From Tubulanus polymorphus (taxonomy: Eukaryota; Animalia; Nemertea), in assembly GCF_964204645.1 (NCBI RefSeq), contig NC_134025.1:25772299-25836298 (forward strand): a stretch of DNA of 64,000 nucleotides. The letters are read 5' to 3'. Below, in pieces: positions 1-64,000 of the stretch. Below the pieces are notes generated by a model. The model did no database searches, was not told the DNA's origin, and worked only from the letters and a program-made list of their open reading frames with translations. The translations under genes were made by a program, and so were the position numbers. The number at the start of each line of letters is the position of its first letter. Within the stretch, counting starts at the first letter, position 1.

Positions 1-336
1 TATTGATGATTCATCCAAGTGTGAAGTGTCAACAGTCCAACACTGAAAATAAATTTTGACAGTTCCTTTTTGAATTTTATAGTAGTTGTAGGTTTCTTCG
101 AACCGTAAAGGTAAATTGAGAAGTTTCTAGATTACAAAGTTAAGAAATAAGGATTAGATTTAGAAACCATAAATGGGTCTATTGATTTGCGTGTCAGAAA
201 GAAGTAAACAGAATTGAATATATTTACCAGCCCGAACTTAAAAAAATTAAGTTTTTGACATGTCAATGTGCGGTGGCTTCCTGAAATAACTTCTTTTCAA
301 GATCTGATATATTTTTGCTTATTTTCAATGGGAAAG

Positions 337-1920
337 ATGCCACTGGAATGGTTATTTGGGCGCAAGAAAACGCCGGAGGAAATGCTTCGGCAGAACCAGC
401 GGTTGTTGACTCGCGCGATGAGAGATCTGGACCGGGAGCGGTCGAAGATGGAACAACAAGAGAAAAAGGTCATCAATGATATAAAAAAGATGGCAAAAGA
501 AGGTCAAATGGTAAGTAGTAATTATAAGAAGGAAAATTACAATTGTGTGCGATGACTGTCGCTCCAACTGCATAGAATCCCCTTGCCTCGGAAAAAATTG
601 ATTGGTGTCTTGAGATCCAGGGATTCAGCAAACAGTACTGAAAGTACATTTCTAGATAAGAGCAAAATCAAATTCTCTTATTCTATTTTTTTCTTGTATT
701 CTGTTTCATATATGGTATATACAAAATGATTGTATTATTTGATTATTATATTATATATTATTTAATTTTAATTAAATTAGGATGCAGTTAAGATCATGGC
801 TAAAGATTTGGTGCGAACTCGACGTTATGTGAAAAAATTCATTCTGATGAAAGCTAATATTCAAGCGGTTTCATTGAAGATTCAGACACTTAGGTCAAAT
901 AATACCATGGCCCAGGCTATGAAAGGTGTCACAAAGGCTATGCAAACTATGAATAAACAGGTAAAAATTGCTACAAGAGGATTCATTACTTTCATGTGAT
1001 GGTTTTGTTATTTCATTCGGTTGACACCAAATCTTGTGTGGGTAAAACTTTTCGTTGAAGCCTTATCATCTGAATTTATCTATCAGAATTTCATTTCCAT
1101 CTATGTTTTTTTAATTTTCAGTTGAAACTACCGCAGATACAGAAGATCATGATGGAATTCGAAAAACAATCGGAGATCATGGACATGAAAGAGGAAATGA
1201 TGAATGACGCGATAGATGATGCAATGGGAGATGAGGATGATGAAGATGAAAGGTGAGAGATTGATTTAGTCGATGACAGATTTTGAAAAAATTATCTGTA
1301 AAATGCCGGTACCACTTACACAGAGTTGTGAGTGTAGATTACTTGAAACTTACCAACAGTTAGGGTAACTGGCTCCAGAATATTGATAAGAGTCTAGAGT
1401 CTCACCTACTCACTTACTCACAACTTTTTCACTGTACATGTATTTCATCATTCCACCTGTTAGAAAACAGCAGAATTTTCATGTATTCAAAAGAATTTTT
1501 AATTCTTGAATTTTAGTCATCAATTGTGGGATTTCGCATTAATCATATTTTTTACCAACAATGAGTGTCTTTCAACAATGGATATACTAGTCTAAATGTG
1601 TTTCATGCTTCATTCTAGCGATGCTATTGTCTCACAAGTATTAGACGAATTAGGTCTACAAATGGCTGACCAGCTCTCAGGTAAAAACATTCATTTAAGT
1701 CATAATAAATTCTTTCATATTAGTATCTTATTGGTAAGTTAGGTAATTATCGGTAATATTGTTTACTATAGATATCCCAACGACCGGTGGAACAATTGCG
1801 ACCCCAGCATCGAAACAACCGGCAGCTGCTGCAGCTGCTGCAGGAGGAGGTGCCACTGGAGGAGTAAGCGATGCGGATGCTGATTTGGAGGCGAGATTAG
1901 AGAATCTTCGCCGACTTTGA
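337..1920 (+). CDS. CHMP2A: Charged multivesicular body protein 2A (ESCRT-III, Vps2); 5 coding exons ~337-510, 781-960, 1122-1252, 1619-1680, 1772-1920
   Basis: Spliced translation MPLEWLFGRKKTPEEMLRQNQR...MAKDLVRTRRYVKKFILMKANIQAVSLKIQTL...LPQIQKIMMEFEKQSEIMDMKEEMMNDAIDDAM...DADLEARLENLRRL*; GT-AG introns; C-terminal MIM1 motif. Confidence 0.97.
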
Positions 1921-2436
1921 ATTAATCCATGGAAGTGCGATAGACAATTCTTCTTCACGTACATGATGAAAAATCAAAGCTTCACAGATTGTCTGAAAGG
2001 GAACTATCTCTGTGCTTTTTAACAATTTGTGTTTAGTTATAATGTGACAGCCATATGACTGTTGTTGTAAGGCGAATCACAGAGAAAGAGTTATGATGAT
2101 TGTCTCGAAGATCTTGTTTGAACTTATATACATATATTGTAAATAGATTACATAATACATGTATGTAGTTGATGGTATATTTATTCATTATTGAAGGCAA
2201 TGATTCGTGTCTAATGTTATCTGCTGAGGCTGTTTCATAGTTATCTCTTTGTAAAGAAATGTTTGCTGCAAAGTCAAGCATCATACGTTTTATATGTTGA
2301 AAATACATGTAGTTTGTAAATTGATAAACATAATAAATATGTACATATACTTTCGCAATATCGACTAGTCAATTCGGATAGTCTAGTATCAAGTGGTTAC
2401 TGTTCTGTTCTTGGGTACCACTAGTCAAATCATCTT

Positions 2437-2523
2437 GGACCAGTTTTATAGACTGTTATTGTCTTTTAACACGAAGGGTTAGCCCCCAGGTTAAAGTTAA
2501 TACCAGTCAATAAAACTGGCCCC
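2437..2523. repeat. ~90-bp imperfect palindrome, MITE-like
   Basis: Arms GACCAGTTTTATAGACTGTTATT / AATACCAGTCAATAAAACTGGCC; a similar CAGGGGCC...GGCCCCTG element lies at 16621-16673. Confidence 0.5.
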
Positions 2524-2981
2524 TGGTATTCAGACTAGATGTCCACATTTATATCCTACTGTCCATCTCAGAATTCAACGCATCAATTACACTAGGACAG
2601 TGTTTTCGATGAACTAGTTTATTTTTCAGCGCTTTATAACTATATTACTATAAGTATCATACAATCAATGATCTATCCAGGAAACTAACATTGAATGATT
2701 CGAGATGCTACATTATTCTTCTATAATGAAATAGACAACAACAATGATATGTGATCCACGATTTGTGCTAGTACACACGATTCCTCAATGAGGACCTAGT
2801 CCCTGGTTTAGATATCAGCGTTTATTAGTTGAATATAATTTCAAGCATCAGATTTTCCTTCATCTTACTGGCGACGGTTCTGACACGTACTTCGTTCCTA
2901 AATCTGCTCAGCGGTGTGGCGTACCACTATTGTACAACAAACAACGAATAAATGCACTATAATCCTCTATGAGTGAATTGT

Positions 2982-5900
2982 TCACCTCGCACGAATCAGC
3001 AAATTCCCTAACGAGACGGGAAGCCATTGTCCTCCACCATCATTCATGAACACAACGCGCTTATCAATACTAATTGTCACACTACCAAACTGATATACTG
3101 GTTTCGCCTTGTAGTATTTGTTGGGTATTGGATAAAATGCCAGATCATGTTCATGCGCCTGAAAGGAGACAAGATACCGGTATATACTTCAATCTCTATC
3201 AGTTTTACAATCTTAACTGAGGCCCAGATACAAATAAATAGACACCTAGGAAATGAATGCACATCAAAGTAAATAAATGATAATCAATATACCAGATAGG
3301 CAAAGGTAATAGTACCATTGCCTACTCTTAATACTAATAGGAAAATAAATCATTTTGGAAGTATTTTTGTGTACCTTTTGCTCAATAAGTTCTCTAAACG
3401 TCTCTGGAATAACTTCAACAACTGGGGTGGTCTGCATTGCGGGTTGCTGAAAACATAAATAGAATATTTAAACGATAACCATTCAAATGTATACAGTAAT
3501 GATTTGAAACAAAGCCCTTGAGAATAAGAAAATGTACCTCGGGTGCAGCCCTTGATTTTTCAGCATATTCGAAACCTAGTCTTCGTTCCTGATGAGTCAG
3601 GTACGCTATATTCTCTCTAGCACCTGGTTGATTCATTGATCCTACAGCCCTGTTCATTATCATAAGGCCCTTATTAAACATCTCTGTAAATTGATAAATA
3701 AATGCTAAGTATGAATGAGAATATCACCAACTCACTCAACGACAATTCATTTACCTTTGATATTTGGATGTGCAAGGTATTCTTCAGGTATCATAGATTT
3801 CCAGCCAAGATACCATTTTGTTACTTCGTCATAATTTGGATTATTAGTAAGCCATGTTGTTAAAACTTGCAACCACTTCTGGAAGAAGCATTTCTCCAAC
3901 ATTGGTATCATGTGCACGGCTGGAATAATCTCTTCCCATGACATTACCCAGTTCCAGGGGTCTTTGAAAATAAGAATAATGATAATACATATCAGCATGT
4001 AAGAAGAATATATACCAAATAACTTACAGGTAACGAAAAGGATTTACCGGGTAGTTCTACTTACCTAACATTTGCTGGTGTGGATTAATGATAAACTCCT
4101 GCATACACAGAGTTAATTTCGGAAGAATGTGTTTTAATACAAACACTTCAGTATGACATCTTCCAAACACCGGAATCCAAGGTTTCAGTATAAGTTTAGC
4201 AGAAGGATCTGACGGATGCCAGTTGGTGAGCGCGTTGCCGAGTTTGTGTCTGATTGGTCCGTATAACGGTTCAAGTCGATCACCTGAAAAATATTCATAC
4301 ATAATATACTTTTCTTTCGAACGTTATAGATGATAAACAGATGGTTTAATATATATGTTTTACGTACCCATAAGTGGAAGCCATGGGTGAAGCCAGGCAT
4401 GAATAGGCATTGTGTCGGTTAGTGGATTCCAGTTATCAACTTCTTCATTGAGTTTCGGAAATACTGATTGATCAAGAATGTTTTCCATGATCCACGTAGG
4501 TAGCAAAGGTATCCACTTCTCCAGAAAATCAATTAATGGGTCGCAAATTCTGACATTCCACTCGCTTTTAATAGAAAACACATCAGTTCTTACTTATCAA
4601 AAGAGTATGTATACCTCAGATATATTGAGCTATTGATCGCAACAGCGTCTTACCGAATACTTAGTCTGACAAAAGGCATCCATATTTCCCACATTAATCG
4701 GTCGTAGGGATCCATAGATTCAGCACTGTGTGAAAATGTCACACTAGCATCTTGTAAAACATCCTTCCATAACTGAAAACTTTCCATGCCACAGCTTGGA
4801 TTCACCAATGGCTGCCAGTCTTTCAGTTCCCGTTTCACCTAAATAATAGAAATATTGCTATCTGTAATCAACAATTTGTAAGATTTTGCTTGTAACTTTC
4901 ATTCTTAGAACATATATTTCTCACCATTGGTGTGACTAGAGCAGTAGCTAACATGGATAAATTATAAATCTTATATTCCTCATAATATTCGTTCTGCAGG
5001 TCCTTAAACAGTTCCGCACATTCAGACATTGTCATTGGATTTTCACAACCTGCTTTTGTTCTCGATTCACAGCTAATGATTGAAAATAAAACCTCCAAAA
5101 TTAGCAAAACATTTTCAACTGTGAAGATGTAACAAAACATGATTTCTCCTCGAGAAACTTACGCTTCGACGATGTTCAAAATTTTCTGCAATTTTTCGAT
5201 TTGTTGGGACTCATTATCCAGTACTTTTTCTAACTTTTCTTGTTCAAATTTCAGATTCACCGTCATATCTTTAGCATGTTTCAACCTGAAACCCATTCAA
5301 TACAAATATTTATGTAGATGGCATGAACTTAACGAATTAACTATCTATTCTTTCATACTGAACTTACTTCCTATCATTATCAATAATCTCTTCCTCTGAC
5401 ATGTCGACCAACATGTTCAGATTATGGCACAGTTCAGGCATATCGAACACCCTACGCTCATGCTGTAATGCGCTGTACAATTCTTCCTCATCTTCAGGTC
5501 GGTCGTGTCTTGAATGAATCGCGTGATAACCTTTAAAAACAATCAGCGAATTCAAAATGAATTATTATGAAATACAGTTGTTTTTTAGTTCCCAGGGAAT
5601 GAATCAATTTTAGACTCGCAGTTGTGTGGTACTGGATTCTGGAAGTAAAATAGAAATTAACATACCAGATAAAACCCTCTGTTCTTTCTTAGTCATATCT
5701 ATCACTTTCACCTTTGACAGTTCACTTTGTACTGGTCGCTTCTTCTTGTAAGTGCTGACGCCATCATTGGAAAGAAGTTCATCGGCAGTTTTATAGTTAT
5801 ACTTTGGCTTTGCTTTCTTCTTATCTCCCTAAGTTGAGAATTAACTTTGAAAATCAAGCCTCGAGATCATTAAAGGATTGGGATAATAATTTGAAAGTTT

Positions 5901-6992
5901 GAGCATAAATTTCAAAGTCAGCTCTGAATAGATTATTTTATGAAATACATACATCGCCTTTTTTCCACTGATGTAACTTCTGTTTAAACTCTTTTTCTTC
6001 TTCTTCTTCGGAATCTGCTTCGACAGGAAAATCGATGAGAGACCTTTCTGAACGTTCCGTGCCGTAGAATCCAACTGCCGCTTTACCCTTCCTTTTAACG
6101 GCTTCTACCGGAGTGGCGATACCCTGGTGACTCGGCCCGAGACCTTTACCCGATTCAAAACCCCACTAGAAAAGAAAATAATAGGTTCCTTGTATTCCCG
6201 TAGAAACAACTTAACATTAGTAATCAAATGATTTTCAGAAAAATTACCTTTGCGAGCAATTTCTGACCAATTCCTTTTGTGTGCTTTTCCCATTGCCCAA
6301 ACTCCCTAAAATGTAAATAAATTCATTTACCGTAATCGAAGGCCCTTCAAAGAGATTGCATAAAATAACTAAGAAGGTAATCAGAATGAAGTGGTCATTA
6401 GCAAATGCATAGATCAAAAGAAAAGATTTCCTACTTATCAGCTTTGCCTTGTTGGAATGCTGATCTTCTGACAGGTTTCTGTTTAGCGCCACCAAATGAA
6501 GCTTTCTCTTCATCGCTAGAATCCTAAAAACACAAATTCAAACTATCAGATAAAAACCTTGAAAAGATGGATTAGAACTCGAGGATAATTCTAAAGCTAT
6601 GTCATTAGAAAAGAGATCATGATGATGTTTTCTTACGCTTTTAGGTTTGTCTTCTTTTTCATCTTCGTCCTCTTCTTTCGGTTGATCTTTAAAACCACCG
6701 CTGATGAAGCTTAACGGCGCTGTGAAGTCTTTACCGCCACGTTTCTTGCCTCCGAATCCGACTCGGTCATCATCGCTGTCTTCATCAGCCCAAATTCCTG
6801 ACATAAAGAGACAAGTTAAAATTATGATTCTCGGATTGTTATAGACCTAATTACATCTATTTATGAGAAAAATGAGTATATACCGTAAGTGGCTTGATGT
6901 TTAGTCTGACGAAATTGTCTTCTGTTTATGTTGAATTCATTGTCCAGATCGTTTTGAGTAATTTCGAACCTTTCGACTTCAGGGGATGACAT
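2982..6992 (-). CDS. TFIP11: Tuftelin-interacting protein 11 (Ntr1/Spp382; G-patch spliceosome disassembly factor), multi-exon
   Basis: Starts [20 protein letters not shown]; [11 protein letters not shown]; G-patch [25 protein letters not shown]; GCFC region [51 protein letters not shown]; stop at 2982-2984. Confidence 0.96.
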
Positions 6993-7653
6993 AATTCTTC
7001 AACAGTTCACATCATTTTCAAAATGAAAAAAAAGAATGACCATTGTTGAAGGGAATAATGACTAATTTTGACAGGTTTAGAAGGAGAAAGGGTCACACCA
7101 CGTTGTGTAGGCGGTCTTCAATTGTATCAATTGAGTACTACTGGGCCCTCTCCACCTAAGTCTAAAAAAATTAGCTTTTAAATAAGTTCGTTACAAGACG
7201 TGAGACGTTTTAGACATGAGAGTTAATTATTTATGTTCGAAGATGTGAATTTTTAAGCTACATTATTAGACAGAATTGATAGGTTTTGCCAGAGGCAGTT
7301 TTTGATGAATCCTTTTCCTGAAAGTAAAACAAAATTAAGCTATACCTAATTTCTGATATTCTACGAAAGCACGGGTTTATATGATCATTATATCATAATT
7401 TGAAACAGGTTAAACTGCAGCTATGCAGCATGTCCCGTGAGAGGACCTGGGGCCTGTGACGGGACATCCCTGTCCCGTCACAGGTCCCGATGGAAAATGA
7501 AAACTTTGCATTTCATAGACGAAATGTCGAAAGAAACTGCACTCGATCGGTTACTATATACACTCAAAATAATGTTAAGAACATGTTAATAATCGAAATT
7601 TGTTCGTAATTTTATTATTTCAGATCAATGATATCATCAAATCGAAACATTAA

Positions 7654-9279
7654 ACACTGTCCCGTGAGAGGACCCGATTTTAAATACTATCCCGTGAGAA
7701 GACCCGATTTTAGATACCGTCCCGTGAGAGGACCCGGTTCAACATACTGTACCGTGAGATGACCTGATTTTAAATACCGTCTCGTGAGAGGACCCGATTC
7801 AACACACTGTCCCGTGAGAGGACCCGAATCAACTTACTGTCCCGTGAGAGGACCCGGTTCAACACACTGTCCCGTGAGAGGACCCGGTTCAACACACTGT
7901 CCCGTGAGAGGACCCGATTCAACACACTGTCCCCTGAGAGGACCCGATTTTAAATACTGTCCCGTGAGAGGACTCGATTCAACACACTGTCCCGTGAGAG
8001 GACCCGATTTTAATAACTGTCCCGTGAGAGTTAATAACTGTCCCGTGAGAGGACTCGATTCAACACACTGTCCCGTGAGAGGACCCGATTTTAAATACTG
8101 TCCCGTGAGAGGACCCGATTTTGAATACTGTCCCGTGAGAGGGCCCGGTTTCAAATGATGTCCCGTGAGAGGGCCCGATTCAACACACTGTCCCGTGAGA
8201 GGACCCGATTCAACTTGCTGTCCCGTGAGAGGGCCCTATTCAACACACTGTCCCGTGAGAGGACCCGAATCAACACACTGTCCCGTGAGAGGACCCGATT
8301 TTTAATACTATCCCGTGAGAAGACCCGATTTTAGATACTGTCCCGTTAAAGGACCCGATTCAACACACTGTCCCGTGAGAGGACCCGAATCAACTTACTG
8401 TCCCGTGAGAGGACCCGGTTCAACACACTGTCCCGTGAGAGGACCCGGTTCAACACACTGTCCCGTGAGAGGACCCGATTTTAAATACTGTACCGTGAGA
8501 GGACCCGATTCAACACACTGTCCCGTGAGAGGACCCAATTTTAAATACTGTCCCGTGAGAGGACCCGATTTTGAATACTGTCCCGTGAGAGGGCCCGGTT
8601 TCAAATGATGTCCCGTGAGAGGGCCCGATTCAACACACTGTCCCGTGAGAGGACCCGATTCAACTTGCTGTCCCGTGAGAGGGCCCTATTCAACACACTG
8701 TCCCGTGAGAGGACCCGATTTTAAATACTGTCCCGTGAGAGGACTCGATTCAACACACTGTCCCGTGAGAGGACCCGATTTTAATAACTGTCCCGTGAGA
8801 GTTAATAACTGTCCCGTGAGAGGACTCGATTCAACACACTGTCCCGTGAGAGGACCCGATTTTAAATACTGTCCCGTGAGAGGACCCGAATCAACTTGCT
8901 GTCCCGTGAGAGGGACCGATTTTGAATACTGTCCCGTGAGAGGGCCTGGTTTCAAATAATGTCCCGTGAGAGGACCCGATTTTAAATACTGTCCCGTGAG
9001 AGGACCCGATTCAACACACTGTCCCGTGAGAGGACCCGATTTTAAATACTGTCCCGTGAGAGGACCCGATTTTGAATACTGTCCCGTGAGAGGACCCACT
9101 TTTAAATACTGTCCCGTGAGAGGACCCGATTTTGAATACTGTCCCGTGAGAGGACCCACTTTTAAATACTGTCCCGTGAGTGGACCCGAATCAACTTACT
9201 GTCCCGTGAGAGGACCCGATTCAACACACTGTCTCGTGAGGACCCGATTTTAAATTCTGTCCCGTGAGGGGACCCGGTT
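7654..9279 (+). repeat. Left 30-bp minisatellite arm (~54 units): CTGTCCCGTGAGAGGACCCG + 10-bp variable segment
   Basis: Direct 30-bp periodicity; variable parts include ATTCAACACA, ATTTTAAATA, AATCAACTTA, GTTCAACACA, ATTTTGAATA; two 21-bp deleted units near 8020 and 8790. Confidence 0.97.
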
Positions 9280-10126
9280 ATTCACCGACCCAATTCAAGT
9301 TGGTGAGTGGACCCGATTCGATTTCAACACGATTTCTACAAAAACTAGTTCTTGGTTAAGTTTGACATTAAGCTTGAGTTAAATTACATAATCGCGGGAA
9401 ATTAACTTCGAACGTTTTTAACTACTCGGGATTGTGCTTCTACCTTTCATCGACTTGTTTAGTTTATGTGACTAGATAAATGTGTTTTGAATTGAACAGT
9501 TTTCACCCACTGACGTTGCTGGGTTATTAAGATACATATTTCACCGTTGATGGATTTGTGAATGGTACTGTTTACAAAGTTACGCCGAAAGAGAAGCCCG
9601 ATAAATGCCTATTAGATAGATATGCCGTTGTTAAATGCCATTGTATAGATATGCCATTGTTAATGAGCTGTAACTTGTGCTCGGAGACGGGATTTTACGC
9701 GGTTACTTTCATGAGTATGTTTACATGTGTACTAGTTTAACACTCATTTTTCCATTCATGCATCACTATTTATTAATCGACCATAACTAAAAACGACCTG
9801 AAACTTTGTATATAAACCCATTCTAAAAATTGGAAAATCAGTTTCTTTTGAGACGCCTTATGATCAATGATTCCTGGTTGCTGCCATTAAATCGATGCCG
9901 AAGACCTCTTCAAAATGTTCAAATAGGAAAATCAGTTTCTTACATCCAGTCATCATTGTACGCATATTGTTGAAATAATAATTTCTTGTAATTTTTATAT
10001 ATGGCAAAAATACATTATCATTATGAACATGGGACTCAACATTGACAAAGTGGACAATTTCATTAGGTCTACCAATCCTAGAACAGTGGATCCAGCCAAC
10101 TAACGGCGAAGGACTCAAGTAACTAA

Positions 10127-12210
10127 ATCGGGGCCGGGTAGAAACCTGTCCTCTCACGGGACAGTATTTAAAATCGGGTCTTCTCACGGGACAGTATTTA
10201 AAATCGGGTCCTCTCGCGGGACAGTATTTAAAATTGGGTTCCTTCACAGGACAGTATTCAAAATCGGGTCCTCTCACGGGACAGTGTGTTGAACCGGGTC
10301 CTCTCGCAGGACAGTACTTAAAATTGGGTTCCTTCACGAGATAGTATTAAAAATTGGGTTCCTTCACGGGACAGTATTTAAAATCGGGTCCTCTCACGGG
10401 ACAGTTTGTTGAACCGGGTCCTCTCACGGGACAGCATTTAAAATCGGGTCCTCTCACGGGACAGTATTTAAAATAGGGTCCTCTTACGGGACAGTGTGTT
10501 GAATCGGGCCCTCTCACGGGACAGTGTGTTGAATCGGGCCCTCTCACGGGACAGTGTGTTGAATCGGGTCCTCTCACGGGACAGCATTGAAAATAGGGTC
10601 CTCTCACGGGAGAGAATGTTGAACCAGGTCCTCTCACGGGACAGTATTTAAAATAGGGTCCTCTCACGGGACATTATTTAAAATAGGGTCCTCTCACGGG
10701 ACAGTGTGTTGAATCGGGTCCTCTCACGGGACAGTATTTAAAATCGGGTCCTCTCACGGGACATTATTTGAAACCGGGCCCTCTCACGGGACAGCAAGTT
10801 GATTCGGGTCCTCTCACGGGACAGTATTTAAAATCGGGTCCTCTGACGGGACAGTGTGTTGAACCGGGTCCTCTCACGGGACAGTAAGTTGATTCGGGTC
10901 CTCTCCACGGGACATTATTTAAAATCGGTTCCTCTCTCGGGACAGTGTGTTGAACCGGGTCCTCTCACGGGACAGTAAGTTGATTCGGGTCCTCTCACGG
11001 GACAGTATTCAAAATCGGGTCCTCTCACGGGACAGTATTTAAAATCGGGTCCTCTCACGGGACAGTTTGTTGAACCGGGTCCTCTCACGGGACAGCATTT
11101 AAAATCGGGTCCTCTCACGGGACAGTATTTAAAATAGGGTCCTCTCACGGGACAGTGTGTTGAATCGGGCCCTCTCACGGGACAGTGTGTTGAATCGGGC
11201 CCTCTCACGGGACAGTGTGTTGAATCGGGTCCTCTCACGGGACAGTATTTAAAATAGGGTCCTCTCACGGGAGAGAATGTTGAACCAGGTCCTCTCACGG
11301 GACAGTATTTAAAATAGGGTCCTCTCACGGGACATTATTTAAAATCGGGTCCTCTCACGGGACAGTGTGTTGAATCGGGTCCTCTCACGGGACAGTATTT
11401 AAAATCGGGTCCTCTCACGGGACATTATTTGAAACCGGGCCCTCTCACGGGACAGCAAGTTGATTCGGGTCCTCTCACGGGACAGTATTTAAAATCGGGT
11501 CCTCTCACGGGACAGTGTGTTGAACCGGGTCCTCTCACGGGACAGTAAGTTGATTCGGGTCCTCTCACGGGACATTATTTAAAATCGGTTCCTCTCTCGG
11601 GACAGTGTGTTGAACCGGGTCCTCTCACGGGACAGTAAGTTGATTCGGGTCCTCTCACGGGACAGTATTCAAAATCGGGTCCTCTCACGGGACAGTATTT
11701 AAAATCGGGTCCTCTCACGGGACAGTTTGTTGAACCGGGTCCTCTCACGGGACAGCATTTAAAATCGGGTCCTCTCACGGGACAGTATTTAAAATAGGGT
11801 CCTCTCACGGGACAGTGTGTTGAATCGGGCCCTCTCACGGGACAGTGTGTTGAATCGGGCCCTCTCACGGGACAGTGTGTTGAATCGGGTCCTCTCACGG
11901 GACAGTATTTAAAATAGGGTCCTCTCACGGGAGAGAATGTTGAACCAGGTCCTCTCACGGGACAGTATTTAAAATAGGGTCCTCTCACGGGACATTATTT
12001 AAAATCGGGTCCTCTCACGGGACAGTGTGTTGAATCGGGTCCTCTCACGGGACAGCATTTAAAAGTGGCTCCTCTCACGGGACATTATTTAAAATCGGGT
12101 CCTCTCACGGGACAGTGTGTTGAACCGGGTCCTCTCACGGGACAGCATTTAAAATCGGGTCCTCTCACGGGACAGTGTGTTGATTCGGGTCCTCTCACGG
12201 GACGGTAACT
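10127..12210 (-). repeat. Right 30-bp minisatellite arm (~69 units), inverted relative to the left arm, with a 660-bp higher-order repeat
   Basis: CGGGTCCTCTCACGGGACAG every 30 bp; diagnostic variant GGGAGAGAATGTTGAACCAGG recurs at ~10608, 11269, 11929; ORF-track entries 10915-11328 and 11575-11988 are identical. Confidence 0.97.
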
Positions 12211-12989
12211 TGAATCGCGGGTTCCGTTGTAAAATCCTGCGTGAAAAACGTGCATTCATATCCCCATATTGTCCCCCTGGCCCTGCAGTAAATAAGAATT
12301 TTTCGGTAGGCCTTTATGTATTTATAAATGAAATCAAAATGGAAAATGTAATAATTACAATCGATAGTTGAATTTATTTATTCATAACCGTTATAGACAG
12401 AATACATAAGAATATTGAGACTCGAAACCGCTAGCATTGGAATCGACGTTTCATGTAAGAATTCTACATTTGTCCCGTGAGAGGACCCATGTCCCGTCAC
12501 AGGCCCGGGTCCTCTCACGGGACGCTGCAGTTTAACTCATATGCATAATTTTTGGACGTATTTTAATTTTTTATACAGCGGAAGTAAATAATCGATGAGC
12601 AGCCACCTAGCGGGATGTTTGACTGACAAACTGGTGGCAGCACCGTACGGTAGTATAACAACTGACAACTCTGGTTCGAATCCTACTAGCAGGTTCCCGA
12701 TTTGTCGGGCCAGCGCCAAAACTAGCGACATATATAGATTCAACTGATGCGGTTCCACAGCGAGATCTGATGATGATATCCTTGATCCCGAACAAATAAC
12801 AAAGATATTTACAAAAATATACATTTATTTACGAATTAAAAGCAATCAAAGTAAACATTAAAAATGCAAATGGTCTATGTTCATTCCAAAAAATTTTAAA
12901 TCAATTTGACATGCTAGAATGAAAGACAAATTCTACAGGCGGTGGTTTGAAGACTCCTATTAACACTCTTCATCCTTTAGTAAAGAAGA

Positions 12990-15610
12990 CTATTTTTGTT
13001 TTTCTAGTCTGTCCCACCTCCATATCGTCGAGTCATCACATACAGCTATGATAATTTTACCATCGCGACTGAGGTGTGTTTGACGAATAGGGCTAAAACA
13101 TTTACTGTGTATCAATGTTGTACATCTGAAACCAAATATATATATATAGATACTAAATAACGCAGACAGCAGACTAATGCTGATCATCATTAAATCAATA
13201 TGTAACCGGTATGTTAGATTACCTCGAAAAAGTAGGATCCTCTACATCTAAATCCCAAACATAAAGTCGTCCAACTTGGTTCCCAACAACTAAAATCTGA
13301 AAAAATTCAGAAATCTTATATCGATTCATACAGAGGTCTATTAATAGAAAGCACAGATATTGATGATGGAAACTTCGTCAAACAGACCTTTTGAAAGAAA
13401 TCCATAGAAAATCTCATGAACCAGATCTCACACTCCTTGTATTCGAACTGATGTAGCACAGTAACAGACGGATCTGTTAGTTTCAATGAATCCTGAAACA
13501 TCTTCCCCGGTTTCCAACAAACTATTTTGTTTTCACAAGACTGGAAAGACATTCTAAAGCATGAGCGCATTTCAAACTTACTTTTGAACTTAATCATCTC
13601 TCGATAAATGAAATGTATCACTACCTTGGACAAAATCAATTTTCCAAACCATCGACAGCAATCGACATAATTTCTGTGAACATCTCTGGTTGAAAAGTCA
13701 GGGAAATGAACCGGTACGGTCTTGAATGATTTGCTAAAATGCAAGACAAATATATCAATATTCTTCGCAATATTTTTGATGTTGATTGATACATGTTGCA
13801 AAAAAAAATCTATAATTAACGAATAATGAGCTTACTCCTCTTTTTTTGGATCATAGGTATAAGAATGTTCAATGGCTTCCTGCACTTCTGGTTTATCAAG
13901 ACGCCATATCCTAAGTGAATGATCCATTCCACATGAAACAATACGTTCACCTTCAAGATCAAAGTCCTAAAAAGAAAATCAGCATAATTCCAGCTTAATT
14001 CAACACGATTGATACAATGTATATCAATTGATATACTGCACCGTCGGCAAATGTAGATTCACGAATTATACAAAGACTTACAGCACTGAGCACTTCAGCT
14101 CTATGTCCATCAACACCTCCTAAAACTGCTACACAAATACTGGTTTTGATATTCCATAAACGCAGGGCGTGATCTGTAAATAAAACATTGATTGACTAAA
14201 GAATATTCCTTTTTAATTTCCCAGCTCCAATCATTAGAAATTATTCATCTGATTACCTTTGCTGACAGATATGAGTAAGTTCGGGTCATTAGGGTGAATC
14301 TTTAGTTCATTGACAGCATTTCCATGTCCAACAAAATGCTGTAAAAAAAATTACGTGTCATGATAACTATTTTTTACTGAACATTTGACAGAACTTTAAA
14401 GATTTAAGATTACAAACCTTTATGCAACGCATATTTAATGGGCTAATAACCCGTATTGCACCCCGGGCACCAGCAATGATTAAAAGAGGTTGACCAGTAG
14501 TTTGGTCATATGTCCAAGCACAAGTGTAAAAACTTTCTTCTGGCTTTGTATGTTAAGGCAATTGTTATTCAGAAGCAGATTCAGCGCATTTTTAGAGGTT
14601 ATGATAAAGGATACATCAGGATCCACATAGGCTTGTAATAACTTCATTTTTCCTCCTTCCAAGAGTTCATAAATTGTTGTCTAAAAATATCATGAAATAA
14701 AATATGAGCAAACCACATGTTCAATTAACTAGGTACCCTGCTTTTCCAGAATTTGATTTCAAATCATACCCTGTTATTTCCAACAGTGGCGAAAATCAGA
14801 GGATCCCCAGGTTTGCTGTAATAGTTGATTTTCACACCAAATAATGGTGCACCATGATCTTCCTGAAAGACACAAAAAATACAAAATCATGCAAGTGAAA
14901 AATAGCAGATAGAATAAATATTTTCCTTTTGGAATTAATGATTGAATTAGGCAATACCTTCACATAGTTCGTGCATTTGTATTGAAGTTTTGGCTGTTTA
15001 TAAATCAATCCTCTGCCTCGCTTTCTAGATCTACCAGGTAACAATGTAGGAGTACCGCTGCGAGAACTAGTGTCATCTTGAGACAGATTGGACGTACTTT
15101 CAACGCTACCAGACTCTTCCTACAGATCATAAGTATAAGTAAAATTCTTTTGATTATGCCCTTCAACGTTGATACCTTGTTTCTCATCCAAAGCTCTTTT
15201 CTAGACACGACAAGGCGGGCGAATCTTTTTGTAATGAGGTATTTTAAAATAAAAAATACCTCATTAAACTTGTATTTTTATATTATCCAGGGAGACGAGG
15301 GTAGGTTTCTTCTTTTTAAATCCAAAAATTATTCAGTGGCATGTATAACTTATATGAGACGAGGGCGGGAGTTATTCAGAGTTTCTATCCATAGACGGTT
15401 TAAGTGGGCAGAACCAAGACATGTTCATTTGCTTATTTTCTTTATCTTAAACAACTTCAACTCGGGGCCTAAAAAGGATTCGGTCGGTTTGTGTAGATAA
15501 TTAGTGCAACTATCGGAATTTCCTCTCACCATTTCATCCCCTGAAATTTCTTGGTTTACAACATTCTCAATTTTTCCTTTTTTAACGGGATTGTTCTCAT
15601 CTGATTCCAT
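12990..15610 (-). CDS. EED: Polycomb protein EED/ESC (PRC2 WD40 subunit), multi-exon
   Basis: [118 protein letters not shown]. Confidence 0.97.
14544..14614 (-). other. U12-type (minor spliceosome) GT-AG intron in EED
   Basis: Minus-strand donor GTATCCTTTA; branch point GCCTTAAC 8 nt from the intron end; no polypyrimidine tract; splicing restores [13 protein letters not shown]. Confidence 0.85.
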
Positions 15611-15772
15611 ATTTTATCGTATAGAAATAACGCGCAGAAACCGAGTTAAGAATGAAATTAAATTTAGCGGCTGTCCGTGTAAAAATGTTTGGCTCCACAC
15701 GCTTCAGATATCGCGCGAGTTCGATGATGCCGTGATAACCGGAATTGAATTATTAGTACAGCTGCAATCGAA
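15611..15772. promoter_or_regulatory. Bidirectional promoter and 5' UTRs of EED and EMC1
   Basis: Divergent ATGs at 15610 (-) and 15773 (+) are only 162 bp apart; CpG-enriched, with a TCGCGCGA palindrome near 15711. Confidence 0.75.
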
Positions 15773-18700
15773 ATGGCAGCGTCCAACTGGCATACGTTAC
15801 CTTCTGTATTTCTCCTCATTCTGACGATATTTCCGCTCCTGTGTTACTGTTTGTACGAAGATCAAGCTGGGAAATTTGATTGGTATGAAATTTATATGAT
15901 TCGACGCTTTTTTGAGTTAATATTTGCTCCTGGAGTCGATCGAAAGACCAGCAGTATGCATGTCATTCTCGTTGAAAACTCCTAAGTACCGAAATGAACC
16001 GTTTTATATTCAGATGCGCTTTATTTCCAATATGCAATTATCGAGGCATTCGACACTATTCCGTACCATATATAAGCCTTGCCCGACCTATCTTGTTACT
16101 CAACTATATTACCACCGCTGGCATCAGTGTCTGTTCTTTTTAGCATAGTCTTGTATTTGATGAAGGAGCTTAATTTAATTAGCCCTTGGCCTGGCACCAC
16201 TTTTTTTTAGCATTTATGATATAATAATTATGATTCGTCAATTTGTCCCATTTTGCTTGTTCTTACTTTTAATTGCAATTTTTCAAATTTCATTTATAGG
16301 CGTCAACAGTATGTTGGAAAAGTTTCATTTGTAACATTCGAACAAACTAGTCAAACAGGAAGAAGTCTATTAGTAGCTACCGAACAAAATGTTTTAGCCT
16401 CCTTGAACGCCAGAAATGGACAAATAGGTGAATACTTATGTGAATAATTATATCACTTATCCTTTTTCAATATTGATGTTTAGTTCAGAATGTTATATTC
16501 TAATTGCTATTGTACAGGATGGAGATCTCTACTTGAAGATGGAGATAAAGGAAGAATTGATGCGATGATTCATGTTCAAAATGCCAATGGTATCTATAAC
16601 CTTTACTTTACTCTAAAACTCAGGGGCCAGTTGCTCAAAAAATAACCGGTGGATAAATACCATAAGGCCCCTGACTTAAATTCTGATGAAGGAACCAGCA
16701 ATGATAAAATCGGATAAACAAATGAATAGATTTCCTGAAGTTTTTGGTCACAGCATTAAATTTGTTACAATTTCATCTATTCTATTATAGCATTGATAAC
16801 AGTACATGGAGGCGGTACATTCGTACGGAGTTGGCAAACTACGACGGGACACATTAATTGGGAATATCGTCTTGAAGTGGAAAATGCAAAAAAGCGGTAT
16901 CTAAAATGAATGAGATTAACTCACCAATGATCATTTTGGAATAATGAGTTATTGATCAATTGAGCAATATTTTACAGATCTTCAGCAGCGTTATTCGGTG
17001 TCGAAAGCTTTGATGATTCTGTTGCTGTTCTGCATGGTTCTAAAGTTACTATACTTGGTCTTTCCAATGGACACAAAGTATGGGATGCTAGCCTTCCAAA
17101 AAGGTACTTACATATTATACATGTACTATGTATTTCTCCTAGCGATTAATGTATACAGCTAAGAAATGAATGTAATGTAAAATCTAATTTGAATGTGCGC
17201 GTTATTTTCAGTGAATCTGTACAATATGAGCTCATTGACAGTAAAAGTCAAGATCTTGTTGTGGTTGGGTTTTCCTCAGCATCTGAAGTGTATGTTGTAA
17301 CATACAATAAAAAAGGGCAACTTACATCTCAGAAACCACATTCTGACCCATGGTTGACTGCTAATTCAAAGTGTAAGATGTTTGAGGGTGAGATGTTTTG
17401 CGTGGAAAACCAGATCCTCTATAACGCATTTGTACGAACCCCACTTCAGGTGAGCAGTTGATATCATTCTCAATGACATTGATCATGTATCAAATCTGTA
17501 AAGAAAAGATGTGTCAATTCATTTTGAATTTCAGGAACTAGGAGTCAGCGATCATTCTGAAGATGAAGTTAAATCTTTGAACGTGCTAAAGACTTCGGAT
17601 CAAAGCATAATGATAACGATCCAATGGTCAAAAGGAATCTCAATTCTTACGCTGAACAATGGAAAACTTACATTGGTTAAAGATCTGCCCGATGCATTAG
17701 CGGTTCAAGTCGTGACGGAGGATGATACGGATGTTATATTTACACTTCGCAGGACTTCAGCCGAGGTTTTCTATTTACTCTTACAACCATCAATACAGTT
17801 TCCCAACTCACAACTCAGTATAAGAATCTCAGTATCTACTTCATTTTTTGTCAGATCATGATCCCATTGATATAGCAAAATTACGATAATGTCACATTTT
17901 ATGGAGGTCCTATTGTAGTAAAGTTTGAATTACCTGGAGTAACATTCATTTAATTCATGTTTGTTCTGTAGTCTGTTAAAGTGACTGGATTTGACTTTGA
18001 ATCAAGAGAGGATGTTAAGTCTTTCAATCAAGAGCTGCATGTTGCTAGTCACCATGGTGACCCGGAACAGGTGAAGATAATCGAATTCATCTTTTGATAG
18101 GCCTACGTCGACATTTTAATGAAAATTATGCTAAGGCAATTTTTGATTTTTCAGGTCCATACGTTGTCATTCCGTAAAAGAGATGGCAGCACTGGTTATA
18201 AGTATCTCATCTTATGCAAAGATCATTCTATTACAATGTTACAACAATCGGGTAAATCTTTCGACATGATATGATATAAGCAGCGTTGATTTTAATCTGA
18301 TCACGCCCTAATTCTATTGGTTTGTTATTTTAGGTAAAGTTACATGGACCCGTGAAGAAGGTCTAGCTTCTGTTATAAGCGCTAAAATGGTCGATCTTCC
18401 AGTATCGGAAAATCAAGCTAAAATGGAAGATGAATTCGGGTCTCATGAAGGTTTGCTCAAATCCATGTTAATTAAACTTTTAAAACTGTCATGCATCGTT
18501 ACGAGATCTATTTATTTAGTATTTATTACGTGTTTCTTTAGCTGATGTATTTAGTTTGTTCTTCAAAAGAATTTGTACCCAACTTTCACAAGTAAAGGTA
18601 TGATTTGGTATTGAAATCATCAATCACATTTATCAGTATGCAAACCTAGATGTTAGATACATTCGTCGTCATCTTTTTCAGACATTTATTCAACAGCTTC

Positions 18701-21240
18701 AGCACAAAATTCACAGTCACAAACATCACGAAGGTGTTGATGAAACTGATGAGGATGATGAATTAGATATGACCCGGGATGATTTCAGTCTCCATAAAAT
18801 GATCATTCTTGTCTCCGCAGCAGGAAAGGTATAGCTCACTACTGTCCAGTAGATTCTTTGCTGAATATTTGCCTTTAGATGAATTAAATGAGAATTTGCA
18901 TAATATCATACTGCATAAAATACATATGCCTTAGGTGTATGGCATGTACAGTCCAACTGGAAAACTTGTATGGCGGCATTTTTTCCCATATCTTGGAACT
19001 TTTGAGAGGAATGGACGGCCGACTATGCCACTGTTTGTACAGAGAACTACGGCCCATTTTCCACATCCTCCGCAAGCCACAATCCTTGGTATTGACAAAG
19101 TACGTACTTCTCCATCTTTAGCAGTTATTGACAATTTATTGTATTTCGATGTATGAATTAATTGGTAAGATGTAAACATATTTCCTTATTTTAGTTGAGC
19201 GGTAAAAGCGCAGTATTCACGTTCGACCCAATAACAGGTGAATCGATCAACAAGCAGGGTCTGAAGGTGTTCGATTTTAAAGCTATGCAGGTTTCATTGA
19301 CTGCGCAAGTTGATGAACATTTCCTCAGAGGAATTATATTTCTAGATACGAACCTCAAAGTAAGTGCTATTGAAAATCATTTCTATTTGTTTCATATTTG
19401 TTTCATATTTGACGATTCGTTATGATAGTTTCATTTCTTTCATGCGTAGGTTCATGTTTATCCCGAAGAAATGAAACGTCAAGTTGCTGACCAGTCGAAC
19501 ATTATTTATTTATTCACTGTTGAATCTGCTACCGGATTGATTGTAGGATACGGCGTCAAGCCAAAGAGAAAAAGCAAGAGAAAGGTTTGCTGATGAATAT
19601 TTCAAGTATTTCGTTCATTGTTGATAGAGAAAACCATTTGCATCGGCATTTCTTTATTTCTTTCAACCTGATAGATTCAGGAGATAAATGCAGAAGAGCT
19701 GTGGAGGTTGAATCTGGGTTCTGAAAGACAGAAAATAACACACGTTGTTGCAAAGCGATCTTCAGGTAACTAAATGGATTTCTTTTGCTCTCCAATACAC
19801 AAGAAACTGTATCTTTACTACCGCAGGTATTTCATTCTTGCAGAGCATGTACATTCTCTTGGACGAGTACTTGGTGACAGAAGTGTCTTGTACAAATATC
19901 TGAATCCTAATGCAGTAGTCATCGCAGCTGAAGGCATTGATGAGAGCACTAAACAAGGTATGGTGTGAATGCCATAATCAGAGTAGAAAAGGCTAGGCCT
20001 TTATGCATATCTGTTATTGTTAACATTGCATTAATTTTTCTTTCTGATTTTCAGGATTTTTGAACCTGTATTTAGTAGATGTTGTAAACGGAAATGTGGT
20101 ATTCAGTGTAAATCATAAAAGAGTTATGGGTCCCATAAACATAGCTCACTCTGAAAACTTTGTTATAGTAAGTTATTTATGAGTATCAGAATGACAAACT
20201 GTGTTTTATGGTAAAGATTGCTTTGGATGCATTTTGTCATTATTATTTACAGTACAATTATTGGAACCAGAAAAACAGGCGAAACGAAATAACGGTGCTG
20301 GAGTTGTTTGAAGGAAACAAACAAAGCAACTCTACAGCATTTTCGTCATTCAGTCCACCACCAGTGCCGCTGACGATGAGACAAGCCTACATTTTACCAA
20401 CAGGAGTGTCAACTATGACAGTGACTATTACAGAAAAAGGCATTACTGACAAACATATTCTGAGTAAGTACGAATGTACATGCAGTCAAAAACACTAAAG
20501 TCATTCTATTGACGACTCGTCCAATGACAATAATTTACACTTAGTAAATTGAATTGGATGATGCAAATTGGGAGTCAAAAATAATTATCTGATGATGAGA
20601 AATCCGGTTTCAACTGTACATTTATATTCATTTACACATTTTCAATGTAGTTTTGATCATTGATTGTGTTCATATTGCAGTGGCTTTGAATATAGGGTCA
20701 ATTCTTCAAATGCCGAAAGCATTTTTAGACCCCAGGAGGCCTGTCACTCCGACCCCTGAACACAGGTAAAACAAATGAAAAATAAAATTATATTTTCTTA
20801 TTCCATCATGTAAATTCACTTGAATCATGGTTTATTTTTCTGGGTGTTTCAGGGAAGAAGGCGTGCTACCATACATTCCAGAACTACCAGTCATGACTGA
20901 AAACGTAATAAATTATAATTTATCAATGTACAATGTTAGGGATATATACACAGCACCAGCAGGTCTCGAATCTACATGTCTAGTCTTGGCAAGTGGTTTA
21001 GGTAAGCGTTAAACTCGCCGGTGGTAAACAAATCTTATTATCTTACAACATTAGGTAATCTTCATTATCTCTGTTTCAGATTTATTCTTCACCAGAGTGG
21101 CGCCGTCAAAAATGTATGATGTATTAAAGGATGACTTTGATTATTTCTTTATTAGTAGCGTTTTAATGAGTATGATTATAGTTTCCATTCTTACTCAAAA
21201 ACTAGCCGTTAGAAAAGCGTTAAACAGAAATTGGAAATGA
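15773..21240 (+). CDS. EMC1: ER membrane protein complex subunit 1, ~20+ exons
   Basis: Signal peptide then [18 protein letters not shown]; [18 protein letters not shown]; [10 protein letters not shown]; [23 protein letters not shown]; FLDPRRP; [11 protein letters not shown]; [18 protein letters not shown] + TM + LNRNWK*. Confidence 0.97.
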
Positions 21241-22382
21241 AGTACTTGAATTATTTTTTTTCTTGGTCATGATTCTTTTGTAATTTTGTTATATCCACTG
21301 ACATATAATGTGTACCATGTCCGACGGAATGTATTCATAGCTGTTTGCTAATTATTAAAATTTGTCAAAAGTTTTAGAAAAAATTTAGAAAAAAAGAGTT
21401 TTCTAAACATTAGATTTAGACTCTAATTTCATGATGAATTCAATGGAACATTCATAAACTTTTTGTTTCATTCTTTAAAAAAAACTACATCTTCTGCATG
21501 TTTTATGTTCCTTAGAACTGTTTAGGCTAAGCAGTGTCTGTGCATTTGTTTGGTTTCTATAACCACAGAATATGGACATTTTTTCTTGGTTTTAAATCCA
21601 TTTTTAGTGAAAGAACTTGTAAAGAAACCCAAGTAAAGAAATATCCACGTGTTGGGTAATATTTAATTGAATCATAATCTTTTTGCAGCTCTAATCTTTC
21701 GTCCCATCCTTGCTGAGTATATACCCGTTATAGTTTTGACAATCCTTTTATAATTGCAAGGGTCAAAATTAAGGAATGTTTAATTTCAATAATCATTCAT
21801 TGTGTGTGCTTTACGATAGTTTAAATCCATGATATTGGTGGAAGGGTACGGGTATATGTTGTCTATATTGACTGGATTCTTCACTGAGGAGTTACATATG
21901 ATTTTTCACTCAACTTTTTCATTTCTTAAAAGAGAATTGTGTATAATATGTCTCATTTTCTGGACGATAATACACATGGTCACTTTGCTGTACTTTCTCC
22001 TCTGATGCATGTAATTTTGTGTATATTTAATGATTGATGTAAATTATGATGTCAGGAGTGTGTAAATGTTACACATGATTGGGCTGTCCAATTGCAGATG
22101 TTTTTTATATGAAATAAATTATTCACTGAATTGTACTTGTAAAATATTTTTAGCCTTGATTGATGTTGTTTTGGAGTAAGTAATGATTACCCATTAGAAT
22201 GAATTCAGCGAGTGGAAAGATCGCAAAAGATTTAAGGATGATTTTAAATGATACTGAAAATGAACGCTATACAACATAGCGAAATGATAGGCGGGACTCG
22301 AACCTCTAATCAAAACTGGGGGGCTACAGTTTTAATCCAACCCTACATAGTTTGCGCACGCGCAGATTGCTTCATGGTGATC

Positions 22383-24759
22383 ATGGCTGCCCTTCTTTCG
22401 TCCTCGCGAAAACTTTCCCGTGTTTTGAACCGTCTTTCGATAAGAGGCTTTTCGCTGGCGGCGAAAAAGGTAAATATGCAATGAAGACAAAAAGTTATAA
22501 CAATTTGGTATCATTTTAATGTTAATTGTTGTGTCTGATATTGTTAAATTTCAAGTTATTTGATGCCGCTCAACAAAAAATAGTCTGTTTTTTATCCGTT
22601 CGTTACGTCAGTGAAATGAAATATTTGTTCGTTCTTGTCACAGACATATCTTATAAGGATATCCTTATTTTGACTTTTATTAGAATGATGTTGGTATACA
22701 GCGAGGGCTAATATCATCAGGTATGCAACAATCACTAGGCTATAAAATTTAGTAAAATGATTTGCCTTTAAATTTGGATTGCCTAGTGAATGAAGAATTG
22801 ATTTGAATTTTGGTCTTGAATTTTATTTCAGTTGTCAGACAGGGTAATGAAACTTTGGGTAGACATCATATGATATCATTTAAGAGGAACTTTCATCCAT
22901 CAATTGTGCTATGTATGTAATACTTATGTAAATTTTCTGAATTTCATTCATAAAACTTTCAATTTAGATACCGGTATTTCTATTGATAAAAATCTTCTTC
23001 AGGTGAAGTCCATGTAGTGAAAACGCCTCCTTTTGCCGAGTCTGTTACTGAAGGTGATGTTAGGTGGGAGAAAGGTACGCAATTTACCAATTTCCAGTCT
23101 TATTTGATGACTGACTTTCTACGAATTGAAGTTGACTATTTCTGAATATTTAGGAGTTGGAGATGCAGTAGAAGTCGATGAAGTTGTTTGTGAAATTGAG
23201 ACCGATAAAACATCGATCCCCGTTCCTGCACCGAGTGCTGGAGTTATTGAAGAGTTGCTTGTAGAAGATGGCGACCGTGTTGAACCTGGATATGATTTGT
23301 TCAAACTGAACACTGAAGGTATAAAAGCTATCAAATAGTCTTGTTTAATGGAATGATTAATGTGGTAAAGATAGATTTGTGAAATTATCTTTCAGGTGTA
23401 GCGGCTGCTAAACCCAAGGAGGCAGCGGCAGCAGCTCCCCCTGCAGAGCCTGCAGCTGCAACCCAACCCCCGCCTCCAACAGCAGCTGCACCTGCCTCTG
23501 CTGCTGCCGGGCCAATACCTACTACCCCTCCACCTGTTCCACCCATACCCCAGCAACCCATTGCATCGAAACCAGCTTCATCTGTAAAACCTACCCCAGC
23601 CGCTGCGCCAACTCAACTTTCTGGTTCTAGGACAGAAACTAGGGTGAGTTATCAAATCATTTTATAAATCGAATTACTTCTGTATGATCTTTGATTTTGA
23701 TCGTTTGTATACTGGATGTTTCAGGTGAAGATGAACAGAATGCGGTTGAGAATTGCTCAGCGCTTGAAAGATGCTCAAAATACATGCGCGATGTTAACGA
23801 CTTTCAACGAAATAGACATGAGGTCAGTTTACAAAGCTCAGCTCGTCATTGTCACAAACTCCTTGACAATATCAACACTATTTGTAAAACCAAACCCATC
23901 TGTTTTGTAGTAATATCATGCAGCTACGAAGTGAATACAAGGATAGTTTCCAGAAGAAACACAACATTAAGCTTGGCTTCATGTCTGCTTTTCTGAAAGC
24001 CTCGGCTTACGCCCTTGAACATCAACCGGTTGTAAATGCAGTGATAGATGAAAGTGAAATTGTCTACAGAGATTATGTTGATATCAGTGTTGCTGTAGCT
24101 ACGCCTAAGGTATAACATAACTACTTCGACATGTACTGACTGTTTTGTGTATTTGAAAACTTTAGTTCATATGAATTCTCTCTTGATTAAGGGTTTGGTT
24201 GTTCCAGTGCTCAGAAATGTAGAATCAATGAATTACGCCGATATAGAAAAAGGACTCGTCGAATTGGGAGAAAAAGTAAATACTCGTAACCCATTTTCCA
24301 TTGTGTAGAATCATTGGTTGTTTTTGTTGTTTCTTGGTGAATAATGATTGATTCATTGATATTTAATTCAGGCTCGTACTGGTAGTTTAGCCATCGAAGA
24401 TATGGATGGCGGCACTTTCACAATCAGCAACGGAGGCGTGTTTGGTTCGATGTTTGGAACGCCTATTATTAACCCTCCACAATCAGCAATCTTAGGAATG
24501 CATGGTATATTTGAGAGACCAGTCGCCGTGAAAGGGCAGGTATGTCGAGTCGTAAATTTTGTCTTCTCGTTCATCAAGTTTATTAACTCTTATTCGTGTT
24601 ATTTTACTGTATTCGTATTTACAGGTTGTTATTAGACCAATGATGTACATAGCTCTGACTTACGACCATCGTTTAATAGACGGACGAGAGGCTGTCACAT
24701 TTTTAAAACAAATCAAGTCAGCAGTCGAGGATCCGCGTGTAATGTTCATGGATCTCTGA
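22383..24759 (+). CDS. DLST: Dihydrolipoamide succinyltransferase (E2 of 2-oxoglutarate dehydrogenase), mitochondrial
   Basis: Arg/Ser-rich transit peptide; [14 protein letters not shown]; lipoyl site EIETDKT; Pro/Ala linker; [28 protein letters not shown]; [14 protein letters not shown]; catalytic [13 protein letters not shown]. Confidence 0.98.
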
Positions 24760-25954
24760 AGATAGTTCGATCGATAAGCGTATATTATTAGGAGAGAATG
24801 TTTTTATGTTTGGAATTATTATTTATAATACGTATCAGTAATTGAACTGAATCGGACGCCACTCAGACTGTATTTTCTTCCACGTGAAAAACTGAGTGTT
24901 CGCTATATGTTAAATTGATCGATTGTTTTTAAACTGTGATCTGCAGTTCCTGTAGATTATGTAGAGATTCAGAGAGGTGTGTTGACTGTGAAACATAATT
25001 TATTATTAATGTGTCTATATACTGTATGTCTTGTAATTAAAGCTGCATTTAATTACATTGAACTTTATTGAATTCACCTTTAATCCTTAGAACAAGAGCC
25101 TGGTTTTATTAGCCGAACTCTGTGGTATATTTTGTGACTGTGGGAGGTAATTTCTTTGCTTTCTCATCGTTAACTATTAAAATAAATTCATTAATTTCCT
25201 GTAGTCTAAGTATCTAGCCCTTGTTCCAGAGTGATGACAAGATCGTGGGGTAATTCAGACTAATGTGCTCAGATATTTTGACACAGTAAGCGATCAGTAA
25301 ATAAGATGAATAATCTAGTCTAGTCTTTGGGCCTGTCGCCATCAAGCACTGTCTAGTTTGTGCCAGAAAATGTATATATAAAAATTCAAATGCAGCATTG
25401 GAATACCGGCATATGAAATCTGGATGAATCGGTCTGCATTCCAACTACTGAAGTTTATTTATCACCATTAAGTATTCCAGGCTCTTTTCAACATCCTGTA
25501 CTGCGTGATGAGTGTTTCATTCGAACAATGTCAATTTAATGTATTATATATCATATAGAACCATAATAAATTTGTTGATCTATAAAGTTTTGTTTGTTTA
25601 TTTTTTTTTAAAGTCCATTTGGTTGCATTTTTAGTGCCGTTACCTGCATAGCTAGGCGATTGGGTAACTAACTACGCATCGCAGTTAATTGATGGAATCT
25701 TTATTAAACGCAGGAGATTTGGTGAATTTTTGTTTAATGTTCATGCATGGCATTCAAATTAGCCACGTGCTTTTGTTGACGCTAAATCTCGGGAAGTAGG
25801 CGAGTTGAATTGTGGGAGTAGTAGTGACGTCATGGCGTCGAGCCGAGGCGAGAGAAATGGCTGAAGATATATCGCTAGAATAATGTCGATATTTAGCACG
25901 TTTTTCGGGCGTTCGCCTTCGTAATTATGGTCGGTTGTTGAAATTAAACATGCT

Positions 25955-28900
25955 ATGAATGATTGGAGAATGACGAAGAACTATTGCACGTATTGTCAGA
26001 ATCTTGTCGAAGGTGTAAGGATCCGATGCGCTGAATGTCCAGACATCGATCTTTGTTTGCCGGTACGTTTTTACCACCCCGTCGTGAGCCTCACATCGCA
26101 CCCATGATATAATTTATCCTGCCATCCGATTGTATTTTGGTTTTGCCAGGAATTTATAGAATATAAAGGCAATATAATCATCTTTTTCAGTGTTACGCGT
26201 GTGGTGCAGAATTTGGTAGCCATAAAAAGGATCACGACTACATAGTTTTGGTAATTCTTCTACTACCCCGTTTTGAGCCTCCCTCCGACGACCACCATAT
26301 AGATCATGAAGTTCAAATCCTTACCAAAACTCATTTTCATGAATGAAAACTACTCTAACGATGGCTGTTTGTTTGATATCCAATGAGCTTTCAGTCATAT
26401 TTGTATATTCCTAATTCAATCATTTAGAAAATGGAATTTGTTTGAGATGATAATAATGATTTATATACGGTGCTTATGATTGTGGGAATTCCCCACACCA
26501 GTCAGCAGAGCATTGATTGACTGAATCACTTGATTTCTATAATAGATACATTGATAAACCTCACATTCATCTCTTACCTGATATGTTCAAAGTATCAAGT
26601 TTGTATAATAAAAAAGATTTTCATATTAATTTTAGGACAATCTTGATTTTCCTATTTATGGTGTATCAATAAATTGGACTGCTGGTGAAGAACTGCTGCT
26701 GCTTGATTCTGTTGAACAATATGGCTTTGGAAATTGGTTAGTGATTTTCCCATATAATTAGTAGTCTATTAAATTGTTTGCTTTAGGAATTAATGTAATG
26801 ACATTTGTTTTACAATTCTTAACTTAATTTTCAGGAATGATATCTCAAGTCATGTGGAAACGAAAAGTGCTGAAGGTAAATTTCATGAACTAATACATCA
26901 GTCAAAATCTGCTATAACGCCATCCTTTTTAATGCTAGTCCTCACTTAAAGCCAACAATCTGAGAACAAATGCCATTCAAATTTAATGAAAATTCCTTTA
27001 TGTATATTGCCGTATTCGTTATTAAGCCAAATTTGATGGCGTTATTACGAGCTTAAACTGTATATTATCTTGTTTCTGAAACTTGTATGAAGATCTCTTT
27101 TTCTTGTTCGCCAGAATGCAAAAATCATTACATTGCGCTCTACATTCATGGGAATATTGGACAAGGTAGGAGATAACTCTGCAATAAGATTGGAATTATT
27201 CGTAATGAAAATACTTGAGAATTTATGGTTTAGTAATTGCTTTCTTGTTTCGATTTTGCTAGTGACATTTCCGGATTCATTCAAAGCACGTATTGTAGAC
27301 CACACAGCCGAACCAGGTACAGTTTACTCAATCCTATATCGCCAGCTGATTATTTGCATCATTCTAAAGTGTTCGAGGATTATTTACTTAAACTCTTGAG
27401 TGCCAATGGCATAAAAAATCAAATAGTCAGTGCTGAGTTTGGTGTATAGGACATCAAAATTGAGAAGTTTCGACTGAATTATGCTATTTCAGAGAATATA
27501 TTGCTTCATAATGAGTACTACTTCATAATATTCATAATTAGCTGAAACGATGAATTTGCTGAGGCAAAGATAGACATTTCTAGCCAATGACAGGCAGGCA
27601 TCAGGGGTTAACCGATGATATTTATTTTTTAAACAGGTTTCTCACCTCCTAGTCACAATCAACCTATTCCGCCGGCTGATTTAACAGTACAAGAACAACA
27701 TGAACTGGGTTACATGCCATATAGAGATGATTTTGAAAGAGTAAGTGCTTGCATTTGATTAAATTGATTCTTCCTATCTCATTAAAGATGCTGAAATATG
27801 CTTTGAATGTTTTGGTTTAAAGGGTATTCTTATGGCATATTCTTATGATTATCTTATGCCTTTTAGGATTATGACAATGCAGCAGAAAGTGAAATAAGTG
27901 GACTGTGTCTCCACCATGAAGATGATGAAATTGACACGGGTAAACATGCTATAACAATGCTACGTTAAATTGAAAATTATATTTGCGCGTGATTTTGACG
28001 AAAATATTACGTTTTTGCAGTGTTCAAGTTAGCTCAGGTAGATAAATATAGACAACGTCTAAAAGAGAGACAGCGACGAAAAACTATAGCTAGAGAGCAC
28101 GGGCTTTTATCACAGTTCTTCCAAAATAGGCAGCAAACTACCAAAATTACGAAGAAAAAACCTGGAAAAGAGTAAGTTTGATTTGGAGCATACCAATATT
28201 TCATATGTGCATAAAGACAAACCGTATTATTCATAAGCATTTGGTGTTTGATTTCTTAGGGATCTTCATCAAAGATTGCAGGTTTTTTCCCAAGTTCTCT
28301 CAACTGCAGAAAGAGAACAATACTTCGAAAATTTAGACAGTAAGTTAATCCTGTTAGTGGATCTCGAAACAATACGTAATACTAATGTATTTGAATATTC
28401 AAGATTTGATAAAAGAATTTTCCGTCTCCCATTTAAAGAGAAAGCATCTTTTTATGAAATTTTAGAAGAGAAACTGATCAAACAGAAAATCAAAGAACTT
28501 CAGAAATATCGAAGAAATGGCATTACAAAATTAGAAGGTAAGACATCTCTTGCATAACTTAAACATTCAGCCACTGTCTCTGTCTTTTGTCATCGATCGC
28601 CTTCATTGATCGGGCTGTATATTTACAGATTGTCACGAGTATGATGTGGAGCGATGTATGCGTGATAAGAAAAAAGATACGACCAACAAGAAGAAAATGG
28701 TATGTAATGGGAGTAGGTATTATTTTTTTACTCTTCGCACGATAAATATATGATGAAAGAAGAAACTCCCCAAGTTGTCAATAGTGAAGTAAGTTGCATC
28801 GTCTTAGTTATTCTTAATTAACGGAGGAAGTTTTGTGCATCTCCTAGAGAGGATATGAAGGATAACTGCATGAAACTAATTAAATTTGAAGTAGCATGGT

Positions 28901-30178
28901 ATGCCTGTATGAACAGCCAGATAGAGATATCATGTATCTCCAATGTTAATTATAATGTACCAGTACATATATTCCATTGATATGAGGGGGTTTCTTCCTT
29001 TCATTTTGTCTAGTCATGTCAAATTGTTGTGTTTAAAACCAAATGCCTGGTCATGCAAAAAATACCAATTGAAATTCCACCTTAAAAGTTTGTTCAAAAA
29101 ATAATTTACACGGGACAAATCGGTTGCATGATTTGAATGGTTTCTTGTGTGATGTGTTTCTGTGTTTTACAGTAATCGTTGCTTTTCTGTTGTTTTAATG
29201 AGACTAAATTTGTGATGGCAATATTCCATTGTAGGTCTCAATGGCAACTACGAAACGCACATCAATGGTTTCAAAAAAAGCCGCAAACGAAGAAAACGCA
29301 AACTCTTCTTCACAAAGAGGAAACGCAAGTCCAAAAAGCGAAATGCAGCTTGTTCATGATCCGTCTACATTGCCAGGATTTGAATTGTTATCTGCCCGAG
29401 AACATAAGGTGAGTAGTGGTCAGTCATTGAGATATGGATGGCGGCAGAGATTGGTCTGGCCGATACTTACAGCTCATTGTGTTGGTTTAATGTTTGCAGC
29501 ATTAGTATATACAGAACCTGGGGAATCTCTCTGTTCATTTGTCAATAAACATATTTGATACTTTGTATTGCTTAGGATGTTCATTTCGAACCAATATATA
29601 TGTATGTTGTATAGTTTACCTAATGGTTTCTACTTACTGTTATGTTCTTTGTACTGTAATGATTTTGTAAATGGTGCTGTTACTGTACTAGTGATAACTG
29701 TTATCTCGAATTATATGAAAAAGTCTGTACCACAGTATTTCAAAGTTTATATGTGTGTAAATGAGTTAGCTTAGTTTTCCAGGGTGTAAATGTCAAGTAA
29801 TGACATTCTTTTCTTTTCTTCCATTTATTTACATCTTAAATGTCAATGGGTAGGTTAGGTTGATTAAAAAGAATTAAAGTAAACAATGCATTTCCACTGT
29901 TTTGCAGCTATGTAGCTCCATTGGAATGAAACCAGCTAGTTATGTTACTGTTAAGACGTGTATTTTAAAGGTGAGTTTTCTCACAGTACATTTATTGATA
30001 AATGAGAGAAAAATCACTCGGACATATTTGCAGCAACATTTTGTCCTTATTACAGGACTTCCTCCAAAGACGCCAGGGTGTACCTGTTAAAGTTCGCTAT
30101 CCTTCAGGACTGGAAAAGTCTCATAGGCTTAAGATCATCAATTTTCTTACTGAGGCGGGCTGGATTGGAGCTGCATAG
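25955..30178 (+). CDS. TADA2B: Transcriptional adaptor 2-beta (SAGA HAT module; ZZ + SANT + SWIRM); start may be 25955 or 25970
   Basis: YCTYC...RIRCAECPDIDLCLPCYACGAEFGSHKKDH; WTAGEELLLLDSVEQYGFGNW; YIHGNIG; EQHELGYMPYRDDFE; LPGFELLSAREHKLCSSIGMKPASY; FLTEAGWI, all ADA2B-type motifs. Confidence 0.93.
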
Positions 30179-32571
30179 CTTATTCTATATAGTATCTAAT
30201 ACGTAATAAGTATTCGATGTCTTGCTCGTGATTTTGTTTTCATTCTTGTTTTGTCATCATTATTCTTCATAACTAGCAATTGATCTGAATATTACATGAA
30301 AGTTGTGATTGTTAGCGATTGAAGATTGTGAGATCAAATATTCATTCCATTTACAGCTAATACAGGCTATAAGCTGTTGATTAATACCTATGTTGTATCC
30401 CACCAAATACATGGTGAATCTCCTCTGTGTATTGTAGTAGTGAAACCTTCATGATTGTGTGGAGGTTATCAGTGTCTGGCATTGGAACCCTTGTTATTGT
30501 ACTTCACATTAACGGAGGCTTTGAGATTGAAAACGAAATCTCTAGATTGAAGAGAATAACCTGTTAAAGTTTTATATTGTACAGTGATATATTGATTTTA
30601 AAGAACAGAGCCTCAGCTGGTCTAGGATGCTATGTACCGGAAGCTTTATTTTGATTGATGTTTTTGAATGAAACAGCTCTCCCGTGTGACCAGACATATT
30701 GGTTTACATGTATTCATGTACATAAAAAAATCTTGTTTATGTTTCAAAGAGATGCATTTAATAATAATAATTATTATTATATATATATATATATATTAAA
30801 AGGGTATACTTTGTAAATAGACAGAATTAGTCTTACTAATTGAATGTACAGTAAGATCATGCGAGAATGACTGTCATTGTCTGGCTGATGATATATGACT
30901 GGATGTACGTAAATTGTTCTTTTGTGCAATGATTTTATTTTACGGCATATTTCATAAGTCTTAGATTTAAAGTCTACCTGATTGGATTTTGATCCGTTAA
31001 GAAAAACGATCTGGTTTTATTTAATTTTGGAATATCTTTATTAGAAATTTCCTTTAGTTTTACATCCTTGCTTTATCATGTATATATATTTTAAGCCACT
31101 ATTCTTATCTAGTAGTTTGGTGTTTGTAGCAGATTTGATTGTTTAATTATTAGTTATACTTAAGCAATAAGTAATTATCTGCCCATTCATTGATGATACA
31201 TGTGTGCAGTCAGGTCGATGGCAGTTAGGTTTTTTTTTCTCAGAAATGTATAAAATACATACCTGAATATTATTGAAAAATTTGTATGATCGTCGGGTGA
31301 ATGGAGATTTTGTAAGTACGAGTTTTTGTATGAAGAAAATAATTTATAAATAATAAAATTATATACATCACTCCCATGTTTATATTGTCTTATCAATTTA
31401 CTGGATATTTTGCAGCAATTCTAGATTAGAAATTTTGTCGGCTCTTTCGGTGATAAAAATTGTACTCAAATGTAGAGCATGCTTTGCTGTGGCATTGAGT
31501 TTCAGATGTTCCATTTCTGAATTATTCTTTTTTGTATGCATTCTCTATTCTTCTGCATCCGGAGCACCCACAGGCTGTATCAAGCACAGAAAGATCCAGT
31601 GACCAATTTTGAAGTACTTGTCACATCCTTAAAGGTCCACAAAGGCAATTATGCGTACTCTTGATAGCTGAACTGATGTTAGCTATGGTACATATCCACC
31701 AGATGGCAAGTGCGATCATTGGACAAAAGTTAAAAATCTGGCCAGTACTAGTAAAATTGCTAAAAAATCATTGTTGCTACAAAGGGGTGCTTGAAGTTGC
31801 AATAAAAACTGTTACCGTAATTTTAAACAAGCTTTATCCCTGGAATTCATAATGTGTTGGACATGATCGGCAAGAAAAGTCTCTGCATTCAGTGTTCTGT
31901 AGCAGTAAATCAAAAAGAAGCTACTATCAATTCCCAAAAACAGCTCTGTATCAATTGTCATTACGACACAAAGTGATGAAAACACACGTAATTATGACAA
32001 CAAAAAATAATTCTATTTCCAATAGAGATTGATACACAGATTCATTTGTATAAGAGATCAGAATATTACAAGAAAATATTCACAACAAATTGTCAATACT
32101 GATCAGGGGGACGGAGAATACACTGACCAGAGATTATGTCATCATGATAATTGATTAATGAGTAAAATTGTCAAAATTATTTATAGGACTCGACAAAAAC
32201 AACAGCAAAATACATAAGGACTGTCGAATATGCTTGATATTGGTCTTTTAAAAAAGCTTTTGTAAACATTTTAAGGACATGAGCATATGATTTTGAACAA
32301 AAAATTTTATCACTTATTAAAAGTAATGCCAACAGTGTTGTTTAAGATAAAGAAATATGTTGCACACTAGGTGCAAAGTACCACAATTAATACCACTGGC
32401 TATTAATAGTCCTTCCCTGGTCATATATATGTTTTCATCAACGTTTATTCACAGTCCTACAGCATTAGAACAACAAACATGAAATCAATATAGAGCCGTC
32501 AAAAACCTGCCACTGTTATGGTCAGTTACAACAAATGAAATATGTGGTATACATCAAAACAAAAAATAAGA

Positions 32572-35160
32572 TTAATCAAGATTGCTGTCAACATGGATTC
32601 TTTGACAATCAAATCCACCAGTACAAACTCGATTTTCTGATCTACCAAGCCATGAAAATTCTGAAATTTCTTGAGCTCCTGATGGGGCACAATGAGGTGG
32701 CACTAAAAAGAAAAATAAAGCTAATTAAAATAAAGATAAATGACCAGATACATTAAACCTCAATTGGTAGATGAATCTTCATTTTACCTTTCTCATGAAG
32801 CAAGTCTCTTAGCTCTTTCATACGCTTCATATTAACTGTGGAGACGGCTTTATGGTCGACCATTGGTTGTGGATAGTCAACACCAACGATACAGTTAGCC
32901 TTCTCTTGAACAGCACGCGGCGCTCTCCAAGGTTGGAATAAGTATTTCAGAGGCATATCCTTTAAAACTGGCAAATAACGCCTGAAAATGTTATATATAG
33001 TCAACAAATAGACATCAAATTTCCTTCTTATTTGTAATAACAGTTAAATTAACATCAACCTGCATACCTGACAAATTCTCCTGTGGGATCCATAGCCATA
33101 CCGTATCTTACTGGGCAATAACAACGTGGACACTGCAATGCATTCTCAAATGCCGAACTAGAGACCCACATCCAATTACCTCCAGATACAGCAACATCAG
33201 CATCAATTATGTATTTCAAGAAAACCTAATAATTATACATAGATTCAAGTATTTCATTTACGCTGACAAACTAAAAAATATATTATATTAATGAATTGTA
33301 CATAAGAGTACCTCAAGACCTCTCTCCCAATTGATCCATAGGTCTCCCCTTGTTAAGAAGCAAGCAACTGCATGCCGACCAACGTGATGAATCCAACCTT
33401 CTTCTTTTAGTTGTTTCATAAGAGCATCAATCCATGGAAAACCAGTCTCACCCTGTTAAGGAAAACTTGTTATCGAGAAATCTTGGCTAGTTACCAAAAG
33501 AGAAATTGCTATCTAACAAGAAAATTGAAGTTGAAAGATTGGCGCTTTCCAGTACATTTTTTTGTGTGACAGTACAATATCTATTTACCTGTGTCCATTT
33601 TTCAAAATGTTCATTATTGTCAGACCATTCAATATTAAGACAGATCGGGTTATCTTTCATAACTGAATAGTTCTCATTATTGACGCACATCGTGTAAAAG
33701 TATTCTCTCCACATCAACTGACCAGTAACTCCGAGATGTGGAACCTCATCCGTCACCTGAAAATAATCGAATTAAACCAAACTTTACAGCAAAATTCACT
33801 AGGGCCTAATCAATCACTCACACGCTAGATAACATACCTTGCTGAACAAATTATGAACTGCCCAATAAAACTTTCGTACTGACAAACATCCAAATCTCAG
33901 ATGAGCACTCATACTCAACGGTGCGCCAACAAGATCCGGACTGTACTGATTTGGTAGACAAACACCTTCTTCAAATGCCTGAAAGTCAATCAAATACTCT
34001 AACCATACTGCCAAAAGACTAAGTTAACAATTTTTCATGGGCATAATTACCTTTTTTTCATGGGCTAGTCTAGATTTTAATAGTTCAAGCGCCTTGGTCT
34101 CACCACCAACCCATACATATTTTCTATTCAATTGATTCTCATCCTCTGGCTGAACACCTACATCCAATAGAATCAATTTAGGAGGGTTAGAATATGAGAA
34201 CTGGTATCATTGCACGTAATTAAAAAAAATTCATCCAATGACAAATTAATTTACAAACCTAGATCATTGAGGGATGGCAGAACAAATCTTTTATCAAAGT
34301 CATCTGGAACAGGCAAAGAAATGCCAGAGAAGTCTGGATCAACAACAGGTTTTGGTGGAGGACCAATCATCTCAACAACATCATTGAATTCAGCAAATGT
34401 CAGCGGTGGTTTTCCACCATTAACTTCAATTATCCTAAAATGATTGAGTAAAAAAAGATTAACCAGGGCCTCTGAATGCTTACATCGAATATTGCTATGA
34501 CAACAATATGTTTTTCTTACTTCCAAGGATCCCAGAGGGTGTGTGCTGTTTTCTCCACGCACTCAACACCACAGTCGCTACAGAGCCGCCTAACTTCATT
34601 ATCACGCTGGCGATACATTTGTTCGGTTTCCTGTTCAAATGTCAAACGAGTGATGTCCCACTCCTTAAAAAAAGTACAGTAAATTACTTATATATAACCA
34701 ACTGTGTGGCTACATGTATAATCTTCAAATGCAAAATATCTACTGACTTATTGGCCTACCTCAAAGAGTTGTTTAAGAATCTTTACTGCGTTTCCTTTGA
34801 ACACATAAAGACGCCCTCCAACTTTTTTGAGACTTTCATCAAGACTTTGTAGTGATTCGTGAAGAAAACGAAAACGATTAAAGCCAGAGGTTCCTGTTCC
34901 TGTGAGTTAATTCAGATGAGATCATCATGTCAAACTAAAATCTTGCACACTTAATCAACTAGAACTATCTTTGAATAACATTTTAAATCCAAAATATATT
35001 GTGAAATATTTCGGCCATTACCTGCCACAAAACCATCGAAAATGAAAATCAGATAACATTCTGAGCAGTCTTTCAGAGATGAGAGCAAAGATGGATTATC
35101 ATGAAGTCGTAAGCCATGACGAAACCAGTGTATAGCTATAACATTCTTTTCATTGTTCAT
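32572..35160 (-). CDS. CRY1: Type-1 (Drosophila-like, light-sensitive) cryptochrome
   Basis: [14 protein letters not shown]; [17 protein letters not shown]; [12 protein letters not shown]; [20 protein letters not shown]; [13 protein letters not shown]; [12 protein letters not shown]; C-tail [18 protein letters not shown] resembling dCRY PPHCRPSNEEEVRQFFWL; probable non-coding first exon with donor near 35660. Confidence 0.93.
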
Positions 35161-36501
35161 CTTAGTCGCTTTATTGATCTAAATAATGAAGAAAAACTAC
35201 TACTGCTTCACAAAAGTTTCACAAAACAAAATACACTGTCATTTATGTTTGAAATGTCTTAATTTTCATATCTTCGTTGAAAATACAAAGTAAACCTCGT
35301 GTAAGTCAGATCTTTTGGGACCAAAAAATCTGTACGACTTTGAATTAGTCAGATTTCCAGCCTTTTTCCCGAAAACTATGAATGAAGAGTTAATTTAATG
35401 AAAAAATTTAGTTAATATCTACTCTGACTTATAAAATTCAACTTATATGGATGTAAATTTCTTTAAAAAATTGGGGTCAGGCCCCGTGAACATTTGTAAT
35501 TTATTTCATATAAAACCTCAGTCTTGTATCCCACTGTTGCTCCCAAAGAAAGACCCATGCATTGCCTCATATTCAGACTAATAAAACCTGTGTTGTAAGA
35601 ATTATACAATCTGTGCACTTTCTCTTGATTCATTTTTCATTAAAAAAAATACTGACTTACCTTGCTGCTGGAACGAATATATCCTATCGAAGAGATTAGA
35701 AATGGATAAAGTTGATGACACAGTAACTTATATTACAATGTCTGTCAGGGGTCACTGGTGATGTGGGGTTGACTTGGTGAGCAGCAAGTAAACATCCCTT
35801 AGTGCCTTAACATCTGTTGACAAATCAGATACAAGTTGATCTGTTTTTATTTGTGACGTCAGTGCTTATCAACCAAGTCCAAGGTTATTTATTTATAGGA
35901 GTAAGAATAAATAAAGCATAGTAACACGTTTCTTTATCCTCGATCTAAAGGACTTTCATCTTATCTACTTTTTTCAGTAGTTTGAACAATCAACAAAAAA
36001 GCGAATTAATCAATCCAGTGTCGTGGGGATGCTGTAAAAAGCTTCTATCATAATTATTCATGTTGTACTTATTACGATACTGGGGGTTAAAAAATGTTTG
36101 TACCAGTGAACAAACCTTTGAATTAACAAAATAGGACAAAGAAAAAAATTATTGATTGGCCCTAAATTTAATTTGACAGAAATGCGGAAGTAAAATTCTG
36201 CGACCTTCAGTATCAGATATCAATTCAATTCAGTTTTATTGACCCGATGAACAAATGTATTCAAAGATTTATAAAACGATTATAAACAATAATAATATGC
36301 AAATTGTCCATACTAAGTTAGGAAAGAGTGGTATCAATGTTACATGTAATGATTTATCCCGTACTGATCAAGTTACTGTATCGGTTCATTTCGTTAAATA
36401 GTTAAGCTCGTGAATTACGATCGCACTTCGTGTAGGCCTAGTAGAAATTCACGAATTGAGAGCCGACTTTTGACAAGTTCAGGCCCCAATCCCAGAGGAA
36501 T

Positions 36502-38293
36502 ATGGCCCTCAATGCCGTCCCCCCTACTCTAAAGGCGATAAGCCATTATTTGAAAACTGCCAACGAACTCCTTAAATTAGAAGAACCAGAAACAGTTGTA
36601 GCGTATTATTGTAAGTTAATACTAAAAAAGTAATAATCTGGAAGTGAAAGAAATAATTTATATAATAATGCAAATTTGACATTTGTTGACTTAATTGATC
36701 TGTCAATTAATTTAGTATTTCATAGATTGATTGTGGTAAGGTTGCTTATTTCATTGGATTTATTACTAATTATAGGTCGTATTTATGCAGTACAGAAAGC
36801 ATTAAAAATTTCTGAGTCGAAACCAGAATGTCGCAAATTTATCTACCAGCTCATGGACGTCTTAGAAAAGGTATTCATACTGCGCAGAATTTTAAACAAA
36901 AATCACAAGCATAGGCTGAGTAATTTCATGTCTAGAGTACCTTTGAATTAGTAAAGTATCTAGACATCGTTCCGTCCGCAAACTAACAGTTGTGGGGGAA
37001 CCCTAGTTAGTTACCTAATCATTGGTGGTAAGCTTTTTATAATCCGATGGGCTTGTGGTTTGTGAAAATATCCGATCTTGAAACTAAACTACAGTCAGGT
37101 TACTGACTAGGGGAACCCATGCATTGTCTAATTCGACCTCAAAATGCGTGAATGCTACCTCGCCTGTTACAAAAAAATTTCAGATGAAAGGAGAATTAGC
37201 TGGTGAGGAAGTGATGCAGAATGATGTTGTTGCCGGTGTACACGTCGAAAACTATGCCTTGAAAGTATTCGAATTTGCTGATAATGAAGACAGAGCATCT
37301 CGTTTCAGCAGGTAACAAATATATCCATATGGGCTACTATATTGTCATCTTAATTATGAATAAATGAATGATAAATTTATTTTCTTGCAATAGGAATGTT
37401 GTCAAGTCATTCTACACAGCTGGCTTACTTTTTGATGTTCTATCTACATTTGGAGAACTTAGTGAAGAGGTATACTGCAGCATGAAGATCCACTTTAATA
37501 AAGTGACTAAATCGTAAGATATTTACACTTTTTGATTGATTTCCAGTCTGTCAAATGTTTTGTATTTTATTTCTAGATTACACATAAAAGGAAGTACGCG
37601 AAATGGAAAGCCTTGTACATAAATAAATGTTTGAAGGAAAATACGATACCAATTCCCGGTCCAATGGCTAATGAAGAAGAATTTGGGGGTGATGAAGGTT
37701 AGTAGGTGATGTACTTATTTAGAAAAATGTTGAAATACTGTATACTGTTCATTATATTCATATTGAAACTTTTTAGCTATGTTAAGTGTACCACAGCCAG
37801 GAACTAGCAGTGGTCAAACCCAGCCAAATCCTAGTGATATGACTCAACCTGCAAGTTACGGCTTTAACCTCATTCCACCGGGAAATGTAAATGTTAATGC
37901 TGGGCAGATTCAACCACCTGGTGCTCATGCTCCTCCATCTACGCCACAAGAACCGCAAGCTGGTGCAGCCTCTTCTGTTCCCAGTACACAAACATGGACA
38001 CCAACACCTGCAGCCGGTAAGATATGCTTTACTGATGACACTTGATCCATGTTTTGTAAAAACCTGACTTACTTACTGAATGGGAAGGCTAGCAAGGCTA
38101 ATTGGAAATTATCTTGATTCTTTGTTTGATTTTGCGTATTGTAGGAAATGTTTCGTTAACACCACATCAGTACCAGCAAGCAATGAAATACTGTAAATAT
38201 GCTAGCAGCGCTCTACAATATGAGGATTCTGCTACTGCTGTCGATAATTTAAATAAAGCTCTACGGTTAATTACTACTGGTCAAGATAGCTGA
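36502..38293 (+). CDS. VTA1: Vacuolar protein sorting-associated protein VTA1 (LIP5; VPS4 cofactor), 7 exons
   Basis: VVAYYCRIYAVQKAL; HVENYALKVFEFADNEDRA; VVKSFYTAGLLFDVL; KRKYAKWKALYI; C-terminal VSL domain AMKYCKYASSALQYEDSATAVDNLNKALRLI. Confidence 0.96.
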
Positions 38294-38883
38294 GTAACTT
38301 GACAAAAAGTCATTTGTTATATACTTCATGTACGTTCTTATTTTGATTTGAGCAGCTACAGAACTTTTAAATTGTGCTCATTATTACATGTACTACGATA
38401 ATGTACAAAGAAGCTGATTGGACTATATTTTCAGTTACCAGTAATGTAATTCTATTATCTTTTCATCATTCTTTGTTGAGCTTTCAGTTGGTATGTAGCG
38501 TATTTGTAGATTTTGTACATTTCAATGTGTAAAGATCATTAGATGATTGTCATTCTTATCGGCTGTATGAATCATATCAATTTTCTATGGCATACCTTTT
38601 AAACCATCTACAAATCCAAATGATATGGACTTTGTTTCAAATTATTCTATGAGTATCAGTTGTAACTTACAGATTTTCAATTCCTGTGAAATTTGTCAAG
38701 TTCCATCTTGGTACTACAATAAATTGAACTTGCACAGTCCACAGTGTTGTCTTGATTTGTACAGCATCATTTTGATCTTGTATTATAGTTAATTGATAAT
38801 CAATAAATGTACATATTATAACACAGGTCTGTCGACATATTGGGTTTTTGAAATTTGTCGCCTGTATGATTATACTGTAATTA

Positions 38884-39045
38884 CAGTGGAATCTCATTAA
38901 TATAACTAACTGATATAATGATTCATCAGATATAACAAATATAGAATTTCGTCCTTGATTTATTTCATACTGGATATAACAAAATATCGGTCATTATGAA
39001 CATATTTTCTGGTCCGATGAAGTTTATTGTAACGAGGTTCCACTG
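38884..39045. mobile_element. Tc1/mariner-pogo-type MITE, 162 bp, TA target duplication
   Basis: TA|CAGTGGAATCTC ... GAGGTTCCACTG|TA; a partial related end begins at 39698 (CAGTGGCAACTCGTTAC...GGACCAGCAAAT). Confidence 0.7.
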
Positions 39046-39764
39046 TACTTACCATTAATCCTTGGAACATCATCAGTGTTACTGTCACTGCGGCAGTTGG
39101 CCACTACCAGGCCAAGCATCTAAAATGAGAGGTACTGGCCTTGGGACTTCAGTACAGCAAACAAGTGAATGGTGAAGATTTATCATGTCCTGAGCCAAAC
39201 CGACCTAATGAAACTACTTAGAACTTTGATGCATCTACATGTTGAAGATATTGAAATTTAAAACGAAAAACTTGGACTTTCATTTCTATGATGCTGTGAA
39301 ATCAACATTTTATTCTATAAAATTAACTTAAGAAATTTTCCATTTATACAATTTTTACAATGCACTGCAGTGTGGTCCTTCAGAAGGGACATACATTTAT
39401 GTCGAAAAATACTGGTAAAATCCTGTAAATAATGCATGACATTACTACAAGTCCCTAAAACCATTAGAATAAATTAGTTAAAATATTTTGTTTAATAAGT
39501 TATTAATCGATTATGCTCTCTATATCTTTCTATAAGAATTGTCGACTGGGGAATCGGATGGATTTCAAATATTGCATCTTATGAGTGAGAAACTAATCCA
39601 AAACAAATGATTTTGAGCAAGTCCTTATATCCATTTCATCACCAAAAACTATCAGAAAGAGCATTAAAACATTTACTTTAACTCGAAATATAGAATACAG
39701 TGGCAACTCGTTACTACAAATGTCAGGGGACCAGCAAATCTGTTCATTGTAACATGTACATGTA

Positions 39765-39927
39765 CAGTAGACTCCGCCTAAGTGGGATCCAATCAACTGG
39801 GATAACCATTCAACTGCATATTTTTTTAAATATTTTTCGTAACACTATTTAAGAAATAAATAACATTCAACTCAAATCAGACACATTTTTACGGGCCCTA
39901 AAGAACTGACTATAGCCGAGCCTACTG
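39765..39927. mobile_element. Second TA-flanked MITE, 163 bp
   Basis: TA|CAGTAGACTCCG ... CCGAGCCTACTG|TA imperfect TIRs. Confidence 0.6.
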
Positions 39928-40978
39928 TAGTTTATATTGGGTAGGAAATTATTAAAATAGTCATATTTAGGATGAAATTCTAGGTCTGTAATAACCAATC
40001 AATCCTAACATCAAAGGTTGCGGTTCCACTGTATTCAGAATTATTAAGAGTGTATTTAGAGTTACAGTTGAGTTACATAAAAGTGTGAAACATAATACTC
40101 CCCTTGCCACATATTGAAAACAAACAAATACGGCACTGGTGTGAAATGGCAAGCAAACCAAACATGTACTAAGTATGTACACTAGTATGGATTTTTAGAA
40201 CAGTAAATGCAGCACTACCTAAATCAAACATGATGATTGTTTTACATACAATGAGGAACCAAAGTATTTCAGTATAACTTCTTCGAATCATGGATCTATC
40301 AGATTTATAAGTCGTCCATGGCTGACTAGAGAAAATCCCTGAAAATAGTCAATGGTAATTTAATGAATAATCTTATTGCGCTGCAACTGGCATTATGAAC
40401 TAACACACAAAATATTCAAAATACCAAGGTACAAAATCTTTCCACATTTCCAAATTCTAACACATTTTTAATAAAAACGTGTCGTCGAGTAAGCCATGGT
40501 TAAAAATTACAATCAGACTAGATTGATGCAATTATAATGAAATATACAGGTTTAGACATATATTGATATTCGTGTTATCTCGCGTCAAATATTCATCGAA
40601 TTTCAATAAATCGGTAGAAAATTCAGCAGATGCTATCAGTGAATACAAATATCATAAATTCTTCACATGAGATTTTTTTCTAAAATTATTACACACCATG
40701 AAAATGTGTAGATATTTCATGATGAGCGTTTATCAAAAATAGATTAAGTAGGACAAATGATACAGCAATTTCACGTAAAACCTTGTACAATAATCATTTT
40801 TCTATAACAACCTTAATCATATTTCTGAATGCGAAAGATCTCTTTTCTCAGCACTTTTAGAAGGATACCTTATACATATTGAAATAATCTACATCATGAG
40901 AATCGTATGATTGAAAATAACACAATTTACATTTATCAATAAAATGAAATGTACATAACACCACAATAATGTAATGTA

Positions 40979-43900
40979 TTACACTACAAAATCTTGGTCC
41001 TGACGTAAAAGCGCTTTTTTGATGGATCTTTCCATATTCATTCTATGACCAACACGTGTGACACCGATATCCATAAAATCATTACGAGTCATTTCTGCTA
41101 AATGATTACCATCTATTGAATTAGACGTAAATAAATGATTGTATTCAGATAAAAATAAACTATCCAGCCAATCGCAGACGTCTGCAGTGGTCCACGCTCG
41201 AATTGGACGAACTCTGAAAGGTTTTGTATAGGATGGAGTTGGGTCAGATTTTGACAGCTTCGTGGATGGAATTTCAGGGGAAAGTTTTCTATTTACATTA
41301 ACAACATTTATCACATTTTCGCGAGCAGACAAATTTTGTTCAGATTTATTTTGCACTTTTCCGCTATCACAACTAAACCTGTTAACACTGTGTTTAACAT
41401 CAAATTCTTGAGGCGGTGGAATAAAAGCCCCGTGATTAGTGTGGAGTTCCTCGTATAGATGTTGCATTTCGCAATCTTTGAAATCAGGAGGCGGAGGTGC
41501 ATAGATTTCCTCGTATATTTCACTACCGTTATATGGCGACAGTTTCTTATTGTTCGTAACACAGGAAGAACCGCTATTTACATTCACTTCCGTTGGTTCA
41601 TTTGAATAAATATTCTCAGTTTTTATCGACTGACATGTTTGTAGATGTCCGTCAACACTGTCACCACTAGAGAAAGATGGTGTTGATAAAACGCTTTCCA
41701 TATCATCAGTGATACTCAAGTCATCACTGTTCGCAAAGTCTAATGGTGGAGGAGGGACACAGAAAGCACTGATATCTTCTCCAGAATGTGCGAAATCTGG
41801 TGGTGGTGGAACGATATTAACCCCTAGATCTTCATAAGCCAATGGAGGAGGCAATACCATATTTTCTTCGGAACCACCATTTTCAATTGCCTGAAATGCC
41901 GATATAAGCGTCCTCACGCCAGCAGACTCAGAAGATTTTTGTGACAATATTCCAGGCTGTTGTTCAGTGTTTTGAACAATTGCAGGACACAACTTCTGTG
42001 ATTTGTCATGAATAACTTGTGCATCAGGAGATGCAGGTAGTTTTTTGGCATCAGTATCACTATCATTACTTATGTAGCTCATTTTTCCATTACTGTTCTT
42101 TTGTAAGACAAATCGCTTTGGCTTAGTTTTTGGCAGCGCAGGATCTTCTGTACTGCTATCACTATCTGAGCTTGTTTGGTTCTGTAATTTCAAACCTTTA
42201 CGAATGAGATATTCCTGGCGTAAACGCTCAGCACGTGCTGTAAATGACTCGTTAATATCCACTTTTTTCTTATCAATACCCTCCTCATTGGTTTTTTTAA
42301 CAATGCTAATTTTAGATTTGGAAGTTTCGCTTTCAGGTGATGATACGACTGGAATGATTTCGACTTTTGTTGTCTGTTTTTCAGGTGCGTGAGTAGATGC
42401 TATGGTGACAGAGCTGAATACTGTCGCTCCTGCACTTTTTGCTAATTTCTCTTCAATATGATTAGCAACTGCTACTTCAGGTTTATGTGAAAGTGATTCA
42501 CGCCTCTGTTCAACAGCATGTCTTAGATCTTCTGAATGATCTTGTTTCTTCGACTGTCGATTATTCAGAATTTTTGCTTCAATTGTATTTCCATCAGTAA
42601 AATCTGCTGACATTTTGCGATGCCGCTTTAAGATTGCCGCAGCTAACTCATTTCCATGATCTGGCTTTGAATTGATTGATATTTTATGACTTTCTTCGAC
42701 ATCTTTCGCTGGAGAACCAGGTGGCTTAATGGAGACTGGAGGGGGATTTGTCACATCATTTGTAACTGATTGCTTTCGTTTTTCCGCTTGACTTAGAATA
42801 TTCCGTTCATGTTCCTGTGCTCTTCGTTCCCGTGCTTCAGCTGCTATTTTGAGTTGCTCAGCAAAACTGCTGGTTGAAGACATTACCACTTTATTCGGAT
42901 TGTTAACAGGACTTGAATCTGAAGATGAGTCAGATGTTCTCTGAGCAGTTTCAAACTCAAAACTATGAACTTTGTCAGTGACTATTGATCCATTATTGCT
43001 GGTTTGCTTAACTTCTGCATGAACAGAATTAACCTGCTGAAGATTAGACACTGCCTGAATCTTTTCTTGAACAATTTTATCATAATAATCTGGATGTTGC
43101 GTTCCATCTTTTGATTTGAACAGCGGATGAGAATGAACCGAGTTTATAATTTGGTCTTTATGATTCATCGAATGCTTTGACATTGTATTTTCCTCTTCTT
43201 TACTTTTCCGGTCATCATTGCTATTACGGCGTTTTTTCAAACAATAGTAATATGGGACATCAGTTTTTTTCAATGAGTCCGTTGAACTACATTCTGTTGT
43301 GACACTCTCTACAGGGATAACATAATTTCTATCTTTTATATTGCTTCTTAGTTCTTGATCAGAATTTTCGGTTGCATCATAGTCAGGCTCAGGGAGATAA
43401 TAAGGTAAAGTTTGGTCAGTGGTTGATTCACTGTTGTCATCAAGAACAATCACATTCTGCACATTTTTAGGAGCTACAGCTTCAGAGCTTGAATCAGTTA
43501 TCAACAAAGTTGCCTGTGGATGTTTTTCCATAAATTCTGATGCTGTATCGTAAACACGTGCATCAGCAAATGTTACGGATGGTTTATCAGCCACGCCTTG
43601 CAGTTCTGAGGAAGAATAATGAGAAAGCTTTTCACCTTGAAGTTTTACGCTTCCAAATCGATTAGCTTCAGCCGGCGACGCATATTGCGATGAAGAATTA
43701 TCCATATTTTGAATTTGACTGTCCCTCTTTAGGTCCTGCGGATCTGCATAATGGACTTCACTCACTTTAGTATGTGACTGGTGCTGTTTGAATGCCGGGG
43801 CTGTGTTAAACTTAGCATTAGTGCCAGGCCTAAAACTAGACTCATAAGGATTCGGTTCATGCTTCAGACGCAATTCACCGACATTCATGTAGATTGCATC

Positions 43901-46900
43901 AGACGTGTTAGATGTATTGATTTCGACAAATTCCATTTGAGGTTTACGAGTTGGTGGTGGAGGAGGAGGGTGAGAAGGGGGTGGAGGAATTGAGATTTCT
44001 TCATCGTTCGGTGCAGAGTAGGTAGGAACTGGAGGTGATGGATTACGCCTATTAAAATCATTCGTTAATTGTAAGGTTATAGAGTTCCTACGACGCTCCG
44101 TCGCGTGTATTTGGGCCTCAGCGTATATGGGCCCATTGCTTTGAATAAAGACACTATCATTAGAAGCCTTGATGCTGCCAATAGCTTCCAGGACAACACT
44201 TTGACTAGCGACGAGTTCAGCAGCACTGGCTGAACTACTACCGGGGCTACATTCCACACCTGAGTCATTATCATTAAGTAAATTCGGGGAGCTACTGGCT
44301 CGCTGCAGTAACTCCTGTTTGAGTTTATATTGAGCTTTCAATTCAGCCGGACTAGCATATGTATGTGGCATTGAGATTACTGGCTTTTCGAGATTTGCTG
44401 CGCTCTTATTCAGATCAACATCCTCGGGTGGCTGGTTACGCAAAAATAGTTCTGTCACATCGCAAGTTGAGTTCCGGTTTTGACGAGTTTTAATAGAGGC
44501 AATTTTTCCACTTGGATCCTGAAGTCCGTACGATGCGTAGAGTGATGAGTCGTCATGTTCTGCAATAGCACGATCAAGTTCCTCTGAAAAAAGAAGAAGG
44601 TTCTTTCATCATTTCTATTTAAAAGCTCTACTCAAATGAAGACCCTATCAAGTTCCAATTCATTTAAAACGCATGCTTAGAAGTGATTTAAAAGATTTTA
44701 AATCAATAGCTAAGCAGTTGGACAGAGTTTCACAAAGAAATCACAAGAAGCCAGCAGTTATTCTAATTATGTCAACTACTACTTGTAGCCTATAAATAAG
44801 CAAGCAGAGAAGAAAATTTCAGGAAGCCTCAAAGGAACAATTGAATGATAGGATCACCTATAAATGATTAAAACCAAAATATCAGTGAGGTCTTAAATCC
44901 ATAAAATGCTTAAAATTAGAGAAATAGTCTCAGAAACAAGAGCAGAATGAATGTAATAATGAAATGCTACAGTCCGTTTTAGTTAGCCCATGATAATAAT
45001 GAAAATAAAAGCATATCAAATATATGCATCTCCAAAATAACCAGAAATGAATTGGTCAAAATGTGCTTATCTTACTCTTGGAATAATTCCGTTGAAATGA
45101 TGGCCACTTCATAACTTTAGAATAGCTAGTTTGTGCTGTTAATGAACCATGCAAACAATATTGAAAACCAAGCATTTATCTATTTCAGTGAACTCATCAA
45201 ATATGCAGTTACGATAAAAAATAGTGATTAAGTAGAACAGTCTACAGTGCTTTATCTTACGTTATTTGCATGCATGAATGCACCATAAATCACTATGCAA
45301 TTACATATACCTATGAATATCTTTGGCATATATCATTCATCTAATGCGCTAATGCAGAAAATCTGAATGTTACATGAAATCCTTACCTAGCTCGGCTAAG
45401 CCCTCCACCATGGATTTTGAGCGTGCTCTACCAACTGAAAGTTGTGTATCGGGATTTCGTTTTGGGGGAAGAGGGGCTACAAGGAAAATGTAATAAACCG
45501 AACCATAATTCAGTGCGCCATCATGTTTGCCACCGAGATACTGATACCACCAATTCTAATCGAAATGCTTTCTACGTTAACTTCCACCTCTATTACTACT
45601 GATTCATTGATGTACAACTATATCATATAGAAATTATCTACGGACTACAAGAGACAACATTATGGCTGTGATTTGCAGACGACATTTAAGTTGAAACAGT
45701 GGAATCCTTCATATCGTCATTTGAATAAAACTATTCTATCTAAAGTATGTACCGCTGATATAAACAAGCCCTACCTCTAGTTTTCTTCGAAGTGCCAAAC
45801 ATGCTTTTCGTAGAACCGTAGATTTTCTCCGATTTCTTCTCTTTGTTTTTCGACAAAACTTTCATCGCCAAAACATCACCAGATTCTTTAATCAAACTAA
45901 CAACACGTGTATGGGAAGCACTGACCACATTCTCGCCATTAATCTAAAAATATTCATAGTCAGTGAAGATGCAAAATAAAAACGGTACTCAGTACATCCA
46001 TATGGCTATGACAAATAAATATATCCTGTGATCGTTTCTTAAACTCTCATACCTCCAAAATAAAATCGCCCTGCTTTAAACCGGCTTTGTCAGCATTTCC
46101 GTTTTTATCCACGCGATCGAGGTATTGAAGAGCAGGAAGATCAGATGTCGGCTGAAAGTTGCTTATATTCATCTGTCCTGATTTACTACCTGGAAATAAA
46201 AAGCGTAAATGTTGCATGAAATGTGGAACACAATGCAGACAAATCAATTTAAGCATTTACCTGCGCACACAGGACAAGGAATGACAGGAGGGTGCAATAT
46301 ATATTCTCCTTTAGACTTATTCCGAAAAAGTATTTTCCTTCCATTGAATCCTGATGGAATATTTCCCATTATTTTGATAATATAGAACTCGTTTAACTAA
46401 ACTAAAAGCTTTCGTGAAATACAGACGAGCACTTTCTCAGTAGGAGATCAAGAGCAACTAACAGCATTGATTACTGACGCATCAGCGATGTAATAAAATT
46501 ACGCACGTTCTCAGAATCAGTTTCACATAAATCAATAACGATGCAATATTTTTCACAGTTTATTTTGATCATAACGCATGAAGACCAGACAACGCTGGTA
46601 ATCAATTCAAAAAAAAGAAAATTATTTTGCACCAAAACTAAAATGACGTTATAAGCATTTGTAGTAACGAACAGGTTATAGACTTCGAGTTCATATGAAA
46701 TCAGAACTACGAGAACATTTTTTAAAATTCTATTGATAGTAATTTTTTACATTGATTTTTTTGGTAAACTGAAAACAACAATTTTTCTATCAAGTTCATT
46801 GTTTACCCCACAGGGAACAATAATCCATCGTAAAAAAAACACCCAACAAAAGTTTATAGGTGTTTTAGGGATGACGAGCTGTTTGAAATTAAAATGCTCA

Positions 46901-49900
46901 AACCCGAATAGGAATTGCTGCTTTCATAATTCATAGATACAAAAACCATATTTATGACAACCTAACTTTAATGTGTAGTAAGATTAGTGTTGCATACTGG
47001 GTTATGTAGTACACATTTTAAGGCATGCAATATATGTGTTAAACAAATCTATTATTAAACTAATTCCACCAGGCCTAATCGTTCTTGATTGTGGACTAAG
47101 TTTTTTATTTCTATTTAGGATTATTTTCACAGCATATATATCATATAATCAATAATGCATAAAACTCAACCGAGGTACTTATTCAATTATCTGCGCATTC
47201 CAGGAGATAATTCATCACTGATATAATTCCCAATGGATGTTCCGAATGAATGAGATAACAAGATTCCACAGATTTATCATAACTCACAAACGATCAATAC
47301 TAGGGAGGTGTGAATGGGGGAATTTACCCCCTCCCCTTTTGGAATGCAATGTCTATTTTTTCGATTTCAGCTTTTGAACTCACATGAAAATGCATTGAAT
47401 GCACTAACCAGTAATCGCAAGGTTAAATCCAATAAACTAAGAATTGATGAGCATTTAATTGAATTTTTAAATCAACCCGAAAATCGTAGATGGAAATCTT
47501 ACCTTTAGCACCACGTAAAACAAATCCATATCCTTGCTTTCCTTTCTGTAATACAACGGTTCTTGTGAAATCACCATATCTGAAAGGCACAAATACCAAA
47601 ATACTTACGACTTGTGAACTGTAGAATTTTGAGAACAGATAACAGTGTTTCGAAACTTACCCCTCAGTCATGAGAGTAGCCACAGTATTCCTTCTAGTGA
47701 TAACGGCATCAGTGTTTAAATTTTCCGATTTAATTCCTCTCAACTTCACCTCTTCTACACGTTCACTAGGGAACCATCCTTCTCGATTGCCTGTTTTACC
47801 TTCCCAAAATCCTCGTTCACCGACGCTTAACACTTTATTTTTAAAAAATTTTGAAAACATTTCCTTACTTTCTACGATATCATACAAACTGCTCAGTTCT
47901 ATGTCTACATGGTTTGCGTGTCTAAATGGATCAGGACTGGGCTAGTTTTTCCTGAGTAGTTCATCAAACAATATATCTATGTAATTATCTTAATCCTGCA
48001 AATTACATTGTAATTGTCGACTACATGTTTTACATATAGCCACTAATCAGTGGCTCTGTAATCTCAGTAATTATTTCTGTTATGTCTCAGCGAGCCCAGT
48101 TATCTATCTTTTCATTGTCTTCTTGCTGATGATTGTTAAAATAACATCCCAGAACAAATACCTCACCTTCAACAAGGTCCCCTTTCACGAGTGTAAGTTC
48201 ACCATCTTCAGTAGGTTTGTAATCTTTCACACAAACGAACGTCCGCCCAGGTAAAGCTGCATACAGGCGCTTTCTTGGATAAGCATATATACTATTCGTA
48301 TCAGAATTCATACCTGAATTTCGTTAACAATATGAAATCATTCCAAGCATTTGTTCGTTTATACGTCCTTACAATTTATTTGAAAAAAAAAAACCGAATG
48401 GGTCTTTACCTGATAACGACATAGCACCACAGATACTGGCTCGACGATGTTCCGACATCTGGAACGATGCCATCGACGAATTATCATCCGATAAATTAGT
48501 GAGGGAGCGATAATGTTGTGGAAGGCTATAGTTTGATAAGGCAGGACTGTCAGGACTATCAGCGAGCATGCGAACATCAAGTCTTGACTCGCTACGACTA
48601 CGCATTAAGGCTATTGAATTGTGTTGCATGCGTCGTTTTTCATTGTATCGAGGCGTTTCCTTGAAAGGCACTGAAACGATTAATAAAATATATTTCACCG
48701 CACTTATGCAGATTCGATATTATTGTTCGAGTTACCCGATGAAAACTCACCAATGTCATCGGGTTGATGTTTTCGAATTATATCGGCCAATTCAAAATTG
48801 CCGACTACGCCCGCCACCTGACAGGCTGTTTGATTACTGAAGTTGATATAGTCTTTATTAGCACCACGAAAAAGAAGCACCCGGGCACAAGACTCCTAGT
48901 TTATAGAAATAGTAAAGAGTATATCAAAAACCTGGTAGTTATACCTAACTGATAAAAATATGTTAAATAATATTAGATAAGTCAAATAAGCCCCTAGATT
49001 ACCCTTTTTTATACCCTTAAAATATGAAAGTTTATCGAACTAAAACGTTATTGACATCTGCTACATTTGCACTTGCATAGTCAAATCATTAATCGACAAT
49101 AACATATGCAGTTATTCAATTGCAATGTTTAATGTTAAACTACCAATAAATCAAATTTAGTTAGCAGAAGTGTTATTAAATCAATTCGAAAATCATGTGA
49201 TGAAGAATGTAGTTTCTGTTTGTCCCCGTTTGCCATCAAACATAACGCACAGGAATGTCAATGATTTCCATTCTCAGTGTGATACTATACATACCTGGTT
49301 ATGGGCAGCACAAACATGAAGAGGTGTATTACCACTAGCATTATGCATGTTCATATTCGCACCATAGAACAACAGTAACTCCAAATGCTGCACTCGACCA
49401 AATCGACAAGCCTATAATTTGATACGAATAAATAAAATTCATTGACCAAACGTTAAACTGTACATGTCAAAAAAAAAATATATATATCAAACTGAAAATT
49501 CCAAACTACAATGAGTCGGGAAATACAGGGCTATTTGATGTAAATTCAATTCTATTTTTGTATAAAGGAATGAAATTGGATTTTGAAATCACGTTTTAGA
49601 GACTATTACAGGGTTTCATAGACTGTTACTTTGTGTTATGGTATTTGCCATTGAGCAATGGGAGTTTCATACAGGAGTTTTGTTGTTACATTAAAGATTA
49701 TACTGAATTATGTGCCTGAAATATGCTTTTGGCTTTCCAAGTTGAAGTACCGACTAATGTTACGAATCTAAAGCCTTTACATCAATTATGTTTTGTTTTA
49801 TTAATCTAATTCTAATTCATGTGAATTAATCCCAGGAAGTGAATGATTATTTCTTTTCGTATGGAGAGGGCTTATTTCCGGGAGATGAACTATCTCTCTA

Positions 49901-52900
49901 GATCATCGCGTGCTTCTGTTTTACGGAGTGAAATATACCATCTGCTGTTACTGACAGATAAACAACTGCGGATACAAGTAATCGATAATCAATGCTGTGT
50001 TTATCGACAATCTGACCTGATGTACTTCCGACCATCCTTGTTCATCTTGACTATCCACCGTGCCGTGATCATGTAACAGTAATTCAAGCGCCAGCGCAGG
50101 TGTATCATTGTTCACCGCATAATACGTCGGAGTTAAATTGCGTTTATCCTTATAATTCGGAGAACTACCCAACTCCAATAATGCCTATAAATATTCAACG
50201 ACGACTATTCATGTAATTTCGAATCATTTCAGTAACGAATACATGTGATATTGTCTTTAAAGATAGATAGATTGTTTATAGGCGCTTTCACTAGTGTTGT
50301 CATTACAGTGAGTGAGTGCGTAAACATTTTAATTGATGCAAATAAATAATAGATATCCATTGTAACCTACTCAGGCCTGTCATCGTTTCATATGGAAAAA
50401 ATCAATCTACGATACCCGTAGATCTAATGCATCGGTACATGTACAACAAGTTATTACGCATGAATATATATATATATATCTCTACCTTCAATGCTTTTAG
50501 ATTTCCTCGAATAGCTGCTTTATGCATGGCTGTCATGCCTTCTTTCGTGCGGAAATCGAGATGAGCCCCGCCATTGACTAGTGCAACAATTACGTCTTTA
50601 GGATTCGTAAGGCTGGTAGCGAGGGTTAAGGGAATCTCTGTAAAAATATACGATTAACTGTCAATATTGAACACTAATTCTGTCATCATGGATTTAATAT
50701 GTTTCCAGCTGTTAAATCGATTAAAACAATTCAAAGTCACATACTGCGCAGGCAACAGCATGAAATTATAACGTCACGTGTACTTGTTTTCACTTCTAAA
50801 AGCGGTATCTTAAAAAGTACTGCATAACAACTGGACTAACCTCCACTCGAACTCTCATGAATGTTTGGGTCCAATCCTTTATTACAAAATTTCACTATTT
50901 TGTCAATTTGAGCATGACGTACGCAGTCCATGAATTGCTTCAAATTCGCCTGAAATGATAAGACGAATCGTTCGAATGACAACAGCTGCAGTAGACACAT
51001 GACTTCTATATGGTATTATATTAGCTTACCTTTGTATGCAGTTGTTTTAATTTTCTTGGATTCACATGCATTACTCGGTACACCTTTCGTTTATATTTGA
51101 ACTGAAATTACCAAATAAAGAACGTGAATATTCTTCTTTCCCATGAAATATGTACGTAATTCTATAATCGAATAACAAACCTCCAAAAAACCAATTGGCT
51201 CTTGCAAAGGATATTCGCTGAGTATTCTTTCTTCATCTAAAAACTTTCCTGCCTTTCCATTCATCGGAGGGCAATATAGGCCATAGTTTAACCCATCTTT
51301 CAGGTCCTATGATAGAAAATTAGTTCATAACAGGCGAATGTAATGATCATTATGCAGTTTCCTGTTACCAATCTTTTTTCATCATGTCATCTCTTAACAT
51401 GTTTTCCAGGGTATCTACCCGGTAATAATTGAAGGAAAAATACATCATTAATATTGTAATGATCATAGCCGTATTCTAAACAGCATCTAAAAACATTATT
51501 AGTTCTCTGTTAGCACCTTGTAATAGCATTATTTCTATAGTTTATGTGACTGGTTGATGGTGTAAATAAGAAGTCTAATGATGCTTCTGTACATAACGGA
51601 ATAAACTATAAATATATGCCAGCCAGTCATATTGATCATCGATTGATTTCTGGCTATCTTAAGAATCTTCTGAACAAAGGGCTTGAATGTCAGTTTATCA
51701 GTTTTCCACGTACCAACCATCCATATACACTTTGCATAAAAAACACAAATCAAAACATACACTGTACTGTATGTATGTATTTTTAGTGTAATGAACCATT
51801 TTTACTAGGGAATTGAATAAATTACCGAATTATTCGGGATTCAATACAGTTGCAACATGTTGCATTGTACCATGTAGGTTTCTGTTATGAAAAGGGATTA
51901 TGTATGACAATGAACCTGTCATAGATCAGGTGCAATAATATTTCTGGATGCTTACTTTTGCGAGTGTCGCGAGAATAGTTTGTTTTGCAACCCACACTGT
52001 TTCGTCGAGTTTAAACTGGATGCATCTCTGAAAAATAGAAAAACATCCACCCGTGTAATGGAACAACTCATCTACCATAGATTCAGTTTGAGGGTTAGAC
52101 ATGAGAAATTAATGCAAATGCAAAAAATGTGAAATGTATATCTGAGTCCGAGATATACATAGGCTTAGTATATAGCTTTAAGTGGGCTGTGAATAATGGT
52201 GAATTAGATATGAATATCCAGATTAAACTTATCCTTATTACGCAGGTTTCACAGATATAGGAGGAAAATGTGCGGTCAGTTGGTAGTTCCCAGGTACAAT
52301 TCCCACAGAAGTGGCTATTTGCCAACTTGTAAAATAAATTCCAACCACCACCAGTAACAAGGTGGTTTATCATTGGCAACAGTTAGTAACGAATTGCAGG
52401 TGGATTGGAATTTACAACATGTTTACGAAACGCATCTCCGTTTCCCTCCGGAAAATCGAAAAGGTCCCGAACATCGTAAAAACCCATCGTATGAAAAGAA
52501 CAAACAAGCCTATGACTCCCGGCAGATAAATCATGATCGGTATAATTGAATGATCGTACTATTTTATGAGTTACACGACAGATAAATGTTGATATAATAA
52601 ATTGCATCAATTATTCATACGAAATAGAACAGAGACAAACTGAAATTATATCAGCGTAAACAACTATCAGTTTGAGACATTAAAAGGACATAAAGTAATT
52701 TCATGTACCAAATGACTTAATGGAATAGAATGAAGATATATACCACCTATCGGATATATCAAAATATAGGGTATTCGATATATCCAATCTCTTAAGTCGC
52801 TGAATATCATTACAAATGATTACGTCAAGGTATGGCTGTTAAGCTACCTTTCTGATACAATTTCAATTTATCATATCAATTGTATTTGCCAAGGATAAAT

Positions 52901-53849
52901 AGAAACCACTTAACAAATATGATAATTTATGCCAATAATATTATCAATCAAATTTGTGAAATGGTATCGTTATAGTGACCTAACGATATTTCCAAATTGC
53001 TAGAAGTAGGTAAACATACTATCACCGGGTTCAGATATCGTGTTAAGCTTTTTTGGACATCGACATGAAAACTTCAAAAAGGTGAAGTACGTGACAGGTA
53101 AATGAGTGGATACTCGAAACTTATTGAGACTTTTACTCTCACCGGAAACATTACAGCGATATGCACATTTTCTATACGAGGAAATGTTACAGGACTTCCA
53201 CCTGGCAGCACCCTTTCATTGATCGTTTTTGTTTTAACCATGTACATAAACAATAGCTCTGGCTCACTGTTTTAGCTCAATCCGTATACAGAACGGAGTT
53301 CCACGTTTCAAGCCCCTGTAGCGGGTGGCTTTGTTTTTAATTTGACTGGAACTGAACGGGATCCGGGGCTCTAGCCCAAGAACATTTTGGAAATCTGATG
53401 CTCAGATATGGCCTTTAGGCAATTTAACGAACGTATGAGTTAATGAACGAATTCAATATACATGTATTATTATATTGTTATAGTCTCAATGCTACGAGGC
53501 TTAATTTGACTCTTTTGATTCCAAACTGGTGAATTTTGTGATCATGTGAACTCAGGCGCCATTCTAAGTGTAGTTTGGGGAAAAGCTGATGAAAATAAAC
53601 GGCTGAAATTTCACTTACTTGTGTTTTATGATCGGGTAAAGATACACGAATATATACCGTACCCGGGGCCGCTTCTCCTTCGGGTTGTTCATATCCGAAC
53701 GATCCCTCGCAACTCATCGCGATACTATTTTGATTAATTTCATTCGTCATCTTTACATCGCCGTTTGAAGTGATTTTCTTTTCTAAACCATTCAGCTGAC
53801 CGGCCGACGTGGATCTTCTCAGGCTGAATTTCGCTTTTCGATCCATCAT
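40979..53849 (-). CDS. SHANK: SH3 and multiple ankyrin repeat domains protein (Shank/ProSAP): SPN-ANK-SH3-PDZ-proline-rich-SAM; 3.6-kb last coding exon 40979-44583
   Basis: LNYGLYCPPMNGKAGKFLDEERILSEYP; FKYKRKVY; GGAHLDFRTKEGMTAMHKA; ELGSSPNYKDKRNLTP; RKRLYAALPGRTFVCVKDY; GFWEGKTGNREGWFP; GYGFVLRGAK; PALQYLDRVD; APLPPKRNP...RSKSM; SAM WTTADVCDWLDSL...GVTRVGHRMNMERSIK. Confidence 0.96.
46261..46369 (-). CDS. Putative alternative first coding exon of SHANK (MGNIPS..., 36 aa)
   Basis: Context ATAATGG; 109 nt open; CAG|GTAAAT donor in phase 1, matching the phase-1 acceptor at 46189 across a 71-nt intron; in-frame stop upstream. Confidence 0.6.
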
Positions 53850-55211
53850 CGAGTTTCATTCTGATATTCACCGAGATTGTTGCGCGATCTTCGAACGGTT
53901 AAGGCTGGAAAAATAGAAGAGTATGAAAAATCAAATTTCCAGGCTGGCTCTGATCTAGGTTCTCGAGAGTTTATTTATGAGTTAAACCTTTTCGAGAAAC
54001 TTGGGCCTGATTCAGCATGTTTCTACAACGCATGATATGAATGAAAGTCTGAAGTATTTCTCACACTTCCATAGAATGAGAGACTTTCATTAGTTATCAT
54101 TAACAACATAGCAGGCGCCCAAAGGCACAACATTCCCCATTTACCTGATCTAATCAAACTGTGATCTAAATTAAGAATTTAACGCAAACAGAGCTCAATT
54201 CAAATTGCAATGAAAGGATTACAATTAGCGATTACTATCAAATAAAGAAAATGTCACGAAGATTACCTAAAATGCCTAAATTTAGCATCTCACAACTAAA
54301 GATTGTCAATAGCTATCAATTGCACTGGATACTTCTCCGAAATTTTAGGATAACTCATTCCACTCAGTGCCATAGTTTTTTTAAAAAGTTTTTCCTTATG
54401 GGAAAAAGTCAGAGAAAATGTTGACCAAGAAACTCTGCCATCAGCAGGATTCAATTCCACCAACCAAATCATGGAAATGGCTTATACCACCAGCTAACCA
54501 ATGTATCCGAACTTCAGAATAACCTGGGAACAGTAATGACACACACGTCATTTGATAAATCGCTTCAACCGCTATACTGTACTACAGTTGATAGAAATAA
54601 CAACTAACCTGAAATCTACTTGAATGGTTATCTAAAACAATTTTTTTTCAATAGGAAAATATTATTTTCCGAATAATAACCCTGATGAATAATATTCAAA
54701 AAGTACCGGTATATCATGATATTCATATCCCATTCATGAAAATGAATACAAATTTTTTCATTCGAAAAACAGGTTTTTTGTCCTACCTGTCCGTGGAGAA
54801 AATACATGTCATGTTCAATGTGAATAGTAAGAAGACGACTTCTAACGCAAATACGTACATCAAAATGTTATCTAAGGTGTAAATATCTATTCATGCGAAA
54901 TCAAATAATTACAATTTACCAAATCTAGTTCTGTTCCGGGTAAATCCGGTACCGGGTATCAACAAATAAAAGACAACTCGAAAATAATTTACACGGATGA
55001 AATGACAGGCATGCCGAATTGAAAGAATGCCACAAAAGTATGCGTAGCTCGAAGGTATTTTCCGCTTAAAGGACATTTATGTATTTTCATTCAATGACCA
55101 AATCTAATCCTCTACATGGTGTAGGCCTCGACACATTCTGCACTAAACATTCACAGAGTACAGTGAATAATTTCAGACTTAGCCCCGCGTACTGAAACCA
55201 TGGACTCAATA

Positions 55212-55874
55212 GCCGCGTTCACACTATCACTTAGTTTGACCATGGACTCAGAGTCCATGGTTAGACTGAAATGGAATGGTTCTAAAATGGAACGGACCAA
55301 ATTTTAACGGGCCAAATCAGAATGCGCGTTCACATACGTGTAGGTGAATTGGCTACAGTTATGACTGGCCCCGCGAGATTTTGCGAAGAGTCGCTGTTTT
55401 TTTATTTCAAAAACTTTGATGACTGCATTTCATCATATATCTGGACACATCAATCTATGGTTAATTCTAGTACATTTTCAAAATGATTATATAAATAACG
55501 AATACCCCAGTATTCCGCGAGCAATGCACGCAATTGACAGATTTTAAGATAAATAATAATCCATTAGCATTACATTAATTCTTAGGCAATATAGAAATCA
55601 TATGTCCCATGATATCTGAAAACTATATTAATCAGCTTGATGACGAGTTAAATACAATTGAGTTCATACTACCATTTAGAATGGACCTGGATCAAGTTTT
55701 AGTCCGTTCCAAAATTTGGAACGGACCTGGATTGGTCTTTAGAGTCAGTCCAAATAGGAACGGCCTAAAATGGAACAGACCAATTTGGAACAGACATTTT
55801 GCTAGTAAGTCTGAACGCTTGGTCCATTTTGAATGGGTCAAATTTAGACCATTCTAATGTAGTGTGTCCGCGCC
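55212..55874. mobile_element. ~660-bp non-autonomous TIR element (PIF/Harbinger-like termini) upstream of the SHANK ATG, probably in a 5' intron
   Basis: GCCGCGTTCACACTA ... TAGTGTGTCCGCGCC imperfect TIR, TA on both flanks; internal repeated GGAACGGACC motifs and palindromes (ACCATGGACTC-A-GAGTCCATGGT; GTCCGTTCCAAAATTTGGAACGGAC). Confidence 0.6.
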
Positions 55875-58800
55875 TAAAAAGGAAACCTGTAAACATCTCT
55901 GCGCACGCTCTCGAAAAAAATCATTATCAACCTTATCAATTCAAAGCAACCAATTGTACTAGAAGCCCCATCACATACCAATTAAGAATCTTCGGCTAAA
56001 AGCATTTTCGATTTTATTTCACGGTTCAATAAACAAATGCAAGCCGGTGGTCAAATCAACAAGTGTTTGACGTTCAAATTGACAAGTGTTTGACGTTCGT
56101 TATTGTTTTTAGTGCGAAGATGGATAATATGTCGTCATGGTAATTAATAAACACAGCCGCCTAATTCACCGCAGCATAAACAAGGTGTATTTTTATGGAC
56201 TATGACTCCACATGCCGTAGGTGCAAAAATAGCTTTTCAATTCATATCCATTACGCGTGTGCTCTCCTCGTACATTCTCTTCGCTTTCCTCGTACACGTG
56301 AACTGATGTTTGAAACTGGATAATCAATTTTTTACGAGCGTCACCCAGTACCTAGTACCCACAGAGCATGATGTCAATAAATCTAAATATCTAGAGCGTC
56401 AAGAGTTCAAACTCAAATTCATATATAAACGGTATTCAAATGACCTTTCAGTTATAAAACGGCATAAAATGAATATACTCAATGCATAGCTTTAATGTAT
56501 TATTTCATACTCGCGAAATATATGAAACATGTTTTCGTTAAAAGGTAATTTTGAAAATTACCTATGGAAACCATATGGGTATGTTTCATCGATGTAACAG
56601 CCTTGCTTGATTTAGCCGGCGAGCCAGTTCGCACACCTCTAATTTAACTAACCCATCCCCTAACCCTGATCCCATCAATTCCGCTTTCCGCATTCCGTTC
56701 TTTCCGCTCCGCAATTCTGGTTTCCATGCGAGTCGCGTGATACCGATAAGGCAATTGTCACGAAGCAATTACAAAATAAACCCGACAGAAACTAATGAAG
56801 ATATGACAATACTCACAGATCAGATTGCCGTATTGGTATACCCGCGGTTTGTATAAACACTAGGATTAATAATTCATTCAACGACTATACAGTTGTTGAA
56901 ATATTCACTTAGCCTAGTTTGATAACGGTTGAATTGCGGGGAGAATCGATATCAGTAATTTACCTGTAACCCACTGATCCGAATGATTCTGTCTGTGATT
57001 GATTCTGTACGGTATTCGACCTGCCATCTAGCTGCACAACTGATCAACAGCGACACTTTAGTCGCGAAAAAATGTTCAACCGAACTATAAAGACACCTTT
57101 TCAAAAACGTAAACTACGAACGAAATGACAGATCGCTAGACAAAAGTCAGCGCGACATATCACTTGACCTAAGGACCCCGTATTCACCCGACGCGAAGAC
57201 TTTTCTGCGCGAGCACGTGGCTGATTAATCACATTAAAAAAAAACGCTAAGCCGTGAAAGTTCAGGAGGATCCTCTTGTTTAACAAATTCCAACCACTCA
57301 ACCTGAATTTTTTCCCGATGACTAGAAGAGAGAATAGGTTTTGAGCTTTGTAAACTGTCAGTGGTTTCTGCTATGAAGTAGAAGTCTTCTACATCATATC
57401 ATGTATAGCCTAGATGGTTATTATATGGGGTATTCAGAATGAGCAATATACGAAAATGTCAAGGTATCGATATCTTTTAATAATTTTCTTTCCTAAAACC
57501 CGACACTGTCACTCATACACTGGTTTCACTATTAAAGTATGTCAGTTGACATGAACAACATGGAATAGTACAGTAATTAATTGATATATAGAATTGCAGC
57601 TGTTTTGGCAGCGATCAGAAATACAACATCTAAACTCTGCTTACCCATTTCATTACGGTAACTTGAAATTACTTATATCTAATGCAATGACAAGCTATAT
57701 AATAACTTCTATGACTCTATCAATACTGAGTGTGAAATGTTTAAACTGAAATATTATAATAGGCCAACATATATGTGCGAAAATTATATAACTTATTCAG
57801 GCAGGCCATTACTAGAATAAACAATAAACATCTGAATTGAATGTCAAGTCAAGAAACTGAGAGATTAATCTGTATAATTGGGTGAATGCTCGAACGGCAT
57901 TTAATCAAAACTGAAAAGCGGTCAAAATGTCAATATTGAATATTGATTTTATCTAATGCCTCGGGAGGCAACAGCTGTTTATTTTTACATATCTATATAT
58001 TGAGCATGTTCACATTCTACTAAACTGTAAACTGGTTGTGGTTTCGCATTTCAATTATAAAACCTATTTCTCAAATCTAAAATGTTTCGATATAAGCTTA
58101 GTCATTTTCCGTAATAGTAATATCCGTAGTAATACCAGCGGCATTGTTCTCCCTAAAGTAGTAATCTAGTTCTTCCCATAAACTACTTAATCTTGCACCC
58201 GATCCCTGTTTCTTCATAAACAAGAATAATTTCCGGATTCTTAGTCATGGAAAAAATATTCAATAGGTTCATGATATCAACAGATCAAGTGGTTAACTCG
58301 GTAATGATGAAGAAATAAGACCTATAATACTAGATAATCAATACAAAGCTATATACATGAATGATAACAATAGACCTAGGCCTATAGAGGCAGTCTAGAC
58401 TACACCTTGTTACAGTACTGTGCAACAGATACAGGTTTCCAGACACTGATTATACTCCATAATTCAATTTTCAAACCAAATACGGAATCCAGTTTTATTT
58501 ACGTAGCTAAGACTTAAAACATGTTTCCAAAACCAATGATACATTAGCCTATATTCTATTCAACGAGGTATAGCCTATAATTCAAATTGATCTTGGTAAT
58601 CATTAGATTCGAGTACCATCAAAATATCTATGGAAAAACTTGATAATGCCCTTAGGTCTAAATTCTTAACAATAACAATCTTTTTTTCCACTGCTAACTC
58701 ACTATTGTCACACCCAAATAGAAAAAATTGATACATAACAACATCAGCAATATTAAAATTATACCGATTACAAGGAAATGTTTTGTCTATGTTTTTCGCC

Positions 58801-61032
58801 TAATGATTTCTGATCAATATTCACTAAATCAAATGTGACAGATGGAAATGTTTTTTCTAATACGTTTGTCCTAGACACAAACAGTTGAATAAGATTCAGA
58901 AAGAATGTCTATTGTGCTCAAGGTAAAGAAGAAATGCAAGTCTAGACCAGACTGCCATGAAAGTAGCCTCAGAATTCTCGGGAAGAAATTTGGTGAAATA
59001 GGCCTATGTTACATCGAAAAGGCCTAAACGATGTGTAGTAAATTCCGAGAAGTTGAAAAATATTTTTAGCTGAAATGTTGAAACAGCCAGACTCATCAAT
59101 TTTCCCAGCTAAAACAGATATTTTAGTGTACTGTACATAGAACTTGCATTCCATAGTAAACAATTACTTCAACCCGGAGAAACAAAAACAAATAGTAAAT
59201 TCATAGAATGTGCATTGACTGCCTCCCAGCAATAAATACCAAAGATAATAGGCTACAGTATATATTGAGGAAAATATAATTTGATATCAAATTGACTAAG
59301 GTCTTGGCTTTTCAGAAATTCGAACTAATCAATGATTTAGCACGACAAATAACCTTTGAGTGTACCTACATGAACCGAAGTGGTGGTAAGTCTATTAATA
59401 GTTCAGGGTTATATTCAAGGGTGTGTCTAGCTCGTAAGAAGAGCTTATAGCCACGTGCTTATCAGTTCTTACCAGTTCTACATAGTGTAACCAATATCTA
59501 TCAAAATTAAATTTGAATAAAAATTGATACAGGCAATAAAATTGTCCCATCTCTCTATAGGCTTAGTCAGAGGTGGTAAAGTTGGTTTGGTAAACTTGAA
59601 TTTTTGTTGATAAGTAGTAAGATTGCAATAGGCTAATTGTAAAACTGTTACAATTCAAAAAATTGTTAGATATCCTTCAGCAATGACATGACTAGACCTA
59701 TAGCTTACTGTAGGGCTATGAGGCCCTATAGCATAAGTCTGCGGCAAAATTTTTGTCTGATTTCTCTACCACTAAAACAACCAGTACTTATCAATCTTAG
59801 CCCGTCCATGCATTATTATTTGATATCAATATCGCAGCCAGGGACCCAGAGTGATCCAAATATAAGGTTTTAGAGATAACTGGCCTAATGACAAAACAAA
59901 CTGAAATCACTTAAGATTAATAAGAGAATTTATATTTGCTATGCCTTATTCATTTTCTTTTCTCATTGTGAGCCATCTAGCCCAAAATGATATCCCAGAA
60001 TCCGTTAAGAACCAATAAAAATATATTAATAACATTTGTGTAAAATCAACGCTAAAATAAAAAACCAAAATACTTAGTATAAATGATATCACCTGGCCTG
60101 GGCATTGCTTTGAATACCGATATGAATAACAATGACAAAATCAAGTAGTGATTACAAAATTTGAACAATTGATGACGACGACGCGCGGAGGATCGAGTAA
60201 CTGCTGCCGATTTGAAATTCTATAATAACACGCTTACACAGCACCATAAGACAGGGACAGATCACATCCCCCTCTCTACCAACAAACCAACCACAAATCG
60301 TAGCCTGCTTACCCACATCATGTGTAGCATCCAAAATCATTGATATATGAGTATCCAATAGCTAATTTATCCCTTGAACACGAGTGTCAACCATAAACTG
60401 ACTCACATTTGACAGCTATCAAATGAACGACCGCTTTGAAAGAAGAGATTTACTGAACCTATTTCGGTAATTAGTTTACCTAATGCGGAAGTGAAAACGG
60501 TCGCTTACTTTACGGTGGTAGAACTTTTCTCAAAATAAAATATATTTGGTAAATCGTTGAATATTTTTTTACAATTAAATGTCACATTTTAACGACGGTC
60601 ATAATTTATAAGCACCATACGTGCCATTCTGTTTAAACTATTTTAGGCCTTAGTTGTTTCTATTTTATATTTTACAATCGATATCATGCCTTGACGAGCG
60701 TTGTTTGATCATCCTAATTACCGAAATACACCGCTTGATACTACATTATTCTCACGAAGGATTCGGGTAAAGATCGGATTAGAATTAACGCCACTTTTTC
60801 GGATGTTATTGGAGTGTGGTGTAAATATAATCACTACCTTGAAAAATTCAATGCCAAACACTAAGCATTGTGGGTCCTATGATTCTTAAGCCACTCACAC
60901 ATTCGGGTCATTAAGTATATACTACCATTTTCAAGTGCATTTAGGATAATATTCGTGAAATGGAGAGAAAATTATATAAAAATCCATTCCACATTAATAT
61001 TTCTAAATAAAATTGATTATCTTTTTTAGATC

Positions 61033-62894
61033 ATGGAAGAATTTTGGAACAGAAATACTATTCCAGCACCAGCAACTATATCATTACTGTACAACTTGAA
61101 GAAAAAAGATGAACTTCGAAAAAGTGAGTGGTCTCAATTTTTATTTGTCGATGAAACTTTGTTTTTATATGGGTGTATTATGAGCTTTTCAATTAGTTTA
61201 TTTTGTGAATTAATCTTTATTATGAGTATAATATTATTAGTAAATCATATATGAATTACTGTTATTACATATTTTTGCAGGTTATGATGTAATCCTGGAT
61301 GTTATCGAAAAAAGCATTGAAATTTTGTCTGAAGATTCTTGTTTGGCATCTGAAATGTATATATTGGGGCGAATATTGTACAGACTCCAAAATCAGATGA
61401 AAAGGGAAAAAAACTTTCAAGCTCTTAAACAGGTACTGAAATAATTGAATATTTCTTAAGAATTCAAAAAATAAGATATACACCTGTGATAAAAATACTT
61501 TTCACTGTTTATTTAATAAACCTTCATGCAAATCTATTAGTCATGAGCAGTCAAGAAAAATTTGTTTTGTCCTAATTTCAGATTCAGAAATGTATTAACA
61601 ATTTCAATGGACTGAAACTGAAGGGAATCTTTCAAAATTTCAAAGAATGCATTTACAGGTAAGTTAGAAAAATAACACAGTTGATTTGGTCAATAAAGCT
61701 TAATTTTTAAAGATCACTGCCAAATGATTATTTAATAACTATTGAACTCATTTCTAGTGGAAGTAATGCAAATGAAGTGCATTTACCATCAAAACACATG
61801 TTTCAATACTTACTGACACGAATGATGGGGGCAGTAAGGGTGCTGATTCAAGCATCTTCTCAATGCGAAAGATGTTATATGTATCCTTACAAAAAAAAAT
61901 TCATTCAAATTTTCAGAAAATATTTGTAGCAATTCCCTTAACGTATTGTTAGACATTCACTACAGAGATTGCATCCCGGTCACTTCATCTTGAAGAATTT
62001 AATGTTTTGTGGTTTAACAGCAAGAATATGGTAATAAACCATAATGACTTCAGTTGTTTGACTTTTTCAGTTATTCATTTCAAGCTTTCCATTGATGACT
62101 TTCAATTTGTAGGGTTTTGACTCGAGCATTGGCACTTCAATTATCTAATTTGTATAAGCAGCTTCATGATCAACTTATCAATATCCATAATCAACCAACG
62201 CAATGGGTAAGTTACTTTACAAAAATATGTGTCATCCATGCCACTACTGGTTTTCCTAACTAATGATTTTGTTTTGAAAGCTTCCCACTGGTGTAGACAT
62301 TCCAAAAACTCTTGACAAATGGGTGGAGAAAATTTGTGATCCTTCAAAACTACCAAGTTCTACCAGGTAATTTATCATCTTTCCACAGTGAAATCTCATT
62401 GCAGCAAACTTTTAGGGCCATAGAATGTGTTTGAACATATTTTTTCATTGTCTCTGATTTTTAGGACTAATGTTGAAAATATGGATATTGATGATATCAT
62501 TGACCGTATGGAGAAGAAATTTGGTGAAGATTCCAAAAAGGAGGAAACACCATTAAACGAAGCAACACAGAAGAACAGCAAATTGAACTTGCATCTTTTA
62601 CCAGAAAATACAGATCTTGGAGGTATGAATTGTATTTTTTTCTATTTAAATCTAATCCTCTAGCAATTTGATCTGGTTTGTTCGCTGTAACAATGTATCC
62701 TTTCTTCTGTTTTTGTAGTTGCTATTTCACGGAAGATGGCCGAGAGGGGTGCTGTTAAAGTGAAAGGCAACAAACGCAAGAAAGATATGCAAATTCATAT
62801 GACGCATGTGAAGCCGGCTAAAGTTACTAAATCATCGAAAACTGATGTGACCAACAAGTCAAAGAAAAAGACTCAGAAAACTGTAAAGCGATGA
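61033..62894 (+). CDS. NEPRO: Nucleolus and neural progenitor protein-like (NEPRO/C3orf17, DUF4477; Rmp1-related)
   Basis: MEEFWNR start; LPSKHMFQYLLTRMMGAVRVL; GHFILKNLMFCGLTARIWVL; DLGVAISR; Lys-rich tail; U12 intron at a position consistent with this family as recalled. Confidence 0.75.
61881..61952 (+). other. U12-type GT-AG intron in the NEPRO-like gene
   Basis: Donor GTATCCTTA; branch point TTCCCTTAAC 10 nt from the intron end; splicing keeps the frame CERCYI/HSLQRL. Confidence 0.85.
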
Positions 62895-63171
62895 TGAACA
62901 AAATCTACTCAGTGCCATACATCAGTGCCTTTCCATTCTGACATAGTTGAAACATGTTTTTGAGCTGACCTCAAAAAATTCTGCAGGAAAAAATGAATTC
63001 AAGAAAAATGAAATATTGTTATTTTTATTGAAATAAAAGTCGATTATAATTTTCATCCATTGTTTTTGAAAACATGTTGCTATCACAGTTTGTTATTGGT
63101 TTGCAACCTGCTGCTTCCACACTTCCATTCACAGGTGAATTGAGCTACTGCCACTGATTCTATATTCAATT

Positions 63172-63871
63172 TCACTTGTCTTTAGTTTGTCTTGGTTGCA
63201 GATCTCTTTTTGTCATGATTTTGATTATTTCTTGTGGCGAGGTTGATGTACCAGTAGAGCCATATTCCTGAAATTAGGACAACACGTCAATTGTTTATTC
63301 CATTTGATTAATCAGACAAGTTTTGTGATTAAGTTGATGTCCTGCCCAAATAACATGGTTTCGCAGGGATTCAAACCCCCAATGAACCTTTTGATTGTGA
63401 GTCGAACACTATCAAGCCAGAGAGACGGGACAAATCTTGAAAGTCAATGAATAATAATCCCTCATTTGTGCTTAATACCCGCCGTGTAAATGGCTCGTCT
63501 GTCGTCGTCCTGTGCTGTAGACTCTGCTACTACTTAGTTGTTAGTACAAACTAGTGCAGTAGTAACTAGTGCTGGCACAGGGACTTGACACAAAAGGATT
63601 TTGACCCCAGTATCCTAGGTACTATATACAAAAAGACTTTTTATATATAGTACCTAGGATACTGGGGTCAAATCCTTTTGTGTCAAGTACCTGTGTCGTG
63701 ACTCGTGAGTGCTGGTGTATGGCAGTTAGTATTGTGGACTGCTGACTGATATGGGTTTTACCTCACCTTCTTAATTTTATCTTCACTCGGTGGTATCGTT
63801 TTCCACATGAAGACCCCCAATCCAGCTAATCCAATAGAATATAGGATTGCTTTAGCCAGCCTTTCAGACAT
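63172..63871 (-). CDS. 66-aa single-pass membrane microprotein, possibly UQCC3/Cbp4-like; exons 63767-63871 and 63172-63267
   Basis: MSERLAKAILYSIGLAGLGVFMWKTIPPSEDKIKK|EYGSTGTSTSPQEIIKIMTKRDLQPRQTKDK*; AAG|GTGAGG donor and TTTCAG acceptor, both phase 0; minus-strand AATAAA near 63024. Confidence 0.6.
63345..63420 (-). repeat. Degenerate tRNA-derived (SINE head-like) fragment in an intron
   Basis: Minus strand TAGTGTTCGACTCACAATC...GGGGTTTGAATCCC with a B-box-like motif; no intact cloverleaf. Confidence 0.35.
63576..63695. repeat. 120-bp near-perfect palindrome (hairpin MITE) in an intron
   Basis: CACAGGGACTTGACACAAAAGGATTTTGACCCCAGTATCCTAGGTACTATATA / TATATAGTACCTAGGATACTGGGGTCAAATCCTTTTGTGTCAAGTACCTGTG: ~52-bp arms with 1 mismatch and 1 indel. 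Confidence 0.85.
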
Positions 63872-64000
63872 TTCTGTGTTATTATACAATAAGAATTGTA
63901 CAATCTTTCTTACAAGGCAACGACCTTGGGACAATCGACTTCGAGTGTCACTTCATTTTAGGAGTCACCCTTTACTTGATCGTGATCTCCCCTTCATCCG

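What the first reader, a model, noticed from the sequence alone, without database searches (positions are those of the whole stretch)
7410..12535. 5.1-kb TTAA-flanked foldback element whose arms are inverted arrays of its own terminal motif
Seen: TTAA|ACTGCAGC...GCTGCAGT|TTAA ends, ~40-bp TIRs, short non-matching subterminal spacers, ~54 forward and ~69 reverse copies of a 30-bp unit, and an ~830-bp AT-rich centre with no recognisable ORF. The unit core GTCCCGTGAGAGGACC is the same motif that forms the TIR. Known: Drosophila FB and sea-urchin TU elements have this modular layout but 8-9-bp TSDs. TTAA duplication is typical of piggyBac (CC/YY ends), Kolobok (RR ends) and Sola3, and 5'-AC ends fit none of these well. 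A TA TSD with AACTGCAGC ends is an equally valid reading. Inference: a possibly undescribed foldback family mobilised in trans, with amplified transposase-binding sites.
Basis: partly seen in the sequence, partly recalled or inferred. Interest (0 to 1): 0.8.

Follow-up and report, generated by a model that had tools for sequence, protein, structure and literature searches.

The report
Foldback transposon with mismatched outer ends
This is a real 5.1-kb gene-less jumping element, one of roughly 10 to 16 copies and missing from another chromosome of the same species, whose true ends lie just outside the reported TTAA and are flanked by an 8-letter duplication, so it is likely an ordinary Mutator-type foldback transposon moved by an enzyme encoded elsewhere.

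Summary
The foldback layout is real: about 55 forward and 69 reverse copies of a 30-bp unit built on the terminal motif, around a non-coding centre. The ends and target duplication were misread. Reads from other copies leave the window at 7402 and 12543, not at the TTAA, so both TTAA words lie inside the element. The element (7402-12543, 5142 bp) is flanked by an 8-bp direct repeat, CATAATTT. A contig from a public run of the same species crosses the empty site with one copy of that 8-mer. A second copy shows a different 8-bp pair. Read depth suggests about 10-16 copies. The outermost 7 bp at the two ends are not complementary, and a perfect 13-bp inverted repeat follows. That layout is described for nematode Tm1 (Mutator, Phantom group); mosquito Muta elements also have subterminal repeat arrays and 8-9-bp duplications. 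No partner transposase could be reached, so the superfamily is inferred: Mutator about 0.65, with Zisupton, hAT and P as rivals. Verdict: a new, insertion-polymorphic member of a known kind; low to modest interest.

The parts
7394..7401 (.). Left copy of the 8-bp target site duplication, CATAATTT
   Evidence: Identical to 12544-12551 and not extendable; present once in the empty-site contig of run X1
7402..7408 (+). Left outer 7-bp terminal motif GAAACAG, not complementary to the right one (2 of 7 positions match)
   Evidence: Other copies depart from the window before 7402; comparison of ends
7409..7421 (+). Left 13-bp sub-terminal inverted repeat GTTAAACTGCAGC, which contains the TTAA taken for a duplication
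   Evidence: Perfect inverted match to 12524-12536
7422..7431 (+). 10-bp spacer found at the left end only; it varies among copies at 7422-7423
   Evidence: variant rows
7432..7487 (.). Left cluster of three copies of the 13-bp core, oriented in, out, in (at offsets 31, 52, 71 from the end)
   Evidence: other copies carry 32-35-bp deletions here (joints)
7488..7651 (.). Left unique subterminal segment, multi-copy in the genome
   Evidence: X5 depth about 132 against 8.4 in the flanks
7652..9276 (+). Left arm: about 55 copies of the 30-bp unit, with an arm-specific block duplication at a 771-bp lag
   Evidence: 184-bp exact repeat at that lag; 95.5% identity over 7929-8150
9290..10140 (.). Non-coding centre, GC 0.36
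10148..12207 (-). Right arm: about 69 copies of the same unit in reverse, with an arm-specific block repeat at a 660-bp lag
   Evidence: 490-bp exact repeat at that lag; 97.4% over 10960-11540; array-to-spacer junction seen in 9 X5 reads (table 5c)
12208..12471 (.). Right unique subterminal segment, multi-copy in the genome
   Evidence: X5 depth about 110 against 8.4 in the flanks
12472..12523 (.). Right cluster of three copies of the 13-bp core, oriented in, out, out (at offsets 21, 41, 60 from the end)
12524..12536 (-). Right 13-bp sub-terminal inverted repeat
   Evidence: one base of its TTAA (12533) reads A in 37 of 138 X5 reads
12537..12543 (-). Right outer 7-bp terminal motif, CATATGA when read from the end inwards
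   Evidence: Other copies depart behind 12543
12544..12551 (.). Right copy of the 8-bp target site duplication

Best explanation
The element at 7402-12543 is a multi-copy, insertion-polymorphic foldback DNA element with an 8-bp target duplication and no coding sequence, and it is likely a non-autonomous Mutator (Phantom/Tm1-like) transposon cut and pasted by a transposase encoded elsewhere. SHOWN: the ends, the 8-bp duplication, an empty allele, about 10-16 copies, 7-bp non-complementary outer ends followed by a perfect 13-bp inverted repeat, and arms that repeat the motif found at the ends. INFERRED: (1) a DDE transposase binds the 13-bp core GTCCCGTSASAGG in the terminal clusters and the arms, probably through a zinc finger; (2) it pairs the two ends through the sub-terminal repeat and cuts 7 bp outside it; (3) an 8-nt staggered insertion makes the duplication; (4) the arms act as extra loading sites, as in Muta1, where more repeats gave more excision; (5) each arm grew by its own slippage or unequal exchange, because the block repeats differ between arms (771 and 660 bp) and the arms are only about 84% alike.
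For: Ends from raw reads of run X5. Empty site: a 6400-bp contig of run X1 (depth 28.5, minus strand in both calls, taken to be one record) covers 12544-13300 at record 1979-2741 and 6700-7401 at record 2734-3441, sharing exactly 8 letters. Second copy: the right flank of an X2 contig begins AAATTGGT, and the X5 consensus of 20 left-end reads ends in the same 8-mer. Depth ratio 13 and 16 in X5, about 10-12 in X1. No transposase in the centre or in 150 of 153 ORFs of 68 aa or more elsewhere in the window. Literature, passages read: Tm1 has asymmetric 7-bp motifs outside the inverted repeat, variable tandem motif arrays, 8-10-bp duplications and a Phantom-like MULE partner (PMC3169594). [quoted passage not shown] Repeats raise Muta1 binding and excision (PMC5499845). 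Most foldback elements are thought to be Mutator (PMC4079207, section 17).
Against: No partner transposase was found or could be searched for: no genome is held. Tm1 duplications are mostly 9 bp, while both pairs seen here are 8 bp, which also fits hAT, P and Zisupton. In Tm1 both outer motifs begin with C; here the two ends begin with G and C. In Tm1 and Muta1 the repeats start next to the ends; here they start about 250 and 335 bp inside, behind spacers that do not match. No sequence similarity to any named family was tested, as Repbase and Dfam are not available here. The filled allele at this locus was seen in none of the four runs laid (X5 depth is 0.3 just past the right junction), so the arm lengths and the centre rest on the assembly alone.
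Confidence: 0.66

Rival explanations
1. Same element, but mobilised by a Zisupton or other KDZ transposase.
For: Zisupton makes 8-bp duplications (PMC12730594, passages). Short sub-terminal inverted repeats in Zisupton are recalled, not confirmed by any search.
Against: A search for 'Zisupton' with 'subterminal inverted' found 0 papers, and one search found no description of foldback arms in Zisupton. The 7-bp offset plus motif arrays is documented for Tm1.
Confidence: 0.1
2. Same element, but a non-autonomous hAT with amplified subterminal binding sites.
For: The 8-bp duplication is the usual hAT size (PMC5499845). Motif copies in mixed orientation near both ends resemble hAT subterminal repeats (recalled). 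One end begins CA.
Against: hAT ends are short terminal inverted repeats beginning CA or TA at both ends (recalled); here the outer 7 bp do not pair and one end begins GA, in the many copies sampled.
Confidence: 0.08
3. Same element, but a P-superfamily foldback like Galileo, the repeats being THAP-domain sites.
For: Galileo has long, internally repeated arms that hold THAP binding sites (PMC3688188, passages). The reverse strand of the core has a T-N3-GG pattern like THAP sites, and one end begins CAT (both recalled).
Against: Galileo keeps about 40 conserved terminal bases in true inverted repeats; here the terminal 7 bp differ between ends.
Confidence: 0.07
4. One reading: a TTAA- or TA-duplicating element (piggyBac, Kolobok, Sola3 or Tc1-like) with ends at 7414 and 12531.
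For: TTAA does stand on both sides of an inverted 8-mer.
Against: Other copies share the bases outside both TTAA words and diverge only at 7402 and 12543; the empty contig lacks both TTAA words and the outer motifs; 37 of 138 reads change the right TTAA.
Confidence: 0.01
5. The inverted arms at this locus are an assembly or library artefact (fold-back chimera) joined to a real repeat.
Against: The arms are not mirror copies: best alignment 84.8%, longest shared exact stretch 101 bp, 8 of 50 unit variants shared, different block repeats. The insertion sits cleanly between two copies of an 8-mer that is single in the empty allele. Nine X5 reads join a reverse-strand unit to the right spacer as in the window.
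Confidence: 0.03

Closest known systems
Tm1 of root-knot nematodes (Mutator, Phantom group; PMC3169594, passages read)
   Same: Asymmetric 7-bp motifs outside the inverted repeat; composite arms with unequal numbers of a tandem motif; 8-10-bp duplication; mostly non-autonomous copies; an empty site on record
   Different: Tm1 unit about 14 bp, the elements described in the passages about 1 kb, duplication mostly 9 bp, repeats next to the ends, partner transposase known. Here a 30-bp unit, arms of 1.6 and 2.1 kb set behind non-matching spacers, 5.1 kb in all, partner unknown; no sequence comparison made
Muta1 and Muta5 of Aedes aegypti (MULE, type-2 foldback; PMC5225508, PMC5499845, passages read)
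   Same: 8-9-bp duplication; subterminal tandem repeats that bind transposase and raise excision; non-autonomous derivatives with unequal repeat numbers and varied interiors; insertion near genes
   Different: Muta ends are symmetric, with 145-151-bp TIRs and 9 repeats of 12-15 bp; here the outer ends are asymmetric and there are about 55 and 69 units
Tetris of Drosophila virilis (PMC4079207, passages and section 17 read), and FB and sea-urchin TU (recalled)
   Same: Non-autonomous foldback with kilobase arms of tandem repeats; 8-10-bp duplication; assigned to Mutator from duplication size and structure alone
   Different: Tetris has 220-bp units and long matching flanking domains; here the flanking spacers do not match
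Galileo (P superfamily; PMC3688188, passages read)
   Same: Long internally repeated arms with extra transposase-binding sites
   Different: True terminal inverted repeats and a THAP transposase; outer ends here are not complementary

Membership tests
Foldback elements (structural class) | Long inverted arms made of tandem repeats around a central domain | tested here: met
   arms of 1.6 and 2.1 kb, 84% alike in inverted orientation
Class II cut-and-paste element, non-autonomous | Fixed ends shared by dispersed copies, target duplication, empty site, no transposase gene | tested here: met
Mutator/MULE | Target duplication of 8-11 bp (PMC6446971) | tested here: met
   8 bp at this locus (empty site) and in one further copy
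Mutator/MULE | MULE-type DDE transposase in the element or in a partner with the same ends | not testable with these tools
   None in this copy; no genome held to search for a partner
Phantom/Tm1-type Mutator | Short non-inverted outer ends with a sub-terminal inverted repeat | tested here: met
   7 bp with 2 matches, then 13 bp perfect; Tm1 description
Phantom/Tm1-type Mutator | FLYWCH plus MULE transposase | not testable with these tools
   No partner reachable
piggyBac / Kolobok / Sola3 | TTAA target duplication (PMC9587614, for Kolobok and piggyBac; Sola3 recalled) | tested here: not met
   Both TTAA words lie inside the element; the duplication is 8 bp
Tc1/mariner | TA target duplication (recalled) | tested here: not met
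Spy (PHIS) | Insertion between AAA and TTT with no duplication; ends 5'-GGANNNNG (PMC4122938, part 2 read) | tested here: not met
   8-bp duplication present; ends differ
hAT | 8-bp duplication | tested here: met
hAT | Short inverted repeats at the very ends, beginning CA or TA (recalled) | tested here: not met
   Outer 7 bp do not pair; left end begins GA
P / Galileo | True terminal inverted repeats; THAP transposase | tested here: not met
   Terminal bases differ; the transposase could not be tested
Zisupton / KDZ | 8-bp duplication; KDZ transposase | tested here: inconclusive
   Size fits; no transposase to test; end structure of Zisupton not found in the library

The most novel reading that the evidence does not exclude
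The partner transposase belongs to an undescribed lineage that ignores the terminal bases and cuts a fixed 7 bp outside an internal 13-bp repeat, like a ruler. The same 7-bp offset in nematode Tm1 would then reflect a conserved cutting geometry. The element keeps this geometry while carrying over 120 binding sites, with the first site shifted by 10 bp, about one helical turn, between its two ends.
Probability: 0.12. Interest if true: 0.55.

Novelty: new member of a known kind. Interest (0 to 1): 0.27.

Why it matters
Modestly. It adds a polymorphic foldback family in a host that earlier unchecked notes call a ribbon worm; none of the 15 papers listed of 33 mentions nemerteans. It gives a second clear case of the 7-bp asymmetric ends described for Tm1. 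It also shows a trap for annotation: a TTAA inside a sub-terminal repeat mimics a piggyBac or Kolobok duplication. The insertion lies 598 bp upstream of the TFIP11 start codon and about 440 bp past the EED stop, stretching a gap of about 1 kb to about 6.2 kb, so it is a natural allele for testing effects on two housekeeping genes. If the partner is found, an element with over 120 predicted binding sites would test how far extra repeats pay off.

Tried and rejected
Whole genome: none held, so no genome-wide copy search or partner search. Metagenome scan with the terminal pattern: 55 hits, 0 of 55 align to the element, each has a single motif match; all chance. Viral contigs with a two-unit pattern: 0 hits. 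Rfam on 6000-14000: 5 matches, all far below gathering scores. tRNA scan: 0. Pfam on six frames of the centre: 0 of 6. Pfam on 150 of 153 ORFs outside the arms: host genes only, no transposase; 3 ORFs at the far right end of the window were not scanned. Long ORFs in the arms are a by-product of a 30-bp unit without stops. A Spy-like reading (no duplication, AAA/TTT target) was considered and rejected. Four motif strings searched in papers: 6 papers, 4 listed, none on transposons by title or abstract start. Earlier findings by sequence for the left end, right end and centre: 0 each. ESM Atlas on the SAM domain of the Shank-like gene gave no usable host taxon; the EED search confirmed the gene at about 50% identity but not the host. 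The Phantom paper (Marquez and Pritham 2010) is not held and is known only through citing papers. A 12-letter loose end seen at unrelated places in X2 and X3 looks like a library adapter and was ignored. A preference for A at position 2 of the target appears in the few right flanks shown but not in one left flank; too few to call.
Full report
OBSERVATION. Tandem Repeats Finder gives two arrays of a 30-bp unit, 7652-9276 (54.8 copies) and 10148-12207 (68.6 copies, reverse complement). The 16-bp core is found 54 times forward and 66 times reverse at up to two mismatches, and not outside 7432-12523. The same core forms the 44-bp terminal inverted match (91%). The centre has no Pfam match in six frames and its GC (0.36) equals the window background (0.355). 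The modular layout is therefore as reported.

CONTEXT. The window is gene-dense animal DNA with short introns. TFIP11 (TIP_N, G-patch, GCFC domains) lies left and EED right, both on the minus strand. The element sits 598 bp upstream of the TFIP11 start codon; the EED stop ends at 12990. No transposase domain was found in 150 of the 153 ORFs of 68 aa or more outside the arms. Earlier unchecked notes call the host a ribbon worm; I did not verify this.

THE ENDS WERE MISREAD. No genome was held, so I used public runs of the same species label and laid four of five on each end. In the raw reads of X5, depth jumps from a flank mean of 8.4 to about 110 and 132 on the unique subterminal segments. Reads from other copies stay matched through both TTAA words and leave the window behind 12543 (71 reads, agreement 0.46, so mixed flanks) or 12545 (22 reads) of 548 laid, and before 7402 (53 reads, 0.46), 7401 (20) or 7399 (18) of 471 laid. 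The later exits are read as chance matches of flank bases. The tool left out 38 and 33 further loose-end rows. The element is thus 7402-12543 (5142 bp). It is flanked by CATAATTT on both sides, the longest direct repeat near the ends, not extendable either way.

EMPTY SITE. In run X1 a 6400-bp contig (depth 28.5, minus strand) covers 12544-13300 at record positions 1979-2741 and 6700-7401 at 2734-3441. Records are numbered per call; I take these for one contig because length, depth, strand and coordinates agree. The two pieces share exactly 8 record letters: the contig runs through the site with one copy of the 8-mer and no element. It differs from the window by two 6-bp insertions and a few substitutions, so it is another haplotype. 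A second copy gives a matching pair: an X2 contig continues from the right end with AAATTGGT, and the consensus of 20 X5 left-end reads ends in that 8-mer. The other flanks shown did not pair up, as expected when only some rows are printed.

COPY NUMBER. Depth ratios are 13 and 16 in X5 and about 10-12 in X1 contigs (279-336 against 28.5; the tool warns that contig depth is no copy number). These are rough and may include partial or related copies. Of X5 reads on the right end, 168 are 99% or more alike, 225 are 95-99% and 146 are 90-95%, so the family holds both young and older copies.

ANATOMY. From each end inwards: 7 bases that do not pair (GAAACAG and CATATGA, 2 of 7 matching); a perfect 13-bp inverted repeat containing the TTAA; a 10-bp spacer on the left only; three copies of the 13-bp core in mixed orientation; a unique spacer (about 165 and 265 bp, unrelated to each other); then the arm. 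In the unit, the first 18 positions are 84-100% conserved and the remainder alternates between two main spacer types. The arms align at 84.8% in inverted orientation. They share 8 of 50 unit variants and at most 101 identical bases in a row, while each arm has its own block repeat, 184 exact bases at a 771-bp lag on the left and 490 at a 660-bp lag on the right. The arms therefore grew separately, which argues against a fold-back artefact.

HOW IT LIKELY WORKS. A DDE transposase encoded elsewhere would bind the core motif, pair the ends through the 13-bp repeat, cut 7 bp outside it, and insert with an 8-base stagger. The arms would add loading sites. These steps are inferred. Their basis is Muta1, where repeats strengthen binding and raise excision (PMC5499845, passages), and Galileo, where repeats in the arms bind the transposase (PMC3688188, passages). 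The empty allele could be the state before insertion or a precise excision, which Muta1 performs about 90% of the time (PMC5225508, passages); both readings give an 8-bp duplication.

COMPARISON. Tm1 of root-knot nematodes has asymmetric 7-bp motifs outside the inverted repeat, unequal arrays of a short motif, 8-10-bp duplications and a Phantom-like MULE transposase; the authors note sub-terminal repeats in other Mutator-like elements (PMC3169594, passages). MULE duplications are 8-11 bp (PMC6446971, passages), and most foldbacks are thought to be Mutator (PMC4079207). So the element works like a Tm1/Muta-type foldback. Membership of Mutator is met on duplication size and end layout and untested on the transposase. 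TTAA families (PMC9587614, passages), TA families and Spy (PMC4122938, part 2 of 4) fail on the duplication. hAT and P fit the size but not the unpaired ends (their end rules are recalled). Zisupton fits the size (PMC12730594, passages) and stays open. PMC13359780 (passages) added nothing on asymmetric ends. No supplements were read; those of the Tm1 and Muta papers list end sequences that could bear on the comparison.

NOVELTY. The family itself was not found by the searches made: motif strings in papers, nemertean plus foldback terms, metagenome and viral contigs, and earlier findings. Repbase and Dfam could not be searched. The architecture is known. What differs is scale and spacing: a 30-bp unit, over 120 copies, and arms set behind non-matching spacers.

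VERDICT. Real element, ends corrected, new member of a known kind. Confidence that it is a non-autonomous cut-and-paste element with an 8-bp duplication is about 0.95; that its transposase is of the Mutator type, about 0.65. Interest 0.27.

Noticed in passing
Runs laid on window 7598-7643 and 12400: Several contigs carry part of a subterminal segment and then run on into non-array DNA (X1 behind 7635 and 7643 and before 12400, 255 letters or more each; X3 behind 7598, 162 letters). These may be family members with other interiors, and one could be the autonomous partner.
   Followed up: no
window 7450-7614: Other copies carry deletions of 32, 35 and 85 bp in the left subterminal region, two of them within or next to the motif cluster (joints).
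   Followed up: no
window 12602-12683: Between the element and the EED end lie a CTCF-like word (12602-12613, label recalled) and a perfect Pol III B-box-like word (12673-12683; one other such word in the window, near 22304). No tRNA or Rfam family is there. It could be a boundary or promoter element that the insertion moves 5 kb away from TFIP11; chance is not excluded.
   Followed up: partly
window 9602-9663 and 9827-9941: The centre holds a 29-bp tandem duplication and a 21-bp direct repeat at 9827-9847 and 9921-9941.
   Followed up: no
window 1-64000: Very compact gene-dense region with short introns: Snf7, TFIP11, EED, EMC1, a 2-oxoacid dehydrogenase E2 subunit, Ada2b-like, cryptochrome/photolyase, Vta1, a Shank-like gene with a 1208-codon open frame ending in a SAM domain, and NEPRO. 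The element is the only large repeat found in the window.
   Followed up: partly
window 8010-8051 and 8781-8822: A 21-bp shortened unit occurs twice in the left arm, 771 bp apart, marking the block duplication.
   Followed up: yes
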